Shown: piece after piece, positions 1 through 64,000 of the stretch
How positions within the stretch are numbered: the first letter of the stretch is position 1
Layout: every line of letters starts with the position of its first letter
Virus record (IMG/VR): IMGVR_UViG_3300031344_000005
Location: 18,816 to 82,815 of that record
Length of the DNA: 64,000 nt
Direction: 5' to 3' (one strand)
DNA from: a virus
Made by a program: the position numbers and the translations under genes
Notes under the pieces: generated by a model
Database searches by the model: none
Told to the model about the DNA's origin: nothing
Seen by the model: the letters and a program-made list of their open reading frames with translations, nothing else

Positions 1-148
1 GGGACGGCTTGCCGTCGGCGTCGCGGCGGTCGGCCATCATCTTGGCGAAGTACCAAACCTGCTCAGTGAATGGACACAGGTTGACCAGGTCCTCGTCGCG
101 TGGGTCCGTGGTCTGAGTATGTGGGAAACCCACACAGATGATCCTCAA
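1..148 (-). CDS. Glycosyltransferase, N-terminal part (runs off the window)
   Basis: TTG start overlapping the HNH stop, with GGAGG RBS. Translates MRIICVGFPHTQTTDPRDEDLVNLCPFTEQVWYFAKMM, resembling the N-terminus (..LPHTQT..C.FT.KV..F..MM) of phage GT-B/GT4-like glycosyltransferases. Confidence 0.6.
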   Translation of the reverse strand, partial: MRIICVGFPHTQTTDPRDEDLVNLCPFTEQVWYFAKMMADRRDADGKPS

Positions 149-822
149 GATTGCACCTCCAATTCCACGTGTTTCCACGTCTTGCGAGCGAGGATGTCGT
201 AGATATTTCTAACACACACGCCGAAGTCGGCGGCAAGTTGAGGCACGGTCCATCCTTGGGCGCGAAGCTGAAAGACGGAGCGCACCTTCTCATCAGTCAG
301 TTTGGATCTACTGTGCCCTTCTCCACGTGGGCGAGATTCCGGATGCAAGCGTGAGCCGCTGTGTTCACCACGCGCCATTCGCTCTGGGTGCAAGTGGGAC
401 CAATGCGCATCGCCGCGCGCTACACGTTCCGGGTGCCTATGTGACCAGTGCTCGTCGCCATAAGAATGTGGCGGATCACTTTGTCTGCCCTTCGCCATCA
501 TGTCCCTGGTATTGTCCTTCATCGTTCCGAGAAACAAGTGCTCATCGGCAACACAGGGCGGATTGTCGCACTTATGGGGGACGTGCAGGCCATCGGGGAT
601 TGGGCCGTGAGCCAACTCCCATGCTACGCGGTGGGCACTTTCCCCACTGCCAGCGCGTCCCAGACGGCTGCTGAGCCTACCGTACCCATGATAATCCAGC
701 GCGGCCTGCCATTCTAGGCAAGGCGTTGTCATGCCCGGTCTGATGAAATCGGCAAGCTTGGCCTTCGCGAGGAATCGCTGCTTAAGTCGGTCGAGTACGA
801 AGATGCGCATGGTTAGCTCCAT
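145..822 (-). CDS. HNH homing endonuclease with C-terminal DNA-binding repeats/HTH
   Basis: CLEWQ..GYG..AHRVAWELAHGPIPDGLHVPHKCDNPPCV..HLFLGT..DN motif; repeated HPERxARG units, then SKLTDEKVR. Confidence 0.9.
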   Translation of the reverse strand: MELTMRIFVLDRLKQRFLAKAKLADFIRPGMTTPCLEWQAALDYHGYGRLSSRLGRAGSGESAHRVAWELAHGPIPDGLHVPHKCDNPPCVADEHLFLGTMKDNTRDMMAKGRQSDPPHSYGDEHWSHRHPERVARGDAHWSHLHPERMARGEHSGSRLHPESRPRGEGHSRSKLTDEKVRSVFQLRAQGWTVPQLAADFGVCVRNIYDILARKTWKHVELEVQS

Positions 823-1029
823 TCAATGGCTGCCGTCGTAGCCCGGCGGACGCCCCTGCCATGGCGGTGCGGGCGGGAACATTGGCTCTGGTAGCTTCTC
901 GCCCGGCTCCATCATCCGCACCTCGACCACGTTGTAGTCCAGTTCGACCGCTCGCTGCTGCGCGCGCGCCGGGTCCTCCCATGCCGAGTCGAGGTGCAGA
1001 ACGTTGCGGACGATGAAGATGGTTTTCAT
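823..1029 (-). CDS. Hypothetical protein
   Basis: MKTIFIVRNV start overlapping the FkbM stop (ATGA); 68 aa. Confidence 0.65.
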   Translation of the reverse strand: MKTIFIVRNVLHLDSAWEDPARAQQRAVELDYNVVEVRMMEPGEKLPEPMFPPAPPWQGRPPGYDGSH

Positions 1030-1742
1030 GGTCTGCACACAATGTCGTAGCCGTCTCTCCCGTCGCTCGGGTTGAACGGCTGTCCCGTGCGGATGTCCTT
1101 GCATTCCGCCGAGTAGCCAAGCCAGCGCAGCTCCGTCTCCAAGTCGCGGATCGTGAAGCCTGAGAGACCTAGTCCCCAGGAATTGACTTCGACGACCATG
1201 ATGGGCCGGCAGCGCAGAATTGTCCCACGCGCGCCTCGCAGGGCCAACACCTCGTGGCCTTCGATGTCCCACTTGATGAGCGCTGGCGACAGACCGAAGC
1301 TGTCGAGTGTCACCACCTCGACCGGCACGTCACCGTCTGCGTCGATGTGGCTGGCCCCGGCGTTTTCCTCACGCTTGATCTTGAGCGAAGCCACGCGATC
1401 TGACAGGCCGCAGTTGTGGAGCACGACGTTCGGCAGGTCCGCACAGTTCTGCCGGAGGCACTCGAAGGGCTCAACTTGCGGCTCGAAGGCATGCACGGTG
1501 CCGGCCTTCGTCGCATAGGACGAGGCGTGGTCTCCAAGGCTGGCGCCTGCGTCGATGACGGTCGATCCTTCCGGTATCAGGTCGAGCACCAGCGGAATCA
1601 GTTTGATCGGTGGGCACGACAGATCTGCGCCGAGACAGTGGTGCTGTTCGATCCATCGCGACAGGTGCGTGTCGTCCTTCAGAACTGCGATCGAGCGTTC
1701 GCCCGGAAGACCGGGGATGATGCCGGGCGTGTGGATAATCAT
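1026..1742 (-). CDS. FkbM-family SAM-dependent methyltransferase
   Basis: VIDAGASLGDH, VHAFEPQ, LIKWDIEGHEVLALRGA..TI.R.RP motifs. Confidence 0.9.
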   Translation of the reverse strand: MIIHTPGIIPGLPGERSIAVLKDDTHLSRWIEQHHCLGADLSCPPIKLIPLVLDLIPEGSTVIDAGASLGDHASSYATKAGTVHAFEPQVEPFECLRQNCADLPNVVLHNCGLSDRVASLKIKREENAGASHIDADGDVPVEVVTLDSFGLSPALIKWDIEGHEVLALRGARGTILRCRPIMVVEVNSWGLGLSGFTIRDLETELRWLGYSAECKDIRTGQPFNPSDGRDGYDIVCRP

Positions 1743-1770
1743 ACTCTGCCCCTCGGATTGGCCAAAGAGA

Positions 1771-1986
1771 TCAAGGTGTCTTCCCCTGTTGGTCTCTCGC
1801 CGCGATCTGATGGGCAAGTAGCAGCGCGGTCCCTCGGTGGATTCGCAATCCGCCCGCTGCGCGTTCGAGGGCCGGCCTGCTCAGACCCAAGTGCCGCGCG
1901 GCTTGGCATGTGCCCTGTGCTTCGATGAGGGCCTTCAGGCGGGTCTGATGCTCTGGGCTCATCTCGGTGTCGTTCTTTTGCTTCAT
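1771..1986 (-). CDS. Small HTH DNA-binding protein
   Basis: GTCQAARHLGLSRPALERAAGG helix-turn-helix pattern; first gene of the leftward operon. Confidence 0.65.
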   Translation of the reverse strand: MKQKNDTEMSPEHQTRLKALIEAQGTCQAARHLGLSRPALERAAGGLRIHRGTALLLAHQIAARDQQGKTP

Positions 1987-2029
1987 GGTGCTTGCACCAT
2001 CATAGCAACGAAGTTGGGCCAAAAGTCAA
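1985..2029 (-). promoter_or_regulatory. Leftward sigma70-like promoter with overlapping inverted repeat (putative operator)
   Basis: Minus strand TTGACT (2029-2024) and extended TGcTATGAT (-10 at 2004-1999); IR ATGGTGC-tt-GCACCAT at 1985-2000. Confidence 0.55.
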
Positions 2030-2079
2030 GCTTACATTTTCGTGAGGCACGAATTGTGTTACCTCGGAAGTACACGACC

Positions 2080-2619
2080 ATGACCAGCCAAGTTGACCCG
2101 AAGAAGCTCAAGTCGCTGCTGAACAAGTCACAGACCGAACTCGATCCGCCAGAGGACGAGGGTGGAGGTGGGGATCCCGCCGACACTGGAGCGGCCTCGG
2201 ACGACGGCTCCGACGACGACGAGGAAGAGGGCGGCGAAGAGGAAGAGCAGACGGTCGAGTCGCTGACGGCGTCGCTGAAGGAAGCCGTTCCAACGATCAA
2301 CGAGATCATCGACGAGTTCCGCACGGGCAGCGACGCGCAGCCGAAGGCCGGCGTCGAACAACTCGAAGAAGAACTCGATGCCGAGGCGGTGCACGGGTTC
2401 TGTGGCTGGACCGAGGAAGCGGGCAAGAAGGACTTTCGCAAGCTGGGCGAAGCGCTCGACGTGGAAGACGTCGATGGCTTCGTCGGCTGGTGCCGGGCCG
2501 TCCGCAAGATGGAGGAGGAAGACGGCGAGGGCGGGGAGAGCGGCGGCGAGGAAGGGGCGACCGAAGAAGAGCCCGAAGGTGGCGAGCCCGAAGGCGAAGA
2601 GGAACCCGAGGCCGAGTGA
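2080..2619 (+). CDS. Highly acidic hypothetical protein (head region)
   Basis: MTSQVDPKK start; D/E-rich disordered ends around a helical core. Confidence 0.75.
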   Translation: MTSQVDPKKLKSLLNKSQTELDPPEDEGGGGDPADTGAASDDGSDDDEEEGGEEEEQTVESLTASLKEAVPTINEIIDEFRTGSDAQPKAGVEQLEEELDAEAVHGFCGWTEEAGKKDFRKLGEALDVEDVDGFVGWCRAVRKMEEEDGEGGESGGEEGATEEEPEGGEPEGEEEPEAE

Positions 2620-2891
2620 TGCCGGGCAACCTCAAAAACGCCTTGCGCGCAGAGCCCGCTGGCGGGACCGTCAATGTGGATCTGACGAGAACGACGCCCA
2701 AGGCTGACCCGCGGTTTATGCCCGAGCAGGCGCCCCCGGAATCTGATTCCGCGATGGACGCTCCGGGCCTGACCGTCACTGGGAAGTCACCCAATGCTCG
2801 CATCGCACTACCGGCAAGCCAGAAGCTGCCCAATTTGCCACCGGCCAGGAACCCGAATTTGTTCGAGGCAACCCCGAGGAAGCGAACATGA
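2619..2891 (+). CDS. Hypothetical protein
   Basis: TGATG overlap with upstream gene; MPGNLKNALR, 90 aa. Confidence 0.7.
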   Translation: MPGNLKNALRAEPAGGTVNVDLTRTTPKADPRFMPEQAPPESDSAMDAPGLTVTGKSPNARIALPASQKLPNLPPARNPNLFEATPRKRT

Positions 2892-3097
2892 GCGAAGCTC
2901 TTTCACCAGGTCGACGGCGCGCGCTTGAGCTTGGCCGCAAGTTCGGGACGATTCGCGAAGACAAGCCTCGCACCGCCCCTGACGGTCTGACCGGCGGGCG
3001 GGGAGCCTCCGAGATGGCGAAGGCTGAGAAACCACTACTCGAAGGCGCGAGCGTGAAGCCCGCCGTCGAAAAACCGCTCCCGTTTCGACGGGGGTAA
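2888..3097 (+). CDS. Hypothetical protein
   Basis: ATGA overlap; 69 aa ending EKPLPFRRG. Confidence 0.7.
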   Translation: MSEALSPGRRRALELGRKFGTIREDKPRTAPDGLTGGRGASEMAKAEKPLLEGASVKPAVEKPLPFRRG

Positions 3098-3107
3098 GGA
3101 GAACCAG

Positions 3108-3266
3108 ATGAGCGACGAGAGCACCCCTGTCAAAGAGTACGACGCAAAGCACGGTTCCTACAAGCCCAGCGGACTGGAAGTCAACACGGCTTCTTCGGTG
3201 CTTCCGGCGAAAGATAAGCCGCTGCCGTTCAAGTCGACGGTTGGCAACACGAACGCCGACAAGTGA
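3108..3266 (+). CDS. Small hypothetical protein (52 aa; not in ORF track)
   Basis: AAGGAG RBS; MSDESTPVKEYDAKHGSYKPSGLEVNTASSVLPAKDKPLPFKSTVGNTNADK. Confidence 0.7.
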   Translation: MSDESTPVKEYDAKHGSYKPSGLEVNTASSVLPAKDKPLPFKSTVGNTNADK

Positions 3267-3304
3267 TCGGCGGCATCAGTCACTGATTTGAGGAGAGACA
3301 TTCC

Positions 3305-4177
3305 ATGGCCATCAACGACACCACGACCCACTCCAGCACAGTTCGCGACGCCTACAACACCGGCATTCTGGGCAAAGAGTCCGACGCCAGCCAGAAGGCG
3401 CCTCTGGGCGACATCCTCTCGGTGTTGCTCGACGTCGCCAACACGGCCGTCTCGGTTTCGGCCGTCACCGTCGGAACCGCCGTCACCCCTACGCTCACGC
3501 CGACGGCAACGTCCGGGGCGACTGGGATCATCCCCACGGCAACTGCCGTAGTTACGGTCTCCGCTTCGTCGGTTTCAGTTGCGACGGCGGTTTCGACGGC
3601 CGCCGTTGCCTACGCATCGCCCGATCAGACGATTCTGGCGAACCTGGCAAACGCCAACTACGTCTCGGTGAACCAGTGCGTGACCGACATCAAGGCTCTG
3701 ATCACCAAGGTCAACGCCGCAGTGGTGGACATCAGCGCGACCGATGCCAAGCTGAGTGCGGTTCTGGTGGACCTCAGCGCCGCCAAGGTCGACAACACCG
3801 CACTGGCTGCGCAGGTCAATGCCGCGCTCGTCGACATCAAGTCGCTGCGAGCCTGTATGGCGGCCACCGCCGCCAACGGCACAATGGGCGGCTGCACCGA
3901 GCCGAGCCTCACCGTGACGAGCTACCTCACCGGGACGCTGACCTACACGCCGTCATCGATCATCAGCATCCACGGCTACGGCACGACCCCGGGCGTCCTG
4001 AAGCTCATCCGCGATCCGAACCACACGCTCTCGACTGGTGAAGTTTTTTGGGATGGCTATCGCGGTCTGAAGTTCTGCGCCGCCGACCTCCTGACCACCT
4101 ACGACGCCATCTACGCCAAGGCCGACAGCTCGCAGAAGGTGAGTTGCCTCATGGCCTCGATTGCGGACATCGTCTAA
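3305..4177 (+). CDS. Putative head decoration/head fibre protein with coiled-coil segment
   Basis: GAGGAG RBS; A/T/V-rich with heptad repeats (VDIKxL..VNAA); lies before scaffold and capsid. Confidence 0.55.
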   Translation: MAINDTTTHSSTVRDAYNTGILGKESDASQKAPLGDILSVLLDVANTAVSVSAVTVGTAVTPTLTPTATSGATGIIPTATAVVTVSASSVSVATAVSTAAVAYASPDQTILANLANANYVSVNQCVTDIKALITKVNAAVVDISATDAKLSAVLVDLSAAKVDNTALAAQVNAALVDIKSLRACMAATAANGTMGGCTEPSLTVTSYLTGTLTYTPSSIISIHGYGTTPGVLKLIRDPNHTLSTGEVFWDGYRGLKFCAADLLTTYDAIYAKADSSQKVSCLMASIADIV

Positions 4178-4180
4178 CCG

Positions 4181-4371
4181 ACGGAGTCAGTAGCGCCACA
4201 TGAAACCTTTCAGCGGGACACACGCCAACCTGAGATTCACTCAGGGCGCCTCTGTCCCGCGCAACGTGGCTCGATACCTTGCGTGCCCGCCCGTTGAAGT
4301 CGTCACTCGTGACGACGGCGACGATACAGCCGGTGACCGCGACGTAAACGAGTAGCTCCGAGGAGCGAGTC
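4181..4371 (+). promoter_or_regulatory. Structured 5' leader of the scaffold gene (putative cis-regulatory RNA)
   Basis: Nested stems: GCCAC/GTGGC 4195/4266, GCGGGACA/TGTCCCGC 4213/4253, CCTGAG/CTCAGG 4229/4240, ACTCGT/ACGAGT 4305/4348, CGGC/GCCG 4316/4329, CGGAG/CTCCG 4182/4356. Confidence 0.55.
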
Positions 4372-5226
4372 ATGCCGAACGAAAACCAACCCGATCCGAA
4401 TCAACCGCCAGCCCCAGGAACACCGCCAGTAAGCACTCCGCCCGTCGGAGCCGCACCTCCCGCCCCCCAGGGCAAGAACGTCATGATCCCCCAAGCCGCA
4501 TTTGACAAGCGAGTCGAGCAGGCGAAGAGAAGCGGTCGAACCGCCTACCAAGCCGAACTCGACGCGGCTGCCGTGGCCAAGGGATACGCGAACCACACCG
4601 CACTGATGGCCCACGTCGATGGGTTGCTCACTCGACGAGCCGCCGCGCCGAAGTCACCGCAGGCCCAGCCGCAGGGCCAGGCCAGCGGATCACCTCCTCC
4701 CCCGGTCCCGCCCAAGAACCGCAATGACCGCCAGGCCATGCAGCAATTCGAGCGAGACAAGGCGAGGGCGCAGCGCGAGCGAGAACAGTCCGAACGACGA
4801 TTGGCAGACGAGCAGAAGCGACGCCGCAGGGCCGAGCGAGAACGCGATGCCATCGAAGCCCGGTCCAACCTCGAACGCATTGCCGGCCGGTGTGGCGTCA
4901 AGGACGTCGACTACGCGATCCATCTGTACACCCAGCACTGCCAAGGGAAATCCGAGGACGAGCTGAGCAAGATGGACGAAGATAAATTCTTCAAGGAGTT
5001 GCGGCAAGGACACCCCTACATCTTTGGGGAAACGGTCGTGCCCGCGACGACCGGGACCGTGGGAGCGCCCCCCGGCTCTCATGTACCGCCATCGGCCGCG
5101 GGAACCGCAGCCGCTGCCGGGCAGGCCGGAACCATCGACGTTACGAAGATGAACAAGGAACAGTACCGCGAGTATAGGCGGAATCGCGGCTACGACCGAC
5201 CGCTCCTGACAGGCAGAGCAAGCTGA
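4372..5226 (+). CDS. Capsid scaffolding protein
   Basis: Pro-rich N-terminus, charged coiled coil, HPYIFG motif and short C-terminal helix; directly upstream of the major capsid gene. Confidence 0.8.
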   Translation: MPNENQPDPNQPPAPGTPPVSTPPVGAAPPAPQGKNVMIPQAAFDKRVEQAKRSGRTAYQAELDAAAVAKGYANHTALMAHVDGLLTRRAAAPKSPQAQPQGQASGSPPPPVPPKNRNDRQAMQQFERDKARAQREREQSERRLADEQKRRRRAERERDAIEARSNLERIAGRCGVKDVDYAIHLYTQHCQGKSEDELSKMDEDKFFKELRQGHPYIFGETVVPATTGTVGAPPGSHVPPSAAGTAAAAGQAGTIDVTKMNKEQYREYRRNRGYDRPLLTGRAS

Positions 5227-5271
5227 AACTGACGGCCAACAGCCGACGAACACCAACGAAAGAGGAAATCC

Positions 5272-6687
5272 ATGGACTTCTCAGTCATCCAACAGTCGCC
5301 CCAGGTCCGAGAACTGGTGCAGCAGAACGTGCTGCAGCGGGAGTTCAAGGACGCCCTGTACCCCCGCAATCTGTTCCGCGGCGAAGCCGAGCCGGTGGAA
5401 TGGCCCGCCAACATCGGCGACAGCATGGTGTTCACCGGCCGCGGCCTGATGAAGCCGTCGACCAAGCCCTTGAAGCCCGGTGACGAGCCGCGGGCGAAGA
5501 GCGTCGAGTATGAACAGTGGTCCGCCCAGCTCCATCAGTGGGTCGGCCGCGCCCCGGACATCTCGACTGTGACCGACCTCGTGTCGATCGCGCGACTGTT
5601 CGTGAGCAACGTCCAGGCCCTCGGGTTGGATGCTGGCATGTCGCTCAACCGCATCGTACGCGATCGGTTGTACAACGCCGCGCTGAGCGGCCAGACGGTC
5701 GCGACAGTGACCGCGACTTCGGGCCACACCATCACGGTGGCGCGCTTGAACGGTTTCACGACCGCGCGGCGCCCCGACCTGTCGACTGGATCGACGGTCA
5801 AGTTCGACACCGTGTCGAGCAACAACCCGCTGATCGCCTACACCAAGCACGCCTCCGGCGCCACGCTGACCCTCACCATCACGGGCTTCACCCCGACCTA
5901 CACGGGCGACGAAACCGGGCCAGGCACCCTGACGGTTGCCGAAACCTTGAGCGGGAGCAACGTCACGGCGCGGGATCCGATCTGGACCGCTGACGCCAGC
6001 TTCATCAACCGCGCGGGCGCTGGCCTGAGCGTCGATGCCGTCACGAGCACGGGCCACGGCTTCACGTTCGACCTGTACCGCAGTTCGGTGGGCCACATGG
6101 CGGACAACAACGTGCCGAAGATGTCTGACGGCTTCTACCACGCGCACTTCAACAACTACTCCAAGGGCCAACTGTTCAGCAGCGACGAGAGCCAGCGGCT
6201 CTTGACCAGCTTGCCGGACTACTACTGGTACAAGGAGTTCACGATCGGCGAGGTGCTGGGTGGCCTGGTGTTCGAGGACACCGAGACCCCGCAGGCGTCG
6301 AACGTCCAAGGTGGCACCTCCAACGTGTACGACGGCTCCGACACCGGCGAAGCGTTCGGCGGCGAGATGTACAACTACACCAGCGACCTCATCCAACGCC
6401 CGATCTTCATCGGCGCCGAAGCGGTCTACGAATACTACCGGCCCCTCGGCGGTCTCGTGACTGAGGCCGGCGTCAACGGGCAGGTGGGTGAGTTCACCGG
6501 CCTGACCAACAACGGCATCGAGGTGAATGTGGATCGCGTGCAGGTCTACCTGCGAGCGCCCGTGAACGTGACGGGCGACATCGTGACGTCGGTGTGGAAG
6601 AGCGTGATGGATTGGCCCTGCCGAACCGACGTGCTCACCGGCGACAGCGCCAGGTTTAAGCGGTGCGTCGTGGTGGAACATATCTAG
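5272..6687 (+). CDS. Major capsid protein
   Basis: 471 aa after the scaffold; strongly biased codons; HK97-like pattern (LQREFKDALYP..FR..A; GDSMVFT; VP..SDG.YH) with a T-rich insertion domain. Confidence 0.85.
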   Translation: MDFSVIQQSPQVRELVQQNVLQREFKDALYPRNLFRGEAEPVEWPANIGDSMVFTGRGLMKPSTKPLKPGDEPRAKSVEYEQWSAQLHQWVGRAPDISTVTDLVSIARLFVSNVQALGLDAGMSLNRIVRDRLYNAALSGQTVATVTATSGHTITVARLNGFTTARRPDLSTGSTVKFDTVSSNNPLIAYTKHASGATLTLTITGFTPTYTGDETGPGTLTVAETLSGSNVTARDPIWTADASFINRAGAGLSVDAVTSTGHGFTFDLYRSSVGHMADNNVPKMSDGFYHAHFNNYSKGQLFSSDESQRLLTSLPDYYWYKEFTIGEVLGGLVFEDTETPQASNVQGGTSNVYDGSDTGEAFGGEMYNYTSDLIQRPIFIGAEAVYEYYRPLGGLVTEAGVNGQVGEFTGLTNNGIEVNVDRVQVYLRAPVNVTGDIVTSVWKSVMDWPCRTDVLTGDSARFKRCVVVEHI

Positions 6688-6691
6688 CGAA

Positions 6692-7210
6692 ACGCGCGTC
6701 ACAGCCTGAGAAGGAAATGTGCTTTTCCCGCGACTATCCCGACACGACGAGCGCACCGGCGCCACGGGATAGTCGCGCCTCAGTTTTGCCCTTCGGGGCA
6801 ATTAAAGGGCCTGGAGCTTCGGCTCGTAAACACACGCGGTCGTGTCGCTGTGTTCTGGCCCGCCGGCATGGTGGCGGCGCTTCGGTGCTTGCCCATACGA
6901 ACGTGCCGGTTCATGTCCGCGCTGGTCGCCCGATTGTGACGGGATTGCGCTTGCCCGCTTTGGTCAGTGGACATTCGCGCCCATCTATGACGGCGAACTC
7001 AACCGAGCTTTGTGCTCTGGATGAGTTGTTGCGCGGCTATCGGGAGACGCCAACCCTGGCCCTTGGCCATGGAACCGCGTCGCCCTCTGGCGGCCCCACT
7101 TCTAGAGAGTGGTCGGTGGCTTCGGCCATGACTCTGGACTCGCGCTCAAGCAGATCCCATCAGCGTGGGTTAAACGCTGTCACTGCTAGTGCCTGAGTCC
7201 GGTGCCCCGC
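6692..7210 (+). ncRNA. Large structured non-coding RNA candidate (~520 nt), family not recognised
   Basis: 13-bp perfect stem 6729-6741/6765-6777; four cUUCGg hairpins (loops at 6792, 6818, 6881, 7121); many further stems; complementary loops 6742-6748/6839-6845. Confidence 0.7.
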
Positions 7211-7236
7211 CTCTTTTTGACCAACAGGAGAATCCG

Positions 7237-7626
7237 ATGAGCCTGATGAGCGACAGAGCAGCAGCGAAGCAAAAGGATGCCAAGCCGGCGTCAGTGAAAG
7301 CTCAGGAACCGCCGGCCGCTCCGGTAGTCTCTCCTCCGCCACCCGTAGATCCGGTGGCAGCCTTCGCCGTGACGGCCGAGGAGTTCTCTGCCAAGGATGC
7401 GCCCATCGAAGCGCTCGACATCGTGGTGCCTCCGCCGGAGGCGCTAGCCCCGAAGGTCGCGCTTGCTCCTACCCGTCGCGTGCGCGTGCTGGCGGACGGC
7501 AAGGTGTTGCTGGGTGCTTGCATGCACAGATTCCGCGCAGGCAACGTTCTGGACGCCAATCAGTACGATAACCACGTGTTCGGCCAACTCCTGAAGGCCC
7601 TCAAGACGGAGCCGATCGAGAACTGA
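7237..7626 (+). CDS. Hypothetical head-associated protein
   Basis: AGGAG RBS; Pro/Ala-rich N-terminus and small C-terminal domain; first gene after the capsid gene. Confidence 0.7.
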   Translation: MSLMSDRAAAKQKDAKPASVKAQEPPAAPVVSPPPPVDPVAAFAVTAEEFSAKDAPIEALDIVVPPPEALAPKVALAPTRRVRVLADGKVLLGACMHRFRAGNVLDANQYDNHVFGQLLKALKTEPIEN

Positions 7627-7628
7627 CG

Positions 7629-8045
7629 ATGGCCCTCACGCTTTCAGAGAAGGCCCGTGTCCGCTACCACTTCGGCTATCCGAATACGTCGATGAATGCT
7701 TCTCTGTCGATTGGGATCCCGCTGGACACGCAGTTCATGTTTTTGCTGGACCGGGCGATGAACCTGATTCTGCCGGAAGCGGAAGAGACCGTGCGGATGC
7801 TGATCGGACGGCTCGACCAGACTGACGATGCGATCTTCCAATGCCAGCTCCGAATGCAGGTCAGCAAGGTCGACGGAATCGAACTGCGGGCCGACGAAAT
7901 GGATGCGCTTGAAAACGCCTACTACGGGCAGGCCACGCGCCTGGCTGACATGCTGCACACGCCGCTGTACCCGTTCTCGGCTCGATTCCAGGGCAGGGGC
8001 GGGGTGACGAGCGCGCCCCAAACCGGAATGGTCGCGAGGCACTGA
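7629..8045 (+). CDS. Putative head-tail adaptor (head completion) protein
   Basis: MALTLSEKARVRYHFGY start typical of helical adaptors; position in gene order. Confidence 0.6.
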   Translation: MALTLSEKARVRYHFGYPNTSMNASLSIGIPLDTQFMFLLDRAMNLILPEAEETVRMLIGRLDQTDDAIFQCQLRMQVSKVDGIELRADEMDALENAYYGQATRLADMLHTPLYPFSARFQGRGGVTSAPQTGMVARH

Positions 8046-8437
8046 TGTCAACGCCCATCATCGTCAACCACGCAGGAGTCGCGGTCGGGACCAGCTCGGG
8101 CGGCTCGTTCGGCTGCGGCCCGTTCGACACCAGCTTCAACGCGACCTATGCGGCGCAGAAGAGTGGCCAGGACGATGTGGTGAGCGCGACCTTGGGGGCC
8201 CCCCTCGTGCTGCCCCTGGAGAACGTGGCGGGTGTTCGGGTGCTCATCATCAGCGTGAGCGGGAACAGCGTGACGTTGCTACTCACCAGCGCGTCGGGCA
8301 CCTTGCAGAAGATTCCGCTCAGCAGCGGGGGGATCATGATTTTCCACCAGCCGACCCTGGGCGACGAGTTCACGGCGATTGAAATCGTCGGCAACGGCGC
8401 CACCGTCAGCTACTTCGTCGCGGGAGACCTCGCCTGA
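8045..8437 (+). CDS. Hypothetical virion protein (beta-rich)
   Basis: TGATG-coupled, 130 aa, within the neck cluster. Confidence 0.65.
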   Translation: MSTPIIVNHAGVAVGTSSGGSFGCGPFDTSFNATYAAQKSGQDDVVSATLGAPLVLPLENVAGVRVLIISVSGNSVTLLLTSASGTLQKIPLSSGGIMIFHQPTLGDEFTAIEIVGNGATVSYFVAGDLA

Positions 8438-9030
8438 TGCTGCAGGATCGTACCAGCCCGAGCGACGTGAAGGCCGAAGTGCCGTCCCTGTCGGGGCAGG
8501 TGCATCCCGAGCCCACCGTCAGGCGCAGCCTGGCCGATTCCCTGGTGCCCGCCATTGACCGGATCCGTCAGATCAAAACGGACCTCGGCTTTTCGCCATA
8601 TCGCGTCTTCTTGGTCCACTGGCGCTGGCCCGGCAAGCGCGGCATCGGGCGCCCGGTCGAAACCGCCCGGATCGAAATTCAGCCGACCCCTCGTGTCCAG
8701 GACATGCTCAGCACGTCCTTCGGCGTCTCGGCGTTCGGCCTGACGGAGGGCGGTGGGCTGTTTGTCGACCGCATCAGCGCACGATTCAGCGAGGCGGACC
8801 TGACGGGCCGCACGCCTGACCTGATGGACCCAGCGCGCCCGCAGACCAGCGCCAGCAACGCAGAGTTCTTCTGGGAGGTGCGGGAGACGCGCCGAACGAC
8901 GCCGCCGACGAAGCCCCGCCGCTACGCCGTGAGCGGCGTTCCAATGCTCAACAAGACGGGCCTCCACTGGCGCGTCAACCTGACCAAGCAGGACACATCC
9001 TGCGAAGTCGAGCCCGAGGTGGCGTCGTGA
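8437..9030 (+). CDS. Putative head-closure/neck protein
   Basis: Coupled gene in the neck cluster; beta-strand-like segments. Confidence 0.5.
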   Translation: MLQDRTSPSDVKAEVPSLSGQVHPEPTVRRSLADSLVPAIDRIRQIKTDLGFSPYRVFLVHWRWPGKRGIGRPVETARIEIQPTPRVQDMLSTSFGVSAFGLTEGGGLFVDRISARFSEADLTGRTPDLMDPARPQTSASNAEFFWEVRETRRTTPPTKPRRYAVSGVPMLNKTGLHWRVNLTKQDTSCEVEPEVAS

Positions 9031-9635
9031 TTCGCACGGTCCACATCCGCGACCTGGGCGGGTACGTGTCGAAGATGCCCAAGGAGCGCCACGCGGCGGC
9101 CGTGCGGGCCGTCCGCAGGTGCATGCGCAGCCGCGGGCGAGTCATCGTCAACGAGGAGATCAATGCGACGAAGCCACGGCCGCCCGTCGACCGCCGCACC
9201 TACGCGAACTCCTGGGAGACGCTAGCGATCGACGATGGCTGCCGCATCTATTCGACAGATCCCAAGGCGTCCGTCATCGACCGCGGCCGACGTCCTGGCT
9301 TCGGAATCGGCCGGGCCGGCATCGAGGCCCTGATGGGCTGGGTCCACCGGCACGGCATGGATACCGTGAGCCACCCGGCAGCCCAGCGAGTTTCTCAGCG
9401 GCAGATGTTGCAGCGGGCACTCGGTCAGCGCGTGATGACCCTCAGAGCCGCCAAGAGCGAACAGGTGGGAGCGGCTGCCCGTTCCATCGCGTACGCCATC
9501 GCGGCCGCCATCAAGAAGCGCGGTCTGTGGATGCCCAAGGGTCTGCAGGTATTCGCTCGCGCCAGCAAGCGCATCGTCGAGGAGTGCCGAACGGCCGTTC
9601 GGCGGGCTATCGCGGGCGCTGAGGGGGGCAACTGA
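9027..9635 (+). CDS. Putative neck/tail completion protein (HK97 gp10-like)
   Basis: Basic; PPVDRRTYANSW, GRRPG, AYAIAAAIKKRG motifs. Confidence 0.6.
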   Translation: MIRTVHIRDLGGYVSKMPKERHAAAVRAVRRCMRSRGRVIVNEEINATKPRPPVDRRTYANSWETLAIDDGCRIYSTDPKASVIDRGRRPGFGIGRAGIEALMGWVHRHGMDTVSHPAAQRVSQRQMLQRALGQRVMTLRAAKSEQVGAAARSIAYAIAAAIKKRGLWMPKGLQVFARASKRIVEECRTAVRRAIAGAEGGN

Positions 9636-10336
9636 TGTACGCCTCCCAATTCTTTCCCTTGGCCATCTGCGACGTGCGGGACGCCTGCGCGTTGGCTCTC
9701 AGTCGGGTCATCGAGGCCATTGACACTACGATTGGCGGCCAGCGCATCAAGTTCAACCACGTGTTCGATGAGTGGCCGACTCAGGACGACAAGTACGACC
9801 CACCGGCCGCCTGCGTGATCGCACCTCCCGAGTGGGAATACTCGGACAGCGGCGAGCCGAAGCTGTTGGAGGACACGGTTCAAAGCTTCACTACGGGCGC
9901 GGATGACCCGCCGTCCTACGGACTCTACAAGACGGCCGAAATGCTGGACCAGTTCGGGCTGCAGATTCGGGCAGGAAGCGCCGCCATGCGGTCCATGCTG
10001 AAGCTGGCCGTCGAGGACGCCTTTCAGCTTCGCGAAGCCGCCATGTACCCCCTGAGACAGCGGTACGGCCTGCAGTTGGATCTACCTGAGTATTGGGGAC
10101 TGACCGCACGCGCATCGCTGCTCAAGGGCAGCAACACCGATTCCGAGGACGCGGCCATGCGAAATCAGCGCGAGGCTTCGTTCGTGATTTCCATGCAGGC
10201 CCCCAAGGTGCAGCTCATGGCCATCTGGCCGATGAGCATCACCGTTACCGAGAAGACCTTCACGGGCGATGGGCGGCTCATCAATAGCGCCACCATCAAG
10301 CCCAGCGACGATCCGCCAACCATGACCAGGAGCTAA
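9635..10336 (+). CDS. Putative tail terminator protein
   Basis: Directly upstream of the sheath; VFDEWP...YDPPAACVI. Confidence 0.5.
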   Translation: MYASQFFPLAICDVRDACALALSRVIEAIDTTIGGQRIKFNHVFDEWPTQDDKYDPPAACVIAPPEWEYSDSGEPKLLEDTVQSFTTGADDPPSYGLYKTAEMLDQFGLQIRAGSAAMRSMLKLAVEDAFQLREAAMYPLRQRYGLQLDLPEYWGLTARASLLKGSNTDSEDAAMRNQREASFVISMQAPKVQLMAIWPMSITVTEKTFTGDGRLINSATIKPSDDPPTMTRS

Positions 10337-10339
10337 CCC

Positions 10340-12178
10340 ATGTTCATTTACCGCACAACCACGATGCCGACCCTGGCGAAGCTCACGGAACTGGAGCGCA
10401 TCGTCGCCGTCGACGGCGCAGGTCCCAACCAACCAGTGAGCGGCGGAACCGTCCGCGCTTGCGCGGTGGGCGAGTGCCTGCAGGGGCCGTTCGTTCCTAC
10501 GGTGGTCAACGCCCCCAGCGACATCGAGAACTACTTCGTTGGCGACCGCACCCGGTTCGCTCTGCTCAGCCAGAGCGGGTTCGACCCCGCGACGGCCGTG
10601 CAAGACGGATCCGGCGTGACGTTCGACGGCAACGTCTGGGCCGAACTGAAGGGCAAGACGTTCAGCGGGCTTGTGATTCAGCGGGTCGACTGCGACATGG
10701 TGACGGCGACGGCGTCGGTCACGACCAAGGCGTTCGTCGCCTTCACGCTCACGGTGAACTCCGCCGACTACACGACGGTCAGCAACGTCCAGTATACCAA
10801 CAAGGACATCGTGATTCCGTCGGGAACTCGGTTCTCCGATGCGGCCAACGTCGTGATCGCAACCTCTCAGCAGATCACGATCCCAACTGGAACCATCATC
10901 ACGACTGGCGCGCTGGCGCTTGCCATCAGCTTCACGCAGAACGCAGCGTCGGGCGCTCTGACGTACGTTGCCTCGGGTGCAACGACTGGCGCCACCTGTT
11001 TTTTCGTCAAGGGCACCACGAAGGCCATCGCCGGCATCAATACGGCAGTCGACGTCGTGTTGCCAGGCGTGAACGCCGGCACGGTGATTGCGGCTTCTGG
11101 TGTGTCGACCATCAACATCACACCCGCCGCCACCGCCATCTTCGCCCCGACGGGCGGCGGGGCGGCTCCGAGCGGCGACACCCTGTCCAACCGCATCATC
11201 CTGAACTACCCCGCAGCCATCACGAAGACGCTGCCGGGTGTGGCGGCCACGAACGACATCGTGGCCATCTGGTCGGCTCGCAACTACCAGTCCAGCACGG
11301 CAGACACCGGCAAGACCATGCGGGCGAACCTTTGGGCCAACGCCATCGCAGCGAGTACCACAGGCCGTGGGCGCGCCGCCTGTGTGACGGGTGCTCCAGT
11401 GGTGGGAATCACCGCGAGCGACCAGACGACCGCCAAGGGCCTCTACGAGGCAATCATCGGCACCACCGACACCATCACGGGCGCCGACGCAGACCGCTAC
11501 TGGCTCAGCGGTCCCTACATCCAGGTCTTCAGCAGCGAGCTGAACGCCGACATCGTCATCAGCGTCTGTGGCACCCGGGCCTGCATGAAGGTCAATCTGG
11601 CGAACGCCGGCAAGTCCGAATACCAGACGAGCGTGGGGAGCCCGGAGAACGACAGCATCCAGGCCGTCGACGCCCAGGAGCCCTGCTTCGCCGCCAACCC
11701 GATGGTCGAGGCGGACTTCACCGCCATGAAGGCCGCGGGGGTCGCGTGGTTCGTGAAGGATCGTACGGCCGGCTGGTGGTTCTACAGCGGCGTGACGGGC
11801 GCGAATCGCATCACCTACCAGAACCGCGTGTCCGACAACCGCCGCAGCTTTGCGGACGAGATCCAGGACATGATCTTCGGGCTCGGGACGCCGTACTCGA
11901 AGAAGCCCGGTACGCCACAGCGAGCCGACTCCTACATGCAGGACATCACGGCATATGTGGACATGCTGGTGAAGCCTCCGATCGGTGACAGCCGTGCCAT
12001 GGCGGCCACTGTGCTCGACGGCGCGGCGGCGGGCAACAGTCAATATCTCAACGCCCACGGCGTCTATCTGTTCGAGACCGACGTGGCGATGTACGGCGAC
12101 ATGAACGCCATCGTCATCAAGACCATGATCGGTCCCAACGTCATCATCAGCCAGGCCACCTCTCAGGCCGGCACGTAA
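10340..12178 (+). CDS. Contractile tail sheath protein
   Basis: N-terminal ACAVGECLQGPFVPTVV and C-terminal NRRSFADEIQD...AIVIKTMIG; 612 aa followed by the tube gene. Confidence 0.85.
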   Translation: MFIYRTTTMPTLAKLTELERIVAVDGAGPNQPVSGGTVRACAVGECLQGPFVPTVVNAPSDIENYFVGDRTRFALLSQSGFDPATAVQDGSGVTFDGNVWAELKGKTFSGLVIQRVDCDMVTATASVTTKAFVAFTLTVNSADYTTVSNVQYTNKDIVIPSGTRFSDAANVVIATSQQITIPTGTIITTGALALAISFTQNAASGALTYVASGATTGATCFFVKGTTKAIAGINTAVDVVLPGVNAGTVIAASGVSTINITPAATAIFAPTGGGAAPSGDTLSNRIILNYPAAITKTLPGVAATNDIVAIWSARNYQSSTADTGKTMRANLWANAIAASTTGRGRAACVTGAPVVGITASDQTTAKGLYEAIIGTTDTITGADADRYWLSGPYIQVFSSELNADIVISVCGTRACMKVNLANAGKSEYQTSVGSPENDSIQAVDAQEPCFAANPMVEADFTAMKAAGVAWFVKDRTAGWWFYSGVTGANRITYQNRVSDNRRSFADEIQDMIFGLGTPYSKKPGTPQRADSYMQDITAYVDMLVKPPIGDSRAMAATVLDGAAAGNSQYLNAHGVYLFETDVAMYGDMNAIVIKTMIGPNVIISQATSQAGT

Positions 12179-12187
12179 GGAGCTACC

Positions 12188-12634
12188 ATGGCGACTGACT
12201 ATCGAGTTCTCGGCCGAGACACGAACATCCGGATCACCCAGAGCGGTATCCTGCTGACCGAGATCACGGCCATCAAGAATCTGGACTTCGGGCCCGAGTT
12301 GACTTTGCTGTCCGAGGGCTTCCTGGGCGAGTCTGCCGAGCGCCACCGGGAAGTCTTCAAGTCGGTGGACGTCAACTTTGTCGTCGAACCCGAAGGCGAG
12401 TCAATCTTCCAACTGCAGTATGCGATCTACCAGCGGGCGCGAAGCGGCCAGGCGAACGATCTGCAGATCAACCTGGGGTACAGGATTCAATTCCCGTCCG
12501 GGACCATCTTCCGCATGACCCTGCCGGACCTGCGGTTCAGCGACCCCGGCAAGCTCGCGAACGCGGGCCGCGAGTCGTTCCTCTCGCAGTCCTTCGCGGC
12601 CAAGACCGACCGCTACATTCCCAACTTCACCTGA
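12188..12634 (+). CDS. Tail tube protein
   Basis: 148 aa beta-rich protein between sheath and chaperone; AAGGAG RBS. Confidence 0.8.
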   Translation: MATDYRVLGRDTNIRITQSGILLTEITAIKNLDFGPELTLLSEGFLGESAERHREVFKSVDVNFVVEPEGESIFQLQYAIYQRARSGQANDLQINLGYRIQFPSGTIFRMTLPDLRFSDPGKLANAGRESFLSQSFAAKTDRYIPNFT

Positions 12635-12661
12635 TCCCCCAACCCGACATAGGAGGCCACC

Positions 12662-13060
12662 ATGTCCGATCCACTGAACCTAGGGATGCAAGCTGCGGCA
12701 GCGATCGCAGCCTTGCCCCGCACGACCTTCACGGTCCCCGAAACCGCTCGCACCGCCACGGACCCCAAGACCGTCACGATTCGCCAACTGACGTTCGCCG
12801 AAGAGAAGGCGGCTCTGGAGGCCAAGGGGCACGGCGGCCACTCGTTCGAGTACGAGGGCGCCAAGCGGGCGCTCTGTGCCATTGACGGCCAGCCCATCAC
12901 GTGGACCGACAACCAGATCGAGAACGTCTTCATGGGCCTGTCGAACAAGGTGCGCGACATGGTGATCCGTGGCTTCTCCCTCGTCTGCCTGCCGAGCCAG
13001 AAAGAGGCGGACGATTTTTTAGCCAGCGCGAGCGCCACGGACTCAGCGAACAACTCCTAG
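12662..13060 (+). CDS. Tail assembly chaperone (gpG-like)
   Basis: VTIRQLTFAEEK motif; between tube and TMP; contains a slippery heptamer. Confidence 0.8.
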   Translation: MSDPLNLGMQAAAAIAALPRTTFTVPETARTATDPKTVTIRQLTFAEEKAALEAKGHGGHSFEYEGAKRALCAIDGQPITWTDNQIENVFMGLSNKVRDMVIRGFSLVCLPSQKEADDFLASASATDSANNS

Positions 13061-13209
13061 ACGCCCTATGGGACGACGTCGTCTATATAGCTCGATACGC
13101 ACACCAGGACTTCGACAAGATACTCAGCCGACCGCGTTCTGAAATCATCAAGATCAAAGAAGCCCTCGGGCGGCTGGTGGACCAAGAGAACAACAAGAAA
13201 CCCACCTAA
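13015..13209 (+). CDS. -1 frameshift extension of the tail chaperone (gpGT-like)
   Basis: T TTT TTA at 13015-13021 in the zero frame; the -1 frame stays open to 13209 (LWDDVVYIARYAHQDF...). Confidence 0.8.
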   Translation, partial: FFSQRERHGLSEQLLDALWDDVVYIARYAHQDFDKILSRPRSEIIKIKEALGRLVDQENNKKPT

Positions 13210-13215
13210 GCCGCC

Positions 13216-15048
13216 ATGAGCGAGAATACGACACAGGTTGAGGGCCTAGACTTTACGGTCAAGGACCACGCGACGCCGGCCGCCGAGCACATGGCGAAGG
13301 CGTTCGAGCACGTCCACCACGCGGCCTCGGCTACGACCCAGAAGTTCAGTCAGATGACCCACAGCGCCGCCATGTCGGGCCTCGCCATGGTGGGACTTGG
13401 GTTCGGGTTCCGCGAGGTGGCGAAGTTCGCGGGCGACGCCAACCTGGAGCTTGAGAACGCGGTCAAGAGGATCGCGGGCGTTCAGTTCACGTTCGGCCAC
13501 TGGAAGGCCGGCACGACGGCACAGGAGAAGTGGAACGAGTCGCTGACGGAGGGGAATGAGATCGTCGGCAAGTTGGAGGCGTCCGAGGGCAAGCTGAAGA
13601 TGAAACGGGCCGAGTTGGCCGAGGTTTACTCGTCTCAGGCGATGATGTCGGAGCGCTACCACCAGACGCAGGCGCAGCAGATCGATCTGACCGAGAAGCT
13701 TGGCGCTACGCAGAAGGTGCTGGGCATCAGCGCGGAGGCGGCGGGCGACATGATCGGCCGCGCCGCCATGACGGGCGCCATTCCACTGCGCAGCCATCTT
13801 GGACGCCAACTCGCCAGCAGCATCGGGGATCTGAAGAAGTTCAAGCACGCCTCCGAGGCGGTGCGGTTCGAGAAGCTCAAGAAGGCGCTGGGCGACATGA
13901 TGCCGGCGGCCGAAGGGATGGGGAAGGGACTGGCGGGTTCCATGTTCGACGTGCGCAAAGCCGTAGAGGATCTCACGCGGGATCTGACGGGAGGCGTCTT
14001 CAAGCAAGTCACGAAGGACTTCGCCGACTGGGCGCACAAGCTGACAGACGTGCGGGAGAGCGGCCAGAGCGTCGCGAAGGTTTGGGGCGAGAAGCTCGTG
14101 ACGGATTTCGGCTACCTGAAGGACGCGACGGCATTCATCGCCGATCATTGGAAGGCCATTGCCGGCATCTTCGTGGCCACCAAGTTTGCGGGTACCATGC
14201 AGGGGCTGGCGGGGCGCTTCGGGGCTGGGGGCGTAGCGGGGGCGGCCGGGGGAGCGGCGGCGGGTGCCGGGCTGGCCGGCGTGATGAACGTGAAGGCCGG
14301 TACCGTGAACGTCCAGGGAGGCGCAGCGGCGGCACTGGGGGCCACCACGGCTTCCGAGATTGGGGCGAAACTCAAACCCAGCTTGTCGGAGACCGTCACC
14401 AAATTCAGTAACATGGCGGCCAGGGTCGGAATAGTCACAGAGGCCCTTGGGGGGCTCTACATTGGTCTGGACGCTCTCGCCAAGTGGGCACTGTCGAAGC
14501 AAGACGAGGGCATGGCCAGGAGCGCGGCGGCTCCGCGGGCTATGTCATCGCTCACCGCTGGTGCTAAGGCCATGTCGTCCGCACTGCATGAGGAATCGGT
14601 CGAGAAGACATTCGGCCACCTAAAGTCGGCCTTTGAAGCCTACGGCCTGAAGCCTGGGCAGATGCTCGACCGGGCGACGCTGTCCGCCGAATTGCGAGCG
14701 ATGGAGCCTGGTCTCGCGGCCAAGCAGATCGCCATGTACGGCATCAAGGGCGCTTCCGCCAAGAGCGTCCAGGCCCCTGGCATGTTGGACGAGGCCGCCG
14801 GCAGGATCACGACGCTCCTGAACAACTATGCCGCGCAGTTGTTGGCGGCGAATCCCGATCTGGCCAAGGGAGTCTCACAGCGGAAGACCACGGCCGCACC
14901 CGTGACGAACATCAACGTCCAGCACCTCGAAATCACCCAGGACTTCAAGCAAGCCGATCCTGACCGCGTCTTCCACAACGTCCCGCGAGACATCGCCGAC
15001 ATGGTCCGCAACCCGCGCGGCAGCAACATCGGGGCGGTGTCAGGATGA
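13216..15048 (+). CDS. Tape measure protein
   Basis: 610 aa, Ala/Gly-rich and helical; follows the chaperone pair. Confidence 0.85.
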   Translation: MSENTTQVEGLDFTVKDHATPAAEHMAKAFEHVHHAASATTQKFSQMTHSAAMSGLAMVGLGFGFREVAKFAGDANLELENAVKRIAGVQFTFGHWKAGTTAQEKWNESLTEGNEIVGKLEASEGKLKMKRAELAEVYSSQAMMSERYHQTQAQQIDLTEKLGATQKVLGISAEAAGDMIGRAAMTGAIPLRSHLGRQLASSIGDLKKFKHASEAVRFEKLKKALGDMMPAAEGMGKGLAGSMFDVRKAVEDLTRDLTGGVFKQVTKDFADWAHKLTDVRESGQSVAKVWGEKLVTDFGYLKDATAFIADHWKAIAGIFVATKFAGTMQGLAGRFGAGGVAGAAGGAAAGAGLAGVMNVKAGTVNVQGGAAAALGATTASEIGAKLKPSLSETVTKFSNMAARVGIVTEALGGLYIGLDALAKWALSKQDEGMARSAAAPRAMSSLTAGAKAMSSALHEESVEKTFGHLKSAFEAYGLKPGQMLDRATLSAELRAMEPGLAAKQIAMYGIKGASAKSVQAPGMLDEAAGRITTLLNNYAAQLLAANPDLAKGVSQRKTTAAPVTNINVQHLEITQDFKQADPDRVFHNVPRDIADMVRNPRGSNIGAVSG

Positions 15049-16349
15049 CGACCTTCGCCGAACTGAATGCGCAGGGCGACGCCGCCGACAAGGACTCGAC
15101 GGCGCAGGGCCATATCCAGATCATCCCGCTCGAAGGCACCCTGCCGACCATCGACCTATGGGCCGACGCCATGCCGTTCAAAGGCATGGAGTTCGCGGGC
15201 GAGCAGCGGATCTCGACGAAATACTACGTTGGCAACCCGGTGGCGACACAGCAGATCGGCGGTCCCATCAAGACCCCCAGTACATGGATGGGGCATTGGA
15301 TGGACGTCGACCTGGGCGAAGGCGGGGCCCGTGCGTTGGTGCTGCAGTTCGAGAACCTGCGCGACCTCGGGATCCCGGTGGAGGTGCGGTGGGGCGGCCG
15401 AAATCTCGCGGCCGGCGAAGACCCCGCGGTGGTTCGTCGCGGGCTCATCAAAAAATTCACGCCGAAGTACAACCGCCTCCAAGACATCGAATGGTCCTGT
15501 GAGTGGGAATGGCGGGGCGAAACCCTGCAGACCAAGCCGCCGACGTTCGCGTCAGATGCCTTCGCGACCAGCCAAGACTTCTCGGCGCTGCGGGAGCAAC
15601 TGGCCGAAACACAGGACGAAACGACGTCCTGGAGAGACGTTGCGTGGGACATCCTGGGCACTGGCGCCAACGCCATGTTGACCGTCTCGGATGCGCTGGA
15701 CGATGTACAGAGTTCCATCGCCGCGGCCATCGACGTGGTGGACGGGGCGAGCGACATGTTGTCGCAGGTCGCCAGTCTGCCAAGTGACATTGCCGACCGC
15801 ATGCGCGGTGTCTGCGCTCGCGTGGTGATTGCGTGTGCCAATGGTCGCGCGGCCGTAGGGGATTTCTGCGGGCTCTGGCCCGGCGTCGAGGGCATCGCGA
15901 TTGGGGTGGACATCACGGAGGCCGGCATGTTCATCCGCCGGCAGGCCGGTATGGCGAAGCTCGCGATGTTCCCGCATGACAACCCCATGGAGCACCTCGA
16001 CGGCCAAACGGCTCAATACGACCTGATCCGGTCTTGGGACCTGCTGGCCCAGCAGGCGGCGGTGGCCTCCGCGACGCTTGCGAGTCAGCAGGTCCCAGAC
16101 ATTATCGCGACCGTGCGACCGCCAGCCGGCACTGACCTGCGGGACCTCGCCGTCAAATACTACGGCAATGCAGATCTGTGGATCTTGATTGCCGACTACA
16201 ACGACCTTGACAGCTCGGAGGTACCGGCGACGCCAGCCGGCGTGAGCGACAACGGCGCGCCGCCGATCTATATCCCGCGACAGACAGCATTTGTCGCGAT
16301 GCTAAATGAACTATGGGGCAGCGGCGGCGCTACGGGGGCCTCGCCATGA
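15045..16349 (+). CDS. Baseplate/tail tube initiator with C-terminal LysM-like domain
   Basis: After TMP; DLRDLAVKYYGNADLWILIADYNDL is LysM/gpX-like. Confidence 0.7.
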   Translation: MTTFAELNAQGDAADKDSTAQGHIQIIPLEGTLPTIDLWADAMPFKGMEFAGEQRISTKYYVGNPVATQQIGGPIKTPSTWMGHWMDVDLGEGGARALVLQFENLRDLGIPVEVRWGGRNLAAGEDPAVVRRGLIKKFTPKYNRLQDIEWSCEWEWRGETLQTKPPTFASDAFATSQDFSALREQLAETQDETTSWRDVAWDILGTGANAMLTVSDALDDVQSSIAAAIDVVDGASDMLSQVASLPSDIADRMRGVCARVVIACANGRAAVGDFCGLWPGVEGIAIGVDITEAGMFIRRQAGMAKLAMFPHDNPMEHLDGQTAQYDLIRSWDLLAQQAAVASATLASQQVPDIIATVRPPAGTDLRDLAVKYYGNADLWILIADYNDLDSSEVPATPAGVSDNGAPPIYIPRQTAFVAMLNELWGSGGATGASP

Positions 16350-18496
16350 GCCAGTCACAGCCCCGCCTTTACCGGCCAGCGTGGTTTCTGCGTTTCCATG
16401 TGCGTCTAGAGGACTTCGGCCAGACCGACGAGTCCGACGCCCAGGACGGCTCGAAGCCCTACACGGACGCCAAAGCGACGCAACTCCAGCTATCGAGCGA
16501 CACCGAGACTCTGCTGGCCCAGCAGGCGGCGGCTGGCGGGTACAGAAAGTCAAGTCAGATCGGCCTGCTGAAACTATCGAGCGGGCTGCGTCGGGACGCC
16601 GCCAGGGTCGGCGCCAAGTCATCGGCGGGCGATGGTGGCAAGGCCGATCCGTTCTCGGTGGAGTTCGTCACGGCCCCCATGGAGCTGTCGATCGAAGACA
16701 AGGGCTTCCGCGAGGCGGACGTTCTGGAGGCCAGCTTCCCCTTCATCGACATGCCGCTCAACCCGCTAATCGTTCGCGAGATTCGCGTCGAGGGCTGGGT
16801 CGGGACCGTGAAGGCCGCCGACTTTGCGACCCCGCAGAACTGGCACCTGGAGCCGCGGATGTCGAAGACCAGCGTGCTGCGGTTCAACGGGTACGTGGAC
16901 TTGCCCGAGATGGAAGCCGACGAGAACGCCAACACGGTGCACATCAAGGCCCGCAGCTACATCTCGGTGCTCATCGACGGCAAGATCAATCCGCACGCCA
17001 AGGCGTACCGGATCCAAGGGAAAGAAGAACTGCTGACCGCCTACATCAACCGCATCCTGTCGCTGTACCCGCCGACATCGGGCGACACTGGCGGCGACCC
17101 TTTCCGCGCCTACTGGTACGCGAGCCCGTCCGAGAAAGAGCCGACGCTGAGCCGCAAGACCCTGTTGCGGTCGCTTCAGAGCGCGAAGAGCCGCAACCAA
17201 GCGGCCGGGCAATCACCCGGCAGCGACAGCAGTGCGCAGCCGGACCCCGCGGGCGAAGCCCCCGATCCAGCCGGGCTGGGTGACGCTGCCAGCGGTGGCG
17301 CACCGGCGATGCCTCCCAAGGCCGTGAGCGAAGAAGGAATTTCGATCTGGGATCTCATCACGCAGGCGTGCGAGCTGTGCGGTGTGCTCCCGATGTACAA
17401 GCCGAGCCTGCCGCCGTTCAAGGGGCCAGATGGGAAAGACATCGATCCCGTCAACTGCCTGCTCGTCACCCCGCCGGAAGCGTTCTTCGATGATATTTCG
17501 AGCGCCGTGCAGATCGCTGGCGGTGCGCGGGACGGCTTCACACGCGACTTCAGCCTTGAGACAGGCGGCGCGTTTACCTCGGACGTCCGCTTCATGGTGT
17601 GGGGACAGAACCTCAGCAAGATGAAGCTAGCCCGTCAGATGGGGAAGGTACGTCCAACCGCCGTCGAGGTGCGCGGCTACAACATCGACGCCAGCGACAA
17701 AGGCGGCGAGATGGTGGCGCGCTTCCCAGCCCACAATCCCAGGAAGCCCAAGGGCAAGGGACGCTCGGCGCACAAGATGACCGAGAAGGGCGGCGGGAAA
17801 ATCGATGCGATCCGCACGTTCGTCTTGAAGGGCATTCGCAGTCCGCAGATGCTCATGGACGCCGCCAAGTCCATCTATCACCAACTCTGCCGGCCCGAGC
17901 TGACCATGAGCTTGGAGACCGACGAACTGGCCAGCTACATCGACCCCGCAGCGTCCATGCAGGCGGGTACGCTGGTCGAGAACCACAACGACAACCCCGA
18001 CATCCTGCGACTTTGTGCCGGCACGCCCGTACATGTCGTGGTGGCGAAGAAGTCGAAAGATCCCAACAACCTCACGATCTGCAGCCTCTCAGAATTCTAC
18101 GACCTGAAGGGCGACCAGATCGTAGAGCTGCTGACCAAACAAAACGACCGCTGGGGTGCCTTCCACACCGACGGGACACTCGACCAGCAAGGCATCGAAG
18201 CCACGGCGCAGAAGATTCAGGCGGCGTACCGGGCGGCCAAGCTCCCGAGCGTCTACTACTGCAAGGCCGTTCGCTTGCAGTTCAAGGCGGACGATGAGTT
18301 CTTTCACTGTTCGATGGAGCTGGCGAACTACATGCCGACGAATGACCCGGCCAACATGGATGCCGACACGCATGCCCTAAACGACGAGCGCAGGATGAAG
18401 CCAACGTCGTCGGCCGCCAGGCGGGCGGCAGCACAAGCCAAACAGTCAGACGACATCACGAACCGAGCTGCGCGCCAGTCTTCGGGGGGTGTCTGA
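16346..18496 (+). CDS. Baseplate hub protein
   Basis: ATGA-coupled start MSQSQPRLY; ISIWDLITQACELCG; precedes the spike. Confidence 0.65.
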   Translation: MSQSQPRLYRPAWFLRFHVRLEDFGQTDESDAQDGSKPYTDAKATQLQLSSDTETLLAQQAAAGGYRKSSQIGLLKLSSGLRRDAARVGAKSSAGDGGKADPFSVEFVTAPMELSIEDKGFREADVLEASFPFIDMPLNPLIVREIRVEGWVGTVKAADFATPQNWHLEPRMSKTSVLRFNGYVDLPEMEADENANTVHIKARSYISVLIDGKINPHAKAYRIQGKEELLTAYINRILSLYPPTSGDTGGDPFRAYWYASPSEKEPTLSRKTLLRSLQSAKSRNQAAGQSPGSDSSAQPDPAGEAPDPAGLGDAASGGAPAMPPKAVSEEGISIWDLITQACELCGVLPMYKPSLPPFKGPDGKDIDPVNCLLVTPPEAFFDDISSAVQIAGGARDGFTRDFSLETGGAFTSDVRFMVWGQNLSKMKLARQMGKVRPTAVEVRGYNIDASDKGGEMVARFPAHNPRKPKGKGRSAHKMTEKGGGKIDAIRTFVLKGIRSPQMLMDAAKSIYHQLCRPELTMSLETDELASYIDPAASMQAGTLVENHNDNPDILRLCAGTPVHVVVAKKSKDPNNLTICSLSEFYDLKGDQIVELLTKQNDRWGAFHTDGTLDQQGIEATAQKIQAAYRAAKLPSVYYCKAVRLQFKADDEFFHCSMELANYMPTNDPANMDADTHALNDERRMKPTSSAARRAAAQAKQSDDITNRAARQSSGGV

Positions 18497-19272
18497 TGGG
18501 CCACGCATTCGGCACCGAGATCCGGCGCAACATCGACGCCAAGGCGCTCGGCAAGGCCATCTCGGCGCCGGGCCTCGACCTGCGGTACTGGTGCAGTCTT
18601 GCCGTGGTCTGCACCCACGATCCCGAGACGGGCGAAAAGGACCTGACCGACAAGCTCGCCATCTACAACGACAGCGCAGGCGTGGACGTCGACGTGGAGT
18701 TGCAGCCGCTTGGCCAGCCCTGTACGTGCAAGTACGCCGGCATCCAGGCCGGCGACGTGACGATTTGCGCGCCCATTCGGCCCGGTGACATCGTATTGGT
18801 GGAGTGCCCGGACGGCGACCTGTACACGCCCGTCATCACGCACATCGTGCACAGCCGAGCGAAGCGCCAGCCGACAGAGGACGGGAAACCCATCTTCGAC
18901 AACAACCGCCTGCTCATCTATGCCAAGAACGTTCCGATTGACATTCGCACGGCCGGCGGTGTGCGGATGCTGCTTGATCAAGATGGCAATGTGAACGTCA
19001 CGGCATCCACCGTCACCACCACCGCCACGACGTTCACCACCAAGGCCGAGACCAAGCTGGGCGATGAGAATGCTTCACAGCACGTGATGCACGGCGAATT
19101 GTTCACGACCGACTTGTCTGCCGCTCTCACCGCGATTCTGGCGGACCTAGTTCTGGCGTTTACGATGCTGGGGCTAACTCCGCCGGGGCCAACGTCCACG
19201 GATCCCGTCACACAGGTGCTCACCGGTATCGCGTCCGGCACCTATCTCGCGACGAAAGTGACCGCCACATGA
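18496..19272 (+). CDS. Baseplate central spike (gpV/gp45-like)
   Basis: OB-fold-like [16 protein letters not shown] followed by beta-helix-like T-rich strands. Confidence 0.7.
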
Positions 19273-19534
19273 GCGCCGCGGGGAATGCCATCGGGACGGC
19301 CATCGTAGCCTACGAGAAAACGGCGTTAGCTGCGTTCGTGGCTGCGCGCAAGCCAGGGCCCTATTCGGCGGCCGAGTTGGTTCAACTGCAATTGATCCGG
19401 AATCAAGCCGACGGCAACGCCATTGTGGACAATCTGCCGTCTTCGCAGGGCGGCAGCGGGGCGTCCAACTGGGACGGTGGGCAGGCAAACACCAATTACG
19501 GCGGCATGCCTTCGATCAATGGGGGCAACGTCTA

Positions 19535-19535
<1 letters not shown>
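19269..19535 (+). CDS. Hypothetical protein
   Basis: 88 aa, coupled; ends WDGG...INGG, as often seen upstream of Mtd_N fibres. Confidence 0.65.
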
Positions 19536-21030
<1,495 letters not shown>

Positions 21031-21034
<4 letters not shown>

Positions 21035-22005
21035 CCGAAAAGATCAGTGCAGTCATCTGCACCTACAACGAAGAGGACAACATCGCGGCCTGCATCGAGT
21101 CGGTTGCAGGCGTCGACGAGGTCGTGGTGAGTGACGACTATTCGGAGGACTCGACAAGGGAGATTGCCGAACGCCTCGGCGCCAAGGTATTGTTGCGCAG
21201 CAAGGAAGGCGGTGGTTCACGGCTCGGCGGTGACATCATCACGGAGACGCATGTCAACGACTTCCACGAGCGCTTCGGCTGGGCGCCATCATTCCACGCT
21301 GGCGACCGCATTTGCAACGGCGCCGACAAGGCCCGTGAGGCCGTGGGGTTCGCCCAGGGGGACTGGATCATTAGTCCAGATGCGGACGAGCGTGTCACCT
21401 GGAACTTACCAGCGTTGCGGGAATTGCTTCCGGTCTGTGATCAGATCGTGCACGAGTTCGTCCACTCACACGACGCTGAAGGGAAGCCTCACCGAGTAAG
21501 CACTATCTCAAAACTATTTCGCAAATCCATGACCGGGTTTGGAGGGCGCACGCACACTTGCATGCTGCCGGCGGGGAGGATCCTCCAGACGAACCTGCTT
21601 CGCATTGACCACTACCAAAAACCCCACGACCAGCCGCACGTGCTGCCAACGATGGAGTACAGCGTGCTGACGGACGACGATCAACGAAGTCGGTTTTATC
21701 TCGGGCGCGAATATTACTTCTATCGTCACTACGACAGGGCGCTCGTTCTCTTGGATCTGTACCTCAAGAACGCCACCGGACACATCCCAGAGATTGCACA
21801 GGCACGGTTGTACGCGGCTCATTGCTACTGGGAGGATGGCTCGGGACGTGGCGATGAAGCGCGGCGGAGCTGCATGGAAGCGTTGATCCTCAACCCCGAG
21901 CACCGGGACGCACTGGCATTCATGGCCGAGCTGTATCACGAGCCGTGGAAACACAAATGGCTGCACCTCGCTAGCGTGGCCACAGACGAGGATATTCTAT
22001 TTTGA
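21031..22005 (+). CDS. Glycosyltransferase family 2 with C-terminal TPR
   Basis: [32 protein letters not shown] (DxD); [14 protein letters not shown] helices. Confidence 0.9.
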
Positions 22006-22838
22006 ACCCATTCGCCCGCGCAGGATTTGAACAAGCCGGACAGATGCTCGGCGAGGGCAGCTCGTTCTACGTCGCGCGGGCCATCAGCGTGGGCGGACAG
22101 ATCGTCCGAATAGTGTTCAGCGGCGAGCCCAAGCACAAAAGTTCGGGTGCGCCAGATGATGCCCTGAACGCGGCGAACTACCAGGTTTCAGTCACGACCG
22201 GGACCGGCAATGATCCGGAGTCCATCGCGACCCTGCTAACCGTTGGGTTCTGGCCAGCCTTCGGGCTGCACGCTGACGGCGAGGCGTACGTCGATTTGCA
22301 AGTGGACCGCCCCCTCATCGTCGGCATGAGCTACACGGTCGCGGTGTCGCATGCACTGGTGGCGGCTGACGGCACTCCGATCGGCTCCCCCTACTCGTGG
22401 ACCTTCAACGGCTCGGCGCGGCCGATTCGTCGACGCCAGCAACGCCGGCAAATCGGGCTAGTAGACTTCGCGAGCGATCCCTTCACGGGCGGCATTAAAG
22501 TCGACCAATCGGGCGACTGGGCGAGCGAGGAAGGTTTGTCCGGCACTCGCAAGCGCGTTTGGCGGACTGCCCTCACGCCATTCGGCGCATTTTCGTTTCT
22601 GCAGAATTTCGGTCTGAAGTACGACATCAAGAAGCCCGGCACGCTCAGCATCCTGGGCAACTTGCGCACCGAACTGAAACAGCAGCTTCTGCAGCAGCCC
22701 GACATCAAGAACGCCAGCTCGTCGGTGGCGATGGACTCGCGTGGCTTTTTGGCTATCACGATCAACACCCAGACCAGCACGGGTGAGAATCTTTCCGATA
22801 CCATGCAGGCAACCCCCAGCGGAATGGTGACAACGTAA
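22002..22838 (+). CDS. Baseplate wedge gp25-like protein with N-terminal Ig-like domain
   Basis: C-terminal SGD..EEGL..RKRVWR..LTP.G....NFG..QQLLQQPDI; Ig-like N-half (LNAANY, YTVAVS, YSWTF). Confidence 0.65.
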   Translation: MNPFARAGFEQAGQMLGEGSSFYVARAISVGGQIVRIVFSGEPKHKSSGAPDDALNAANYQVSVTTGTGNDPESIATLLTVGFWPAFGLHADGEAYVDLQVDRPLIVGMSYTVAVSHALVAADGTPIGSPYSWTFNGSARPIRRRQQRRQIGLVDFASDPFTGGIKVDQSGDWASEEGLSGTRKRVWRTALTPFGAFSFLQNFGLKYDIKKPGTLSILGNLRTELKQQLLQQPDIKNASSSVAMDSRGFLAITINTQTSTGENLSDTMQATPSGMVTT

Positions 22839-23947
22839 TGCCCTCTTCCTTCGTTTCGCGCCAAGACCTCTTCGCGGTTGGCCGCGCCGCCATTGTCGCC
22901 ACGCCTGGAATCCGCATCAACCCAACGATGATCGATGTTCCGGGCAGCGATCTAAACCTCACGGTCGGGGTAGACGCCGTGTTGGGCGAAGAAATATCGA
23001 TGCGTTCTGCCTATGCGATGCGGGGGGCGTTCGCGGAGTTAGCGCGCGGCTCGCAGCTCGACCGAGTGATCTATGACCGATCGGGCCTCCTGCGGTTCGG
23101 CGCCACGCCGGCCAGCGTAGATCTCGTGCTGAGCAGGCCAACCGCAACCGGGGGCGCCGGGACCCTTGACGCTGGCTCAGTGGTCCAAACGGCCGCTGGC
23201 ACGCAGTTCGGGCTGGATTACGCGGTGGTTTTTGGCGATGCGCTTCTCACGACCACGGCGTCCGCGACATCTACAACGTCGGGCGCCGATACCAACGTGG
23301 CAGCCGGGACCGTGACAGGGTTCTCAACTCAGCCGTTCGACACGACTTTGACGGTGACCAACCCCACGAGCGCGGCCGGCGGAACCGATGCCGAGGATGC
23401 CATTGCGTTCCTGGGGCGCTATCGCGGCTACTTCCCGACGCTCAGCAGGGGCACGCTGGGGGCCATCGAATATGGGGCCACGCAGGTGCCTGGCGTTGCC
23501 GTCGCGACCGCCACCGAGGTGGTGAACCCAGGGACGGGCTACCCTGCGGCTATCGTCCAGTTGGTGATCGGTGATGTCTCGGGAAACGCGACCTTCGACA
23601 TGGTGAAGGCCGTGGCCAATATGATGCTGACCTACCGGGCACTCGGTATCTACGTGCAGGTACTGAGCGGCGTCGTATTCCAGCAGGCCGTCGCGTGGTC
23701 GCTCGCGTTCCAAACCGGAGTCAACGAAGCGCTGGCGGTGTCGCGCGTGCGGGCCGTTACGGTGGCGTGCGCGCAATTCCTGGCGCCGGGCGCCACGCTC
23801 TACAGGTCGACTCTTATCAGCGCGGCCCGAAAAGTGCCTGGCGTCATTATCTCGGATTCGTCACTCGTCTACCCGCTCGGAGACGTCGAGCCTACGTCGG
23901 TTCAGCAAATGATCCGTGTCGCAAGCCAGGCGGTCACCTTCCAATGA
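22838..23947 (+). CDS. Baseplate J-like wedge protein
   Basis: ARGSQLDR, AAGGTDAE, SRGTLGAIEY..QVPGV motifs. Confidence 0.9.
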   Translation: MPSSFVSRQDLFAVGRAAIVATPGIRINPTMIDVPGSDLNLTVGVDAVLGEEISMRSAYAMRGAFAELARGSQLDRVIYDRSGLLRFGATPASVDLVLSRPTATGGAGTLDAGSVVQTAAGTQFGLDYAVVFGDALLTTTASATSTTSGADTNVAAGTVTGFSTQPFDTTLTVTNPTSAAGGTDAEDAIAFLGRYRGYFPTLSRGTLGAIEYGATQVPGVAVATATEVVNPGTGYPAAIVQLVIGDVSGNATFDMVKAVANMMLTYRALGIYVQVLSGVVFQQAVAWSLAFQTGVNEALAVSRVRAVTVACAQFLAPGATLYRSTLISAARKVPGVIISDSSLVYPLGDVEPTSVQQMIRVASQAVTFQ

Positions 23948-25437
23948 GTCAGGGCGGTCCTCTCTCGCAGGCTGACCTACTGGCGTTTCTGCGCCGGACG
24001 ACGGATAGCGCTTGGCTGCAGGCCATGCTCGACCAGCCCGATGGCGCTGCCATCATCGCCAGCAAGCTCGCGGTTTTCGAGGCGACCAGCGAAGCCGTCA
24101 TGGCCCAAGCCGATGCCACCATGATTTCAACAGCGCCGACTGGGCGCTCGGGAGTGTGCACGCTGACGCTCAGCCGTAGCAATACCAGCGTGGCCGACAC
24201 AATCCCGAAGGGGTACTCGTTCGTGACCAACCTTGGCGTCGCCCTAACGGTCGCGACCGACACCATCGTGGCGACGTCGCAGAGCACCGTGGCGGTCCCG
24301 CTTGAAACCGTCAGGATGATCGATTTGGTCAACACTCCTGGGCCCGCATTCGACGACCTTCTCACGCCCGGCGGATACGTCGACGCCGCCCTGGGCACCA
24401 ACGGGGCATGTGTGTTCTTCGATGCCCCACACACGTCCGGGACGCTCACCTATGTTTCGTCGACTGCTATCACCGGCGCCGCCGAAGACTGGCTGAGTGC
24501 TCTTGGCGCCGAGCGCGGCTGCTACCGTCAGGACGGCGAGGACGGCGAAGCCTACAGGGCACGAGTCCGCATGATTCCCGATGCCGTGAGCCCCAGAGCT
24601 ATTGCGGCCGCCGTCGATGCCCCGTCGACGGCCTTGCCGCCGCGCTGGCTCGCCGAACCGTTCAACGACGGCGCCGATGTAGACGTCCGGCTGGCCATGA
24701 GCCTGGGATTCTTCGACGCTCCGTTCTGCGACATTGGGACTAACGGCTGGCCGCTCAGCTACTGCGACGATTGGCTTGGCGCGACACTTGCGGCAAAAAA
24801 CCCCGTCGCGACTGTCGAAACCCCCGGCATGCGGGAGAGCCGCGCCTATTTCCGCATCGACCTGGTCGGCCCGTTGTGCGACCCCGATGGCCTGCTCCTC
24901 TATGCGGACGTCGGATATACCGACGACACCGAATGGGGGTTCCCCGACATCGGCTGCCTGCCGGGCTCTTCGATTGGAGTGCATCCCGTCATAGGCGCCG
25001 CCAGCCAGGCCCTTCTGCATGAGGCGCAGACCAAGAAGGCCGGGGGAGTGCAGTTTGACATCTACCTCGAAGACGCAACAATTCTGCAGGCGCAGAACTA
25101 CCACAACGGCACCACCGACCCGACCGGGGCCGTCGTCTGGACGCTCACGCCGGAGTCTGACACCGCATGGTATCTACGCGAAGGGCTCGCGACCGGAGAC
25201 GCTGGCGAAATGATGAATCCCGCAACACAAGGGATCAAGGTGCGGCTCACCCTGGCGGACAGCACCGTCATCGATACCGGGTGGCGCGTCGGCTGCCTCC
25301 CGTTGCGGATGTTCGAGCTGAAAGCCCTTGGGTATCACAGCCAGCGCGTCGCTAAAATCGAGGGCCTGGTGAGGGCCGATGTGCCCGCGTTCTTGAACCT
25401 AGTTGGAAATTTTCTAGTGAGTACGTGCACAATCTGA
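23944..25437 (+). CDS. Baseplate wedge protein (gpI/gp7-like)
   Basis: Coupled start MSQGG; WLSALGAERGCYRQDGEDGEAYRARV motif. Confidence 0.7.
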   Translation: MSQGGPLSQADLLAFLRRTTDSAWLQAMLDQPDGAAIIASKLAVFEATSEAVMAQADATMISTAPTGRSGVCTLTLSRSNTSVADTIPKGYSFVTNLGVALTVATDTIVATSQSTVAVPLETVRMIDLVNTPGPAFDDLLTPGGYVDAALGTNGACVFFDAPHTSGTLTYVSSTAITGAAEDWLSALGAERGCYRQDGEDGEAYRARVRMIPDAVSPRAIAAAVDAPSTALPPRWLAEPFNDGADVDVRLAMSLGFFDAPFCDIGTNGWPLSYCDDWLGATLAAKNPVATVETPGMRESRAYFRIDLVGPLCDPDGLLLYADVGYTDDTEWGFPDIGCLPGSSIGVHPVIGAASQALLHEAQTKKAGGVQFDIYLEDATILQAQNYHNGTTDPTGAVVWTLTPESDTAWYLREGLATGDAGEMMNPATQGIKVRLTLADSTVIDTGWRVGCLPLRMFELKALGYHSQRVAKIEGLVRADVPAFLNLVGNFLVSTCTI

Positions 25438-25454
25438 CGACATAGGAGATCCCC

Positions 25455-27026
25455 ATGGCAGCCGGTTCTAAGTCACATTTCATTCAGAATCCCCGCGAGA
25501 TGATCGTGTCGACCGACCTCACTCGCATTGGCAAACTGGCAGTCCGCGAACAGCAGGACGCCGACCAGGCCAAGAGCGTTCGCGCGGACTTTTACACGTC
25601 TGCATCGGGCACCATTGACGACTTTGGCCCCGCCAATCGGGCCACTGCGGCGACGCCGATCTCTGGCGCGCTGGTGGCGCCGTCGCTCACCGGGAGCCCG
25701 GGCACGCTCAACATGCTCATAGGAGCAGGCGAAGTCGAGTTCGCGTCGAGCGATACATCTGTACCCGACGTGTCGGCATACCAGACGACGCGGTGGACGG
25801 GTCAAATCGTCACGTGGCCGACGGCCGCCAACCCCGACGCGAACTATCCCAAGATCGCAACTATCTGCGTGACCCCGGGTGATGACGGCTTCGACGTCGC
25901 CAGTCGAAACATTCTACTCAATCCCACGACGCGCCAGTTCGAGCCGCAGAACGTGCCGAAAACCAGCGATCCAACGGGCACCATCTCGGTCGTCGCCGGC
26001 ACCGCCGCCACTACGCCGTTCCCGCCTGCGGTGCCATCTGGCGCCGTCGCGCTGTTCGATGTGCTGATGCATGCCGGTGACACGCAATCATTGTCATTTT
26101 GCATTACTCGCCGCTGCTGGCGGCGCATTGAATTTCCGGGCAGTTCGCAGCATGGAATCCTGAAGGACTGCGTGCCCACGTGGGCCTACGGAGCGGAGTC
26201 CGCAGGGTCAACCACCAAGCTCGTTACCGCCAGTCGGGTACACCGGGCCATCATCGACGGCGAGCTGCTGACGTTCTCGGGAACCGGCTACATCACGCCC
26301 GTCACCGATACGGTCAACGGTCCCACGAGCGCGCCGGCGGGGAACGACATGGCGACGTACCTCTACCTGTGTGGAGGCCGGAATTGGCCGTATGCCCTAC
26401 TGACCAACGGCGGCCTGTCGGCCGTCCCGGTCGTGCTGGTTGAAAGCCTCACGGCACCGGACGCCATGGGTCACCCCAGCGCGGCTCTGGCTTGGGCCGG
26501 ATCCGCAATCCCGCGAGCGGCGGCGCTGTTCATCGGCTGCGCGTTCAGAATTGCCAACACCAGTTTGACGAAGTCCGTGTTCTACGACGGCGACTGGGTG
26601 CGACCGCAGGACAGCACAAGTGGCCCCGCTTTTTTGGGGTTCTATCTGGCTACCATCACGACGATCGCTGATGGATACCCTGTGACAACCCTGGATCTGA
26701 GCGGTGGAGGCGGAGGCATTCCGGCCGTATCGACAGCCCTGGAGTTACAGGCCGACTACAATCCCGGCGCAGCCGGCGCCTACCAGGTAGGCGTTCGCAT
26801 CACCTACCCGTCATCGGGCCCGGTAATACTCCGCCCGACCATGCAGGGACTCAACGGCGGGATCGATAGTATAGGTGAGGTCGTCAGTCCCCCGGCGCGC
26901 ATCCCCTGTTCCGCCGGTGCGGCAACGGTCGGCTATCAAGGGTTTGGAAACAGCCCGACGACGGGTATCGCACTACACATCCGTCCCACCGCCTACAACA
27001 TGAACATCCCGCGCGTCGGCAAGTAG
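25455..27026 (+). CDS. Putative tail fibre/baseplate-attached protein
   Basis: AGGAG RBS; NPDANYPKIATI..VVAGTAATTPFPPAVPSGAVAL anchor motif typical of fibre N-termini. Confidence 0.6.
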   Translation: MAAGSKSHFIQNPREMIVSTDLTRIGKLAVREQQDADQAKSVRADFYTSASGTIDDFGPANRATAATPISGALVAPSLTGSPGTLNMLIGAGEVEFASSDTSVPDVSAYQTTRWTGQIVTWPTAANPDANYPKIATICVTPGDDGFDVASRNILLNPTTRQFEPQNVPKTSDPTGTISVVAGTAATTPFPPAVPSGAVALFDVLMHAGDTQSLSFCITRRCWRRIEFPGSSQHGILKDCVPTWAYGAESAGSTTKLVTASRVHRAIIDGELLTFSGTGYITPVTDTVNGPTSAPAGNDMATYLYLCGGRNWPYALLTNGGLSAVPVVLVESLTAPDAMGHPSAALAWAGSAIPRAAALFIGCAFRIANTSLTKSVFYDGDWVRPQDSTSGPAFLGFYLATITTIADGYPVTTLDLSGGGGGIPAVSTALELQADYNPGAAGAYQVGVRITYPSSGPVILRPTMQGLNGGIDSIGEVVSPPARIPCSAGAATVGYQGFGNSPTTGIALHIRPTAYNMNIPRVGK

Positions 27027-27030
27027 TTCG

Positions 27031-30000
27031 ATGGGGTTCGCCTCCGCCAGCATTCTGATTTCCGTCAATGGCGACACCCCCGTCGCCCAGTGGCGGCAGG
27101 ACTGCGTGGCGGGTTCGGTCGTCACGGTCGCGCTGTCCGACAACATCGGCGCCAACACGTACCGCTGGCGCCTCATCGGCAGACCCGAGGGCTCCACGAC
27201 CGCCGGCACCGGGCCAGAGCCGTTGTCACTCGGGACCGCCGCCGTTGCGGCTTTCACGATCGATATTCAGGGCACCTACGTGGTCGAGTGTCTGGTGAAC
27301 GGTGGGGCGCCAGACGCGATCATCATCGTCGGCGGCGTGGCGTATCTCGAAACATTCACCAACCCGCTTGGGCTGCTATTGCGCCTCCTGGGTCCAGGCG
27401 AAACCAGCGAGGACAATGCGGACCCGCAGATAGCTCAGGGCTGGATCAAGATGCTGAACCGCTGGCTGAAGGTTCTGCGAGCCTTCGTGAGCCAAGCAGC
27501 TTTGTTCCTGAGCGATCGCATTCCGCTGCCCAATGGAGTTGGCGCTTCCGGCACTGGCAACGAGGCGACGCGATGGGATCACGTCCACCCACTCAAGCCG
27601 GTGCCGGTCCTGACCACGCGGTACTATTTGACCGGCAACCCCTCCGATACTTCGGGCGACTATCTGTTTTCGACGATTCAGCCAGCGCCTGCAGATCTGC
27701 AGCCGCCTAGCGGGTCGACCTACCCGATCATTCAAGATTCCCCCGTCGGCGATCCGGGGATCGCGACGTGGCCAGCGGGCGTCGTGATGGCCCACATTGT
27801 GGCGCGGGTGCTAAATGCCCATGGCGGGGGAATGTCCTATCCCATGAGTTTCGGCACGTCAGGGGAAGGCGCCGCAATTCTGGGGCGCGTTTCAGGCGGC
27901 CGCGGCGGCTTGGCATACCAGACGGCGCCCTGGCCAGATCAGCCGCTGCTGACATCGGATTACCAGACGTTCGTGGTTCCGCTCTACGTGCAAAGCTTGG
28001 ATGGTAGCGCGGGCGACCGGCTAAGGGCTTGGTTCCGCTGCAACCCCACCGGCGGTACCATCACAGACGAGCAATTTGAGATCCATCTCAGTGACAGCTA
28101 CCTCGATACGCTTTTCCCTCCCTCAGATGGTGGCACCGGCGGCGACACCTACAAGGTCAAGCGCGACGTCGATGCCACGCCCGTATATGGGGATCAGTTA
28201 CTCGTCAGTCCGAATGGAAGCCTCTCGCTTGTCAACGATCCCGAGTCCGACTCAATTGACATTCAGGTGGTGTGCAGTTCCGACTTGCCGCTGCCAGACG
28301 ACCCTGTGGCGTCGGCGGGCGACCCCAACGATCGACCCGCCAGCATAAAGCATGTCCACTCCCTCGTCCCCGCCTCCACCAACGGCAGCAAGCTCTGGAC
28401 AGGCCTCATCCCAGCCCTCGGGGAGCTTGCAGCAGTTGACTGCGTGTTCTCGGGCGGCTTGGGCGGTAACAGCGGCTGGAGCCAGAGAGGGACGGGCGTC
28501 TGGCAGTCGAATGGTTACGGCGGGATACCCCCCATCGCGCTCGACTCGGCAATCCCCTTTGTCGGTATGCGGGTATTGGACGCCGTCGATGGTGTCGAAG
28601 CTGGTATCTACGTCCTGACCGATACTGGGCAAGATGTCGTCACGGCCAATACGCCATACTATATCCAGGCCGACGGCTCGCTCGCACTCACACCGCCCAC
28701 GACATCGGGAAATCTGACGGCCACTGTCTCGGGTCAAGCGGCGACCATCGAGATGCAGTCGTCTGCGATTGGTCTCACGACTTGGCCTGGCGGCACAGTT
28801 CCCGTAACCGTAACCGCATGGATAACCGGCGGTTCCGGCGACTACACGTTTGGTTTCATCGTAGGAGAATCCATTGCTTTAGATCGAGGCTACGCTGGCG
28901 GAGGAGGCAGCGCCTACTCCTACTCCGACCACGCGCACCTGCCCTCGACTCAGGCCATTACGAGCACACCCCAGCAATTCACGTTCAACGTGCCGGTCAC
29001 CGGAACGTCGAGTGCTAACCTAACGGACTGGCTCATGTTGGCGCTTACCGCTCATGGCAATGATGGCGCCGTTCTGCACATCGGCTACGACCCTTCACAG
29101 TCCGGTGCTATCACCACGCTGTTCACGACGACGTTCTATCACTTTGCAGTCCTGCAACGCTCTTCCGATGCCAACGCTACCGCCGACTTCAGCAATGGGA
29201 TGTACGTGCTGGTCAACGGCGGCTCTACCCATGCGGGCCAGACGTGGGGAGCGACACTGCCTAGCCCCTTCGAGCTGGACGTCTCATCCCAGTCCTGGAC
29301 GCAGATCAGCCCGCCAACTTCCACGCCTCTCTACCAGCTTCTTACGGCTGCACAGCTTGGCTTCACCAGCCCCAACACCGGGCAAGCATCGGCGGCGGTT
29401 TCGTCGACCACGGGCGAGGTCGTGATTGGGTCGCTGACTTTCGATGAGCGCACCGCCGACCTGGCCGGTACTACGATCCCCGCGACCGGAGTGTGGCGCT
29501 CCCACCTACCACTGAGTTTGGGTGGCGACCTCGCGGCCAACACGGTCGTGAAAGCCTACGCAAAGGGCGCACTCGATGGGACTTGGCACCTTGTCGGTAC
29601 AACGTCGGCACTCCACAGCGCAGGCCCCGGAGTCTTCATCGCGGTAGGCGCCTTTGGCGGCGCCGGCTACTCAATGGGCGGCGCCGAGCCACTGCAGATG
29701 CAATTCACGGCGTCGACGGACTCGACGGACGGCGTGACTGTGGCGTGGACCTACAACGATCCGACGCATCAGTGCTACATCGAAGTCCCGATGGTGCTGG
29801 GGTTCTCGGGAACTGACAACCACCAAGACCTCATCAAGCGCGGCGTGTTCCTCGTCGCTGGCAATGAAACCAAGTATGGGCATCCCCAGAGCTACATCGA
29901 GCCGGGCCGTGTGCATTCGCCATACGGCGACCTGGTGACGACGGTGGGCGGGGTTTTCACGGCGCCCAGAAGCAATTCTGTTCAGATTGATGGCAACGAG

Positions 30001-30276
30001 GATTTCATTGGCATTGACCTAGAAGCCACGGGAAGTGATCCATGGTTACCCGGCGACCGTCTCTGGGTTCACTACGCTAGTGCTCGCAACGTGGTGGCGA
30101 TGCGAACTGTGCCGAGCGGTTGCGGAGCGCTCTGGTTCAATGTTCCCCCCGACCCCTCCGACCCATCAGGTAGCTCGCCTACTGTGAGAGTGGGGACTGG
30201 CTCCGTGATGTGCTTTGTCTGCAACGGCACCCTATGGGTAGCCGCCACACCACCTGCGTTTGGAAATATCGAATGA
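27031..30276 (+). CDS. Large fibre/receptor-binding protein
   Basis: 1081 aa; PKD-like N-terminus (YRWRLIGRPEGS..D.QGTYVVE); DHVH/KHVH metal-type knots; several beta domains. Confidence 0.65.
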   Translation: MGFASASILISVNGDTPVAQWRQDCVAGSVVTVALSDNIGANTYRWRLIGRPEGSTTAGTGPEPLSLGTAAVAAFTIDIQGTYVVECLVNGGAPDAIIIVGGVAYLETFTNPLGLLLRLLGPGETSEDNADPQIAQGWIKMLNRWLKVLRAFVSQAALFLSDRIPLPNGVGASGTGNEATRWDHVHPLKPVPVLTTRYYLTGNPSDTSGDYLFSTIQPAPADLQPPSGSTYPIIQDSPVGDPGIATWPAGVVMAHIVARVLNAHGGGMSYPMSFGTSGEGAAILGRVSGGRGGLAYQTAPWPDQPLLTSDYQTFVVPLYVQSLDGSAGDRLRAWFRCNPTGGTITDEQFEIHLSDSYLDTLFPPSDGGTGGDTYKVKRDVDATPVYGDQLLVSPNGSLSLVNDPESDSIDIQVVCSSDLPLPDDPVASAGDPNDRPASIKHVHSLVPASTNGSKLWTGLIPALGELAAVDCVFSGGLGGNSGWSQRGTGVWQSNGYGGIPPIALDSAIPFVGMRVLDAVDGVEAGIYVLTDTGQDVVTANTPYYIQADGSLALTPPTTSGNLTATVSGQAATIEMQSSAIGLTTWPGGTVPVTVTAWITGGSGDYTFGFIVGESIALDRGYAGGGGSAYSYSDHAHLPSTQAITSTPQQFTFNVPVTGTSSANLTDWLMLALTAHGNDGAVLHIGYDPSQSGAITTLFTTTFYHFAVLQRSSDANATADFSNGMYVLVNGGSTHAGQTWGATLPSPFELDVSSQSWTQISPPTSTPLYQLLTAAQLGFTSPNTGQASAAVSSTTGEVVIGSLTFDERTADLAGTTIPATGVWRSHLPLSLGGDLAANTVVKAYAKGALDGTWHLVGTTSALHSAGPGVFIAVGAFGGAGYSMGGAEPLQMQFTASTDSTDGVTVAWTYNDPTHQCYIEVPMVLGFSGTDNHQDLIKRGVFLVAGNETKYGHPQSYIEPGRVHSPYGDLVTTVGGVFTAPRSNSVQIDGNEDFIGIDLEATGSDPWLPGDRLWVHYASARNVVAMRTVPSGCGALWFNVPPDPSDPSGSSPTVRVGTGSVMCFVCNGTLWVAATPPAFGNIE

Positions 30277-33200
30277 AAAACCCATTTGCAGTGCTCCTCG
30301 CGACTCTTGGCATCGCCATCGGCGGGAGTACACTCGTCTATGGCGCCTCGGTTGGCTACAGCTACCTCTACGGTAACAACTGCTCAGGCTATGGGTGTAC
30401 CAACCCGCTCACAACCGTCACCGGCACCCTCGCCGCCGCACATGGCGACGCTGGAGTCAACGTCATGAACAGCCCCGCGCCCACGGCAGTTGGGCAGGCG
30501 CTGCTCGCAAAATCTATTGGCCCTTCCGCGAGTGCCAATTGGGCAACCATCCCCGGCGCAAATGCAGATATGATCTGGACGATTCGCAGTAGCGCTGCGG
30601 ACAACAGTTGGTACAGCGTCACCTACGGCAACGGTACGTTTGTCGCCGTGGCGCCTACGGGGACGGGCAATCGAGTGATGACGTCGCCCGATGGAATCGC
30701 ATGGACGATCCGCAGCAGCGCTGCGGACAACAGTTGGTCCAGCGTCACCTACGGCAACGGCACGTTTGTCGCCGTGGCGACTACAGGGACGGGCAATCGA
30801 GTGATGACATCACCCGATGGGATCACATGGACGATCCGCAGCAGCGCTGCGGACAACAGTTGGTTCAGCGTCACCTACGGCAACGGTACGTTTGTCGCCG
30901 TGGCGCCTACGGGGACGGGCAATCGAGTGATGACGTCGCCCGATGGAATCGCATGGACGATCCGCAGTAGCGCTGCGGACAACAACTGGTACAGCGTCAC
31001 CTACGGCAACGGTACGTTTGTCGCCGTGGCATACTCGGGGACGGGCAATCGAGTGATGACGTCGCCCGATGGAATCGCATGGACGATTCGCAGTAGCGCC
31101 GCGGACAACGGCTGGATCAGCGTCACCTACGGCAACGGTACGTTTGTCGCCGTGGCATACACGGGGACGGGCAATCGAGTGATGACGTCGCCCGATGGAA
31201 TCGCATGGACGATCCGCAGCAGCGCTGCGGACAACAGTTGGCACAGCGTCACCTACGGCAACGGCACGTTTGTCGCCGTGGCGAATACAGGGACGGGCAA
31301 TCGAGTGATGACGTCGCCACCTTGGACCAACACGCCGCTATCCTCGTCGGTGCCTCCACTCGTCGCCGCAGGCCCCGGTGTGGCCGGCACGGGAACAAGC
31401 GCCCAGCGGTCTGATAGCCAGCAAGGGCTCTCCGCGACCAACCCCAACAAGGGCGACTTCTTCCGCTCGCCCGTAGGAACCGATAGCGCCACGAATACCA
31501 GCATCGGATGGGATCACGCCTTGGATCTCGTGCGCTACGCGGGCAGTGGTACGGCAGATCCAACGGCTGGGGCAGGCGTGCCTTGCCTACTGGCCTCTGG
31601 GTCTCCGCTTAGCATGTGCCTGTACTACCAGACGGTCCATTGCAACGACGGTGGATGTAGCTACGCGATTTGGTGGAAATCGGGCAGTGGTGATACCCAA
31701 TGGACGCAGTTTGGCACGGGTGGGGGAGGTGGAGGAGGTACCATCGCGCTCACGTCACCGCTTGGAACCATCAACATCGGCGCAGGTGGTGGCCTGACGA
31801 CCGAGGACGTGGTCTACGGCCATGCGATTCATACAGCGCTGCAGGGTTCCGAATGGAACGTGGCCAGCGGTGTCTGTCCTCTCGACCCGAATACCATGGT
31901 TCCGCTGGCGAATCTGTACCCCAGCACCGAATCGCACGCCGGCACCATGAGCGCGGCTGACAAGACCAAGCTCGACGGCATCTCAGCCGGCGCAACCGTT
32001 GATGCCTTCACCGTCAAGGCTGCTTCGGGCTCAACGCCAGGCTATCTCGGTGCCGTCTGCGAATCCACCGACAGCAGTATCACCATTGGCCAGACCGGCG
32101 ACTACGTGACGTTCGCCGCGAACTTCGGCACCGGCGCGGCTCAGGTCTGCAGCGGTGCTACCTGCGCGGGCCTGCAGAGTCAGCTTCCCGCGTGCGCGCC
32201 TGGACAGATCGAAATCTTTGGCACAGTTACACAGACCGGGACGGCCACAGGGACGGTTACGAGCCGCACTTGCCAGAATTCGCCCTATCAGCCGGTGGGC
32301 AGCTATCAACCGGCGCTACCACCTGGGACAAACAACCAGGTGCTGGCCTACTCTGTGACGGGCACGGGGACCGGAACCAATATCGTAGCCAAAACTCCCA
32401 GCGTGAATGCTGGCAATGGCATCTCGGTGAGTGGCACCAACCCGGTCACGGGCCTCACAATTTCGGCCAACATCGCCAGCAGCCGCAACATCTCCACCGC
32501 GACTGCTAGCACGACTGCCGTGTCAACGGCTACCACGATGTACGGGTCTGACTCACAGGTGGTGCTGCCTGTGGCCAACGCGACCACGCAGGGCATCTCC
32601 AAGGTTGCCAGCAATGCCGCTATCGCCAGCTCGACCAATACAGGCACGGCGTCGTCGACGGCGGGTGCCACCTGCATGCCGGCAGATGCGACGGCCAACG
32701 GTGATCACCGGGTCAGCGTGGCGTCTGGGTCGACCCCGTACTACCTGGGGGACGCCGTCATAGCGGCGGCGAGTCCCGCGGTCGGTGGGGCTCCGATCGC
32801 CTTGAGTATAGACGACGAAGGCGGTGGTGTGAAGTATCTGATGCTCGGTGCGCGCGCGGGCTCCTCCTCGGTGAGCGGCATGGTGCGGCTCGACCCCAAC
32901 GCACCCCCTGCCCTCGACGGCGGCCCGGCCACCACGGGCTCGCGTGGGCTTGCGGCTGATTCAGGCAACAAACCCAAGCTGGGCGGCAACTCGCCCACGC
33001 CGCGGCAAGCGCTCATCGGCGGGACCTGCAGCAACACCGCCACGGGGACCAACACCACAACCGCGATCAATTTCTGCCCATTGCAAGTCACGGACGTCAA
33101 CGGCGCGGTGGGCGGCAGTGGGTCGACCAGCCATTACTCCAAGTGGACTGCTGGCAGTCAGCTTGGCAACGCCTTCATCACCGAAGACGCCGCCCAGCCT

Positions 33201-34001
33201 CAAATGAATGGCAGCTTCTCGGCGGGCACGACCTCGATTGACTATGTGGGACCCGCGCAATACAGCGCGATGGAATTGCCACGAGGCGAGCTGCTATTCA
33301 GCAACACCAATGCATCCAATCAGGCGTACCTGGTCAGCAACGCTTACGAGAAGTCAGACGGGACGCAGGCTTACCGCTACACGGGACCAGCGGCAGGGCT
33401 GGGGATGCAAGACGGGATTATCTACGCTTTGACGGCGCCGAGCGGGACGCAGAATGCGGCGATTTCGTGGGTGACACAGGCGACGATTTCGTCAACAGGG
33501 ATTGCGGGCAGCAACATCACGGCCACACCAACGGCGAATGCGATTCCCAAGGCCGATGGTAGCGGGACACTCAATGCGTGGGTGACAAATCACGCCAGCA
33601 TCTTTCACGACACTTCGCTGGCCACCACCGTAGCGATCGGAGACTATCCTACCTGGCACACCATTCTGACATTTAACACAGGCGGAACTGCTGGAGCCAT
33701 TGTTGTTCACGCCACGGTGACGGTCAAGTGTAATGGCGGGGGTAGTAGCGCAATCGCTTATGTGAGGCTTGCGATGGGTGCCGCCCAACTCGATGGGCAG
33801 TATTTGGCGACCGTGCCAGCCGCTGCATACGGGTACTACGGATACGCGACGTTAAGCGCCAACAGCTACGCGCCATTTTCGGCGGGAGCACACACGGTAG
33901 GTCTGCAAGCGTACACCGACACCACTAGCTGCGTCGTCCAGGGAAACGATCAGATCACGGGCGGCTCTGCTGTCCTCGTAGCCACCGAATACACGAACTA
34001 G
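30273..34001 (+). CDS. Large fibre/adhesin-like protein with 6-blade Asp-box (BNR-like) propeller and signal-peptide-like N-terminus
   Basis: ATGA-coupled start MKNPFAVLLATLGIAIGG; six 42-aa repeats containing TSPDGIxW; T/S/G-rich stalk. Confidence 0.75.
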   Translation: MKNPFAVLLATLGIAIGGSTLVYGASVGYSYLYGNNCSGYGCTNPLTTVTGTLAAAHGDAGVNVMNSPAPTAVGQALLAKSIGPSASANWATIPGANADMIWTIRSSAADNSWYSVTYGNGTFVAVAPTGTGNRVMTSPDGIAWTIRSSAADNSWSSVTYGNGTFVAVATTGTGNRVMTSPDGITWTIRSSAADNSWFSVTYGNGTFVAVAPTGTGNRVMTSPDGIAWTIRSSAADNNWYSVTYGNGTFVAVAYSGTGNRVMTSPDGIAWTIRSSAADNGWISVTYGNGTFVAVAYTGTGNRVMTSPDGIAWTIRSSAADNSWHSVTYGNGTFVAVANTGTGNRVMTSPPWTNTPLSSSVPPLVAAGPGVAGTGTSAQRSDSQQGLSATNPNKGDFFRSPVGTDSATNTSIGWDHALDLVRYAGSGTADPTAGAGVPCLLASGSPLSMCLYYQTVHCNDGGCSYAIWWKSGSGDTQWTQFGTGGGGGGGTIALTSPLGTINIGAGGGLTTEDVVYGHAIHTALQGSEWNVASGVCPLDPNTMVPLANLYPSTESHAGTMSAADKTKLDGISAGATVDAFTVKAASGSTPGYLGAVCESTDSSITIGQTGDYVTFAANFGTGAAQVCSGATCAGLQSQLPACAPGQIEIFGTVTQTGTATGTVTSRTCQNSPYQPVGSYQPALPPGTNNQVLAYSVTGTGTGTNIVAKTPSVNAGNGISVSGTNPVTGLTISANIASSRNISTATASTTAVSTATTMYGSDSQVVLPVANATTQGISKVASNAAIASSTNTGTASSTAGATCMPADATANGDHRVSVASGSTPYYLGDAVIAAASPAVGGAPIALSIDDEGGGVKYLMLGARAGSSSVSGMVRLDPNAPPALDGGPATTGSRGLAADSGNKPKLGGNSPTPRQALIGGTCSNTATGTNTTTAINFCPLQVTDVNGAVGGSGSTSHYSKWTAGSQLGNAFITEDAAQPQMNGSFSAGTTSIDYVGPAQYSAMELPRGELLFSNTNASNQAYLVSNAYEKSDGTQAYRYTGPAAGLGMQDGIIYALTAPSGTQNAAISWVTQATISSTGIAGSNITATPTANAIPKADGSGTLNAWVTNHASIFHDTSLATTVAIGDYPTWHTILTFNTGGTAGAIVVHATVTVKCNGGGSSAIAYVRLAMGAAQLDGQYLATVPAAAYGYYGYATLSANSYAPFSAGAHTVGLQAYTDTTSCVVQGNDQITGGSAVLVATEYTN
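30576..31320 (+). repeat. Six tandem 126-bp coding repeats
   Basis: Units start at 30576, 30702, 30828, 30954, 31080, 31206; near-identical DNA. Confidence 0.95.
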
Positions 34002-34008
34002 GACCACC

Positions 34009-34212
34009 ATGCCCAAACGCAACCCTCGAACCATCTACGCGACCGGCTGGGGCGCCACCACGTCGCAACTCGCGCGCGACCGCAAGAGCATCTTGCTGCG
34101 CACGCCGGCCAACCCGGTCCTCAACCTGGCCGACGCGCGGCTACTGGCGGAGGGGATACTGCGGCTAATCGAAGAAGCGAAGAACCCACCCACGAAGAAT
34201 GTGATAGACTGA
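34009..34212 (+). CDS. Hypothetical protein
   Basis: AGGA RBS, 67 aa. Confidence 0.6.
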   Translation: MPKRNPRTIYATGWGATTSQLARDRKSILLRTPANPVLNLADARLLAEGILRLIEEAKNPPTKNVID

Positions 34213-34228
34213 ACGAAAGGATCCCACC

Positions 34229-34645
34229 ATGCCGATTACCCCCGCAACAAAGTACGACGTCAGCACCTCGCTGAATTTTTCGTTAGCTTTCTACCTGTCG
34301 GGCACCGCGACCCCGGCGACCGACATGAGCGCCGCCATGCGCACCAGCTGGATCTGCAAGTCGTCCCATGAGCTGTCGCTGTGGCTGAAATGGCCAGGCA
34401 CCAGCGCAGGCGTGACCGCTCCTACCGGGACATGGTCCATCGAAGTGACGAACGACAGTTCCGAGGCGACGGGGATTGCTATCCCGCCAGCCGACATCCC
34501 CGGCCTGACGGCGGGACAGCCTGCGGGCACGTCCGGCCGGCTGGTCATCGACCCGCTTTCGATCGCCTCGACCTATTTCGCGGTCGTCTACACGCCGTCG
34601 AGTGGCGGCAGTGGCGCGGTCGCGACCGGCGCCGTGGGAGCGTGA
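34229..34645 (+). CDS. Hypothetical virion protein (beta-sandwich-like)
   Basis: AAAGGA RBS; PTGTWSIEVTND...YFAVVYT pattern. Confidence 0.65.
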   Translation: MPITPATKYDVSTSLNFSLAFYLSGTATPATDMSAAMRTSWICKSSHELSLWLKWPGTSAGVTAPTGTWSIEVTNDSSEATGIAIPPADIPGLTAGQPAGTSGRLVIDPLSIASTYFAVVYTPSSGGSGAVATGAVGA

Positions 34646-34649
34646 CGCC

Positions 34650-36296
34650 ATGGCCGATACTCACGCTCGCAGCAAGCAGTCACTCGGTGGACTCACCCAG
34701 GACGACATCCCCGACGGCACGACGGCCAAGCAGTTCGTCCCCACCGCCGTCGCCATGACAGGCGGCACCTCAACCGACGTTGTCTCCTCCGACACGGTGA
34801 CGTCTGGCGCTCTCGTCGTGGCAGGTGCAGCAGTAGGCCCGGCTCCCACTACGCAGAAGTGGAGCGCGGCCAGTGCAGCGTCAGCCAGCTCCCCTGGTAT
34901 CTGCGGCGGCGTAGCGGTGGCGGCCGTGGGTGCAACTGACCTGGCGCTCAAGGTTCAAAGTGTTGGCATCACCGGCGTGATTGCCGATGCCCTCTGGGAC
35001 TCCCTACCCGCTACGTCCGACGCGGGCAAGCCGGTCTACCTGAGCAAGACCGTCGGTCACTACACACTGGATGTCTCGGCCTACGTGACGACCGACCGCG
35101 TGCAGTCTCTCGGCATTCTCCATGCGGGCGGCACCGGGGCGTGTCGGATCAAGCTGGCGATTGGGCAGTCCCTCACGGCTTTGCAGTGGGTCGCCTTGCT
35201 CGCGGGCAACGCATCTATCAAGGACATCCCCGTCACGGCGCTGACGTTCACGCCGGCATACTTGACCGGGGCGACCGATGCAACATCAGTGGTGGCGACC
35301 TGGCAGGCTGTGACTGCTGGAAGTTTCGCGGTCACGATTGACGGCACGGCCCGCACCATTTCAGGGCTCAACTTCTCAACCGATACCACAATGGCGCTCG
35401 TAGCGAGTCGTATTCAAGCAGCGATTCGCGTGGCTACGAGTGCGCTGGAAACCTTCACTTGGTCGACTGACCACTTCGTCCTGACTTCGGCGAGCACGGC
35501 CAATACCAGCGCCGTCACGGTTACGAGCGCCACCGGGTCGGGGACGGACATCAGCGGCGCGGCCGGTGGTTCGCGCTTCTTGTCCTGCAACTCCAGCAAG
35601 GGAGTCGTTACGGCCCGCGCACACGGTGTCTACACGCTCCTCACGACCGACCGCCGCTTGCGTCTATCCTGCACCGCTACTGACCCCGTCTGGCTGCTTC
35701 TCCCGACGTGCACTGCCGCCGGTGACGGCAAGCAATACATATTCGTCGATACCGGGTACCTCTCGGCGACGAACGTGATCACCCTCGTCCACAACGGGGC
35801 AGAGACGATCGCGAATGTCGCAGCAGACATCACGCTAGCGGCAAACGGCGGGGAGATCATTGTCACCTGCGACCTAGTCCACACCAACTGGACCAAGAAC
35901 GTGGGCAGCATGGCGCAACTGGCGGCCACTCCTACGGCACTACTCGGTAGCGCTCAGGCCAATGCAGTCGCTGGGACCGTTGCGCCTCCCTCCACTGTGA
36001 ACACGAACACATACACCCCGGTGTTGACCGACGCCTTTCTACCCAAATGGATGACCTATGCTGGCGCAAGCGCCGTCACGCTTCCGCAGGATTCTGACCT
36101 GGCGTTCCCCATTGGCAGCTCAATTTCTTTCAAGTGCGCGAACGCCGCAGGCAAGATCACGTTTGCGGCCGGCTCAGGAGCGACGCTAGTGGTGGCTCGC
36201 ACCGGATGTGCATCGCTAATTCCGCAAAACCCATGGGGCGAGGTCTACAAGTCCGCGGCGAATACGTGGGAACTCATCGGGCCGTTCGTAGGGTGA
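34650..36296 (+). CDS. Multi-domain fibre protein (cement-like N-terminus, sheath-domain-like insert, fibre adaptor C-terminus)
   Basis: GKPVYLSKTVG; WQAVTAGSFAVTIDGTARTISGLNFS; C-terminal YTPVLTD..AVTLP..AFPIG..NTWELIG. Confidence 0.6.
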   Translation: MADTHARSKQSLGGLTQDDIPDGTTAKQFVPTAVAMTGGTSTDVVSSDTVTSGALVVAGAAVGPAPTTQKWSAASAASASSPGICGGVAVAAVGATDLALKVQSVGITGVIADALWDSLPATSDAGKPVYLSKTVGHYTLDVSAYVTTDRVQSLGILHAGGTGACRIKLAIGQSLTALQWVALLAGNASIKDIPVTALTFTPAYLTGATDATSVVATWQAVTAGSFAVTIDGTARTISGLNFSTDTTMALVASRIQAAIRVATSALETFTWSTDHFVLTSASTANTSAVTVTSATGSGTDISGAAGGSRFLSCNSSKGVVTARAHGVYTLLTTDRRLRLSCTATDPVWLLLPTCTAAGDGKQYIFVDTGYLSATNVITLVHNGAETIANVAADITLAANGGEIIVTCDLVHTNWTKNVGSMAQLAATPTALLGSAQANAVAGTVAPPSTVNTNTYTPVLTDAFLPKWMTYAGASAVTLPQDSDLAFPIGSSISFKCANAAGKITFAAGSGATLVVARTGCASLIPQNPWGEVYKSAANTWELIGPFVG

Positions 36297-36299
36297 TGC

Positions 36300-37241
36300 A
36301 TGTTGTCCATCGGCATACATGCAAGCACGTGGAAGGTAGGACGATTCGGCTATATCCTTGGAGGGTTTGCTGCATCCCCTGTCGCTACTGCGGACTGTAC
36401 AACATTCTCCACACAGATCACCGCTGCCCTGGCAAGCGCGAATCTGTCGCAGAATAACTATAACGCGTGCTCTTTGAGTGACGCCGTGAGATACGGCTAC
36501 GCGCTTGGAGGATACAACGCGATTTACCTCATTTCAACTGATCAAATCACTCTCTCCACACAGGTCACCGCCTTGCTCGCTACCTGCAATCTATCGCAAT
36601 CCAGGTATCGCGCTGGGTCGCTAAGCGACGGATTTCAATTTGGTTATGTCTTAGGGGGGACGAATGGCGCCCCTGTCGCTACTGCCGACTGTACAACATT
36701 CTCCACGCAGGTCACCGCTGCCTTGGCAAGCGCGAATCTGTCAGAGGCTCGTTATGGTCTAAGCGGTCTGAGTGACGCCGTGAGATACGGCTACGCGCTT
36801 GGAGGATACACCTCCACCTACGTGGCCACGGGTGGGTGTTTGACGTTCAGTACCCAATCACTAGCCGCCCTAGCAAGCGCCAACTTATCACAGGCTCGTA
36901 GGTACGCTTGCTCAATGGGCGACCCTGTAAGGTACGTTGGCTATACGATAGGCGGTTCCAATGGGAACGATCTAGCTACTGCGGACTGTACAACATTCTC
37001 CACACAGGTCACCGCTGCCTTGACAAGCGCGAATCTGTCGCAGGCTCGTTATGGCGTTTCCGGCATGATCGACGGACTTCAATTTGGTTATGTCTTAGGT
37101 GGAGCCAATTCTGGAGGGAATCTAGCTACTGCGGACTGTACAACATTCTCCACACAGATCACCGCTGCCCTGGCAAGCGCGAATCTGTCGGCAGGGAACG
37201 CGCGAAGGTATGTGTCATCCGTGAGTGACTACAATGTTTAA
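36300..37241 (+). CDS. Kelch-like beta-propeller receptor-binding protein
   Basis: About six ~49-aa repeats (ANLSQARY....D...GY.LGG...ATADCTTFSTQ); follows the fibre adaptor gene. Confidence 0.7.
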   Translation: MLSIGIHASTWKVGRFGYILGGFAASPVATADCTTFSTQITAALASANLSQNNYNACSLSDAVRYGYALGGYNAIYLISTDQITLSTQVTALLATCNLSQSRYRAGSLSDGFQFGYVLGGTNGAPVATADCTTFSTQVTAALASANLSEARYGLSGLSDAVRYGYALGGYTSTYVATGGCLTFSTQSLAALASANLSQARRYACSMGDPVRYVGYTIGGSNGNDLATADCTTFSTQVTAALTSANLSQARYGVSGMIDGLQFGYVLGGANSGGNLATADCTTFSTQITAALASANLSAGNARRYVSSVSDYNV

Positions 37242-37800
37242 CCCGCCCCCTGAACTGCTGGCGGCATTTGCGGAAATCCAGCAACCGCGCAGTCGGTATG
37301 CACTAGACAAACTGGTGGTTGGGCAGAAGTTTACGCCAGAGGCGCAGTATGCTCAATGCGTGCTGGAAGCACAGATCAAGTGGGTCAACATCCGTCTAGG
37401 TCGATTGGAAATGGAGCGTATTGATCTTGAAATTGCAGCCATCACAACGCCGGGCCGGCTCGGCGAAATTGAACGCGAAAAGAAGCAGATAGAAAAAGAA
37501 CAGACCATGCACGCCATGCTGGGAGCCGAGCGAGAGTTAGCGTGTCTATGCGACATCTTCGGGCAATTCCCTTCAAAGTTCACCTACGAGGAGTTGCAAG
37601 CTGCACAACCTGAGGAACACCGTCAACGTCTGTGCATGCACGCCATCCAAGACATTGCGGCGTTCGGCTACGTGACGCCCGGCAACCAGGATGCCCTGCG
37701 GATGATCAAGGCCGCACTGGTCATCAACGAAGTCAACGGCAAGAAACAAATCACAATTGAATTGGCGACCGAAACAAATCAACTGAGGGCTCTTCCATGA
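37234..37800 (+). CDS. Hypothetical helical protein (possible fibre chaperone)
   Basis: MFNPPPELL; coiled-coil centre; adjacent to the propeller gene. Confidence 0.6.
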   Translation: MFNPPPELLAAFAEIQQPRSRYALDKLVVGQKFTPEAQYAQCVLEAQIKWVNIRLGRLEMERIDLEIAAITTPGRLGEIEREKKQIEKEQTMHAMLGAERELACLCDIFGQFPSKFTYEELQAAQPEEHRQRLCMHAIQDIAAFGYVTPGNQDALRMIKAALVINEVNGKKQITIELATETNQLRALP

Positions 37801-38195
37801 TCAACTTGACTACGAACATCACCATCACGAACGACATTCCCCGCATTGTCAAATGGCAGGTAGCGGACGCGCACGATTGCGCGAACCAGACGCCGCCGTG
37901 CCTGACTCTTGCTCTCAACCTGATCGGCCCTGGCGCTGTCATCTTCGGGTCGTACAATCTGGCAATCTTCGATACCTTGGCCAGCACGACCCTCACCGTG
38001 AATCCTACGCCACAGGGAATCAGCGACCAGTTTCTCTACGGGTCGGCGGTGCTTACCGGCAACCAATACACGGCTCTTTCGGCAATCTGGAACGGCAATT
38101 GCTCGGGTACAGGAACTAGAGCTAAGCGGCTGGCGGCCCTTGAGGCGGCTATTGTATCTGCGGGAGTTCTGTCCGCAGCGTTCTCGGGCACCTAA
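37797..38195 (+). CDS. Hypothetical protein
   Basis: ATGA-coupled, 132 aa. Confidence 0.65.
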   Translation: MINLTTNITITNDIPRIVKWQVADAHDCANQTPPCLTLALNLIGPGAVIFGSYNLAIFDTLASTTLTVNPTPQGISDQFLYGSAVLTGNQYTALSAIWNGNCSGTGTRAKRLAALEAAIVSAGVLSAAFSGT

Positions 38196-38197
38196 CC

Positions 38198-38488
38198 ATG
38201 CGGACAATACTCACGGCTTGCATTCTTCTATCCCTGTCCTGCGCAACCGTCCCGCCGACTCCTGCGCCTGCCTACACCTGTGCCACGGCCTGCGCTCGCG
38301 GCACTGTACTCGACTGCGACTGGGCACGGTGGAATCCCGACGTCGGCAACTGCGCTTCTCAGTGCGTGGACTGGCGCGACACTTGGGGGTATGACGTGGC
38401 ATGTATGAGTAAGGTCGCGACCTGTGAGGCGGCAGAGCATTGCCAGGGCCACACGTACGGAGTGCACAGGCTGAGTAAGAAGAAGTAG
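38198..38488 (+). CDS. Cys-rich putative lipoprotein
   Basis: MRTILTACILLSLSC lipobox-like signal; paired cysteines. Confidence 0.6.
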   Translation: MRTILTACILLSLSCATVPPTPAPAYTCATACARGTVLDCDWARWNPDVGNCASQCVDWRDTWGYDVACMSKVATCEAAEHCQGHTYGVHRLSKKK

Positions 38489-38493
38489 CACCC

Positions 38494-38949
38494 ATGGAGT
38501 ACCGCCGTCCCACACGAGAGGTTGCCACGCCGAGGGCGGTGGACGACTCGGAACACGTTGTGTGGTGCTGGGAAGGCGCAGGGCCGGGTGCACGATTGCG
38601 ATTGCACGTTGACCAGGTGAAGAACAACATGAGCCAGCAGATTGACGGTGTAGCCAAGGAATCGCGCAAGGACATCACGGCTATCAACAAGCGCCTGTGG
38701 TACATCAGCGGTGGGGCGGCGGTGGTTGGGCTGCTCGCCCCTGTCGTCCTGGGAGTCTGGCTCAGCTATAGGCTCAAGGACAGCGATGACCGCGCCGTGA
38801 AGCGTGCCGATGTGGAGCAGGCCGTCCAGAAAAGCGCTGCGATGGCAACGGCAAAGAGCCTCGACGATATGGGGCTGTTCAAACAGATGCTCGACAAGCA
38901 AGCCGCCGACATCGCACTGCCGACGGTGACGCCAAGGAACCGAAAATGA
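38494..38949 (+). CDS. Single-pass membrane protein
   Basis: Coiled coil, then LWYISGGAAVVGLLAPVVLGVWL. Confidence 0.6.
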   Translation: MEYRRPTREVATPRAVDDSEHVVWCWEGAGPGARLRLHVDQVKNNMSQQIDGVAKESRKDITAINKRLWYISGGAAVVGLLAPVVLGVWLSYRLKDSDDRAVKRADVEQAVQKSAAMATAKSLDDMGLFKQMLDKQAADIALPTVTPRNRK

Positions 38950-39032
38950 TCTGGACGTTCCTGCGAATCTTCGGCGTGCTCGTGGCCTTCGGCGTGCTGT
39001 GCATCGTGTGTTGGTGGTGGAGCAACAAGTAA
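38946..39032 (+). CDS. Tiny membrane peptide (28 aa)
   Basis: ATGA-coupled; MIWTFLRIFGVLVAFGVLCIVCWWWSNK. Confidence 0.5.
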   Translation: MIWTFLRIFGVLVAFGVLCIVCWWWSNK

Positions 39033-39048
39033 ACCAAGGAACATCACA

Positions 39049-39531
39049 ATGACCCCGTCCATCATCCAAGTCGCATCAGGCCCCGGCTGGGCCATGGTGA
39101 TCGTGTTACTCGTCGGGCTCGCGGCTATCGTGGGCATCTTCGGTGCGCTGCTCAAAGGGATGTTGGAAAAATTCCACTTGCGCGCTTCTGAGGATGGCCA
39201 GATTACACGCGCCTCCATGTTGGCCGCAACCGACACCATGAGAGATATTCGTGAGTCCTGCACCACGTGCCAACAAAGCGTCCTCGTCGTGATCAAGACT
39301 GTGATGGGGGAGCAGGTAGAGCGGGTCCTCATGGACATCCGTGTCGAGCACGACGACACTCGAGCCTGTCTGTACGAGTTGCATAAGGACGGCGGGCGCG
39401 AGACAGATAGACTCATTGAGAAGCTTGATCAAATCAACAACACGATGCTGACATTGTCTACGCAGGGCGACTCGCCCCCGGTGCTCGGAGTGGGTTCCCA
39501 GGTTCGTGAAAGCGTGGCGTCGACGAAATGA
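39049..39531 (+). CDS. Membrane-anchored coiled-coil protein (holin/spanin-like candidate)
   Basis: AAGGA RBS; N-terminal TM helix and helical tail. Confidence 0.55.
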   Translation: MTPSIIQVASGPGWAMVIVLLVGLAAIVGIFGALLKGMLEKFHLRASEDGQITRASMLAATDTMRDIRESCTTCQQSVLVVIKTVMGEQVERVLMDIRVEHDDTRACLYELHKDGGRETDRLIEKLDQINNTMLTLSTQGDSPPVLGVGSQVRESVASTK

Positions 39532-39845
39532 TATGGCTCGCCCTCGCCCTCGTCGTCCTGGCAATCGTCGTCGGCGCGTTCGCGCTGGGCTGGCGGGCCT
39601 CGGCATGGTACTGCCAGCAAGCGACTCCGAGCTGTCCGCGGTGGCGCCCCCAGTGGCTTGCCATGTGGATCGCTGGCCTGAAGAAGCAATACCCCAACGG
39701 CTCGCATGAGCGGCGCCCTACGCCCGCGCCCACGCCGGGAGCGGTCCCGATGGCTAGGCTTGACAACGAATGGCGCGCGGGGATACCATCTCAACGAATG
39801 GACACGCCGGTAACGGGCTGCGAAAATCCAAAGCGAAAAACATGA
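39528..39845 (+). CDS. Membrane protein
   Basis: MIWLALALVVLAIVVGAFALG TM helix. Confidence 0.55.
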   Translation: MIWLALALVVLAIVVGAFALGWRASAWYCQQATPSCPRWRPQWLAMWIAGLKKQYPNGSHERRPTPAPTPGAVPMARLDNEWRAGIPSQRMDTPVTGCENPKRKT

Positions 39846-40360
39846 AAGAAATCCCCCTCACGCAGGGCAAGGTCGCGCTCGTCGATGACGAGGACTTCGA
39901 GGTGCTGAACGCGTTCAAGTGGTGCGCGGGACGAGATAAACGAACCTTCTACGTCATGCGGCGTGTACGTAGGCCGAGCGGAGGGTGGACAACGGAGAAA
40001 ATGCACCGAGTGATTCTCATGCGTAAGCTAGGCCATTCGCTTGCCAAGGACGAACAGAGTGACCACGTCAATGGCGATGGCCTCGACAACCGACGCGAGA
40101 ACCTGCAGATGGCTACAACAGCGCAGAATCAACGAAACTGTCATCGGTTCATGCACACGGTAACTAGCCGATATCTAGGAGTGTGCTGGCACAAGCATTT
40201 TGCAAAGTGGACGCCGCGAGTTGGAGTTGCCAGAAAGCGCGTCAGCCTAGGCTATTATCGCACCGAATCCGAAGCCGCCCTTGCTCGCGAGTTCTACATC
40301 GCCGCACACCCCGAGCTACAGGCACGTAGCAACTTTGCAGGGCATGAACTGACACTGTGA
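39842..40360 (+). CDS. HNH-AP2 homing endonuclease
   Basis: MKEIPLTQGKVALVDDEDF, MHRVI, DHVNGDGLDNRRENL, SRYLGVCWHK..LGYY.TE.EAA.A. Confidence 0.92.
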   Translation: MKEIPLTQGKVALVDDEDFEVLNAFKWCAGRDKRTFYVMRRVRRPSGGWTTEKMHRVILMRKLGHSLAKDEQSDHVNGDGLDNRRENLQMATTAQNQRNCHRFMHTVTSRYLGVCWHKHFAKWTPRVGVARKRVSLGYYRTESEAALAREFYIAAHPELQARSNFAGHELTL

Positions 40361-40374
40361 AAGGGACCACACAC

Positions 40375-41259
40375 ATGCGCATAAATCTGAACACAATCCT
40401 GATCGTGCTCGCTGGGTTGGGCGTATTTTCCCCCGACATTGCCTCGGTGGCCGCGTGGCTCGCGTCCATGAACGTCGCGTGGCTGGGGACCGTCGTGAAA
40501 GGGCTAGGCCTGCTCGCGGCGTTCTGTAGCGCCGCGCCCCTGGTGGTTCCTCGGTTGCGCTCGTTCCTGGCGCTGCTTGGCCTGGCGACTCCTCCCGGGG
40601 CGGTGGCCCCATGGGACCCGACACGAGACGCGGGACCGGGCGCTGCCCCTCGCGCGACCACCACGACGAACGTCGTGGCTCTCCCTGGCAACCCAACTCC
40701 TCCTGCCGGTACTCCGCGACGTGGCCCCTACGGGCCCGGCCCGCTGGCACTGCTGGTCCTGGCTGGCTCGCTGCTGTGGGGCTCTACCGCGAGGGCGCAG
40801 ACACAACCGACTAGCCCCCAGCTTGGTGGATGCATCGCTAACGGCGAGATGTGTTTTGGAACCGCTGCCGACGTGGTGCTGACCAAGATAGGATTGTCGG
40901 GCGACAACAAGGGAATCTCGGGCGGCTTCTCGACAGGCGTGGGTTACGGTGCGACCTTCGCCCCTGACAAGTTCTACGCGACCGGGCTGGACCTGTTTTT
41001 GAATGTCAACCTGAGCGGAACTTCTGGTGTTGCAAGCCGTGTCTCACCCGCAATCATGCTCCATGCGATGAACTACCTGTTCCTGGGCTTGGGCCTGGAC
41101 ATCATCGCTCCAACCGATACCGTGAGCAGCTACGGGACAGGGTGGTCGCTGTTGCTCGGATTCGGTTCGACCATCACCAGTATCACGCCGGGGTACGCAA
41201 AGAAGGAAGCCATTCGACAACTGGCAGCAGAGCGGGCCAGCGCGGAGGCAGGCAAGTGA
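40375..41259 (+). CDS. Membrane protein: holin-like TM helices fused to an internal signal peptide and beta-barrel-like domain
   Basis: N-terminal TM helices, Pro/Thr linker, LALLVLAGSLLWGSTARA-Q, then alternating strands (GVGYGATF, GLDLFLNVN, FLGLGLD). Confidence 0.55.
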   Translation: MRINLNTILIVLAGLGVFSPDIASVAAWLASMNVAWLGTVVKGLGLLAAFCSAAPLVVPRLRSFLALLGLATPPGAVAPWDPTRDAGPGAAPRATTTTNVVALPGNPTPPAGTPRRGPYGPGPLALLVLAGSLLWGSTARAQTQPTSPQLGGCIANGEMCFGTAADVVLTKIGLSGDNKGISGGFSTGVGYGATFAPDKFYATGLDLFLNVNLSGTSGVASRVSPAIMLHAMNYLFLGLGLDIIAPTDTVSSYGTGWSLLLGFGSTITSITPGYAKKEAIRQLAAERASAEAGK

Positions 41260-41456
41260 ACGAGGAGGAGATCCAAACTCGCATCCGGCAGGGCATCGCC
41301 GACGGCATTCGCAAGCTCGAAGAGGGCCGGAGACTGGACGTGCTGTTCGCCGCAATTCGCGCGATCGAAGATCGCGACGAGCGCGTACGTGCCGTGCGAA
41401 AAATCTTCGAGGTCTTCGGGCCAGCGGCGGGACCGAACACAGGAGGAACGACATGA
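41256..41456 (+). CDS. Hypothetical protein
   Basis: GTGA-coupled start with GGAGG RBS; 66 aa. Confidence 0.55.
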   Translation: MNEEEIQTRIRQGIADGIRKLEEGRRLDVLFAAIRAIEDRDERVRAVRKIFEVFGPAAGPNTGGTT

Positions 41457-41920
41457 TTGGTGATCTTGCTTCTGGCTTCGCTCGTGGCTGTCTTGGCGTG
41501 GTGATGCTGCTCGGGCTTGCGGGCGCTCAGTGTGCGCAGCCGCAGCCCATCCCTACGCCGCCGCAGGTGGTTGATGCCGCGCCACCTCCTCCGTTTACTG
41601 GCCTCATTGTCAACTGCGGTGAAGTGCGAGCCCAGGTCGTAGCCGCTCGCCCAGCGGTACAGACCTGTCTGGCGACACAACCACCTGTCGCAACCATCCC
41701 ACCTGTTCCCGCAGCGGTGGACAATGCGCTACCGGCCGACGGCTGCATGGTAGACCTACTGTCCACGTGGGGCCCTGGCCCACTGGCGTGCGCCGTGCGG
41801 GCCGAGGGCATGCAGGCGTTTGCCCGCGGGCACACCGACGCTGGGACCAACACTGACCAGGCCGTGGCGCATGCGTCGCGACTTTGGATCACGAGCCACG
41901 GCATCGGGTACAAGGATTGA
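41453..41920 (+). CDS. Putative lipoprotein
   Basis: AGGAGG RBS; VVMLLGLAGAQC signal then Pro-rich linker. Confidence 0.6.
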   Translation: MIGDLASGFARGCLGVVMLLGLAGAQCAQPQPIPTPPQVVDAAPPPPFTGLIVNCGEVRAQVVAARPAVQTCLATQPPVATIPPVPAAVDNALPADGCMVDLLSTWGPGPLACAVRAEGMQAFARGHTDAGTNTDQAVAHASRLWITSHGIGYKD

Positions 41921-41922
41921 CC

Positions 41923-42708
41923 ATGAACAAGATGCGCTTTCTCGGCAAGCTACCGTTTCAGCCTGACCACCGCGACCTGAAGCTGGCCAAGTACATCGAC
42001 AAGGCCAAGTTGATCGAGGCTGCGCAGGTTCCCGGCGCCGTGGACTGGGGCGTCTTCCCGACGCCGGACGGTTCGGATCCAGCGCCCGACACTGACCCGC
42101 TTGGCAACGACAAGGCCGGTGATTGCGTGTACGCGGCCCCTGGACACATGGTCAATCTTGTGGCCCAGCTCACCGGGGCACCCGTGAGGGTCACGACCGC
42201 TATGGCGATTGGAGCCTACTCGGAAGACACCGGATACGACCCGGTCACCGGCGCCAACGACAACGGCGCCAACATCCGCGACATGCTAAACCGCTGGCGG
42301 AAGCGGGGCCTGTACGGCACGACCCTCGCGGTCTACTGCGCGGTAGACCGGAACGACGCCGACGAGGTCACGATCGCAACCTGGCTCTGCGGTGGGCTCA
42401 TCGGCGGATACAACTTGCCCAAGTCGGTTTGGGCACAAAATCCAGATTGGTACGTGCCCGACCCACTCACGCCAGACGATGAGACAATCATCGGGGGCCA
42501 TTGCGTGTTCTGGCATGGGACATCGCCAGGGCTCGACAACGGCACATCTTGGGGTGAGGACACAAGCGCGACGCCACCGTGGCGGAGACGGCACTGCGAG
42601 GAGCTTTGGGCGCCGCTACTCAGCATGTGGGTGCTGCGCTCGGGCCGGGCGCCAAACGGGTTTGCATGGGGGGATCTGCTTGCGGATGTGAGCGCGAGGG
42701 GCGAATGA
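41923..42708 (+). CDS. Papain-like cysteine peptidase
   Basis: DHRD start, NDKAGDCVYAA (catalytic Cys), IGGHCV (His), SWG. Confidence 0.75.
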   Translation: MNKMRFLGKLPFQPDHRDLKLAKYIDKAKLIEAAQVPGAVDWGVFPTPDGSDPAPDTDPLGNDKAGDCVYAAPGHMVNLVAQLTGAPVRVTTAMAIGAYSEDTGYDPVTGANDNGANIRDMLNRWRKRGLYGTTLAVYCAVDRNDADEVTIATWLCGGLIGGYNLPKSVWAQNPDWYVPDPLTPDDETIIGGHCVFWHGTSPGLDNGTSWGEDTSATPPWRRRHCEELWAPLLSMWVLRSGRAPNGFAWGDLLADVSARGE

Positions 42709-42878
42709 TCCGCTCCCTCCTACTCGAAAACGCGCTCCGGACCCACCGGCTGCGGATCTTCGCACGACTACCCGGCGCGCCGCTACCGTGTCCGCTAGAA
42801 GAACTCGACGAGGTCACGCGGGCTTGCTGGGAGCTGCTGTTCGACTTCGAGCGACGAAACCAGGAGGTGCGGCCGTGA
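42705..42878 (+). CDS. Hypothetical protein
   Basis: ATGA-coupled MIRSLLLENALR, 57 aa. Confidence 0.55.
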   Translation: MIRSLLLENALRTHRLRIFARLPGAPLPCPLEELDEVTRACWELLFDFERRNQEVRP

Positions 42879-43324
42879 CTCGCACCGGCCAGGCCCACCA
42901 GCTCTATGCCGAGGGCAAGACCGCGCGGGAAGTTGCGGGCATCATGCACCTTGGACTCGACAGCGCGCGCAACCTCAAGTACAAGCCCGCCAGCACACGT
43001 GAGGCCCGTGCGCCCATCCCGGCCGCTACCGAGGCGGCCTGCGTGGCGCTGCTCAATGACAGGCGCACGACAAGAGCCATCGCCGATGAGCTGCACATCT
43101 CGCCTGCGTCGGTATACGCGATTCGCGATCGGAACGGACTGACGACCAACCGGCGCAAGAAGCGGCACCTGATGTCCGACCAGGACACGCGCGCGGGCCT
43201 GCCGACCTGCCAGTGGTGCCCAATGCTAGCGCCTTGTACCTGTACCGGGCCGATGCGTGCGGCGGACTTCGTCGGGCGCGCCGGCGAGTCGCGTGGCTCG
43301 CTCGTACTGCCGAGGCCGTTCTGA
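42875..43324 (+). CDS. Double-HTH DNA-binding protein
   Basis: GKTAREVAGIMHL and TTRAIADELHISPASVYAIR; C-terminal cysteines. Confidence 0.7.
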   Translation: MTRTGQAHQLYAEGKTAREVAGIMHLGLDSARNLKYKPASTREARAPIPAATEAACVALLNDRRTTRAIADELHISPASVYAIRDRNGLTTNRRKKRHLMSDQDTRAGLPTCQWCPMLAPCTCTGPMRAADFVGRAGESRGSLVLPRPF

Positions 43325-43337
43325 GTGGAGGTGAGAC

Positions 43338-43910
43338 TTGCTGATTCCTCAGTTTGTCCAGGCCCTGCACTACCAGGCGGCGAGCCGTAGCGCAATCAGT
43401 TGGGTTGTTCTCCACACCATGGAGGCCCCCTGCGTGACCGGCATGGCCCAGCGGTGCGCGCACAGCATGACGGGTGGCGGACGCATCGATAGCGCCCACT
43501 ATGCCTGCGACCCTGCCAACGTGATCCAGATGGTGCGCGAGCAGGACATTGCATGGCACTGCCGCAGCGATGCGACAGGCACGGTCAACCGTCTGAGTAT
43601 CGGCGTCGAGCACGCGGGATACACGCTCGGCACTCCAACCGACTGGCCGCACGACCCACACGCGCAGGGCATGATGGACCTGAGCGCTCAGCTCGTGGCG
43701 GACATCTGCAGCCGCTACAACGTGCCGGTGGTGCGCTTGACGGTCGAGCAGATTCAGGCGGGCCAGCGGGGCATCATTGCCCATATCGACGCGACCCACG
43801 CCTTCAACGTGCCGGGCGGGCACGTCGACGGCTCCACGTGGCCGTGGGATCAATACCTGCCCGTAGTGCAAGCGCTGGTCAAAACGCCAGACGTCGAGAT
43901 GATGTCATAG
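43338..43910 (+). CDS. Endolysin, N-acetylmuramoyl-L-alanine amidase (Amidase_2)
   Basis: WVVLHTME, SAHY, IAWHC, N..SIGVEHAG, GIIAH, HVDG motifs. Confidence 0.92.
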   Translation: MLIPQFVQALHYQAASRSAISWVVLHTMEAPCVTGMAQRCAHSMTGGGRIDSAHYACDPANVIQMVREQDIAWHCRSDATGTVNRLSIGVEHAGYTLGTPTDWPHDPHAQGMMDLSAQLVADICSRYNVPVVRLTVEQIQAGQRGIIAHIDATHAFNVPGGHVDGSTWPWDQYLPVVQALVKTPDVEMMS

Positions 43911-43943
43911 AGGCGAGCATCCAAACAGAGGAGGGCCTTCGTC

Positions 43944-44108
43944 ATGTGGTTGTTCTTTTCGATTCCTGTCATTTTCATCATCATGGGTCTTGTCATCTGG
44001 GTGGCAGCGGCCAAGCCCAAGGTCAGCGAGTTCGGCAAGATGGCGGTATTCGTCGGGCTGTTCTGGTTGTGCTCGTCGTTGACGACACACTACTTCCCCC
44101 ACCGCTGA
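43944..44108 (+). CDS. Small two-TM membrane protein (holin candidate)
   Basis: GAGGAGG RBS; MWLFFSIPVIFIIMGLVIWVAAAKPKVSEFGKMAVFVGLFWLCSSLTTHYFPHR, directly after the endolysin. Confidence 0.6.
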   Translation: MWLFFSIPVIFIIMGLVIWVAAAKPKVSEFGKMAVFVGLFWLCSSLTTHYFPHR

Positions 44109-44172
44109 CCGCTTGACAGCCACCGCGCGACGGGCGACACTGCCGCAATGGACGCCGACAAGCTCCGCGAAC

Positions 44173-44538
44173 ATGCCTAAGTTCTTCATCCCCGGCCCGC
44201 TTCCCGGCCTCAACGAAATGATCGACCAGGCCAAGGGCTGCGGTGGCCGCGGTGCCCGGTACGCGCGAATCAAGGACCAGTGGACGCAGACCTGCGCGCT
44301 CCATGCCCTGGCTGCCGAGCTCAAGCCCATGGCCCGTGTGCAGCTAGAATTCCACTGGATAGAGCGCACCCGCCAGCGCAACCCCGACAACATCGCAGCA
44401 GCGCACAAGTACATCCTGGACGGTCTGGTTACCGCCAAGGTGCTGGCGAACGACGGCTGGAAGCAGGTGGCAGGCTGGTCAGATTCGTTCGAGGTTGGTG
44501 ACCGGCTCGGCGTGTGGGTCACGGTCGAGCCGGTCTGA
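44173..44538 (+). CDS. rusA: RusA-like Holliday junction resolvase
   Basis: PLPGLNE, RNPDNIAAAHKYILDGLVTAKVLANDGWKQV. Confidence 0.85.
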   Translation: MPKFFIPGPLPGLNEMIDQAKGCGGRGARYARIKDQWTQTCALHALAAELKPMARVQLEFHWIERTRQRNPDNIAAAHKYILDGLVTAKVLANDGWKQVAGWSDSFEVGDRLGVWVTVEPV

Positions 44539-44585
44539 CCTCGGCGCGCGCGGTGGCGATTGGGATAGGCCCACGCTCCAAGGGG

Positions 44586-45075
44586 CAGACAGCCGAACGG
44601 CCCGAGGTACAAGTTCTTGACTTGCGCCGCCGGGCCGTTCAAACTGTCGCTTGATGAGAACTACAAGGGTAAAGTCCCACGTAGTTATCCCGCTGTCAAG
44701 CGGGTTGAAAGGCGCCTCGAAGGGCGCTGTTGTTGCGCAAGCATCGTCCGGTCTCGTCAGGTCAACGGCGGCAGCCGAAATACTCCGCGCCCAATCGGGC
44801 GAGCACTCGAAACGCCGGCTCAGGATCCTCGGGCCACAGGGACGCTACCGCTGTCCTTGGCGCCGGCGCGAACCACCGCAACGGCTCACACGTGGATGCG
44901 TACCAAGCCAGCCCGCACGAAGAGTGACGGCTCGCCGGCGTACGGGACACGTGACAGCGCGTGTATGGGGCGAGCGCGCGACATAGAGCTGACCCGACGC
45001 AAAAAGACCCGCCGGCGTCAGTAGCAGCAGAGGACACGGAGCAAGAGGCAGAGCAGACCCAGACTCTCTTGGGTC
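44586..45075. ncRNA. Stem-rich intergenic region, possible structured RNA
   Basis: 10-bp perfect stem 44595-44604/44631-44640 within a longer hairpin, plus many further stems; no credible ORF. Confidence 0.4.
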
Positions 45076-45100
45076 AGGAAGAGCGGTCTGTCAATTGTGC

Positions 45101-45128
45101 TTGACGGCTAGCGTGAGTATGGTAACAT
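45101..45128 (+). promoter_or_regulatory. Sigma70-like promoter, probably giving a leaderless mRNA
   Basis: TTGACG 45101-45106; TGgTAACAT with -10 at 45123-45128; ATG at 45135 has no RBS. Confidence 0.5.
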
Positions 45129-45134
45129 ATGGCC

Positions 45135-45335
45135 ATGGGCCAGGTATCAAAGCGCTTCCGCCTGAGCTTCGTCGTGCTGGACGAGGACGCCGAGGCCTGC
45201 CTGGACATCGACCTTGCGCCCGGTGACCTGCCTGGCGCGAGCGTAGACGGCCACGGGGCCATCCCGGTGCAGCTCACGGTGACAGACCGCCAGGGCGTGA
45301 CCCGCACGGTCCAGGCCGAGGCGCGGCCGGTCTAG
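45135..45335 (+). CDS. Small hypothetical protein (moron-like)
   Basis: Own promoter; converges on the leftward operon. Confidence 0.6.
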   Translation: MGQVSKRFRLSFVVLDEDAEACLDIDLAPGDLPGASVDGHGAIPVQLTVTDRQGVTRTVQAEARPV

Positions 45336-45955
45336 GGCCTGACCCGGCGAAACGTCAGCGTCCAGGCCCAGGGGTTTGACGCCCACGAGGCGCGCTTGCC
45401 GTTGATGCGGTCCCAGGCGTTCGCAAAGCAACGCTTGTGCGCGTCGTAAATCGTTCCAGGGTCTCCATCTGGCCAATGCACGGAGTGGTCTCCCGGTGTG
45501 CCCTCTGCCCGCGCATCCTCCTCGGTGATGTTCTGGAGCCGCTGCACGCGCACATCTGTGATTTCCAGGTCGATGCGTGAATCCTTGCGCTTGAGAAACC
45601 ATGGGGACCGCCAGCGCGGACATTCTGGGTCGTCACGTTCTTCGCTGGGCCATTCACCAGGCAAGCGCTCCGGGTCTCCATCGGCGCGGAATTCGATGTG
45701 CGAAGGGTCACCATCGTCAAACGGTGCAACGTCGTAGATTTGCGCCCAAGTCTCACGCACCCAGAGCCGGTCGCCGACGTACCATGGAATGCGAATGCCG
45801 CGCCCATGGCCATCTTCGAGACCGCTCGGCACAAATGGGCTTCGCCGCACGCCCGCGCTTGGCTGCGGCTTGACCAGCCTCCTGGTCTGCGTTTTTGCTC
45901 CACTCAGCAGCGCGCGGACACTCTCGGCCGTAAATATGATGGGTCGTTCTTTCAT
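45332..45955 (-). CDS. ASCH/PUA-like phage protein
   Basis: MKERPIIF..VRALLSGAKTQTRR, GDRLWVRETW, SRIDLEITDVRVQRLQNITEEDARAEG, SWASNPW. Confidence 0.85.
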   Translation of the reverse strand: MKERPIIFTAESVRALLSGAKTQTRRLVKPQPSAGVRRSPFVPSGLEDGHGRGIRIPWYVGDRLWVRETWAQIYDVAPFDDGDPSHIEFRADGDPERLPGEWPSEERDDPECPRWRSPWFLKRKDSRIDLEITDVRVQRLQNITEEDARAEGTPGDHSVHWPDGDPGTIYDAHKRCFANAWDRINGKRASWASNPWAWTLTFRRVRP

Positions 45956-46086
45956 GTGTTGTTCTCCCGTTCCCGTCGCGACGATGCAGGCCGAAGCCGA
46001 GATGTTGCCGGTCTGACTAGGGCTGCTCCCAGGGGTGGCAAGGCGCGCCGCCGCGCCTCGCTCAGCCGGCCTTTGCTGCCTGCCAA

Positions 46087-46284
46087 TCAATCGTCGTCGA
46101 GCCCGCCCCCATTCGCGAGCCGGTAGTCGTCTTCTGGTGACGTTAGGTTCTTGATCAGGACGTAGTGTCCAGGCTCAAGCAGGCGCATGGCAGATATCGG
46201 GCCGATGCCGACCGAGGCACAGATTGCCAGGTGTTCCGACAATCCACCGGACGGCATGGGCATCGTCGGCAGGCGTTCGTTCAT
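46087..46284 (-). CDS. Hypothetical protein
   Basis: ATGA-coupled in the leftward operon. Confidence 0.55.
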   Translation of the reverse strand: MNERLPTMPMPSGGLSEHLAICASVGIGPISAMRLLEPGHYVLIKNLTSPEDDYRLANGGGLDDD

Positions 46285-46505
46285 GGCTCCATCTTCCTAA
46301 TCTGTTGCTCTCGGGTTGGGACAGGCCGCCGGCAGTCGCCAGGCTCGCGGGTCGCGTCTGCTGCGTCCAGGGCTGCGGCTGCCATGCGTCCTATGGTTGG
46401 ATTATCCCGGGCCTCAGTCTCGACATGGCGGAGCTTTTTGATCGACGGGTACAGCGCCCGTACGACGGCGCAGGCGACTGCGTGAATGCGTTCGTCGCGA
46501 GTCAT
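46281..46505 (-). CDS. Hypothetical protein
   Basis: 74 aa in the leftward operon. Confidence 0.6.
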   Translation of the reverse strand: MTRDERIHAVACAVVRALYPSIKKLRHVETEARDNPTIGRMAAAALDAADATREPGDCRRPVPTREQQIRKMEP

Positions 46506-46508
46506 GGG

Positions 46509-46664
46509 CTAGATGCTCTCCTTGAGCAAGCGAATCTGCTTCGCCACATCGGCCCCAATGCCGTCCACGAAGATGGCGCAGTCTTCGTAGCCCTTGCGGA
46601 CGCCGTTCACGTGGTCATCGTGGGGCGTGATTTCTCTGCCTGTTCTCGTTGAAACTCGCTTCAT
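46509..46664 (-). CDS. Hypothetical protein
   Basis: MKRVST start, ATGA overlap. Confidence 0.55.
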   Translation of the reverse strand: MKRVSTRTGREITPHDDHVNGVRKGYEDCAIFVDGIGADVAKQIRLLKESI

Positions 46665-46873
46665 GGCGTCCTCGGCGCAGGTATCCAGTTCACCTGCGCG
46701 CGCGCGAGGCAATATCCGCAGATGCGGTCAGTAGGCAGCGCGGAACCGTCGTCTTCACCGTCGCATCGCCCACAGATGGAAAAGCGGTTTCCATTGAGGT
46801 ACAGGTGGGCCACTCCCGAGGAGTTACCGAGCAGCTCATAGTCGTCGTTGAATTGTAGCGTCACTGTTCTCAT
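46661..46873 (-). CDS. Small Zn-finger-like protein
   Basis: CGRC...ICGYC; GAGG RBS. Confidence 0.6.
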   Translation of the reverse strand: MRTVTLQFNDDYELLGNSSGVAHLYLNGNRFSICGRCDGEDDGSALPTDRICGYCLARAQVNWIPAPRTP

Positions 46874-47277
46874 GGTTGCACCTCGTTCCCCTTTTCGTCG
46901 ACCACCAGCACGGTCACGCGGCAGCGCCTGGGAATGGTGGCCGGCCTCCCAGTCGGCCTGGTGGGGGTCGGCGACGTACAGTCGTCTAGACCCACTGGGC
47001 AGGATCGAACCTCGCCGGGCTGCCCCATGGTCGGCGATGCCCCCAACAGGCGTTTGGGCGGCTGTTGACCCGCCACGCTCGGAATCTCAAGTTGCGCATC
47101 GGCCGGCAGTTCTCGCGCCGCCTTGGTGATGGCCGCCTCAGTCGCGCGCAGTAGCCTACGCCGTGGCGTCCCGTCGCCGTTTGCCTGACGATAGCGCAGA
47201 ACGGTCAACTCGCTGACCAGGGCCGCGCTCGCTACGTCGGCCACACGTGCGGCTGGGATGTGGATTCTCTCAGGCAT
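46870..47277 (-). CDS. Hypothetical protein
   Basis: MPERIHI start with AAGGG RBS. Confidence 0.55.
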   Translation of the reverse strand: MPERIHIPAARVADVASAALVSELTVLRYRQANGDGTPRRRLLRATEAAITKAARELPADAQLEIPSVAGQQPPKRLLGASPTMGQPGEVRSCPVGLDDCTSPTPTRPTGRPATIPRRCRVTVLVVDEKGNEVQP

Positions 47278-47536
47278 GCTTGCCCTTCCGTTGCTCTGCG
47301 GTGAATCCCGCATCCCACGCGGCGTACAGGTACGGCACTACCGCGGCGTGGCCTTCTCGAATGAGTTTCTCGATCATCTCGGCCAGGTCGGTCCTGCGTT
47401 GGTCCTGTGGCGTCGCCACTGGTCGCGAGGGCACCGGCGTCGCTTCGTTGCCCACACAGCACGGGCACAATTCGCACTTCCCGCGCCGATGCCGGCACAG
47501 CGAGTGACCGCAGCGCTGGCAGAGCAGCGGAGGCAT
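47270..47536 (-). CDS. Cys-rich hypothetical protein
   Basis: TAATG-coupled; CQRCGHSLCRH..CELCPC. Confidence 0.6.
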   Translation of the reverse strand: MPPLLCQRCGHSLCRHRRGKCELCPCCVGNEATPVPSRPVATPQDQRRTDLAEMIEKLIREGHAAVVPYLYAAWDAGFTAEQRKGKHA

Positions 47537-48153
47537 TAGCGGACCTCTCCAAAGTCGAAGACTTCTTGGCTCAGACGCTTGGCTGCAATCTCGCAGTAGC
47601 GCTCTTCGATTTCGATACCCACCGCGCGGCGACCGAGTTCCTTGGCTGCAACAAGAAAGGATCCGCTCCCAGTAAACGGATCTACGATCAACCCCTGATC
47701 CGGCGATGCATGTCTGACCAGCCAACTGCACAGACGCGGTTGTTTTGGAGATGGATGCTCGATCCACTTCGGCGCCGACTGCTGGATAGCGTGAATTGTC
47801 AGAACGTCCGTAGGCCACTTAGCCTTTCCGTACACGAGGATCGGAGTCCAGTGACTAAACCCTCCACTGGTAGCGCGAGAATTGGCCGCCTCTCGATGGC
47901 AGCAAAGAACCCAGTCTGCCCTAGGATAGTCCCACATTGTCGTTGGGCCAGTTGTGAAACACACCACCGGGGCAACGTGGCGGGCAAGCTCCAGCCAGCC
48001 TGACGGGATGTCTGCGTCCCACAGCGCACCCTTGAAATCGAGACCATATGGAGGATCGGTTATGACGGCGTCAGCGCGTTCAATCGTCGGCAGAATCTCG
48101 CGGCAATCGCCGTGGAAAATCTGGATTCCCGCATGGTCATAGTAGGGTTTCAC
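47536..48153 (-). CDS. DNA methyltransferase, N6/N4 beta class
   Basis: HGDCRE, ITDPPYG, HPSPK, DPFTGSGS, GIEIEERYCEIAAKRLSQ. Confidence 0.92.
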   Translation of the reverse strand: MKPYYDHAGIQIFHGDCREILPTIERADAVITDPPYGLDFKGALWDADIPSGWLELARHVAPVVCFTTGPTTMWDYPRADWVLCCHREAANSRATSGGFSHWTPILVYGKAKWPTDVLTIHAIQQSAPKWIEHPSPKQPRLCSWLVRHASPDQGLIVDPFTGSGSFLVAAKELGRRAVGIEIEERYCEIAAKRLSQEVFDFGEVR

Positions 48154-48377
48154 GCAATCCCCTCCGGCACGAGCCGCATCACCGGCGTCTCGCTAGCCGC
48201 GCAGACGTCGCAAATCGTAGGCCCCTGCATCGGCTCGTGGCAGACGCAGCAGCGCTCCTGATCGAAGATGGCTTCGATGCAGGCAGCGGCCAGAGTCTCC
48301 ACGTTGGCAGTCCATGGGCAGGCCCGGAGGGCATCCGCCACTTTGTGGATGAGGAGGCGGTCGACCGGCGCGCTCAT
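48150..48377 (-). CDS. Hypothetical Zn-binding protein
   Basis: CCVCHE...ICDVC. Confidence 0.55.
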   Translation of the reverse strand: MSAPVDRLLIHKVADALRACPWTANVETLAAACIEAIFDQERCCVCHEPMQGPTICDVCAASETPVMRLVPEGIA

Positions 48378-48547
48378 GTCCCGCGCTCCAATCGCATCGC
48401 CCGCCTGGCGACCCGGAGCCAGTATGCTTTCGTGGCTTCCCCGCATAGCGTCCAGCGCACGGCTATGCCAGCGCGAGGGTACCTACCGCCAGCACTGGCC
48501 AACTCCATCGCGAGCTGAGTAACGGTGAGTCGCTTGGGGCGGGTCAT
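48374..48547 (-). CDS. Small hypothetical protein (57 aa; not in ORF track)
   Basis: ATGA overlaps at both ends; MTRPKRLTVTQLAMELAS...ATKAYWLRVARRAMRLERGT. Confidence 0.6.
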   Translation of the reverse strand: MTRPKRLTVTQLAMELASAGGRYPRAGIAVRWTLCGEATKAYWLRVARRAMRLERGT

Positions 48548-48777
48548 CGTCCGCGCTCCAATCCCGCCAGCACCGCATCGACCCGCTTGGCGAAATCGCC
48601 CAGGTCGGTTTCCTCGCGCGCGATGGTGCGGATCTGCAACAGCGCCTCGGCCGCGTCGAGCAGGAGGCCCAGCGTCTTCGACGTGACGAGGTTGATCTGC
48701 TGGCCGCCAATCGTCGGAGCGTTTCTCTGTGCGGCGCGAAGTCCCTCAAGCAGCTTCGGCGTCAGTTCGTTCGGCAT
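48544..48777 (-). CDS. Hypothetical protein, first gene of the leftward operon
   Basis: MPNELTPKLL; divergent from the RHH gene. Confidence 0.6.
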   Translation of the reverse strand: MPNELTPKLLEGLRAAQRNAPTIGGQQINLVTSKTLGLLLDAAEALLQIRTIAREETDLGDFAKRVDAVLAGLERGR

Positions 48778-48786
48778 GCCAGAATC

Positions 48787-48809
48787 GTGGCTAGCAATTT
48801 GCAAGCCAC
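48787..48809. promoter_or_regulatory. Inverted repeat in a 40-bp divergent gap (putative operator)
   Basis: GTGGCT-a-GCAA-t-TTGC-a-AGCCAC. Confidence 0.5.
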
Positions 48810-48817
48810 TTAGCGGC

Positions 48818-49039
48818 ATGAGCAAAACGCAAGGCAAGCCCGAGAAAGTCAATCACTGGTCCCGTTACCCAGAGCAGCTAGCCGGAATTCGCATTTCCAC
48901 CGAGCTTTCCACGGCTATCGAGGCCCGCGCCAAGTCCCGCAAGCTACGCGTTTCGGACTACGTGCGCGCCGTGTTAGAGACTGACTGCGGTCTGGTAGGT
49001 GCGCAATCTGGCGCGCACTTTGACGCGGAAACTGCGTAG
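48818..49039 (+). CDS. Ribbon-helix-helix (CopG/Arc-like) regulator
   Basis: LAGIRISTELSTAIEARAKSRKLRVSDYVRAVLE. Confidence 0.75.
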   Translation: MSKTQGKPEKVNHWSRYPEQLAGIRISTELSTAIEARAKSRKLRVSDYVRAVLETDCGLVGAQSGAHFDAETA

Positions 49040-49132
49040 CGGACTGCGCGCAACTGCGAAGCAAAATGCGCGCTTTTTATGCGCTGTATGCATACGCACC
49101 ACGAAAACGCGCCATCGATTGCGCCGCGAATT

Positions 49133-49149
49133 GCGGCACGCCAAATGCT
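49133..49149 (+). promoter_or_regulatory. Sigma-54 (RpoN)-type promoter
   Basis: GGCACG-CCAA-ATGCT: GG at 49135-49136 and GC at 49147-49148 (GG-N10-GC); GCGC/TGCG-rich motifs upstream. Confidence 0.55.
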
Positions 49150-49161
49150 TTACCAATGCCC

Positions 49162-49530
49162 ATGACGACTTCAACAAAGACCACGACTCGACTCTCCACG
49201 ACGATTGCCGCTCACGCGGCGGCTGCCCACCAGACAATCGCCGAGTACCTGGCCGACGAGGCAATGCGAATCTCGGCCATCCGTCTAGGACGCGCGACCG
49301 AGGCCGCGCTCGCTCTGCCACGCCAGCAGACACGAGCGTGGCTGGCCACGACACATGGCAAAAAAGGCATCCCGGCGCTGCCGGCAATCGAGGATGACGA
49401 TCCCGACACGCTGGACGAGTTGTACTACCCGGCCGAGCTGCCCAACGCGCAGACCGTCGACGGCGAAATGACTGGCCTACACCGAGTGCTCGTGACTGCG
49501 GTTTTTGGCGCAACTACACGGAGGAGCTAA
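49162..49530 (+). CDS. Hypothetical early protein
   Basis: MTTSTKTT start just after the sigma-54-like site. Confidence 0.65.
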   Translation: MTTSTKTTTRLSTTIAAHAAAAHQTIAEYLADEAMRISAIRLGRATEAALALPRQQTRAWLATTHGKKGIPALPAIEDDDPDTLDELYYPAELPNAQTVDGEMTGLHRVLVTAVFGATTRRS

Positions 49531-49533
49531 CCT

Positions 49534-49707
49534 ATGATCGATACCCGAGCCGCCCGTGAGCACGCATGCGACGCTGACTGCGCCGACACCATCGACGAGA
49601 CCAGCACCTGCACAGTCTGTGGCGCCTACCACGGCGACCCGTGCCCGGATTGCGGCGGACGCGGCTATCATTCCGCGGATTGCAACCACGTAGACGAGGA
49701 GACCTGA
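49534..49707 (+). CDS. Small Zn-finger protein (57 aa; not in ORF track)
   Basis: GGAGG RBS; CTVCGAYHGDPCPDCGGRGYH. Confidence 0.65.
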   Translation: MIDTRAAREHACDADCADTIDETSTCTVCGAYHGDPCPDCGGRGYHSADCNHVDEET

Positions 49708-49709
49708 CC

Positions 49710-49934
49710 ATGACGACTAACACATACGAGGCGCTGCGAAAGGCCGAGGAGTTTTTGTTTCAGGCAGCCAGTTGGCTGAAGATAGCCCGCAACGGAAAAT
49801 TGGCCGACGCTCGTGCAGCCTGCGACAAACGCGGCGAGAACGCAATCAACGCGCATGCCTCCGCGCTGCTCTGCAGTCGTGCTCTGATACGCGCCGAGGC
49901 CCTAGTGCTCGAAGCGCGCGAGATAATCGCCTAG
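49710..49934 (+). CDS. Hypothetical protein
   Basis: GAGGAG RBS, MTTNTYEALRK. Confidence 0.6.
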   Translation: MTTNTYEALRKAEEFLFQAASWLKIARNGKLADARAACDKRGENAINAHASALLCSRALIRAEALVLEAREIIA

Positions 49935-49945
49935 GAGGATTGACC

Positions 49946-50422
49946 ATGCTGCCCCAAATCCTACTCGCCGCAATCCTGGCCCAGGACGCTGGCCGCTTGA
50001 CCACTGCAGATTTCCTCGAATCGGCCGAACGGCTCGACCACGCGGCGACGATGGCCGGCGCGCTTGAGGCAGATTTTGAGGTCGAGACGGCGGCTGACGC
50101 TGTACTGGCCACACCACAGGGCCAAGCGCTCGTACTGTCCACACTGCTCTGCGAGGCCCGGCAGACTCAGGACGACCTAGCCGACCTACTGGCGCGCGGG
50201 GGCGAACGCGGCTACGTGTCCCGCCAGATGCGGATTGCGGCCGCGCGCGAACAGCGGGCCCGGCTGGGGTTGTCGATGGGTCTGGCGCCGCTGGCCTGCG
50301 ACGATGCGGCGGTGGTGGCACTGCTACAGTGCCTGTCAATCTACGCGCCGGCCGAGTGCGCGACTGATAACGGGCTGGCCACCCAGGTGCGAGCGGCCAC
50401 GCGACTGACGGAGACGCCTTGA
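49946..50422 (+). CDS. Hypothetical protein, possibly exported
   Basis: AGGAGG RBS; MLPQILLAAILAQ. Confidence 0.6.
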   Translation: MLPQILLAAILAQDAGRLTTADFLESAERLDHAATMAGALEADFEVETAADAVLATPQGQALVLSTLLCEARQTQDDLADLLARGGERGYVSRQMRIAAAREQRARLGLSMGLAPLACDDAAVVALLQCLSIYAPAECATDNGLATQVRAATRLTETP

Positions 50423-50532
50423 TGGATACCAAGCGCTTCTGGCCCTGGTTCGTCGTCCCACCCATGTGGCCGGTGCTCGCGGTGTTGTTGGCGACCTATG
50501 CGGTGGCGACACTCGTGGAATGGCAAAGGTAG
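50422..50532 (+). CDS. Small membrane peptide (36 aa)
   Basis: TGATG-coupled; MDTKRFWPWFVVPPMWPVLAVLLATYAVATLVEWQR. Confidence 0.45.
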   Translation: MDTKRFWPWFVVPPMWPVLAVLLATYAVATLVEWQR

Positions 50533-50534
50533 TC

Positions 50535-50858
50535 ATGCACACCATCCCGCGCTTTTGCGTCTTGTGCGGCAACCACGTGGCCGGCATGTGGCGGCTGCCC
50601 CGCGACGAGGATTGGAACGTGGCGCGCGTCCTGCTCCTGTGCTCCGAGTGCGCGGCGAACGAGGGCGCGTACTGCGTGCATGTCGACGGGATGGACGACT
50701 GCGAGCCATCGCGGCCGTTTGTCGACGTGGCGGATTTGCCTGCGCTCGTCGCGGCTGGCGTCTGCTGGTGCGTGCCTAATGTGCTGGTGCCGTGGTGCCC
50801 GGCTCATGGGTGCAATTTGGCAGACGAGCGAATGGTGCAAGACGAAATGGAGGAATGA
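50535..50858 (+). CDS. Cys-rich hypothetical protein
   Basis: CVLCG...LCSEC...CWC...CPAHG. Confidence 0.55.
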   Translation: MHTIPRFCVLCGNHVAGMWRLPRDEDWNVARVLLLCSECAANEGAYCVHVDGMDDCEPSRPFVDVADLPALVAAGVCWCVPNVLVPWCPAHGCNLADERMVQDEMEE

Positions 50859-51355
50859 CCACAATGAAACACATTGTATACGTACTGGACAAGCCACTGA
50901 ACGAGACCTGGACCAAAGAGGAAATCTCCCGTCTGGCCGAGGAGAAGGCGCGCAAGCGGGCCGCCGACTTGGCCGCTCTCCTGGACACGGCCCCGGAGCA
51001 CATGAGCCTCAAGAATGAGGCTGCATGGAAGAAATACGTAGAGGTGAACAAGACCGACAGTTACAGCAACGGCGTCATTGTGTTTGCGAAGTTGTGGGCG
51101 CGTCTCATGGAAGCCAACATCGCGGCCGGGAAGACCATCGAGGACTGTGCCGACGAATGCAGCCACCTTGCCGACACGGACGGGATCACGGGGTTCATGT
51201 ACGGATGCGCGGTTTCCATCCTGGCGCAAGTTTGGCTTCATGGCGAAATTCTACGGCGATGGCACAACAAGAAAACGCAGATAGGGACTGAAGGCGACAA
51301 GGCCAACGAGACCGGCGGCGTTCTTAACCCAGCGTTGCTGTCGATAAGAGCTTGA
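50855..51355 (+). CDS. Conserved phage hypothetical protein
   Basis: GITGFMYGCAVSILAQVWLHGE.LRRWHN...GGVLNPALL pattern recalled from phage proteins. Confidence 0.75.
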   Translation: MTTMKHIVYVLDKPLNETWTKEEISRLAEEKARKRAADLAALLDTAPEHMSLKNEAAWKKYVEVNKTDSYSNGVIVFAKLWARLMEANIAAGKTIEDCADECSHLADTDGITGFMYGCAVSILAQVWLHGEILRRWHNKKTQIGTEGDKANETGGVLNPALLSIRA

Positions 51356-51555
51356 CCACAATGACCACCGCCGACCGCAACCGCCTTCTCGTCAGACTGC
51401 GTGTGCTAATCTACGAGGCCGAGGACCACGTGCGCGACCTGGAACATCAAATCGCACACCAGGAAACAAAGGCGGCAAACGTGCTGCTGTCGGGCTGGAA
51501 GGAAGTGGCGCAGGTGTGGAGAGAGCGGAAGGCGAAAGTCGAGGATGGGCAATGA
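51352..51555 (+). CDS. Hypothetical coiled-coil protein
   Basis: Coupled gene, 67 aa. Confidence 0.55.
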   Translation: MTTMTTADRNRLLVRLRVLIYEAEDHVRDLEHQIAHQETKAANVLLSGWKEVAQVWRERKAKVEDGQ

Positions 51556-51776
51556 GCGCCTGGGTGTGGCGTTGCTACCTATCCGCTTACCTTCGACGCT
51601 TGTGGTATCGAGGCTCGACGCAGGCGTGCACTTGCCCAGGCTGCCCGGAAATCATCCCGCGTTGGTGGGCCAATGGAATGTGCCGAGACTGCTCGTGCGA
51701 AGATTGCGAACACGATAGCGAAGACACCCAGCGCCAGCGGGACGAATGGATGCAATACGAAAGGGACACACGATGA
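51552..51776 (+). CDS. Cys-rich hypothetical protein
   Basis: ATGA-coupled; CPGC..MCRDC. Confidence 0.5.
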   Translation: MSAWVWRCYLSAYLRRLWYRGSTQACTCPGCPEIIPRWWANGMCRDCSCEDCEHDSEDTQRQRDEWMQYERDTR

Positions 51777-51961
51777 TCCGCGCACACGAATGCTTCCGCT
51801 GTGGCCATCGTTGTGAATGTAAATCAGGCAATCGCGGCGGTGACTGCGATGGCTGCGGACGGTGCGACAGACGCGCTTTTGTTGATTCTTGGCCCGGCGT
51901 GACAATCGCTGCCATCCTGCTGGGGGAGATTGTAGCGATGGCGTGGTGCTGGCTCGGGTAG
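51773..51961 (+). CDS. Cys-rich protein with C-terminal TM helix
   Basis: CFRCGHRCEC..CDGCGRC then a hydrophobic helix. Confidence 0.5.
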   Translation: MIRAHECFRCGHRCECKSGNRGGDCDGCGRCDRRAFVDSWPGVTIAAILLGEIVAMAWCWLG

Positions 51962-52022
51962 CCGCGCGACGGGCGGACGAATTCTCTTGATTTCATTTTG
52001 TGGGAATTGTAGAAAGGACGAC

Positions 52023-52253
52023 ATGGGCAAGGTGAACAAGGGACTGATTTACGAGATGCGCGCCAAGGGATTCGTGACCATAGTGGAGGCAGCCAGGATT
52101 GTGCGGCGGTCGAAATGGACTGTCTACTACTGGGCTGAGCATATACTCGGATTGCCGGACGTGAGGCGCCTTGGCAAATCGTGGTTTGTGTGCAAGGTCG
52201 CGGTGCAGATGTTGGCCCATGGGCGTAGGGCTGGGGGTGGAGGGCGGCCATGA
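52023..52253 (+). CDS. Excisionase/MerR-like winged-HTH protein
   Basis: AAAGGA RBS; FVTIVEAARIVRRSKWTVYYW..RRLGKSWFV. Confidence 0.7.
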   Translation: MGKVNKGLIYEMRAKGFVTIVEAARIVRRSKWTVYYWAEHILGLPDVRRLGKSWFVCKVAVQMLAHGRRAGGGGRP

Positions 52254-52480
52254 ACCGCAAAATGACGATAGCGTGGCACGAGGAGCGGCTTAGGAAGCGT
52301 CGCTTGAGCCTGGCCAATGAACGCAACAGAGTCAACGCTATGCTGGAGGCCGTTCTCCGCTCAGAAGAAGAGGCTGATAGCTTAGCGGCTAGAATAGCGT
52401 GCGCAAAAGCGAAGGGTCTTACCGGGTTTGACCCTGATCGCTTTGGAATTTCACGTAAGGCAGGGGGGGGGAAGCCATGA
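52250..52480 (+). CDS. Hypothetical coiled-coil protein
   Basis: WHEERL..AKAKGLTGFDPDRF. Confidence 0.65.
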   Translation: MNRKMTIAWHEERLRKRRLSLANERNRVNAMLEAVLRSEEEADSLAARIACAKAKGLTGFDPDRFGISRKAGGGKP

Positions 52481-52689
52481 CCGCCAAACAAGCCGCCGCA
52501 GCCGCTCGGGCCAAGAAGCTCGAAGCCGAGACGATTGAGCGCATGGCGGCCACGTATCGGCAGTATGTCTATGCCTGTCGCGGGGAAGTGCCGCTGGGCA
52601 ACTATTACGACGCCAGCGAGGAGGCCAAGGAGACCTGGCGAGAGCAGGCCGAAGAGGCGGCGAAGACGGGCGGGCTGGTTAAACAATGA
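52477..52689 (+). CDS. Hypothetical protein
   Basis: ATGA-coupled, 70 aa. Confidence 0.6.
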   Translation: MTAKQAAAAARAKKLEAETIERMAATYRQYVYACRGEVPLGNYYDASEEAKETWREQAEEAAKTGGLVKQ

Positions 52690-52889
52690 AGACCTGCGGG
52701 CAGTGCAAAAACTGGGGTAAGTGGCGGCCCATGTATTGCGGAGCAAACGCGCCAGCGTGGGCCGACAACCACTACACCAGTAGTTTCCGCTGGTGCGCCA
52801 GCGACAACGAACAGGCAGATGGTTGCGATTGCTTCGTTCGGCGCGAGCCCAAGCCCACGACTGAACCAAACAAGGAGACCGACCGATGA
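52686..52889 (+). CDS. Small Cys-rich protein
   Basis: MKTCGQCKNW...CDCF. Confidence 0.6.
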   Translation: MKTCGQCKNWGKWRPMYCGANAPAWADNHYTSSFRWCASDNEQADGCDCFVRREPKPTTEPNKETDR

Positions 52890-54148
52890 AGATCGTTGAA
52901 TTGCACGCAGAAAACGTCAAACGGTTGCGAGTTGTCGACATCACGCCAAAGAGCAATGTCGTCATCGTGGGCGGCAAGAATGGCGCCGGCAAGTCCACGG
53001 TGCTGGACTGCATCCGCATGGCATTCAGCGGAGCCAAAGGCGTGGACGCGGTCCCGGTGCGAACCGGCCAGACTGCCGCCAAGATCATCGTCGACACCGG
53101 CGAGCTGAAGATCGAACGTCGATTCTCTACCGCAACCGGGACGCAGCTCATCGTCACGGGAGCGGACGGCAAGCGCATTGCGAGCCCTCAGACCGTGCTG
53201 GACAAGCTATACTCGTCGGTGGCGTTCGACCCCTTGGAATTCGCACGGGCGAAGCCGGCCGAACAGGCGGCTACGTTGCGTCGGATCGTGGGCCTGGATT
53301 TTTCCGCGCTGGATGCAGAGCGGGCGCGTATCTACCAGGAGCGCGAAGCGTGCGGAAGGTTGGGGACGCAGGCGAAGGCGCGGCTTGCCGCCATGCCGGA
53401 ACCGGCGGCGGACGTTCCAGCAGAAGAGGTCAGCGTCGCGGATCTGATGGCCGAGAAGGAAAAGGGTGACCAGATCAATTTGGTCCACGCACAGGTACGG
53501 CGGCAACACGAGAGAGACGCGGAGACAGTTGAAGCAAAGGCTAGAATTGTGGAGCGAAAACGTCAGGAACTGACCGAAGCCGAGGACCACTTAGCGTTTG
53601 CGAAAGCCGTTGAAGCCACTGCTCAGAAGGTTGTGGATGCTCTTGATGATGACATCGACACCGCTCCCCTCGTCGAGAAGATCAAGGGTGCCGCGACCGT
53701 CAACCGAGCCATCCAGGAGAAGGCTGCACGGGCTCGCGAGGCCACGCAGTATGATGCGCTTCGGACCCAATACGCCAGCGCCACCAAGGCAATCGAGGCC
53801 ATCGACGCCGAGAAGGAAAGCAAGCTCACGTCTGCCAAGTGGCCAATCGAGGGGCTCGGCTTCTCGCCCAACGGCGTGACCTACAGGGGTCTGCCCTTTG
53901 AGCAGGCGAGCGAGTCGGAGCGCGTGCGGGTCAGCGTGTCCATTGGGTGCGCGCAGAACCCGGAGCTGAAAGTCATGCTCATCAAAGAGGGCTGCCAGCT
54001 CGATGACGACAGCATGGCGGAGGTGTGCCGGATGGCAGGGGAGAAAGATGCGATGGTCTGGATTGAAAGAGTTGGGACGAAAGACCAGGGCGCCGTCATC
54101 CTCGAAGACGGCGAAGTGAAGCCAGACGACAACAAGGGAGGGGAATGA
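52886..54148 (+). CDS. SMC/Rad50-like ATPase (phage AAA_23 type)
   Basis: LHAENVKRL, Walker A GKNGAGKST, long coiled coil, QASESE signature, MLIKEG..LD Walker B variant. Confidence 0.88.
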   Translation: MKIVELHAENVKRLRVVDITPKSNVVIVGGKNGAGKSTVLDCIRMAFSGAKGVDAVPVRTGQTAAKIIVDTGELKIERRFSTATGTQLIVTGADGKRIASPQTVLDKLYSSVAFDPLEFARAKPAEQAATLRRIVGLDFSALDAERARIYQEREACGRLGTQAKARLAAMPEPAADVPAEEVSVADLMAEKEKGDQINLVHAQVRRQHERDAETVEAKARIVERKRQELTEAEDHLAFAKAVEATAQKVVDALDDDIDTAPLVEKIKGAATVNRAIQEKAARAREATQYDALRTQYASATKAIEAIDAEKESKLTSAKWPIEGLGFSPNGVTYRGLPFEQASESERVRVSVSIGCAQNPELKVMLIKEGCQLDDDSMAEVCRMAGEKDAMVWIERVGTKDQGAVILEDGEVKPDDNKGGE

Positions 54149-54151
54149 CCA

Positions 54152-55093
54152 ATGGATGTTCGGCTCACAAAATACGATTCCCGCGAAGAGTGGCTGGCGT
54201 CGCGCACCTCAACTATCGGCGCGTCTGAATCTGCGGCGCTGCTGGGGCTGGCCCCCGATGGCCGCGAGTCCGAGTTCTCATTGTGGACAAAGAAGACCGG
54301 GCTTGTGCCTCCCGAGGAACTCGACGGCGAATGGCTGGAATGGGGCCAGATCCTCGAAGATCCTATTGCCCAGCGGTACGCGAAGCGCACGGGCAACGTG
54401 CTCTGGACGCCGCCTACCCCATGGTGTGTGGCGGTCCATCCGCGTTTCCCCTTCCTGACTGCGACGGTCGACCGCTGGATCATCGAGGCAACTGGTCACG
54501 AAGACCGCGGCGACCTGGAGATCAAGAACGTCGGCGCCTTCAATTCAGACTGGCGCGACGGCAAGGACGTCTCGCTTCCCTTGTACGTACAAGCCCAAGT
54601 TCAGCACCAGCTCGCTGTCACGGGTTTCGGCTGGGCGGTCGTAGCGGCGCTCATCGGCGGGAATAGCCTCAAGACAATCGAGGTCGCGCGCAATCAGGAG
54701 TTCATCGACGAATTGGAAGCCAAGGCGGTTGAATTCTGGGACCGGGTACAGCGGAAGGAAGCGCCGGCAATTGATGGCAGCGTGGCTAGTAATAACGCCG
54801 TCAAAGTTCTCCACATGGACGATTCGGGCGAGACGGTCGACCTGGACGAGGATGCCCGCAGCCTTGCCGACGGGTGGGAGGAAGCGAAGGAGGATGAGAA
54901 GACTGCCAAGGCGCACGCACTGGAAGCCGACAACAAGCTTCGGGCCATGCTCGGGAAGGCAACGTTTGGCAAGCTTCCAGACGGGCGGATCGTCAGTCTC
55001 AAGACCACCGAGCGCAAGGGCTACACGTCGGTAGTGGAGCCCACAAAATTCAGAACCCTCAAGATCATCGAACCGAAAGGAAAGAAGACATGA
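54152..55093 (+). CDS. YqaJ-like (lambda Exo family) recombination exonuclease
   Basis: EEWLASR..IGASE, WGQILED, ATVD, LEIK, YVQAQVQHQLAVTG. Confidence 0.92.
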   Translation: MDVRLTKYDSREEWLASRTSTIGASESAALLGLAPDGRESEFSLWTKKTGLVPPEELDGEWLEWGQILEDPIAQRYAKRTGNVLWTPPTPWCVAVHPRFPFLTATVDRWIIEATGHEDRGDLEIKNVGAFNSDWRDGKDVSLPLYVQAQVQHQLAVTGFGWAVVAALIGGNSLKTIEVARNQEFIDELEAKAVEFWDRVQRKEAPAIDGSVASNNAVKVLHMDDSGETVDLDEDARSLADGWEEAKEDEKTAKAHALEADNKLRAMLGKATFGKLPDGRIVSLKTTERKGYTSVVEPTKFRTLKIIEPKGKKT

Positions 55094-56073
55094 CCGACAA
55101 GACCGAAATGGTGCGCGTCCCGAACGCGGGCGAGATTGCAAGGCAGGAATTCGGAGCTTCAGGGCTCGAACACCGGGCAGAGACCGCCAGCACGGCCCTC
55201 GCCGAACAGGCAAAGGCGGCAGTGCAGGCCCGCTACGTCATGGCGCTGCAGCGCCCGCGCGACCTATTCCAGGTGCGCGAGAAGCTGCTGGCCGACTGCA
55301 AGCGCCCATTGTTCGCCGAGAAGGCGATCTACAACAAGCCCATCGGCAAGGGCGTCGAGGGGCCGTCCATCCGCATGGCAGAAGCCGCCAGTCGGGCCAT
55401 GACCAACGTGTTCACCGACGTGTTTGCCATCTACGACGATTCAAGCAAGCGCATCGTGCGCGTGTGTGCCAGCGACCTGGAGGCGAATGTCACGTACACC
55501 AAGGACGTCACGGTCAACAAGACCATCGAACGCCGGGCGCAGTTGGAAGGCCGCAAGATACTTAGCCAGCGGATCAACTCCAAGGGCGACACCACCTACA
55601 CATTCGAGGCGACCGACGACGAAATCCTCGACCGCGAGAACGCACTAGCGTCCAAGGCGATGCGGACTTGCCTGCTGCGCCTCGTGCCGGGCGACATCCT
55701 TGAGGAGGCAATCGCGGCCTGCTACGCCACCATGGAGAACAAAGACGCAGCCGACCCAGCGGCGGCACGCAAGGGGATGTGTGATGCGTTCGCAGACATG
55801 GGCGTCCCAGTCGCAGCGCTCGTCGAATACCTCGGGCACACCATCGAACTGACGACTGCGGCCGAGATGAAGACGCTGCGCGGGCTATTCAACGCCCTCA
55901 AGGACGGCGAGACCACGTGGGCGCAGGCCATCGAAGCGAAAGGGAACAAGCCGGCCGAGAAGACGCCAGCGCCAGAGGTCAAGACTGGCGCGAAACCGCA
56001 GACACTTGGAGACGCGGCGGCAGCATCGAAGGCCAAGCGCGAGGGCAAGCCTGAACCCGGCTCGGCCGGCTGA
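55090..56073 (+). CDS. Putative single-strand annealing protein
   Basis: Coupled to YqaJ; VQARYVMALQRPRD, GPSIRMAE, ASKAMRTCLL. Confidence 0.65.
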   Translation: MTDKTEMVRVPNAGEIARQEFGASGLEHRAETASTALAEQAKAAVQARYVMALQRPRDLFQVREKLLADCKRPLFAEKAIYNKPIGKGVEGPSIRMAEAASRAMTNVFTDVFAIYDDSSKRIVRVCASDLEANVTYTKDVTVNKTIERRAQLEGRKILSQRINSKGDTTYTFEATDDEILDRENALASKAMRTCLLRLVPGDILEEAIAACYATMENKDAADPAAARKGMCDAFADMGVPVAALVEYLGHTIELTTAAEMKTLRGLFNALKDGETTWAQAIEAKGNKPAEKTPAPEVKTGAKPQTLGDAAAASKAKREGKPEPGSAG

Positions 56074-56122
56074 CTTTGAAGCCGTCCCGGCGGCGCTAGC
56101 CTTGGCGGCAGCAATCCGGGAA

Positions 56123-56152
56123 GGCGCCGGCATGGTGTCGGCGCCAACTTTT
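56123..56152 (+). terminator. Possible intrinsic terminator
   Basis: GGCGCCGGCA-tgg-TGTCGGCGCC followed by AACTTTT. Confidence 0.4.
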
Positions 56153-56257
56153 CAGAGGAGCAACCAACAACTCGCCGCGTCTCGTGTTTGAACTGCCCGC
56201 CGGAGTAGCGGCGCCAGAACCGGACGGGCGGCACTGGTGGCAAGAAAGGGAACGAAC

Positions 56258-56671
56258 ATGAGCAACGAAGTCTTCTACGATTCACCCGAGGCGGCCCAAC
56301 AGGTGACGGTCACGTGCTGGAAATCCAGAACCGGCGCGCTGTTCGATTCCGAAGAGACCGCTCGCAACGACGGGGCCACGCACCGAAAATGCGAGAGCTG
56401 TAAGTCAGCCATAGCCAAGACGCAATTCTACTGCGAGGGATGCCAGAAGCGTCAAGCGGTCGAGAGGCAGTTGGCGCGTGATTCCGCTATCAGGGAGCTA
56501 AGAGTCGCTGATGTATCACTCGCCACCGCGCGGGCGGAGTGGTTGCGCGACCCACAGTCACAGTTTCCGCCAAACCCGGCACAATACGCGGCGGCTGCCC
56601 TTGAAGCCATCATCGCGGCCGACTGTACCGCGCCCGACAAGGCTTGCCCGCGCTGTGGCAACCGACACTAG
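56258..56671 (+). CDS. Zn-finger hypothetical protein
   Basis: WKSRTG..E.AR.DGATHRKCESC..YCEGC. Confidence 0.7.
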   Translation: MSNEVFYDSPEAAQQVTVTCWKSRTGALFDSEETARNDGATHRKCESCKSAIAKTQFYCEGCQKRQAVERQLARDSAIRELRVADVSLATARAEWLRDPQSQFPPNPAQYAAAALEAIIAADCTAPDKACPRCGNRH

Positions 56672-56682
56672 GAGACAAGCAC

Positions 56683-57198
56683 ATGAGCGAGCCTACGGTA
56701 ATTCAGAAGCGAGCCATTGACGTTACCCCTCACAACCATGCCTTGTGGTGTTCGGTTGAGGGGCTCAACAAGGGAGAGCCGTTCGCCAACACCATCGAGT
56801 TTCGGGATTGGGGAGAGGATGATAGCTACATCATTTTCGGGATCGACACTCACAACGGATTCAGCGCGGATCCCAACGAATTTATGAGCGTCGTCGAAGT
56901 GGATCCAGGTGTCTCGGCTGTTTTGCTCGCCGAGTGGCTCAAGACCGACGCCGACAGGATGGCGAAGCGCCCGGTGCCGACCGTAGCGTGTCCGCACTGT
57001 GGAGGTGCCAAAATGAGCAATCCAACACAGGATGAAATAGACGCCGTCAAGCCAGCCATCATCACGGCGATCCAGGAGTGTGCCAATCTCGATGACCACT
57101 GGGGAGGCGTTGCCCGCGCGGCCATCGTCGCCCTCGACAGGGTCCGCGGGCTCGACGACAAGACGCCGGTGGTCCAGACCGACCGAAGGAAGCTATGA
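56683..57198 (+). CDS. Hypothetical protein (possible fusion; internal RBS and ATG at 57013)
   Basis: AGGAG RBS; GGAGG before the in-frame MSNPTQDE. Confidence 0.6.
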   Translation: MSEPTVIQKRAIDVTPHNHALWCSVEGLNKGEPFANTIEFRDWGEDDSYIIFGIDTHNGFSADPNEFMSVVEVDPGVSAVLLAEWLKTDADRMAKRPVPTVACPHCGGAKMSNPTQDEIDAVKPAIITAIQECANLDDHWGGVARAAIVALDRVRGLDDKTPVVQTDRRKL

Positions 57199-57398
57199 GG
57201 TTCCATCGCACTACCTGCGCGGCCTGCGGCGCCGCATGCACCGACCACCTGACTGTCAATCGCGATGGCCCTGGGCTCGGGCCGGCGGTTGCGGTCTGCG
57301 AGACGTGCGCGCCATGCGGGCAGCCGGTGGAGGTGTTGTGGGAGGCGATGCGCCGGGCGAGCGCCCAGCGGGAACTGTTCGAGCCGGGGGAAACATGA
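57195..57398 (+). CDS. Small Zn-finger protein
   Basis: CAACG...VCETC. Confidence 0.6.
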   Translation: MRFHRTTCAACGAACTDHLTVNRDGPGLGPAVAVCETCAPCGQPVEVLWEAMRRASAQRELFEPGET

Positions 57399-58327
57399 AC
57401 GCGCCTTTCCCATTCTTTGGCGGTAAGCGCGAGATTACCGACATCATCTGGGCGCGCCTGGGTTCGCCGAGGCAGTACATCGAGCCGTTCTGTGGTTCGG
57501 CGGCTGTCCTGTTGGCAGCTCCCTCGCCCGCCTCGCTCGAAGTCGTCAACGACCTGAATGGATTCATCGCGAATTTCTGGCGCGCAGTGAAACACCAACC
57601 GGGTGCCGTCGCCGCCGAAGCTGACTATCCCGTCTCGCACATTGACCTGGGCGCCCGCCATGTGTGGCTGATGCAACAGCGTGATCGTATCGGCGCTGAG
57701 ATGCAGGACCCGCACTGGCCCGGCGACCCGCAGGTGGCCGGCTGGTGGCTGTGGGGACAGTGCTCATGGATTGGATCTGGCTGGTGCGAATGGGATCGCC
57801 AAATCCCGCACGTGAGCAACGCGGGGATGGGCGTGCAGGCGCTGGGCAAAATCCCGCACGTGAGCAACGCGGGGAGGGGTGTACAGGCGCTGGGCCAAGT
57901 TCCACACGTGAGCGACGCGGGGATGGGACTCCTCACGAGCGCCGGCCGTGTCGCCTGGAAGTGGCTGCATGAGCTGGCGGAGCGCCTCGAACGCGTGCGG
58001 GTCGTGCATGGCGAGTGGTCGCGCTGTCTCAATAACCACTACGGCGACACAGACACCGCCGTCTTCCTGGACCCGCCCTACCGAGAGTATGGTGCCCTGT
58101 ACGGCGCCGAAGCCGTGGCTGACGAAGTGGCGGCATGGGCGCGTGAACACGCAGACCTGCGCGTCTGCCTGTGCGGTCACGTCGGAGACTACGAGATGGG
58201 CGACGGGTGGGTGGTCGTACCGTGGAAACGCCCGCGGCTCACCTACTCGGGCAGCAACACGACCGACAAGGAAGCGCTGTGGTTCTCGCCACCGTGTGCG
58301 GGTGCTCGGCAGGGGCAACTATTTTGA
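57395..58327 (+). CDS. DNA adenine methyltransferase (D12/Dam-like)
   Basis: PFPFFGGK, YIEPFCGSAAV, EVVNDLN, FLDPPY; internal 16-aa tandem repeats. Confidence 0.9.
   Translation: MNAPFPFFGGKREITDIIWARLGSPRQYIEPFCGSAAVLLAAPSPASLEVVNDLNGFIANFWRAVKHQPGAVAAEADYPVSHIDLGARHVWLMQQRDRIGAEMQDPHWPGDPQVAGWWLWGQCSWIGSGWCEWDRQIPHVSNAGMGVQALGKIPHVSNAGRGVQALGQVPHVSDAGMGLLTSAGRVAWKWLHELAERLERVRVVHGEWSRCLNNHYGDTDTAVFLDPPYREYGALYGAEAVADEVAAWAREHADLRVCLCGHVGDYEMGDGWVVVPWKRPRLTYSGSNTTDKEALWFSPPCAGARQGQLF
57800..57929 (+). repeat. About 2.7 x 48-bp tandem repeat within the methyltransferase
   Basis: IPHVSNAGMGVQALGK / IPHVSNAGRGVQALGQ / VPHVSDAGMG. Confidence 0.85.
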
Positions 58328-58374
58328 TCCGAAGTAGCCCCACGCCGCCCGCGCGCGATGAGCGACGAAGGAGA

Positions 58375-58538
58375 TTGACAGCGCGCAGAGAATGCGCAAT
58401 GGTATTTGGACCACCCATGAACGAACATGATCGCGCCTTGAAATCCCTCGCCGTTCCCGCTACGTCGTTCATGGGTGGTACCTGGACCGACGCGGTTGAA
58501 GCGGCGATGGGTTTGAGGGCGCGAGAGAGGAGAGACCA
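58375..58538 (+). promoter_or_regulatory. Promoter plus structured leader, copy 1
   Basis: TTGACA-N17-AATGGT; 15-bp perfect stem 58410-58424/58465-58479; alternative stem 58431-58460/58494-58524. Confidence 0.65.
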
Positions 58539-58542
58539 ATGA
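58417..58542 (+). CDS. Putative leader peptide 1 (41 aa)
   Basis: MNEHDRALKSLAVPATSFMGGTWTDAVEAAMGLRARERRDQ; ATGA overlap with the next gene; similar to 59313-59429. Confidence 0.5.
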   Translation: MNEHDRALKSLAVPATSFMGGTWTDAVEAAMGLRARERRDQ

Positions 58543-59096
58543 AGATGCATCGTAAATACCGTCCCGAATTGCTCGTGTCGAAGGACGCAACCAGGCCGCA
58601 GTTAGTCTGCCTGCATCTGGACACGAAGGCCAAGGTTCTCGTCGCGACGAACGGACGAGGCATGGTGACCGTTCCTGTCGATGTCGACAACAAAGATGTT
58701 GACGGTCCGGTGTTTATTGAGGCAATGGCCGAGGCTCGGAAGGTGCAAAGAGCGTCCATGAAGAAGGAGGTAACCTGGCTCCACGTGCGAGCGTTGCACA
58801 AGTTATTGGACGTCGGAAGGATGCTGTTTCGTCGCCCGACTGACCATAGGTATCCGGAGTGGGAGAACGTCAAGCCGTCATTCAAGGCCAAGGACGCCGG
58901 TACAATTACCTTTGCGCTTGACCCGGCTTTGCTTTTGAACATCGCAAATGCGATCGACCATTCGTCGAAGTTTGTTCGTGTAACAATGGCAGTATCCAAG
59001 AAGGATCCAACCGTCTCCGACGAATGCGAGCCCATGATTGTCACGACCGACGACGATGAGCCAGCGGTCGGAGTTATGATGCAGGTTAGGTGGTGA
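58539..59096 (+). CDS. DNA polymerase III beta-clamp-like protein (partial-domain phage type)
   Basis: SKDATRPQL..LHLD, LVATNGR, YPEWENV.P, FALDPALL, GVMMQVR. Confidence 0.7.
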   Translation: MKMHRKYRPELLVSKDATRPQLVCLHLDTKAKVLVATNGRGMVTVPVDVDNKDVDGPVFIEAMAEARKVQRASMKKEVTWLHVRALHKLLDVGRMLFRRPTDHRYPEWENVKPSFKAKDAGTITFALDPALLLNIANAIDHSSKFVRVTMAVSKKDPTVSDECEPMIVTTDDDEPAVGVMMQVRW

Positions 59097-59296
59097 ACAC
59101 CTCGATCGAGTCGCTGGCATGGTGGAAGGTGCACATGGCGGCCCAGCGCAAGGCCACGGCTGCCGGTGCGTGCTGGTCGTGCGCGGCCGAGATGGGGTGC
59201 AGGGCCACGGACAGTCCAGGAGAGCAGCGCGGGGTCGAGCTGCACCCGGAGTGCGCACGGAAGATTGGCTTGACTTTTCCAGCGGAGTCGGCGTAG
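59093..59296 (+). CDS. Small Zn-binding hypothetical protein
   Basis: GTGA-coupled; CWSC...HPEC. Confidence 0.55.
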   Translation: MNTSIESLAWWKVHMAAQRKATAAGACWSCAAEMGCRATDSPGEQRGVELHPECARKIGLTFPAESA

Positions 59297-59431
59297 AGTA
59301 GCGACGCTAGCCATGATGAACCATTTTCGTACTCTGAAGAGTGCCGCCGTTCCCGCCACGTCCATCATGGCTAGCACCTGGTCGGATGCGGTTGCAGCGA
59401 CGGCACCCTTGAGGGTACGAGGAGTCTGACC
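59270..59431 (+). promoter_or_regulatory. Promoter plus structured leader, copy 2
   Basis: TTGACT-N18-TAGAGT; 13-bp perfect stem 59306-59318/59363-59375; alternative stem 59327-59346/59401-59420. Confidence 0.65.
59313..59429 (+). CDS. Putative leader peptide 2 (38 aa)
   Basis: MMNHFRTLKSAAVPATSIMASTWSDAVAATAPLRVRGV; stops 2 nt before the initiator TTG. Confidence 0.5.
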   Translation: MMNHFRTLKSAAVPATSIMASTWSDAVAATAPLRVRGV

Positions 59432-60430
59432 TTGTCCTGGGTGAAGCTCGATGACGGTTTTTTCTCTAACCGCAAGGTTCGTAGCGTGAGCGCAACGGCA
59501 GCGCTTTTTGATATCGCTTCCTTTTGCTTCTGTGCCCAGTCGGAAAACGACGGGCATGTCCTAACCGGAGACGTCCAGATGATCGCCGCAATGGTCCGAG
59601 TTAGGTCACCGGCGAAATACGTCAAGGAGTTGGTGCAGGTAGGTCTATGGGATGTTGAGCCAGGCGGTTACAACGTCCACGATTTCCTTGAATACAATCC
59701 AAGCCACGCTGAGCTAATCGAGAAGAGGAGAGTGGCCAACGAACGATCCGAAATGCGAGCTGACGCATCCCTGATGGGACGCATAAGAGCAAGGGACAAT
59801 TCTGCGTGTAGGTACTGTGGGAGGCAGGTCAACTGGAAAGATAGACGCGGAGAACTCGGTGGGACCTACGATCACGTGATTCCGATGTCGAAGGGAGGTC
59901 CGAGTACCTACGGAAACGTCGTCGTCGCGTGTAGGGCCTGCAACTCAAAGAAGCGTGACAAGACGCTAGAAGAAGCTGGAATGGTGTTGCAGGACATTGG
60001 TAACTTACCAGTAAATATACCGATAACTATTCAGTCATCCCCTCCCGTCCCCTCCGGATCCCCCCTGTCTTTCAGTGCTTCCGGATCCGGAGCGCGCGTA
60101 GCAACTGGCGGGCCAATCAAGCCAGACACGGCCTACAGCTTGGTCTGGGCAATCAAGACGGCGGTTGAGGCGGCGCAGCCCAAGAACGGCATGTGGGCGC
60201 CCGATACGTTCGCCCAGGAGAACGCCTCGCGCCTGCTGGTGGGGCTGGGGGATGCGGCGAAGGCCATGCCAGAGCTTGAGCGCAAGATCGGGCTGTTCGC
60301 CGCGGACCCTGAGATGCAGCCATGGACGGTCAAGAAGTTCTGCGACCAGTACAACGGCATCGGGCACGATAAGCCAGGGCGGGCGGCCCAGCCGCGGGCC
60401 GTGCACCATCCGCGCTTAGGGGGCCGCTGA
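59432..60430 (+). CDS. Replication initiator/replisome organiser with internal HNH domain
   Basis: MSWVKLDDGFFSNRKV..VHDFLEYNPS N-terminus; RD..CRYCG..DHVIP.SKGG..N.VVAC..CN..K; upstream of DnaB. Confidence 0.8.
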   Translation: MSWVKLDDGFFSNRKVRSVSATAALFDIASFCFCAQSENDGHVLTGDVQMIAAMVRVRSPAKYVKELVQVGLWDVEPGGYNVHDFLEYNPSHAELIEKRRVANERSEMRADASLMGRIRARDNSACRYCGRQVNWKDRRGELGGTYDHVIPMSKGGPSTYGNVVVACRACNSKKRDKTLEEAGMVLQDIGNLPVNIPITIQSSPPVPSGSPLSFSASGSGARVATGGPIKPDTAYSLVWAIKTAVEAAQPKNGMWAPDTFAQENASRLLVGLGDAAKAMPELERKIGLFAADPEMQPWTVKKFCDQYNGIGHDKPGRAAQPRAVHHPRLGGR

Positions 60431-61917
60431 TGGAACTCGACGGCCTTTCCCGTGTCCCCCCGCACGACTTAGTGGCTGAGGCCAGTGTGCTTGGCTGCGT
60501 TCTGTTGGGGGCCGACAGGGCCCTCGCGCTGGTGTCTGACCTGCGCGCCGATGACTTCTTCCTTCCGGAGCACCGTGAGGCGTGGGCAGGCATCGGCGCC
60601 CTGGTCGAGCGCGGCGTGCCGGTGGACATCGTGAGCCTGGGCGATGAGATCAAGGCACGGGGAGTGGCGGGGCGTTTCGAGGGTGGTTGGCAGACCTGGG
60701 CGGTTGCGACGGCCGGCGGGGTGTCGACTTGGCAGAATGTAGGTCACCATGCAACGATCGTGCGTGAGAAGGCAACATTGCGGAAGCTCTTAACCATCTG
60801 CACGGAAGTGGTTTGCCGCTGCTACCAGAGCGAGTCGGCGGACGAGGTGCTGGGACAGGCTCGGGAGGGAGTAGCGGCGCTAGAAGTCGACGGACATGAG
60901 GGCGGCCCAGTCAAGATCGGGACGGCCCTGAGCGGCGTCATTGAGGTCATCCAATCGCGAGCCGCCGGCAAGGTAAGCGAGCATATGGTGCTGACGGGGA
61001 TCGAAACGCTTGACTATGAGATCGGCGGCATGGCACCCGAGGAGGTTGTGGTGGTAGCCGGTAGACCTGGACAAGGTAAGACCGCTTTTGCTGACTGCGT
61101 GGCGACCTACAACGGCCTCGCCGACGTTCCGTGTCTGTTTTTCTCGTTGGAGATGTCGCTCCAGCAGCTCATCGAGCGCGTGCTGTCCTTGCGGAGTGAT
61201 ATACCCGCCAGCCACCTCCGCTCGGGCCGTGGCGAAGGCTACAAGCGGTTGGACAAGGCCGCATTTACGAAGCTGACCGCCGCATCCGAGGAGTTGTACA
61301 ACGTGCCGCTGTGGATCGAGCCGCGGGCGCTACCACTTGGGCGCATCGTGGGAGAGTCGCGCCGATGGCACGCCCGCCACGTGCGCGGCAAGGGTAAGAC
61401 GCTCGGGCTCATCGCCGTGGACTACCTGCAACTGGTGGCCGTAGAAACCAAAAACCGCGATCGTAGTCGGGAAGAACAGGTGGCGAGGATTTCCAAGACC
61501 CTGAAGATGCTGGCCAAGGAGCTGCAGGTGCCACTGATGGAACTGTCGCAGCTCAACCGCGCGATCGAAAGACGCGGCGGCGAGCCGGTCATGTCGGACA
61601 TCCGCGAGTCAGGCGCCATTGAACAGGATGCCAGCATCATCCTGTGTCCATGGAGGGGTGAGGCGGCCGACGATCCAGACAAGAAGAACGAAGACGGCGA
61701 CGCGGACATCATCATCCTAAAAAACCGTGGCGGTCAGACAGGTAAAGCACCGGCTCACTGGCTTTCAAAGACGATGGAGTATCGGCACGATTGGGGGCGC
61801 ACGGCGCATGGAAGGCCGGCGGACTTCGGTGGAGAGCGCTCGCTAATTGACGACTACCAGATCAAGCAGCCACTTGATCCCCACGCCTCCCCGCCATCCT
61901 GGCACGACAAGGACTGA
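60430..61917 (+). CDS. dnaB: Replicative DNA helicase DnaB
   Basis: PPHD..AEASVLG, AGRPGQGKT, FSLEM, VDYLQL, SQLNR, DIRESGAIEQDA, KNRGG. Confidence 0.96.
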   Translation: MELDGLSRVPPHDLVAEASVLGCVLLGADRALALVSDLRADDFFLPEHREAWAGIGALVERGVPVDIVSLGDEIKARGVAGRFEGGWQTWAVATAGGVSTWQNVGHHATIVREKATLRKLLTICTEVVCRCYQSESADEVLGQAREGVAALEVDGHEGGPVKIGTALSGVIEVIQSRAAGKVSEHMVLTGIETLDYEIGGMAPEEVVVVAGRPGQGKTAFADCVATYNGLADVPCLFFSLEMSLQQLIERVLSLRSDIPASHLRSGRGEGYKRLDKAAFTKLTAASEELYNVPLWIEPRALPLGRIVGESRRWHARHVRGKGKTLGLIAVDYLQLVAVETKNRDRSREEQVARISKTLKMLAKELQVPLMELSQLNRAIERRGGEPVMSDIRESGAIEQDASIILCPWRGEAADDPDKKNEDGDADIIILKNRGGQTGKAPAHWLSKTMEYRHDWGRTAHGRPADFGGERSLIDDYQIKQPLDPHASPPSWHDKD

Positions 61918-61947
61918 CGAAACCAACAACGAACGAAAGGAGACCCA

Positions 61948-62397
61948 ATGGCCAAGGACAGCAAGAAAAAGAACGACCAAGTCAAGGTTACAATCACGAG
62001 CATGCGGCTCCCCGTGAAGCTCAACGACGACGAACTGCTGGCGCGCGGGCGGCAGCTCGTAGAGAACATGCGCAAGACGGCGACGGCCGAAGAAGCGCGC
62101 GAGGTGGAGAACAAGAAGCGCAAGAGTGAAATCGAGTTGCTCGAAGAAGTCACGGCGAAGCTGTCTGGCAGCATTTCCAGCGGCAGCGAAGAGCGCGAAG
62201 TCGAGTGCGAGATGCGCAAGGACTACGTCCATGGCAACGTCACCACGGTCAGAAGCGACACGGGAGAAGTGGTCGACGAGCGCATCATGTCGGCAGACGA
62301 GCGGCAGGAGGTCATGCCATTCATTCCGCCGCGTGAACCAGCCAAGGGCAAAGGCGGCGATCCATTCAAGGAAAGCGACCCAGTCGACGAGAGCTAG
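61948..62397 (+). CDS. Hypothetical charged protein
   Basis: AAAGGAG RBS; LPVKL.DDEL..VRSDTGEVVDERIM..ERQ. Confidence 0.75.
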   Translation: MAKDSKKKNDQVKVTITSMRLPVKLNDDELLARGRQLVENMRKTATAEEAREVENKKRKSEIELLEEVTAKLSGSISSGSEEREVECEMRKDYVHGNVTTVRSDTGEVVDERIMSADERQEVMPFIPPREPAKGKGGDPFKESDPVDES

Positions 62398-62400
62398 ACC

Positions 62401-63126
62401 GTGCAGATCCTATCAGGCAAAACCTTGGAGCAACTCAGACCGGACGGCCTAACCCACTGGGTGCGCGTGCAGGATACGCGGCACCCGTGGGCAAGGCCCG
62501 AGACGCTCGACGAGCTACGCGGATGGATTCGCGAGGCCGAGAACGGGGACAAGCTGGCGGAAGCGGGCGAGAAGGTCATGCCGTTGTTGCTCTCGGGGGA
62601 AACCCGGTGTGGGAAGACGTCGACGCTCTGCTGGCTCGCGCATAGTTACTTCGAGGTAGAAACCTACCGGGCTTCGATTGGCTCGATGATTGACAGCCTA
62701 ATGGGGAAGACGGTCAAGAACTTCGGCGAGGCGCTTACGGAAGCCTGCAACGGGCCGCCGGGGCTCTACCTGATGGACGAGGTCGACGGTATCTTTCAGC
62801 AGCGGGTACAGGAAAGGGCCGGAGGGGGAGCGGTACAGGAATTGAACTCGGCCATCGCGGCGGCTCTGTCGATGATCGAGAATCTTCCCCAGCATCTGAT
62901 GTTGGCGGCGACGAGCAACGAGCCCGGCATTCTTGACCGCGCGATGCTAGCCAGGTTCACCCACGTGCGGTTCCCGAGCTGGGAGGAACTGGAGCGCGAA
63001 GAGCGCAGGGAATTCGCTTGCTCGCACAGGTACGAGCCCGGGGCGGCGCGGGCCTCCTATGCCGAGTGCGTGCAAGAGGCAAGGCGCGAACGGATACGCA
63101 GGATTCTGGGGGACGAGCGCGACTGA
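62401..63126 (+). CDS. AAA+ ATPase
   Basis: Walker A SGETRCGKT, Walker B YLMDEVD, AATSNEP.ILDRAMLARF. Confidence 0.85.
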   Translation: MQILSGKTLEQLRPDGLTHWVRVQDTRHPWARPETLDELRGWIREAENGDKLAEAGEKVMPLLLSGETRCGKTSTLCWLAHSYFEVETYRASIGSMIDSLMGKTVKNFGEALTEACNGPPGLYLMDEVDGIFQQRVQERAGGGAVQELNSAIAAALSMIENLPQHLMLAATSNEPGILDRAMLARFTHVRFPSWEELEREERREFACSHRYEPGAARASYAECVQEARRERIRRILGDERD

Positions 63127-63139
63127 GAAAGGACCAACG

Positions 63140-63427
63140 ATGCCAGATTTCAAGCAGCTACTTCGCGACCGCTACCCGAAGCAGAGCTATGCCCTGCGGT
63201 GGCGATGGTAAGGCCAATCTGTGAACCCGCGCTACTTCCGCAACAGCCCGCAATTCACCGACTTCGCCGACGTCGAGCAGTACGCCGATGCGCTGGCCGC
63301 AATCGCGGTACGGGGCTACACAGGCCCAGACGGCACCCTTAGAGCCTGCTGCGAAATTCCGAGCGAGGCGGCGGAACGGGAACGCATAAATATACTTGAC
63401 AAGCCTAAACAACGGGCGCAAGGATAG
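63140..63427 (+). pseudogene. Hypothetical gene with in-frame TAA at 63209-63211
   Basis: GAAAGGA RBS then MPDFKQLLRDRYPKQSYALRWRW*GQSVNPRYFRN..., continuing in the same frame to 63427. Confidence 0.5.
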
Positions 63428-63444
63428 ACGCAGGAGGATCGAAC

Positions 63445-64000
63445 ATGTGCAAGACGTTCTCGTTCTACGCCGCAAAAACCGGCGATTTCTATTCGCTGAC
63501 CGACCACACAGACGCGCATTCGATGATCGCTACCGTGTTTGGTCTGCGCGACAATGACGTGAGCTACTACGCCGAGAATTTGGCGAAGGGTGAATTTACC
63601 CCACCCGAAGACACGAAGTTGTGGTCAGACCTGAGCAAGTGGACGTTGACCGTCGACGAGAAAGAAACCCCGGTATGGTTAGATCAAGAGAAGGCTCGGG
63701 CGTACATGGAGCGGCTGATTCGCCCTATGTTCGTGACGAATGAGCGGCAATGGCTCGTCGGTGGATGTTGGATTTTCGACGGCGAGAAGGCGACGGCCAA
63801 AGGAGTTCTGAACGGTCGGATCGTTGGAGTGATCAACGGGGCGTACTTGGCCGGGGCGAACTTGGACGGGGCGAACTTGGCCGGGGCGTACTTGGCCGGG
63901 GCGAACTTGGACAGGGCGTACTTGGCCGGGGCGAACTTGGCCAGGGCGTACTTGGCCAGGGCGAACTTGGCCAGGGCGTACTTGGCCGGGGCGAACTTGG
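63445..64000 (+). CDS. Pentapeptide-repeat protein (3' truncated)
   Basis: AGGAGG RBS; MCKTFSFY...; from ~63838, 15-bp repeats encoding A(Y/N)L(A/D)(G/R). Confidence 0.85.
   Translation, partial: MCKTFSFYAAKTGDFYSLTDHTDAHSMIATVFGLRDNDVSYYAENLAKGEFTPPEDTKLWSDLSKWTLTVDEKETPVWLDQEKARAYMERLIRPMFVTNERQWLVGGCWIFDGEKATAKGVLNGRIVGVINGAYLAGANLDGANLAGAYLAGANLDRAYLAGANLARAYLARANLARAYLAGANL

What the first reader, a model, noticed from the sequence alone, without database searches (positions are those of the whole stretch)
6692..7210. ~520-nt densely folded RNA with multiple pseudoknots directly after the major capsid gene
Seen in sequence: the 550-bp gap between the capsid stop (6687) and the next RBS-bearing gene (7237) is almost fully tiled with helices. 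These include CTGAG/CTCAG (6706/6779) closing a junction with GGAAA/TTTCC and a perfect 13-bp stem (6729-6741/6765-6777), and four cUUCGg tetraloop hairpins (TTGCCC-ttcg-GGGCAA 6786, GAGC-ttcg-GCTC 6814, GCGC-ttcg-GTGC 6877, TGGC-ttcg-GCCA 7117). Further stems: GGGCC/GGCCC, AACACA/TGTGTT, GCCGGCA/TGCCGGT, ATGTCC/GGACAT, AACTCA/TGAGTT, GACGC/GCGTC, GGACTC/GAGTCC, CAGCGT/ACGCTG. Loops are complementary to distant segments: ACACGAC 6742-6748 with loop GTCGTGT 6839-6845 (kissing loops), CGTCACA 6697-6703 with TGTGACG 6935-6941, GCACCGG 6753-6759 with CCGGTGC 7199-7205, AACCC 7052-7056 with loop GGGTT 7167-7171. UUCG loops and G-U pairs read correctly on the + strand, implying RNA-level selection. 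Established: large phage-borne ncRNAs (GOLLD, ROOL) and phi29 pRNA exist. I could not match this one to them, or to RNase P, tmRNA or group I/II introns. Inference: a new large late-expressed RNA, possibly a self-assembling or capsid-associated RNA, ribozyme or decoy.
Basis: partly seen in the sequence, partly recalled or inferred. Interest (0 to 1): 0.9.

Follow-up and report, generated by a model that had tools for sequence, protein, structure and literature searches.

The report
New large folded RNA after capsid gene
The gap behind this uncultured phage's major capsid gene encodes a large, intricately folded RNA that matches no catalogued family, is shared by dozens of related phages, and carries a reading frame that is kept open although no conserved protein is made.

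Summary
The 549-nt gap between the major head gene (stop 6687) and the next gene (ATG 7237) encodes a real, conserved structured RNA on the + strand. In 20 distinct homologues (13 lineages of uncultured phages) a consensus of 23 helices and 151 pairs is 93.6% paired. 91 pairs show compensatory double changes, and 0 of 500 shuffles match.

All four UUCG hairpins, the 13-bp stem and 7 of 8 further stems are in the consensus. Of four proposed pseudoknots, only the loop-loop pair 6742-48/6839-45 is conserved, and it is invariant, so untestable.

No Rfam family matches. ORF 6663-7196 is not a conserved protein (pN/pS 1.02), yet its frame is kept free of stops (0 against 16 and 22 stop columns).

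Contigs of relatives stand in four metatranscriptomes. A 45-nt internal-loop hairpin (7040-7087), the long-range helix 7089-93/7207-11 and the U-run recur in a sister phage clade.

Function is untested. I favour a branched terminator and stable 3' RNA of the capsid message that ribosomes can read across. This scan reported the same RNA family earlier on three other genomes.

The parts
5272..6687 (+). major head (capsid) gene, 471 aa; the RNA begins right after its stop
   Evidence: ORF. PHROG phrog_1357 'major head protein', E 1.7e-7. 26-27% identical to the annotated major capsid proteins of Streptomyces phage Kromp, Komagataeibacter phiKX1 and Ralstonia phages.
6688..6728 (+). poorly conserved leader holding the in-frame ATG 6717-6719
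   Evidence: Alignment A4. An ATG or GTG stands at the homologous place, in the open frame, in 12 of 13 lineages and in L148, L149 and L151. No conserved Shine-Dalgarno (read).
6717..7196 (+). stop-free reading frame through the RNA (part of ORF 6663-7196); no conserved protein
   Evidence: 0 stop columns in this frame against 16 and 22 in the other two frames, 12 lineages. pN/pS 1.02. No Pfam or PHROG match.
6729..6777 (+). 5' long hairpin (H1, H2) with apical ACACGA 6743-6748
   Evidence: H1 has 5 of 9 pairs and H2 has 4 of 8 pairs with double changes. CACG 6743-6746 is invariant in 20 of 20 sequences.
6786..6801 (+). UUCG hairpin 1 (H3)
   Evidence: 97.5% paired, 3 of 6 pairs with double changes.
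6807..6861 (+). three-way domain (H4, H5 with UUCG, H6) bearing the invariant loop UCGUGUCGC 6840-6848
   Evidence: H4 99.2%, H5 97.6%, H6 96.5% paired. Invariant columns.
6863..6909 (+). long hairpin (H7-H9) with UUCG loop and invariant AUACGAAC 6895-6902
   Evidence: H7 98.0%, H9 96.7% paired; 4 and 5 pairs with double changes. Covariance model R1 of 6784-6913.
6916..7037 (+). branched middle domain (H10-H14)
   Evidence: H10 6 of 7, H11 4 of 5, H13 8 of 11 and H14 8 of 10 pairs with double changes. Partly deleted in L067.
7040..7087 (+). core motif: closing stem, 4x4 internal loop (AAAC/AACC in most copies; CAAC/AACC here), helix CCUG/CA(Y)GG with a bulged pyrimidine, variable hairpin (H15-H17)
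   Evidence: The only domain found by nhmmer in the sister clade (11 of 38 gaps). 41 distinct copies aligned (A7). 92.1% paired, 100 double-change cells against 29.6 in shuffles, 0 of 500 shuffles as high.
7089..7211 (+). 3' domain closed by the long-range helix GGCGG 7089-7093 / CCGCC 7207-7211 (H18), with H19, the UUCG hairpin H20 and H21-H23
   Evidence: H18 100% paired (CG:7, UA:8, UG:2 at its middle pair); H19 4 of 6, H21 10 of 13 and H23 5 of 6 pairs with double changes.
7212..7218 (+). U-run UCUUUUU directly after H18
   Evidence: Conserved in the window clade. A similar GC-rich strand plus U-run precedes the next gene in several sister-clade gaps (read by eye).
7226..7626 (+). Shine-Dalgarno AGGAG 7226-7230 and the next gene (ATG 7237, 129 aa, no family)
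   Evidence: Homologues follow the RNA in relatives.

Best explanation
The gap is the gene of a roughly 520-nt, multi-domain structured RNA. It is read on the + strand as the tail of the major-capsid transcript.

Shown:
- The fold, with 23 helices.
- The strand.
- Vertical conservation directly behind one capsid family.
- A family-wide core made of the 7040-7087 internal-loop hairpin, the long-range helix 7089-93/7207-11 that follows it, and a U-run just before the next gene's ribosome-binding site.
- A reading frame from a conserved ATG (6717) that is kept free of stops without any constraint on the peptide.

Inferred mechanism:
- The long-range helix plus U-run acts as a branched intrinsic terminator or attenuator behind the capsid gene.
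- Transcripts that stop there leave a compact, nuclease-resistant 3' RNA that accumulates.
- Ribosomes that restart after the capsid stop codon read the open frame across the element, melt it and carry expression into the head-completion genes. This sets the ratio of capsid to downstream proteins.
- The invariant internal loop of 7040-7087 is the likely docking site of an unknown partner, protein or RNA. Whether the accumulated RNA also acts in trans is open.
For: Fold:
- 151 pairs in 23 helices, 93.6% paired, 91 pairs with double changes, 0 of 500 shuffles as high. Slid controls give 23-30 pairs and 37-43% paired.
- An independent RNAalifold run on 15 sequences gave 47 of 110 pairs with double changes.

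Strand and transcription:
- 188 G-U cells against 42 A-C cells.
- No promoter of its own was found: 0 sigma-70-like sites in 4000-9000, and no sigma-54-like site between 1992 and 11077.

Place:
- All 14 of the 17 first loci that reach beyond the capsid gene carry it.
- All further members lie right after a capsid homologue.

Terminator-like end:
- H18 is 100% paired with CG/UA exchange at its middle pair.
- The U-run follows it directly.
- Helix and U-run recur with other letters in sister-clade gaps. I read this by eye and did not count it.

Open frame:
- 0 stop columns against 16 and 22 in the other frames, 24 of those seen in one lineage only.
- All 17 full-length sequences are open for 149-183 codons.
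- The frame ends on ATGA with the next gene's start in L003, L004, L009 and L063, on TAGATG in L072, and about 9 nt before the start in L012, L055 and L069.
- In the sister clade the frame spans at least 85% of the gap in 18 of 31 motif-bearing gaps.

RNA libraries:
- Contigs of relatives cover 6799-7003 and 7023-7132 in X20 (word depth 208 and 202), 6799-6983 in X21 and 6804-7143 in X24.
- Contigs laid on the capsid gene in X20 have depth 3.1-5.2.
- Adapter letters abut 6799, 6799, 6804 and 6823 in three runs of three studies.
Against: - No experiment or raw-read data shows a 3' end at the U-run. The tool warns that contig depth cannot rank genes and that holders were chosen with this stretch.
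- A 5-bp closing helix around a 113-nt branched insert is not a textbook terminator, and the simple scan did not call it.
- In most lineages the open frame's stop lies beyond the U-run. A terminated transcript would then carry a frame without a stop.
- The frame ends early in the window (7196), in L067 and L065, and at 76% of the gap in L148 and L149.
- The frame is broken (65% of the gap or less) in 6 of 31 motif-bearing sister gaps and in 12 of 38 sister gaps overall. Only 2 of 38 beat shuffles at P <= 0.05 singly.
- No conserved Shine-Dalgarno precedes the ATG.
- Twenty-three helices with invariant loops are far more than a terminator or stabiliser needs, which points to a further role.
- 13 of 57 sister-clade loci have only 25-149 nt after the capsid gene, so the element is dispensable.
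Confidence: 0.45

Rival explanations
1. A trans-acting RNA that assembles with itself or with the virion, in the manner of ROOL, GOLLD or phi29 pRNA. The two invariant complementary loops (ACACGA 6743-48 and UCGUGU 6840-45) would pair between molecules, and the RNA would build up late as an RNA-only or capsid-bound particle.
For: - Size and ornateness: 23 helices.
- Phage origin and late-operon position.
- Presence in four metatranscriptomes.
- Loop-loop complementarity kept in 20 of 20 sequences at its 4-bp core, 87.1% paired over 7 bp.
- In ROOL, a contact first predicted as tertiary turned out to be an intermolecular kissing loop (passages of 10.1101/2024.12.08.627333).
Against: - No covariance-model match to ROOL, GOLLD or pRNA.
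- The two loops and their domains are not found in the sister clade (0 of 38 gaps for domains 1 and 2-3). They therefore cannot be the family's core function.
- The same loop can instead pair with the invariant AUACGA 6895-6900.
- Self-assembly does not explain the open frame or the U-run.
- Nothing was tested physically.
Confidence: 0.25
2. A sensor-controlled attenuator. The 7040-7087 internal-loop hairpin binds a protein or small molecule, and this decides whether the adjacent helix 7089-93/7207-11 and U-run form. That would switch read-through into the head-completion and tail genes.
For: - The motif, the helix that starts 2 nt after it and the U-run are the parts shared by both clades.
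- The eight internal-loop letters are invariant or nearly so in 41 copies, while both flanking stems covary.
Against: - No known aptamer or protein-binding family matches.
- No alternative, mutually exclusive pairing was found or tested.
- About 110 nt of branched RNA lie inside the supposed terminator.
- The other 350 nt of conserved structure stay unexplained.
Confidence: 0.15
3. ORF 6663-7196 is a real gene for a basic, disordered protein in which only length and composition matter. The RNA structure would be secondary, for example for message stability.
For: - Frame kept open in all 17 full-length sequences, with 0 stop columns against 16 and 22.
- Conserved in-frame ATG or GTG in 12 of 13 lineages.
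- Frame-restoring pairs of 1-nt indels in L003, L012 and L055.
- ATGA overlap with the next gene in four lineages.
Against: - pN/pS is 1.02, higher than in the two other frames (0.91, 0.84) and against 0.48 for the capsid gene.
- Substitutions are not concentrated at third positions: 867/851/783 against 1813/1483/2834 in the capsid gene.
- Whole segments are read in a different phase in different lineages.
- No Pfam or PHROG family.
- No conserved ribosome-binding site.
- The compensatory changes in 91 pairs cannot come from coding.
Confidence: 0.07
4. A ribozyme or a mobile, intron-like RNA element lodged behind the capsid gene.
For: - Size and complexity.
- Presence or absence varies among sister-clade phages (13 of 57 loci lack a long gap).
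- An HNH endonuclease gene sits beside it in L072.
Against: - No match to group I, group II or any self-cleaving family, even at E <= 10.
- The capsid gene is complete without splicing: it aligns to residue 470-471 of relatives.
- RNA identity tracks capsid identity, as expected for vertical descent.
- It was never found in another context: 0 of 15 genome pattern hits and 0 of 3 odd viral hits are real.
Confidence: 0.05

Closest known systems
ROOL (Rfam RF03087) and GOLLD (RF01998), large ornate RNAs of phages and prophages
   Same: Hundreds of nucleotides long, with many helices and conserved loops. Encoded by phages, function unknown, detectable as abundant RNA. In ROOL, conserved loop-loop pairs proved to be contacts between molecules (passages read).
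   Different: No covariance-model match. Not beside tRNA genes (0 tRNA genes in the 64-kb window); it sits inside the late structural operon, right after the capsid stop. Loops are mostly UUCG. It has a stop-free frame and ends in a helix plus U-run.
Mu-gpT-DE motif (conserved RNA downstream of Mu-like major head genes; recalled from Weinberg et al. 2017, of which I saw only the search listing; the name itself turned up in one other paper's listing)
   Same: A conserved RNA structure placed immediately downstream of a major head gene.
   Different: As I recall it is a small motif, and it is held in Rfam. No Rfam family matched here. This RNA is about 520 nt with 23 helices.
T7 terminator T-phi behind gene 10 (major capsid); recalled, no call
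   Same: A transcription stop right after the major capsid gene raises capsid message over downstream genes, with partial read-through.
   Different: T-phi is a simple hairpin. Here the helix before the U-run closes a 113-nt branched domain, and a further 400 nt of conserved RNA precede it. Termination is not shown.
phi29 pRNA (recalled; in Rfam, no match)
   Different: pRNA is far shorter, has a different fold, and is encoded elsewhere in its genome. No homology. The loops here are confined to one clade.
DRT2 defence ncRNA with a hidden stop-free frame (passages of 10.64898/2026.09.22.753630)
   Same: A structured non-coding RNA in which a reading frame without stops is conserved.
   Different: DRT2 needs its reverse transcriptase, and no RVT_1 match exists in the 82,815-nt phage record. 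DRT2 is a host defence system, and its frame arises by rolling-circle copying.

Membership tests
ROOL (RF03087) / GOLLD (RF01998) | Match to the family's covariance model | tested here: not met
   0 matches at gathering score in the window and in 18 relatives. At E <= 10 in 6500-7400 the only match is a 25-nt chance hit outside the element.
ROOL (RF03087) / GOLLD (RF01998) | Usual place beside tRNA genes in phages and prophages (passages) | tested here: not met
   ARAGORN finds 0 tRNA genes in the 64-kb window. The RNA lies between the capsid and head-completion genes.
ROOL (RF03087) / GOLLD (RF01998) | Homo-oligomeric RNA-only cage | not testable with these tools
   Needs native gels, mass photometry or cryo-EM of the transcript.
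Group I / group II introns | Match to the intron models, and a host gene split into exons | tested here: not met
   No Rfam match, even at E <= 10. The capsid protein aligns over residues 1-471 with relatives and ends at a stop in all of them.
Protein-coding gene (ORF 6663-7196) | Open frame with a start codon, kept in relatives | tested here: met
   Open for 149-183 codons in 17 of 17 full-length sequences. 0 stop columns against 16 and 22. ATG or GTG kept in 12 of 13 lineages.
Protein-coding gene (ORF 6663-7196) | Purifying selection on the peptide (third-position excess, pN/pS below 1) | tested here: not met
   Codon-position differences 867/851/783. pN/pS 1.02. Capsid control 1813/1483/2834 and 0.48.
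Protein-coding gene (ORF 6663-7196) | Membership in a protein family | tested here: not met
   No Pfam or PHROG match at E <= 0.01.
Intrinsic (Rho-independent) terminator | GC-rich helix directly followed by a U-run on the transcribed strand | tested here: inconclusive
   GGCGG/CCGCC (H18; 100% paired, covarying) is followed at once by UCUUUUU. However, the helix has 5 pairs and encloses 113 nt, and the simple scan does not report it.
Intrinsic (Rho-independent) terminator | RNA 3' ends at the U-run | not testable with these tools
   Only contigs were available. By my reckoning one contig of X20 reaches about 7210, which is no proof of an end.
tRNA / tmRNA | Recognised by ARAGORN | tested here: not met
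   0 genes.
Reverse-transcriptase-templating ncRNA (DRT2-like, retron) | A reverse transcriptase encoded with it | tested here: not met
   No RVT_1 (PF00078) match at E <= 0.01 in the whole 82,815-nt record. The control genomes gave matches.

The most novel reading that the evidence does not exclude
The element is a dual-state RNA of a kind not yet described. As part of the late message, ribosomes read across it through a frame that exists only to be read, and this suppresses a branched terminator. When it is not translated it folds, ends the capsid transcript and builds up as a compact particle. That particle's invariant loops and internal loop dock a partner, which could be another copy of itself, the assembling head or a host factor. 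Translation, transcription termination and a trans-acting RNA would then be coupled in one 520-nt module that sets the stoichiometry of head assembly.
Probability: 0.2. Interest if true: 0.9.

Novelty: new variant of a known kind. Interest (0 to 1): 0.75.

Why it matters
Large, elaborately folded RNAs are rare, and each one found so far (ribosome, RNase P, introns, and more recently the ROOL, GOLLD and OLE assemblies) has taught new RNA biology.

This family differs from those in several ways:
- It is abundant in peat, wetland and freshwater RNA data.
- It belongs to a whole group of uncultured soil phages.
- It sits at the one place in a phage genome where the most heavily expressed gene ends.
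- It combines strong structural selection with selection for an open frame that encodes nothing conserved.

If the proposed coupling holds, it would be a new way for a virus to set the ratio of capsid to connector proteins. The 45-nt core hairpin would be a new recognition motif. The transcript is short enough for direct cryo-EM, probing and reporter tests.

Tried and rejected
Known RNA families. Rfam 15 gave nothing at gathering score (window; 18 relatives). At E <= 10 over 6500-7400 there was only a 25-nt lncRNA chance hit at 7303-7327.

Capsid extension by frameshift or read-through. Rejected: the open frame stands at -1, +1 or 0 relative to the capsid frame in different lineages, and even among close relatives such as L051 and L004.

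Prophage copies in bacterial genomes. The pattern scan of genome contigs gave 15 stretches, and 0 of 15 match the nhmmer profile. No host could therefore be named.

Metagenome scan by capsid alignment. It returned only 9 loci.

Pattern hits L062, L068 and L074 lie in coding DNA and are chance. The 13 core-motif pattern hits without a capsid gene lack the hairpin.

Own promoter. No sigma-70-like site in 4000-9000. Sigma-54-like pattern: 28 matches in the window against 34 expected, none near the element. The one 'terminator-like' site (6836-6848) is the invariant-loop hairpin H6 and has no real U-run.

Reverse transcriptase: none. tRNA or tmRNA: none.

Distant cultured relatives (Kromp, phiKX1, Hyacinthe) have 58, 0 and 52 nt after the capsid gene.

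Sister clade. nhmmer profiles of domains 1, 2-3, 4 and 6 found 0 of 38 gaps. Model R1 found only L135 (36 bits), L079 (22.4) and L097 (17.0) in the expected place.

GGG-loop hairpin scan. 18 of 36 gaps against 13 of 35 control stretches, so the crude criterion does not discriminate. A stricter 'CCC, 2-3 nt, stem, GGGU/A loop' form is seen in 12 of 36 by eye.

Read laying. 7283-8538 had no cover in 4 of 4 runs, and the capsid gene had little. The tool says a part without cover is no finding, and flanks of relatives may fall under the 80% likeness limit. I therefore draw nothing from the missing cover. Runs with small shares that I did not lay are not used for habitat.

Papers:
- Searches found no description of this RNA.
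- Fremin et al. 2023 (PMC10690425, passages read) list IMG/VR candidates of 29-151 nt only. Their supplementary tables, which I could not open, might hold pieces of this RNA.
Full report
**Setting**

The window is bases 18816-82815 of an 82,815-nt IMG/VR virus record, and the element occurs once in it. ORF 5272-6687 is the major head gene. It matches PHROG phrog_1357 at E 1.7e-7 and is 26-27% identical to the annotated capsid proteins of Streptomyces phage Kromp, Komagataeibacter phages phiKX1/2 and four Ralstonia phage records, 7 records in all. A probable scaffold gene lies upstream at 4372-5226. The next gene starts at ATG 7237 behind AGGAG. The 549 nt between them are the finding.

**Is it a known RNA?**

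It is not. Rfam 15 gives no match at gathering score in the whole window or in 18 related loci. At E <= 10 over 6500-7400 the only match is a 25-nt chance hit at 7303-7327, outside the element. ARAGORN finds no tRNA or tmRNA.

**Is the fold more than chance?**

Folding energy alone is a weak guide. The z-score is -2.73 on the + strand (1 of 100 shuffles as good) and -3.38 on the - strand. The case rests on homologues.

- A capsid-based scan of IMG/VR gave 17 loci with 58-89% protein identity. All 14 that extend beyond the capsid gene carry the gap sequence at 70.6-84.6% nucleotide identity. The other three loci end inside the capsid gene.
- Pattern scans and a metagenome scan added more. After removing duplicates I had 20 distinct sequences in 13 lineages (A4).
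- Later scans added three more lineages (L148/155, L149/150, L151/153).
- By my own tally of the contig names, at least 34 IMG/VR contigs besides the window's own record carry the full-type RNA.

RNAalifold on the first 15 sequences predicted 110 pairs, 47 with compensatory double changes. On A4 I tested a consensus of 151 pairs in 23 helices:

| Measure | Consensus | Controls |
|---|---|---|
| Cells paired | 93.6% | 81.8% in column shuffles; 37-43% with 3' partners slid by 1-3 columns |
| Pairs with double changes | 91 | 47.2 in shuffles; 23-30 slid |
| Cells with double changes | 333 | 86.9 in shuffles |
| Shuffles as high | 0 of 500 on all five measures | |

G-U cells number 188 against 42 A-C cells, so the + strand is the one that folds.

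Confirmed:
- the 13-bp stem;
- all four UUCG hairpins;
- seven of eight further stems.

Not confirmed:
- ATGTCC/GGACAT is not conserved.
- The two leader stems lie in unalignable sequence and were not tested.

Pseudoknots:
- Three of the four do not hold: 48.0%, 65.5% and 74.1% of cells paired, and two of them use strands already in nested helices.
- The loop-loop pair ACACGAC/GTCGTGT is kept (87.1% paired, with its CACG/CGTG core invariant in 20 of 20). Because it never varies, covariation cannot test it.
- The same loop could also pair with the invariant AUACGA at 6895-6900.
- The loop GGG of H23 has a nearer possible partner, the CCC just upstream of its stem (7155-7157). That would make a small H-type pseudoknot. 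A like module appears by eye in 12 of 36 sister-clade gaps.

**The open frame**

There is no coding signal:
- Substitutions fall 867/851/783 on codon positions 1/2/3, against 1813/1483/2834 in the capsid gene.
- pN/pS is 1.02 in this frame, 0.91 and 0.84 in the other two, and 0.48 in the capsid gene.
- Segments are read in different phases in different lineages, because 1-nt indels come in frame-restoring pairs.
- No protein family matches.

Yet the frame is kept open:
- All 17 full-length sequences are free of stops for 149-183 codons.
- Over alignment columns 36-500 in 12 lineages, this frame has 0 stop columns. The other two frames have 16 and 22, with 43 and 52 occurrences, and 24 of those columns are confined to one lineage. 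If stops arose alike in all frames, about 12 lineage-specific ones would be expected here. That estimate is my own arithmetic.
- An ATG or GTG stands in frame at the same place (6717 in the window) in 12 of 13 lineages. The exception is L072, where an HNH endonuclease gene fills the leader.
- The frame ends on ATGA with the next gene's start in four lineages, on TAGATG in one, about 9 nt before the start in three, and earlier in the window, L067 and L065. In L001 it runs on.
- Its phase relative to the capsid gene varies (-1, +1, 0). It is therefore not a recoded capsid extension.

Limits on this result:
- Singly, the frames beat dinucleotide shuffles only at P 0.012-0.092.
- L148 and L149 end the frame at 76% of the gap.
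- There is no conserved Shine-Dalgarno.

**A wider family and its core**

Capsid relatives at 42-50% identity form a large sister clade: 405 proteins at E <= 1e-10, and 80 loci fetched.

- Of 57 sister loci that I could measure, 13 have only 25-149 nt after the capsid gene, 43 have 223-743 nt, and 1 was mis-called. Start sites were called by rule and checked by eye for L105, L099 and L121.
- The long gaps are very diverse. There are 38 distinct sequences, mostly singletons by blastn.
- Only one domain of the window RNA, 7040-7087, is recognisable in them: 11 of 38 gaps. Domains 1, 2-3, 4 and 6 are found in 0 of 38.

The shared domain is a hairpin. It has a covarying closing stem, a 4x4 internal loop (AAAC/AACC), a short helix CCUG/CA(Y)GG with a bulged pyrimidine, and a variable distal stem-loop. 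A pattern for it finds 63 IMG/VR stretches:
- 44 lie behind a capsid homologue, 38 of them at 180-421 nt and 6 at 760-859 nt.
- 6 are too near the locus start to tell.
- 13 have no capsid gene and no hairpin, and are chance.

Forty-one distinct copies give 92.1% paired cells and 100 double-change cells against 29.6 in shuffles, with 0 of 500 shuffles as high.

Right after this hairpin comes the 5' strand of the long-range helix. Its partner lies just before a U-run and the next gene's ribosome-binding site. In sister gaps the same arrangement appears with other letters, for example GGUGGC/GCCACC, GGCAGC/GCUGCC and GAUGGC/GCCGUC. I read this by eye and did not count it.

The open frame spans at least 85% of the gap in 18 of 31 distinct motif-bearing sister gaps, and 65% or less in 6. 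Over all 38 sister gaps the figures are 20 and 12, and only 2 beat shuffles singly at P <= 0.05.

**RNA data**

Of 24 public runs that hold words of 6600-7300, 6 are RNA libraries. I laid four of them, from freshwater, peat, peat and wetland samples in four studies, at 80% likeness on 4300-9000. All are contigs of relatives, not of this phage.

- They cover 6810-7089 (X10), 6799-7003 and 7023-7132 (X20; word depth 208 and 202), 6799-6983 (X21; 9.5) and 6804-7143 (X24; 13.4).
- Contigs laid on the capsid gene in X20 have depth 3.1-5.2 and are mostly under 90% alike.
- Sequencing-adapter letters abut the contigs at 6799, 6799, 6804 and 6823. This fits a very frequent fragment end just 3' of the first UUCG loop: a true 5' end, a cleavage hot spot or a reverse-transcription stop.
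- The tool warns that contig depth cannot rank genes and that these runs were found with this very stretch. I take this as a hint that the RNA accumulates, not as proof.

**Reading**

Shown:
- a new, conserved, + strand structured RNA family tied to one capsid lineage;
- a family-wide core (internal-loop hairpin, long-range helix, U-run);
- clade-specific outer domains;
- dispensability in some relatives;
- selection for an open frame without selection on the peptide.

Inferred: the helix and U-run end a share of capsid transcripts and leave a stable 3' RNA, while ribosomes restarting after the capsid stop read across the element and couple into the next gene. I give this 0.45.

Rivals:
- a self-assembling or virion-bound RNA, 0.25;
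- a sensor-controlled attenuator built on the core hairpin, 0.15;
- a real gene for a disordered basic protein, 0.07;
- a ribozyme or mobile element, 0.05.

The first two rivals do not exclude the main reading.

**Prior work**

Four full-text searches found no description of this RNA. Three earlier reports of this scan on other genomes describe the same family and reached the same main points: an uncatalogued fold, abundance in RNA data and an open frame. I had obtained those results before reading them.

Noticed in passing
L072:9166-9702: In one relative, a 178-aa ORF with HNH-endonuclease-like cysteine and histidine motifs (read by eye, not scanned) sits between the capsid stop and the RNA. 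It replaces the leader and its ATG. The RNA's open frame there runs on upstream, in another phase of that gene (ORF 9254-10213).
   Followed up: partly
L077-L156 (sister clade), region after the capsid gene: There is a presence/absence pattern. 13 of 57 loci have 25-149 nt after the capsid gene and 43 have 223-743 nt. Many long gaps lack the core motif (27 of 38 distinct by nhmmer) and may hold other, unrelated RNAs.
   Followed up: partly
L167, L171, L191, L209 (motif 796 nt after the capsid gene); L082, L090, L120, L152: Some relatives have an extra 0.7-1.7 kb between the capsid gene and the connector-like gene. In L167 and L171 a 735-nt open stretch precedes the core motif. These are probably inserted genes. 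I did not examine them.
   Followed up: no
window 7155-7179: CCC, 3 nt, a 6-bp stem and a GGGUUAA loop could form a compact H-type pseudoknot. The same layout recurs in 12 of 36 sister-clade gaps by eye.
   Followed up: partly
window 6840-6845, 6743-6748, 6895-6900: The invariant loop UCGUGU has two possible invariant partners, ACACGA and AUACGA. This could be a switch, or contacts within and between molecules.
   Followed up: partly
window 6799-6823: Illumina adapter letters are fused to metatranscriptome contigs of relatives at 6799, 6799, 6804 and 6823 in three runs of three studies (table 7).
   Followed up: no
window 5281-6801, - strand: A 506-aa ORF lies opposite the capsid gene. I take it for a GC-rich shadow frame and did not test it.
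   Followed up: no
window 7237-7626: The gene after the RNA (129 aa) matches no Pfam or PHROG family and is poorly conserved (30-57% identity over parts). The gene after that one (7629-8045) is well conserved across both clades.
   Followed up: no

Follow-up and report, generated by a model that had tools for sequence, protein, structure and literature searches.

Two copies of a structured mRNA leader lie ahead of replication genes in the genome of an uncultured soil phage, copy 1 at positions 58410-58541 and copy 2 at positions 59306-59434 of the 64,000 nt stretch analysed here (the window), which is part of an 82.8-kb virus record. Judging from sequence comparison and computed folding, we lean towards regarding them as bistable leaders with a translationally coupled upstream open reading frame (ORF), like the plasmid rep leaders (tap of R1, repB/repY of the I-complex), and such leaders probably set the translation level of the replication genes behind them. 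All window features given coordinates here are on the + strand. Copy 1 precedes a 185-aa gene (58539-59096) whose product is beta-clamp-domain-like by predicted structure (TM 0.76-0.77 to clusters carrying PF02767/PF02768), matches phrog_3007 at 2e-7 and phrog_947 at 0.007, and gave no match against Pfam. Copy 2 precedes a replication initiator gene with an inserted HNH domain (59432-60430), whose TGA overlaps the ATG (TGATG) of a DnaB-type replicative helicase gene (60430-61917; Pfam/PHROG search). A 68-aa Cys-rich small ORF (59090-59296) is syntenic with the element in three other contigs (L005, L046 and L022).

An earlier note on this DNA had described one architecture repeated ahead of the clamp-like gene and the initiator-dnaB operon, and each sequence feature that it listed was found in its place. 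The TTGAC -35 and the -10 that it saw in each copy are there: TTGACA (58375-58380), 17 nt and AATGGT (58398-58403) make up a promoter-like site at 58375-58403 with a predicted +1 at 58410, and TTGACT (59270-59275), 18 nt and TAGAGT (59294-59299) make up a second one at 59270-59299 with a predicted +1 at 59306. The 5' stems of 15 and 13 bp said to bury an ATG were likewise recovered: P1 of copy 1 (58410-58479) has arms 58410-58424 and 58465-58479 (15 bp, 100% complementary) around a 40-nt loop and buries ATG 58417, and P1 of copy 2 (59306-59375) pairs 59306-59318 with 59363-59375 in 13 perfect bp and buries ATG 59313; the latter stem can be extended to 16 nt (59306-59321/59360-59375, 94% complementary, one A-C). 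In both copies the ATG begins at +8 of P1. A second long helix (P2) does pair the P1 loop with the segment before the downstream ribosome binding site, as proposed; it is a long imperfect hairpin of 35-40 bp with only 1-nt mismatches, which in both copies (58431-58524 and 59324-59423) reuses the 3' arm of P1 as its apex, and whose base in copy 2 reaches into the initiator gene's Shine-Dalgarno, GAGGAG. The short ORFs of 38-41 aa reaching the next start codon are as the note had them, since leader ORF 1 (58417-58542, 41 aa) ends in a TGA that overlaps ATG 58539 of the next gene (ATGA) and leader ORF 2 (59313-59429, 38 aa) ends in a TGA 2 nt before TTG 59432. The window contains the common loop core, CGCCGTTCCCGCYACGTC, at exactly two places, against 0.42 occurrences expected by chance even with 3 mismatches allowed, and a second 24-mer common to both copies also occurs exactly twice (0 expected); a covariance-model search was among those that found no third copy in the whole 82.8-kb record. 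Copy 1 has a minimum free energy (MFE) of -60.0 kcal/mol (z -4.8) and copy 2 one of -53.6 kcal/mol (z -3.3), and none of 200 shuffles of either copy folded as well.

The covariance-model search that the note had proposed, run with two models (R1 and R2), yielded five distinct versions on six contigs. These are copy 1 (identical in L005 and L013), copy 2 and three further versions from related metagenomic phage contigs, L046, L022 (identical in L044, there called L044a) and L044b; copy 1, copy 2 and L046 form an A-type trio, and L022/L044a and L044b a B-type pair. Where a phage has two elements they are of a single subtype with a shared core, A-type in the window and B-type in L044, and the mid-helix core of P2 is conserved within each subtype. 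The two diverged copies of the earlier note are both present, but they are not a simple duplication within this genome: copy 1 matches the element of L005, another phage, at 119 of 119 positions, and copy 2 resembles the elements of L046 and L022. Further variants of both copies were seen in rhizosphere DNA contigs among the matches listed. The claim that the element was undescribed agrees with Rfam, where none of the 4227 families matched the window, L005, L044 or L046 at the gathering threshold; at E<=10 nothing relevant appeared, and the best sub-threshold match in 58000-59800 was a miRNA family (E = 1.6).

Other searches extended this set little. A scan of viral contigs with a 17-mer of the core found 17 loci, two of them real (L005 and L013) and the other 15 without flanking similarity; a peptide-pattern scan found no new contigs beyond these two, which were also the only viral contigs with the A-type pattern, and the B-type pattern gave 11 loci of which one is real (the L022 record). 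The 185-aa protein used as a locus query gave eight stretches and no relatives. The initiator gave 14 loci, only L022 carrying the element and the others sharing the HNH or the N-terminal part alone, and its alignment against species genomes found no relatives. A metagenome scan returned four loci, in one of which (L045) the contig begins within the initiator gene, so that the leader position is off the contig. A gapped-pattern match (L038) was a chance match, and two A-type pattern matches in Burkholderiales/Betaproteobacteria MAGs (L055 and L056) were GC-rich coding stretches without P1 or outer P2 (17 bits); they were treated as unrelated, and no host is drawn from those MAGs. GenBank phages gave no DNA match, and their protein matches were actinophage HNH genes only, at ~30% identity.

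Both helices covary in all five versions. Among the 11 P1 pairs that can be compared across all of them, 55 of 55 cells are paired and nine pairs have changed on both sides, although with only five sequences, all from related phages, these cells are not independent events; shuffles reached the observed values in 0/500 cases on four of five measures and in 136/500 on the fifth (further pair types), and helices slid out of register were at most 43% paired. By subtype, P1 has 44/45 cells paired and 8/15 pairs changed on both sides in the A-type trio, and 26/26 cells and 6/13 pairs in the B-type pair. The note's claim that pairing is kept while the stems diverge holds between copies 1 and 2, where 5/15 P1 pairs have changed on both sides with one cell unpaired, and 8/36 P2 pairs have changed on both sides, four on one side via G-U and none is broken. 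In a first alignment made with MAFFT (A9) parts of the B-type 3' arm were misplaced and many cells appeared "broken", so counts are reported per subtype and on an alignment fitted to the covariance model (A14). A-type P2 has 102/108 cells paired and both-side changes in 11/36 pairs (no shuffle of 500 reached the observed values on four of five measures, and one did on further pair types); on A14 all five versions have 92% of 162 cells paired and both-side changes in 19/35 pairs (0/500 on four measures, 5/500 on further pair types), with slid controls at most 45% paired. P1 and P2 have columns 56-65 in common, and column 58 covaries both with its P1 partner (13) and with its P2 partner (79); because they share nucleotides, the two folds exclude each other. 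The strand that folds can be read from the mismatches: P2 contains 24 G-U and 3 A-C oppositions, which indicates that it is the + strand RNA that folds. P1 of L046 contains 2 G-U, and the + strand folded better than the - strand in five of six tests.

The helices stand in a fixed register with a promoter-like site. In all five versions a sigma-70-like -35 and -10 stand 17-18 nt apart and P1 begins after exactly 6 nt more, so the predicted +1 falls on the first P1 base in every one. A relaxed promoter scan flagged this site in four of the five versions, and it was the sole site on either strand to recur at the same position; a stricter scan of 57500-60500 called only the site of copy 2 and not that of copy 1. 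Upstream of the predicted +1 the P1 helix has no extension in three versions and 1 bp in the other two.

The leader frame starts at ATG +8 in three versions, ATG +10 in one and GTG +10 in one, and it stays open for 36-42 codons to the junction in all of them, where the other frames mostly contain 1-5 stops. In four of the five versions its stop overlaps the downstream start codon or falls 2 nt short of it, through four different junction sequences (the junctions are ATGA, ATGA, GTGA, TGATG and TGA-2-TTG), a style also used by real gene pairs of the same operon such as initiator/DnaB; the exception is L044b, where no stop separates the GTG +10 frame from the downstream ATG, with which it is in frame. 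The leader start lacks a Shine-Dalgarno in all five versions, and the predicted 5' UTR before it is 7-9 nt, so the transcripts would not be truly leaderless. Added 5' nucleotides lower expression from leaderless-type starts in E. coli. E. coli uORFs that lack a Shine-Dalgarno can be translated at the mRNA 5' end and some affect the downstream cistron, according to the available part of one report (PMC4965119), but the AUG there is the very 5' end rather than +8/+10, and a conserved bistable structure is not described in that part. In copy 1, L005 and L044b the downstream gene has its own good Shine-Dalgarno just outside P2 and could for this reason be independent of the leader; in copy 2 and L022 the Shine-Dalgarno or the start codon is partly covered by P2 or by an added hairpin.

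How might two exclusive helices and a coupled frame work together? In the computations P1 remains the MFE structure of the nascent RNA up to a length of 93-114 nt in all five versions (-27.7 kcal/mol in the nascent copy 1 transcript), whereas its pair probability at equilibrium is at most 0.012; the direct-path barrier from the P1-only state to P2 was computed as 19-28 kcal/mol, so that spontaneous switching may be slow. The cassette would comprise a promoter and a structured 5' mRNA leader whose transcript starts on the first base of P1. P1 would form first and hide the leader start on the nascent RNA, and the far more stable P2 could form once the next ~40 nt were transcribed. Refolding to P2 would expose ~20 nt at the 5' end, and with them the start codon; ribosomes translating the leader frame, which spans all of P2, would melt P2 and terminate at the downstream start, where they would re-initiate or open that start for others. 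Downstream output (clamp-like protein, initiator-DnaB and others) would then track the P1/P2 balance, the act of leader translation mattering and the peptide not, and the P2 core may bind a phage-specific factor.

In hok and aapA3 type I toxin mRNAs a transient 5' hairpin hides the start codon until a later, more stable fold. By computation the phage 5' hairpin is likewise the best nascent fold and hides the start, but in the phage the later fold uncovers the start instead of masking it, the peptides are no hydrophobic toxins (longest apolar run 3-5 residues in four of four, with 5-12 charged residues), and no antisense RNA was found. In plasmid R1 (IncFII), as set out in the accessible portion of PMC4344636, tap translation is required for repA translation and the leader is highly structured; the phage elements share the short leader ORF and the structured leader, but they belong to a phage, stand also before non-initiator genes, have no countertranscript promoter that we could find and no sequence or Rfam relationship to R1, and place the leader start 7-9 nt from the predicted 5' end within a terminal hairpin. 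In the I-complex plasmids (IncI/IncB/IncK), translation of the repB/repY leader is needed for initiator expression (PMC10286972, available text), and a hairpin loop is complementary to the segment before the initiator ribosome binding site, as the P1 loop is to the P2 3' arm here; unlike the short activating pseudoknot of those plasmids, the pairing here extends, in the nested folds that were computed, to a 35-40 bp hairpin that displaces the first stem, and no counterpart of their antisense RNAI was found.

A more ambitious reading, which we think less likely than not, is that the element is a portable, antisense-free RNA timer or switch cassette of soil phages (promoter, 5'-terminal transient hairpin, long hairpin and coupled upstream ORF), swapped as a unit and gating early/replication genes, with its core read by a phage-specific RNA-binding factor. 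The gated genes would be those of the clamp-like protein, three kinds of initiator, the small Cys-rich protein and a homing-endonuclease-like gene, and through that factor all cassettes of one genome would respond together. The first six 5' nucleotides are complementary to the P2 apical loop, and in its mature state the RNA may therefore form a tail-loop pseudoknot, in which the 5' end is protected and the start codon left exposed.

The elements could also be cis-acting leader RNAs that do not work through leader translation, the open frame being a by-product, a view that we consider rather unlikely. P2 might then be a processing site of the RNase III type, the 5'-terminal P1 a stabilizer against 5'-end-dependent decay, the P2 core a protein operator for translational repression, or the whole an RNA that modifies RNA polymerase as put of HK022 does. 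Several observations fit this: conservation is far stronger in the helices than in the peptide, the leader start has no Shine-Dalgarno and L044b no separate leader stop, P2 is long with single mismatches only, P1 pairs the very first nucleotide, and one subtype and core per phage fits a phage-specific binding factor. HK022 also carries two diverged, structure-conserving copies, putL and putR, just downstream of its early promoters, and put RNA is ~70 nt long, its two stem-loops folding at the same time and binding RNA polymerase (PMC9378689, in the part available). Those stem-loops lie side by side, however, whereas here the helices share nucleotides, exclude each other, and have a reading frame conserved through both. 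Retention of a start codon at +8/+10 in five of five versions despite changing arm sequences, and the placing of the frame end at the downstream start in four of five through four junction sequences, argue against this view. Downstream of P2 comes GAGAGG.. or GAGGAG.. and not a U-run, which also speaks against it; the scan called nothing terminator-like at P2, and no attenuator of the trp/his type was recognized.

Control by antisense RNA as in plasmids, with a minus-strand countertranscript on the P1 loop or P2 apex blocking leader translation, is improbable. It draws on the leader ORF that ends at the initiator start, on long bulged hairpins typical of antisense targets, on stable minus-strand folds (-46 to -58 kcal/mol) and on the plasmid precedents (PMC10286972 and PMC4344636, as far as the available portions go). 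The analogy to IncI/IncB in the earlier note stands for the leader frame but not for the antisense RNA: under relaxed criteria no minus-strand promoter-like site was found from -60 to +220 in any of the five versions (sigma-70 consensus scan only). The antisense RNA encoded elsewhere that the note had suggested looking for did not turn up, as the core complement has no other copy in the 82.8-kb record. No Rfam family matched, the CopA-type families included, and the 24:3 ratio of G-U to A-C shows selection on the + strand fold only.

It is very improbable that the frames of 36-42 aa encode functional small proteins, as paralogous genes whose expression the hairpins only tune. The frame is open in all versions, KS.AVPA and DAV.A are common to the A-type peptides, the leader ORF 1 peptide is letter-for-letter cluster P0015 of a protein collection, and eight further peptide variants occur in metagenome protein sets. 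Differences are nevertheless flat by codon position (12/9/14, 16/14/14 and 9/9/12). The comparison of dN/dS with structure conservation that the note had called for came out in favour of the helices, and for the peptide was mixed (0.45, 0.93 and 0.35); by these measures the peptide sequence is weakly constrained, although values below 1 in two of the three comparisons (0.35-0.45) leave room for some constraint. B-type peptides cannot be aligned with A-type although the RNA architecture is the same, and no Pfam or PHROG family matched. Peptide conservation falls in the blocks encoded by the conserved paired core, and in the variant peptides, from the proteins alone, we infer that residue pairs change together in exactly the way expected of reverse-complementary arms.

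A function at the DNA level (operators, an origin or single-strand initiation signal, or a conserved linker for recombination of phage modules) is extremely improbable as the whole explanation, for although the 119-nt identity of copy 1 and L005 lies between flanks only 51-69% identical position by position (neighbouring genes 66-71% by BLAST) and metagenome contigs among the matches listed diverge or end at element edges (58381, 58431, 58530, 59302/59305 and 59415), as fits a recombination boundary, five arm sequences with 100% pairing would need five repressor specificities, a double-stranded DNA site sits badly with the G-U bias and the + strand asymmetry, and the register with promoter and stop/start junction is fixed. 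An RNA function and a role as a recombination boundary are compatible.

For plasmids it is textbook knowledge that replication initiators can be controlled through a translated leader and alternative folds of the RNA; for phage replication modules we found no report of such control in the literature listings and open-access text searched. The earlier note's proposal that the switch coordinates replication genes is too narrow, as the cassette also precedes a 69-aa ORF in L005 and a LAGLIDADG-like gene in L044. The range known so far is narrow (six contigs and eight peptide variants, from rhizosphere/peat-type metagenomes), which is among the limits on its immediate impact. At ~130 nt the element, which we favour as a bistable, translation-coupled leader, is compact; it is a candidate RNA with strong covariation and without an Rfam entry, and it is directly testable because it has two exclusive helices and a stop/start junction that serves as a built-in reporter of function. 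Finally, phages appear to exchange the element as a module that marks mosaic boundaries, and such modular exchange bears on how regulatory parts are shuffled among phage genomes.

The window makes up the final 64 kb of an 82.8-kb virus record in IMG/VR, and all the sequence features that the earlier note had described for two elements ahead of replication genes are present in it on the + strand. With its promoter, copy 1 (58410-58541) begins with TTGACA at 58375 and reaches the ATG at 58539; copy 2 (59306-59434) begins with TTGACT at 59270 and reaches the TTG at 59432. The two align nearly without gaps. The 5' stem (P1) that buries the leader start codon is a perfect 15 nt inverted repeat in copy 1, as had been said; in copy 2 it is a 16 nt repeat with 94% matching. 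The common loop core, an 18-mer, occurs exactly twice in the window (0.42 expected by chance), as does a second common 24-mer (0 expected). The second long helix (P2), a hairpin that reuses the P1 3' arm, folds in both copies, with energies of -60.0 kcal/mol (z -4.8) in copy 1 and -53.6 kcal/mol (z -3.3) in copy 2. Between the copies the proposed compensatory changes are seen in P1 (5 of 15 pairs) and in P2 (8 of 36 pairs), where both sides are altered and pairing is kept, and no P2 pair is broken. The small open reading frames are there too, at 41 codons (copy 1) and 38 codons (copy 2). The leader-element feature is real.

True relatives proved few when IMG/VR, JGI metagenomes and species genomes were scanned by exact motif, by peptide pattern and with proteins as guide. 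Use of a covariance model of the two window copies, a check the earlier note had proposed, brought out diverged relatives among the loci retrieved: one at 74.6 bits in the related phage contig L046, one at 33 bits in L022 (identical in L043, L044 and L061) and a second element of L044, called L044b, at 26.6 bits. Copy 1 itself is present in L005 and L013, where 119 nt (58408-58526) are exactly identical, the gapless flanks match those of copy 1 at only 18/35, 24/35 and 10/15 positions, and the genes beside the element are 66-71% identical to those of the window (BLAST). The total is five distinct sequences on six contigs. Copy 1, copy 2 and L046 form subtype A, L022 and L044b subtype B, so that the window has two A-type elements and L044 two B-type ones. 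Search of four whole virus records with a five-sequence model found no additional copy, and metagenome protein sets yielded eight additional peptide variants to a profile of the A-type peptide trio. The known range of the element is narrow. Variants of copies 1 and 2 also occur in contigs from four rhizosphere metagenome runs; these diverge or end at element edges (window 58381, 58431, 58530, 59302-59305 and 59415) and include variant arms, among them a 5' arm that is like that of copy 1 but differs at two positions. It appears that the element marks break points of mosaicism or assembly. The P1 arm of copy 2 is similar to those of L046 and L022, and copy 1 is the L005 element; module exchange probably brought both copies into the window.

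In the inner 11 pairs of P1 all 55 cells are paired across the five sequences, and nine pairs are altered on both sides. None of 500 shuffles reached the observed value in four of five measures (136 of 500 did for the fifth, further pair types), and pairing in slid controls did not exceed 43% of cells. Within subtypes, P1 is paired in 44/45 cells of the A-type trio (covariation in 8/15 pairs) and 26/26 of the B-type pair (6/13 pairs). For P2 the A-type trio has 102/108 cells paired and covariation in 11/36 pairs; all five sequences, in a model-fitted alignment that leans to the model, have 92% of 162 cells paired and 19 of 35 pairs covarying, against at most 45% paired in slid controls. A plain MAFFT alignment puts the B-type 3' arm in the wrong place and so has more broken P2 cells. 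Column 58 covaries both with its P1 partner and with its P2 partner, as expected from two alternative pairings. The five sequences are related, so these cells are not independent events; perfect pairing in five differing arm sequences is nonetheless difficult to account for in another way.

The -35 and -10 placed ahead of P1 in the earlier note recur in all five versions in the same layout: TTGAC(N) or TTGCAA, 17-18 nt, a -10-like hexamer, exactly 6 nt, and then P1 from its first base. In a relaxed scan that covered both strands between -60 and +220, this site was flagged in four of the five; the -10 of L044b, TCTCAT, has no A at position 2. Upstream of the predicted transcript start (+1), P1 is not extended in three versions and gains one extra pair in two, and a transcript that would begin with P1 fits this arrangement. 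A small GC hairpin in the spacer of promoter 1 (window 58381-58397), with a similar one at the same place in L005, was flagged as terminator-like; it could act as an operator or could terminate the methyltransferase gene upstream.

How might two such helices share one leader? In computed folds, the nascent RNA up to the P1 end folds as P1 (-26 to -29 kcal/mol), and no better fold is available to the growing chain before it has reached 93-114 nt. In the complete leader P2 is preferred (-54 to -70 kcal/mol), and at equilibrium P1 pairs have a probability of no more than 0.012. Estimated direct-path barriers from the P1-only state to P2 are high (19-28 kcal/mol), so refolding may need an intermediate or helper; the apical loop of P2 is complementary to the first six bases of the RNA, which makes a tail-loop pseudoknot conceivable. 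We somewhat favor a bistable leader whose upstream reading frame is coupled by translation to the next gene: on nascent RNA P1 would conceal the leader start, P2 formation would release it, and ribosomes translating the leader would melt P2 and so reach the downstream start. The sequences show both helices, their mutual exclusion, polarity, promoter register and start/stop placement; the 5' end, leader translation, coupling and any trigger we infer.

Every version has its leader start within the 5' arm of P1 (at +8 an ATG in three; at +10 an ATG in L022 and a GTG in L044b), and the frame is open to the junction in all five, the other two frames mostly having 1-5 stops. Its predicted end at the next start codon holds for copy 1 (an ATGA overlap, as in L005); in copy 2 the TGA falls 2 nt before the TTG. 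The junction is GTGA in L046 and TGATG in L022, and the L044b frame runs without a stop into the downstream ATG. The same overlap types are found at real gene pairs in the operon (the initiator/DnaB junction is TGATG). Counting against leader translation, none of the five versions has a Shine-Dalgarno sequence before the leader start, and the predicted 5' UTR is only 7-9 nt long. Leaderless-type expression drops with added 5' nucleotides. For E. coli 5'-uAUG upstream frames, PMC4965119 reports that such SD-less frames are translatable and can affect the next gene.

The SD-less leader start would suit an RNA element that works independently of leader translation, through processing, 5' protection, a protein operator or a put-like polymerase effect; the start codon kept in all five versions would suit it less, and we regard this, the foremost of the rival readings, as rather unlikely. 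Comparison systems include the RNase III sites of the lambda N leader and T7 early RNA, the ompA 5' stabiliser, Mu com/mom and phage P1 c4/icd-ant. HK022 put has promoter-proximal duplication in common with the element, but its fold (PMC9378689) is not that of the element. In working, the closest match to the element would be plasmid rep leaders (R1 tap-repA/CopA and I-complex repB/RNAI). The earlier analogy with IncI/IncB control would hold for leader control but not for antisense RNA: the relaxed scan found no recurring promoter-like site on the minus strand of the five versions (-60 to +220), and the antisense feature that defines these plasmid systems (PMC4344636, PMC10286972) has no counterpart here, which leaves plasmid-style antisense control improbable. 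A functional small peptide is quite improbable. The suggested dN/dS comparison gave 0.45, 0.93 and 0.35, differences in the frame are evenly spread across codon positions, and B-type peptides cannot be aligned with A-type ones; the peptide sequence is weakly constrained. Type I toxin mRNAs share the transient-hairpin idea, but the leader peptides here are not hydrophobic. Residues encoded by the P1 arms vary jointly in the extra variants (PP..MGG, PA..MAG, PS..MDG; N..F versus H..C), changes that, read back from peptides, would match reverse-complementary arms. P2 has 24 G-U and 3 A-C non-Watson-Crick cells, P1 of L046 has two G-U pairs, and five of six tests give the + strand a better fold than the - strand (L044b, -69.7 versus -46.1; copy 2, a tie). 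The G-U excess and better folds identify the + strand as the folding strand, and RNA is the natural reading of the folding molecule because of its fixed register with the promoter; a DNA-level site is hardly credible.

Several observations concern the surroundings. In the window initiator (59432-60430) about residues 105-190 form an HNH nuclease domain, inserted between the N- and C-terminal domains; the close relatives P0002-P0004 and P0013 have no such domain. Directly after element 2, about 56 nt into this gene, a terminator-like hairpin with a T-run (59488-59516) could make transcription dependent on translation of leader and initiator. A perfect ~33 bp inverted repeat lies in the initiator gene linker of contig L045 (401-498), between the N- and C-terminal domains, and a weaker one in L022 (2893-2984); an origin of replication within the initiator gene is one possibility. 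The upstream D12-class adenine methyltransferase frame (57080-58327) has three tandem ~16-aa repeats (IPHVSNAG.G.QALG-like, 57830-57980) between its Pfam-matched and C-terminal parts. In L022 (1427-2403, equal to L044 299-1275) the homologue of a 68-aa window frame ends after ~26 matching residues and a 306-aa HNH-endonuclease frame continues past it in another frame, which suggests frameshift, fusion or replacement. Just upstream of the L046 element (3120-3181) the frame AKKIGLTSAKASA, closed by a stop, resembles the C-terminus of the 68-aa product, with a complete homologue 300 nt farther upstream (2512-2829) and a 116-aa frame in between, an arrangement suggestive of an insertion with duplication of the junction. 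At the record end (63445-64000) a gene for a pentapeptide-repeat protein is cut off, and its close homologue is complete in L046 (6819-7457).

The genes downstream of the element differ: a 185-aa protein of beta-clamp-domain-like predicted structure (copy 1), an initiator with the HNH insert and then DnaB (copy 2), a 69-aa Cys-rich frame followed by initiator and DnaB (L005), an initiator with a different middle domain (L046), an initiator of a third type (L022) and a LAGLIDADG-like frame (L044b). The initiators have only the C-terminal domain in common. Because of these differences the element is a portable cassette that is not tied to one gene. It has no match in Rfam, and full-text searches of open-access literature found no description of it. 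The kind of control is already known, and the element is a good candidate for a new RNA family.
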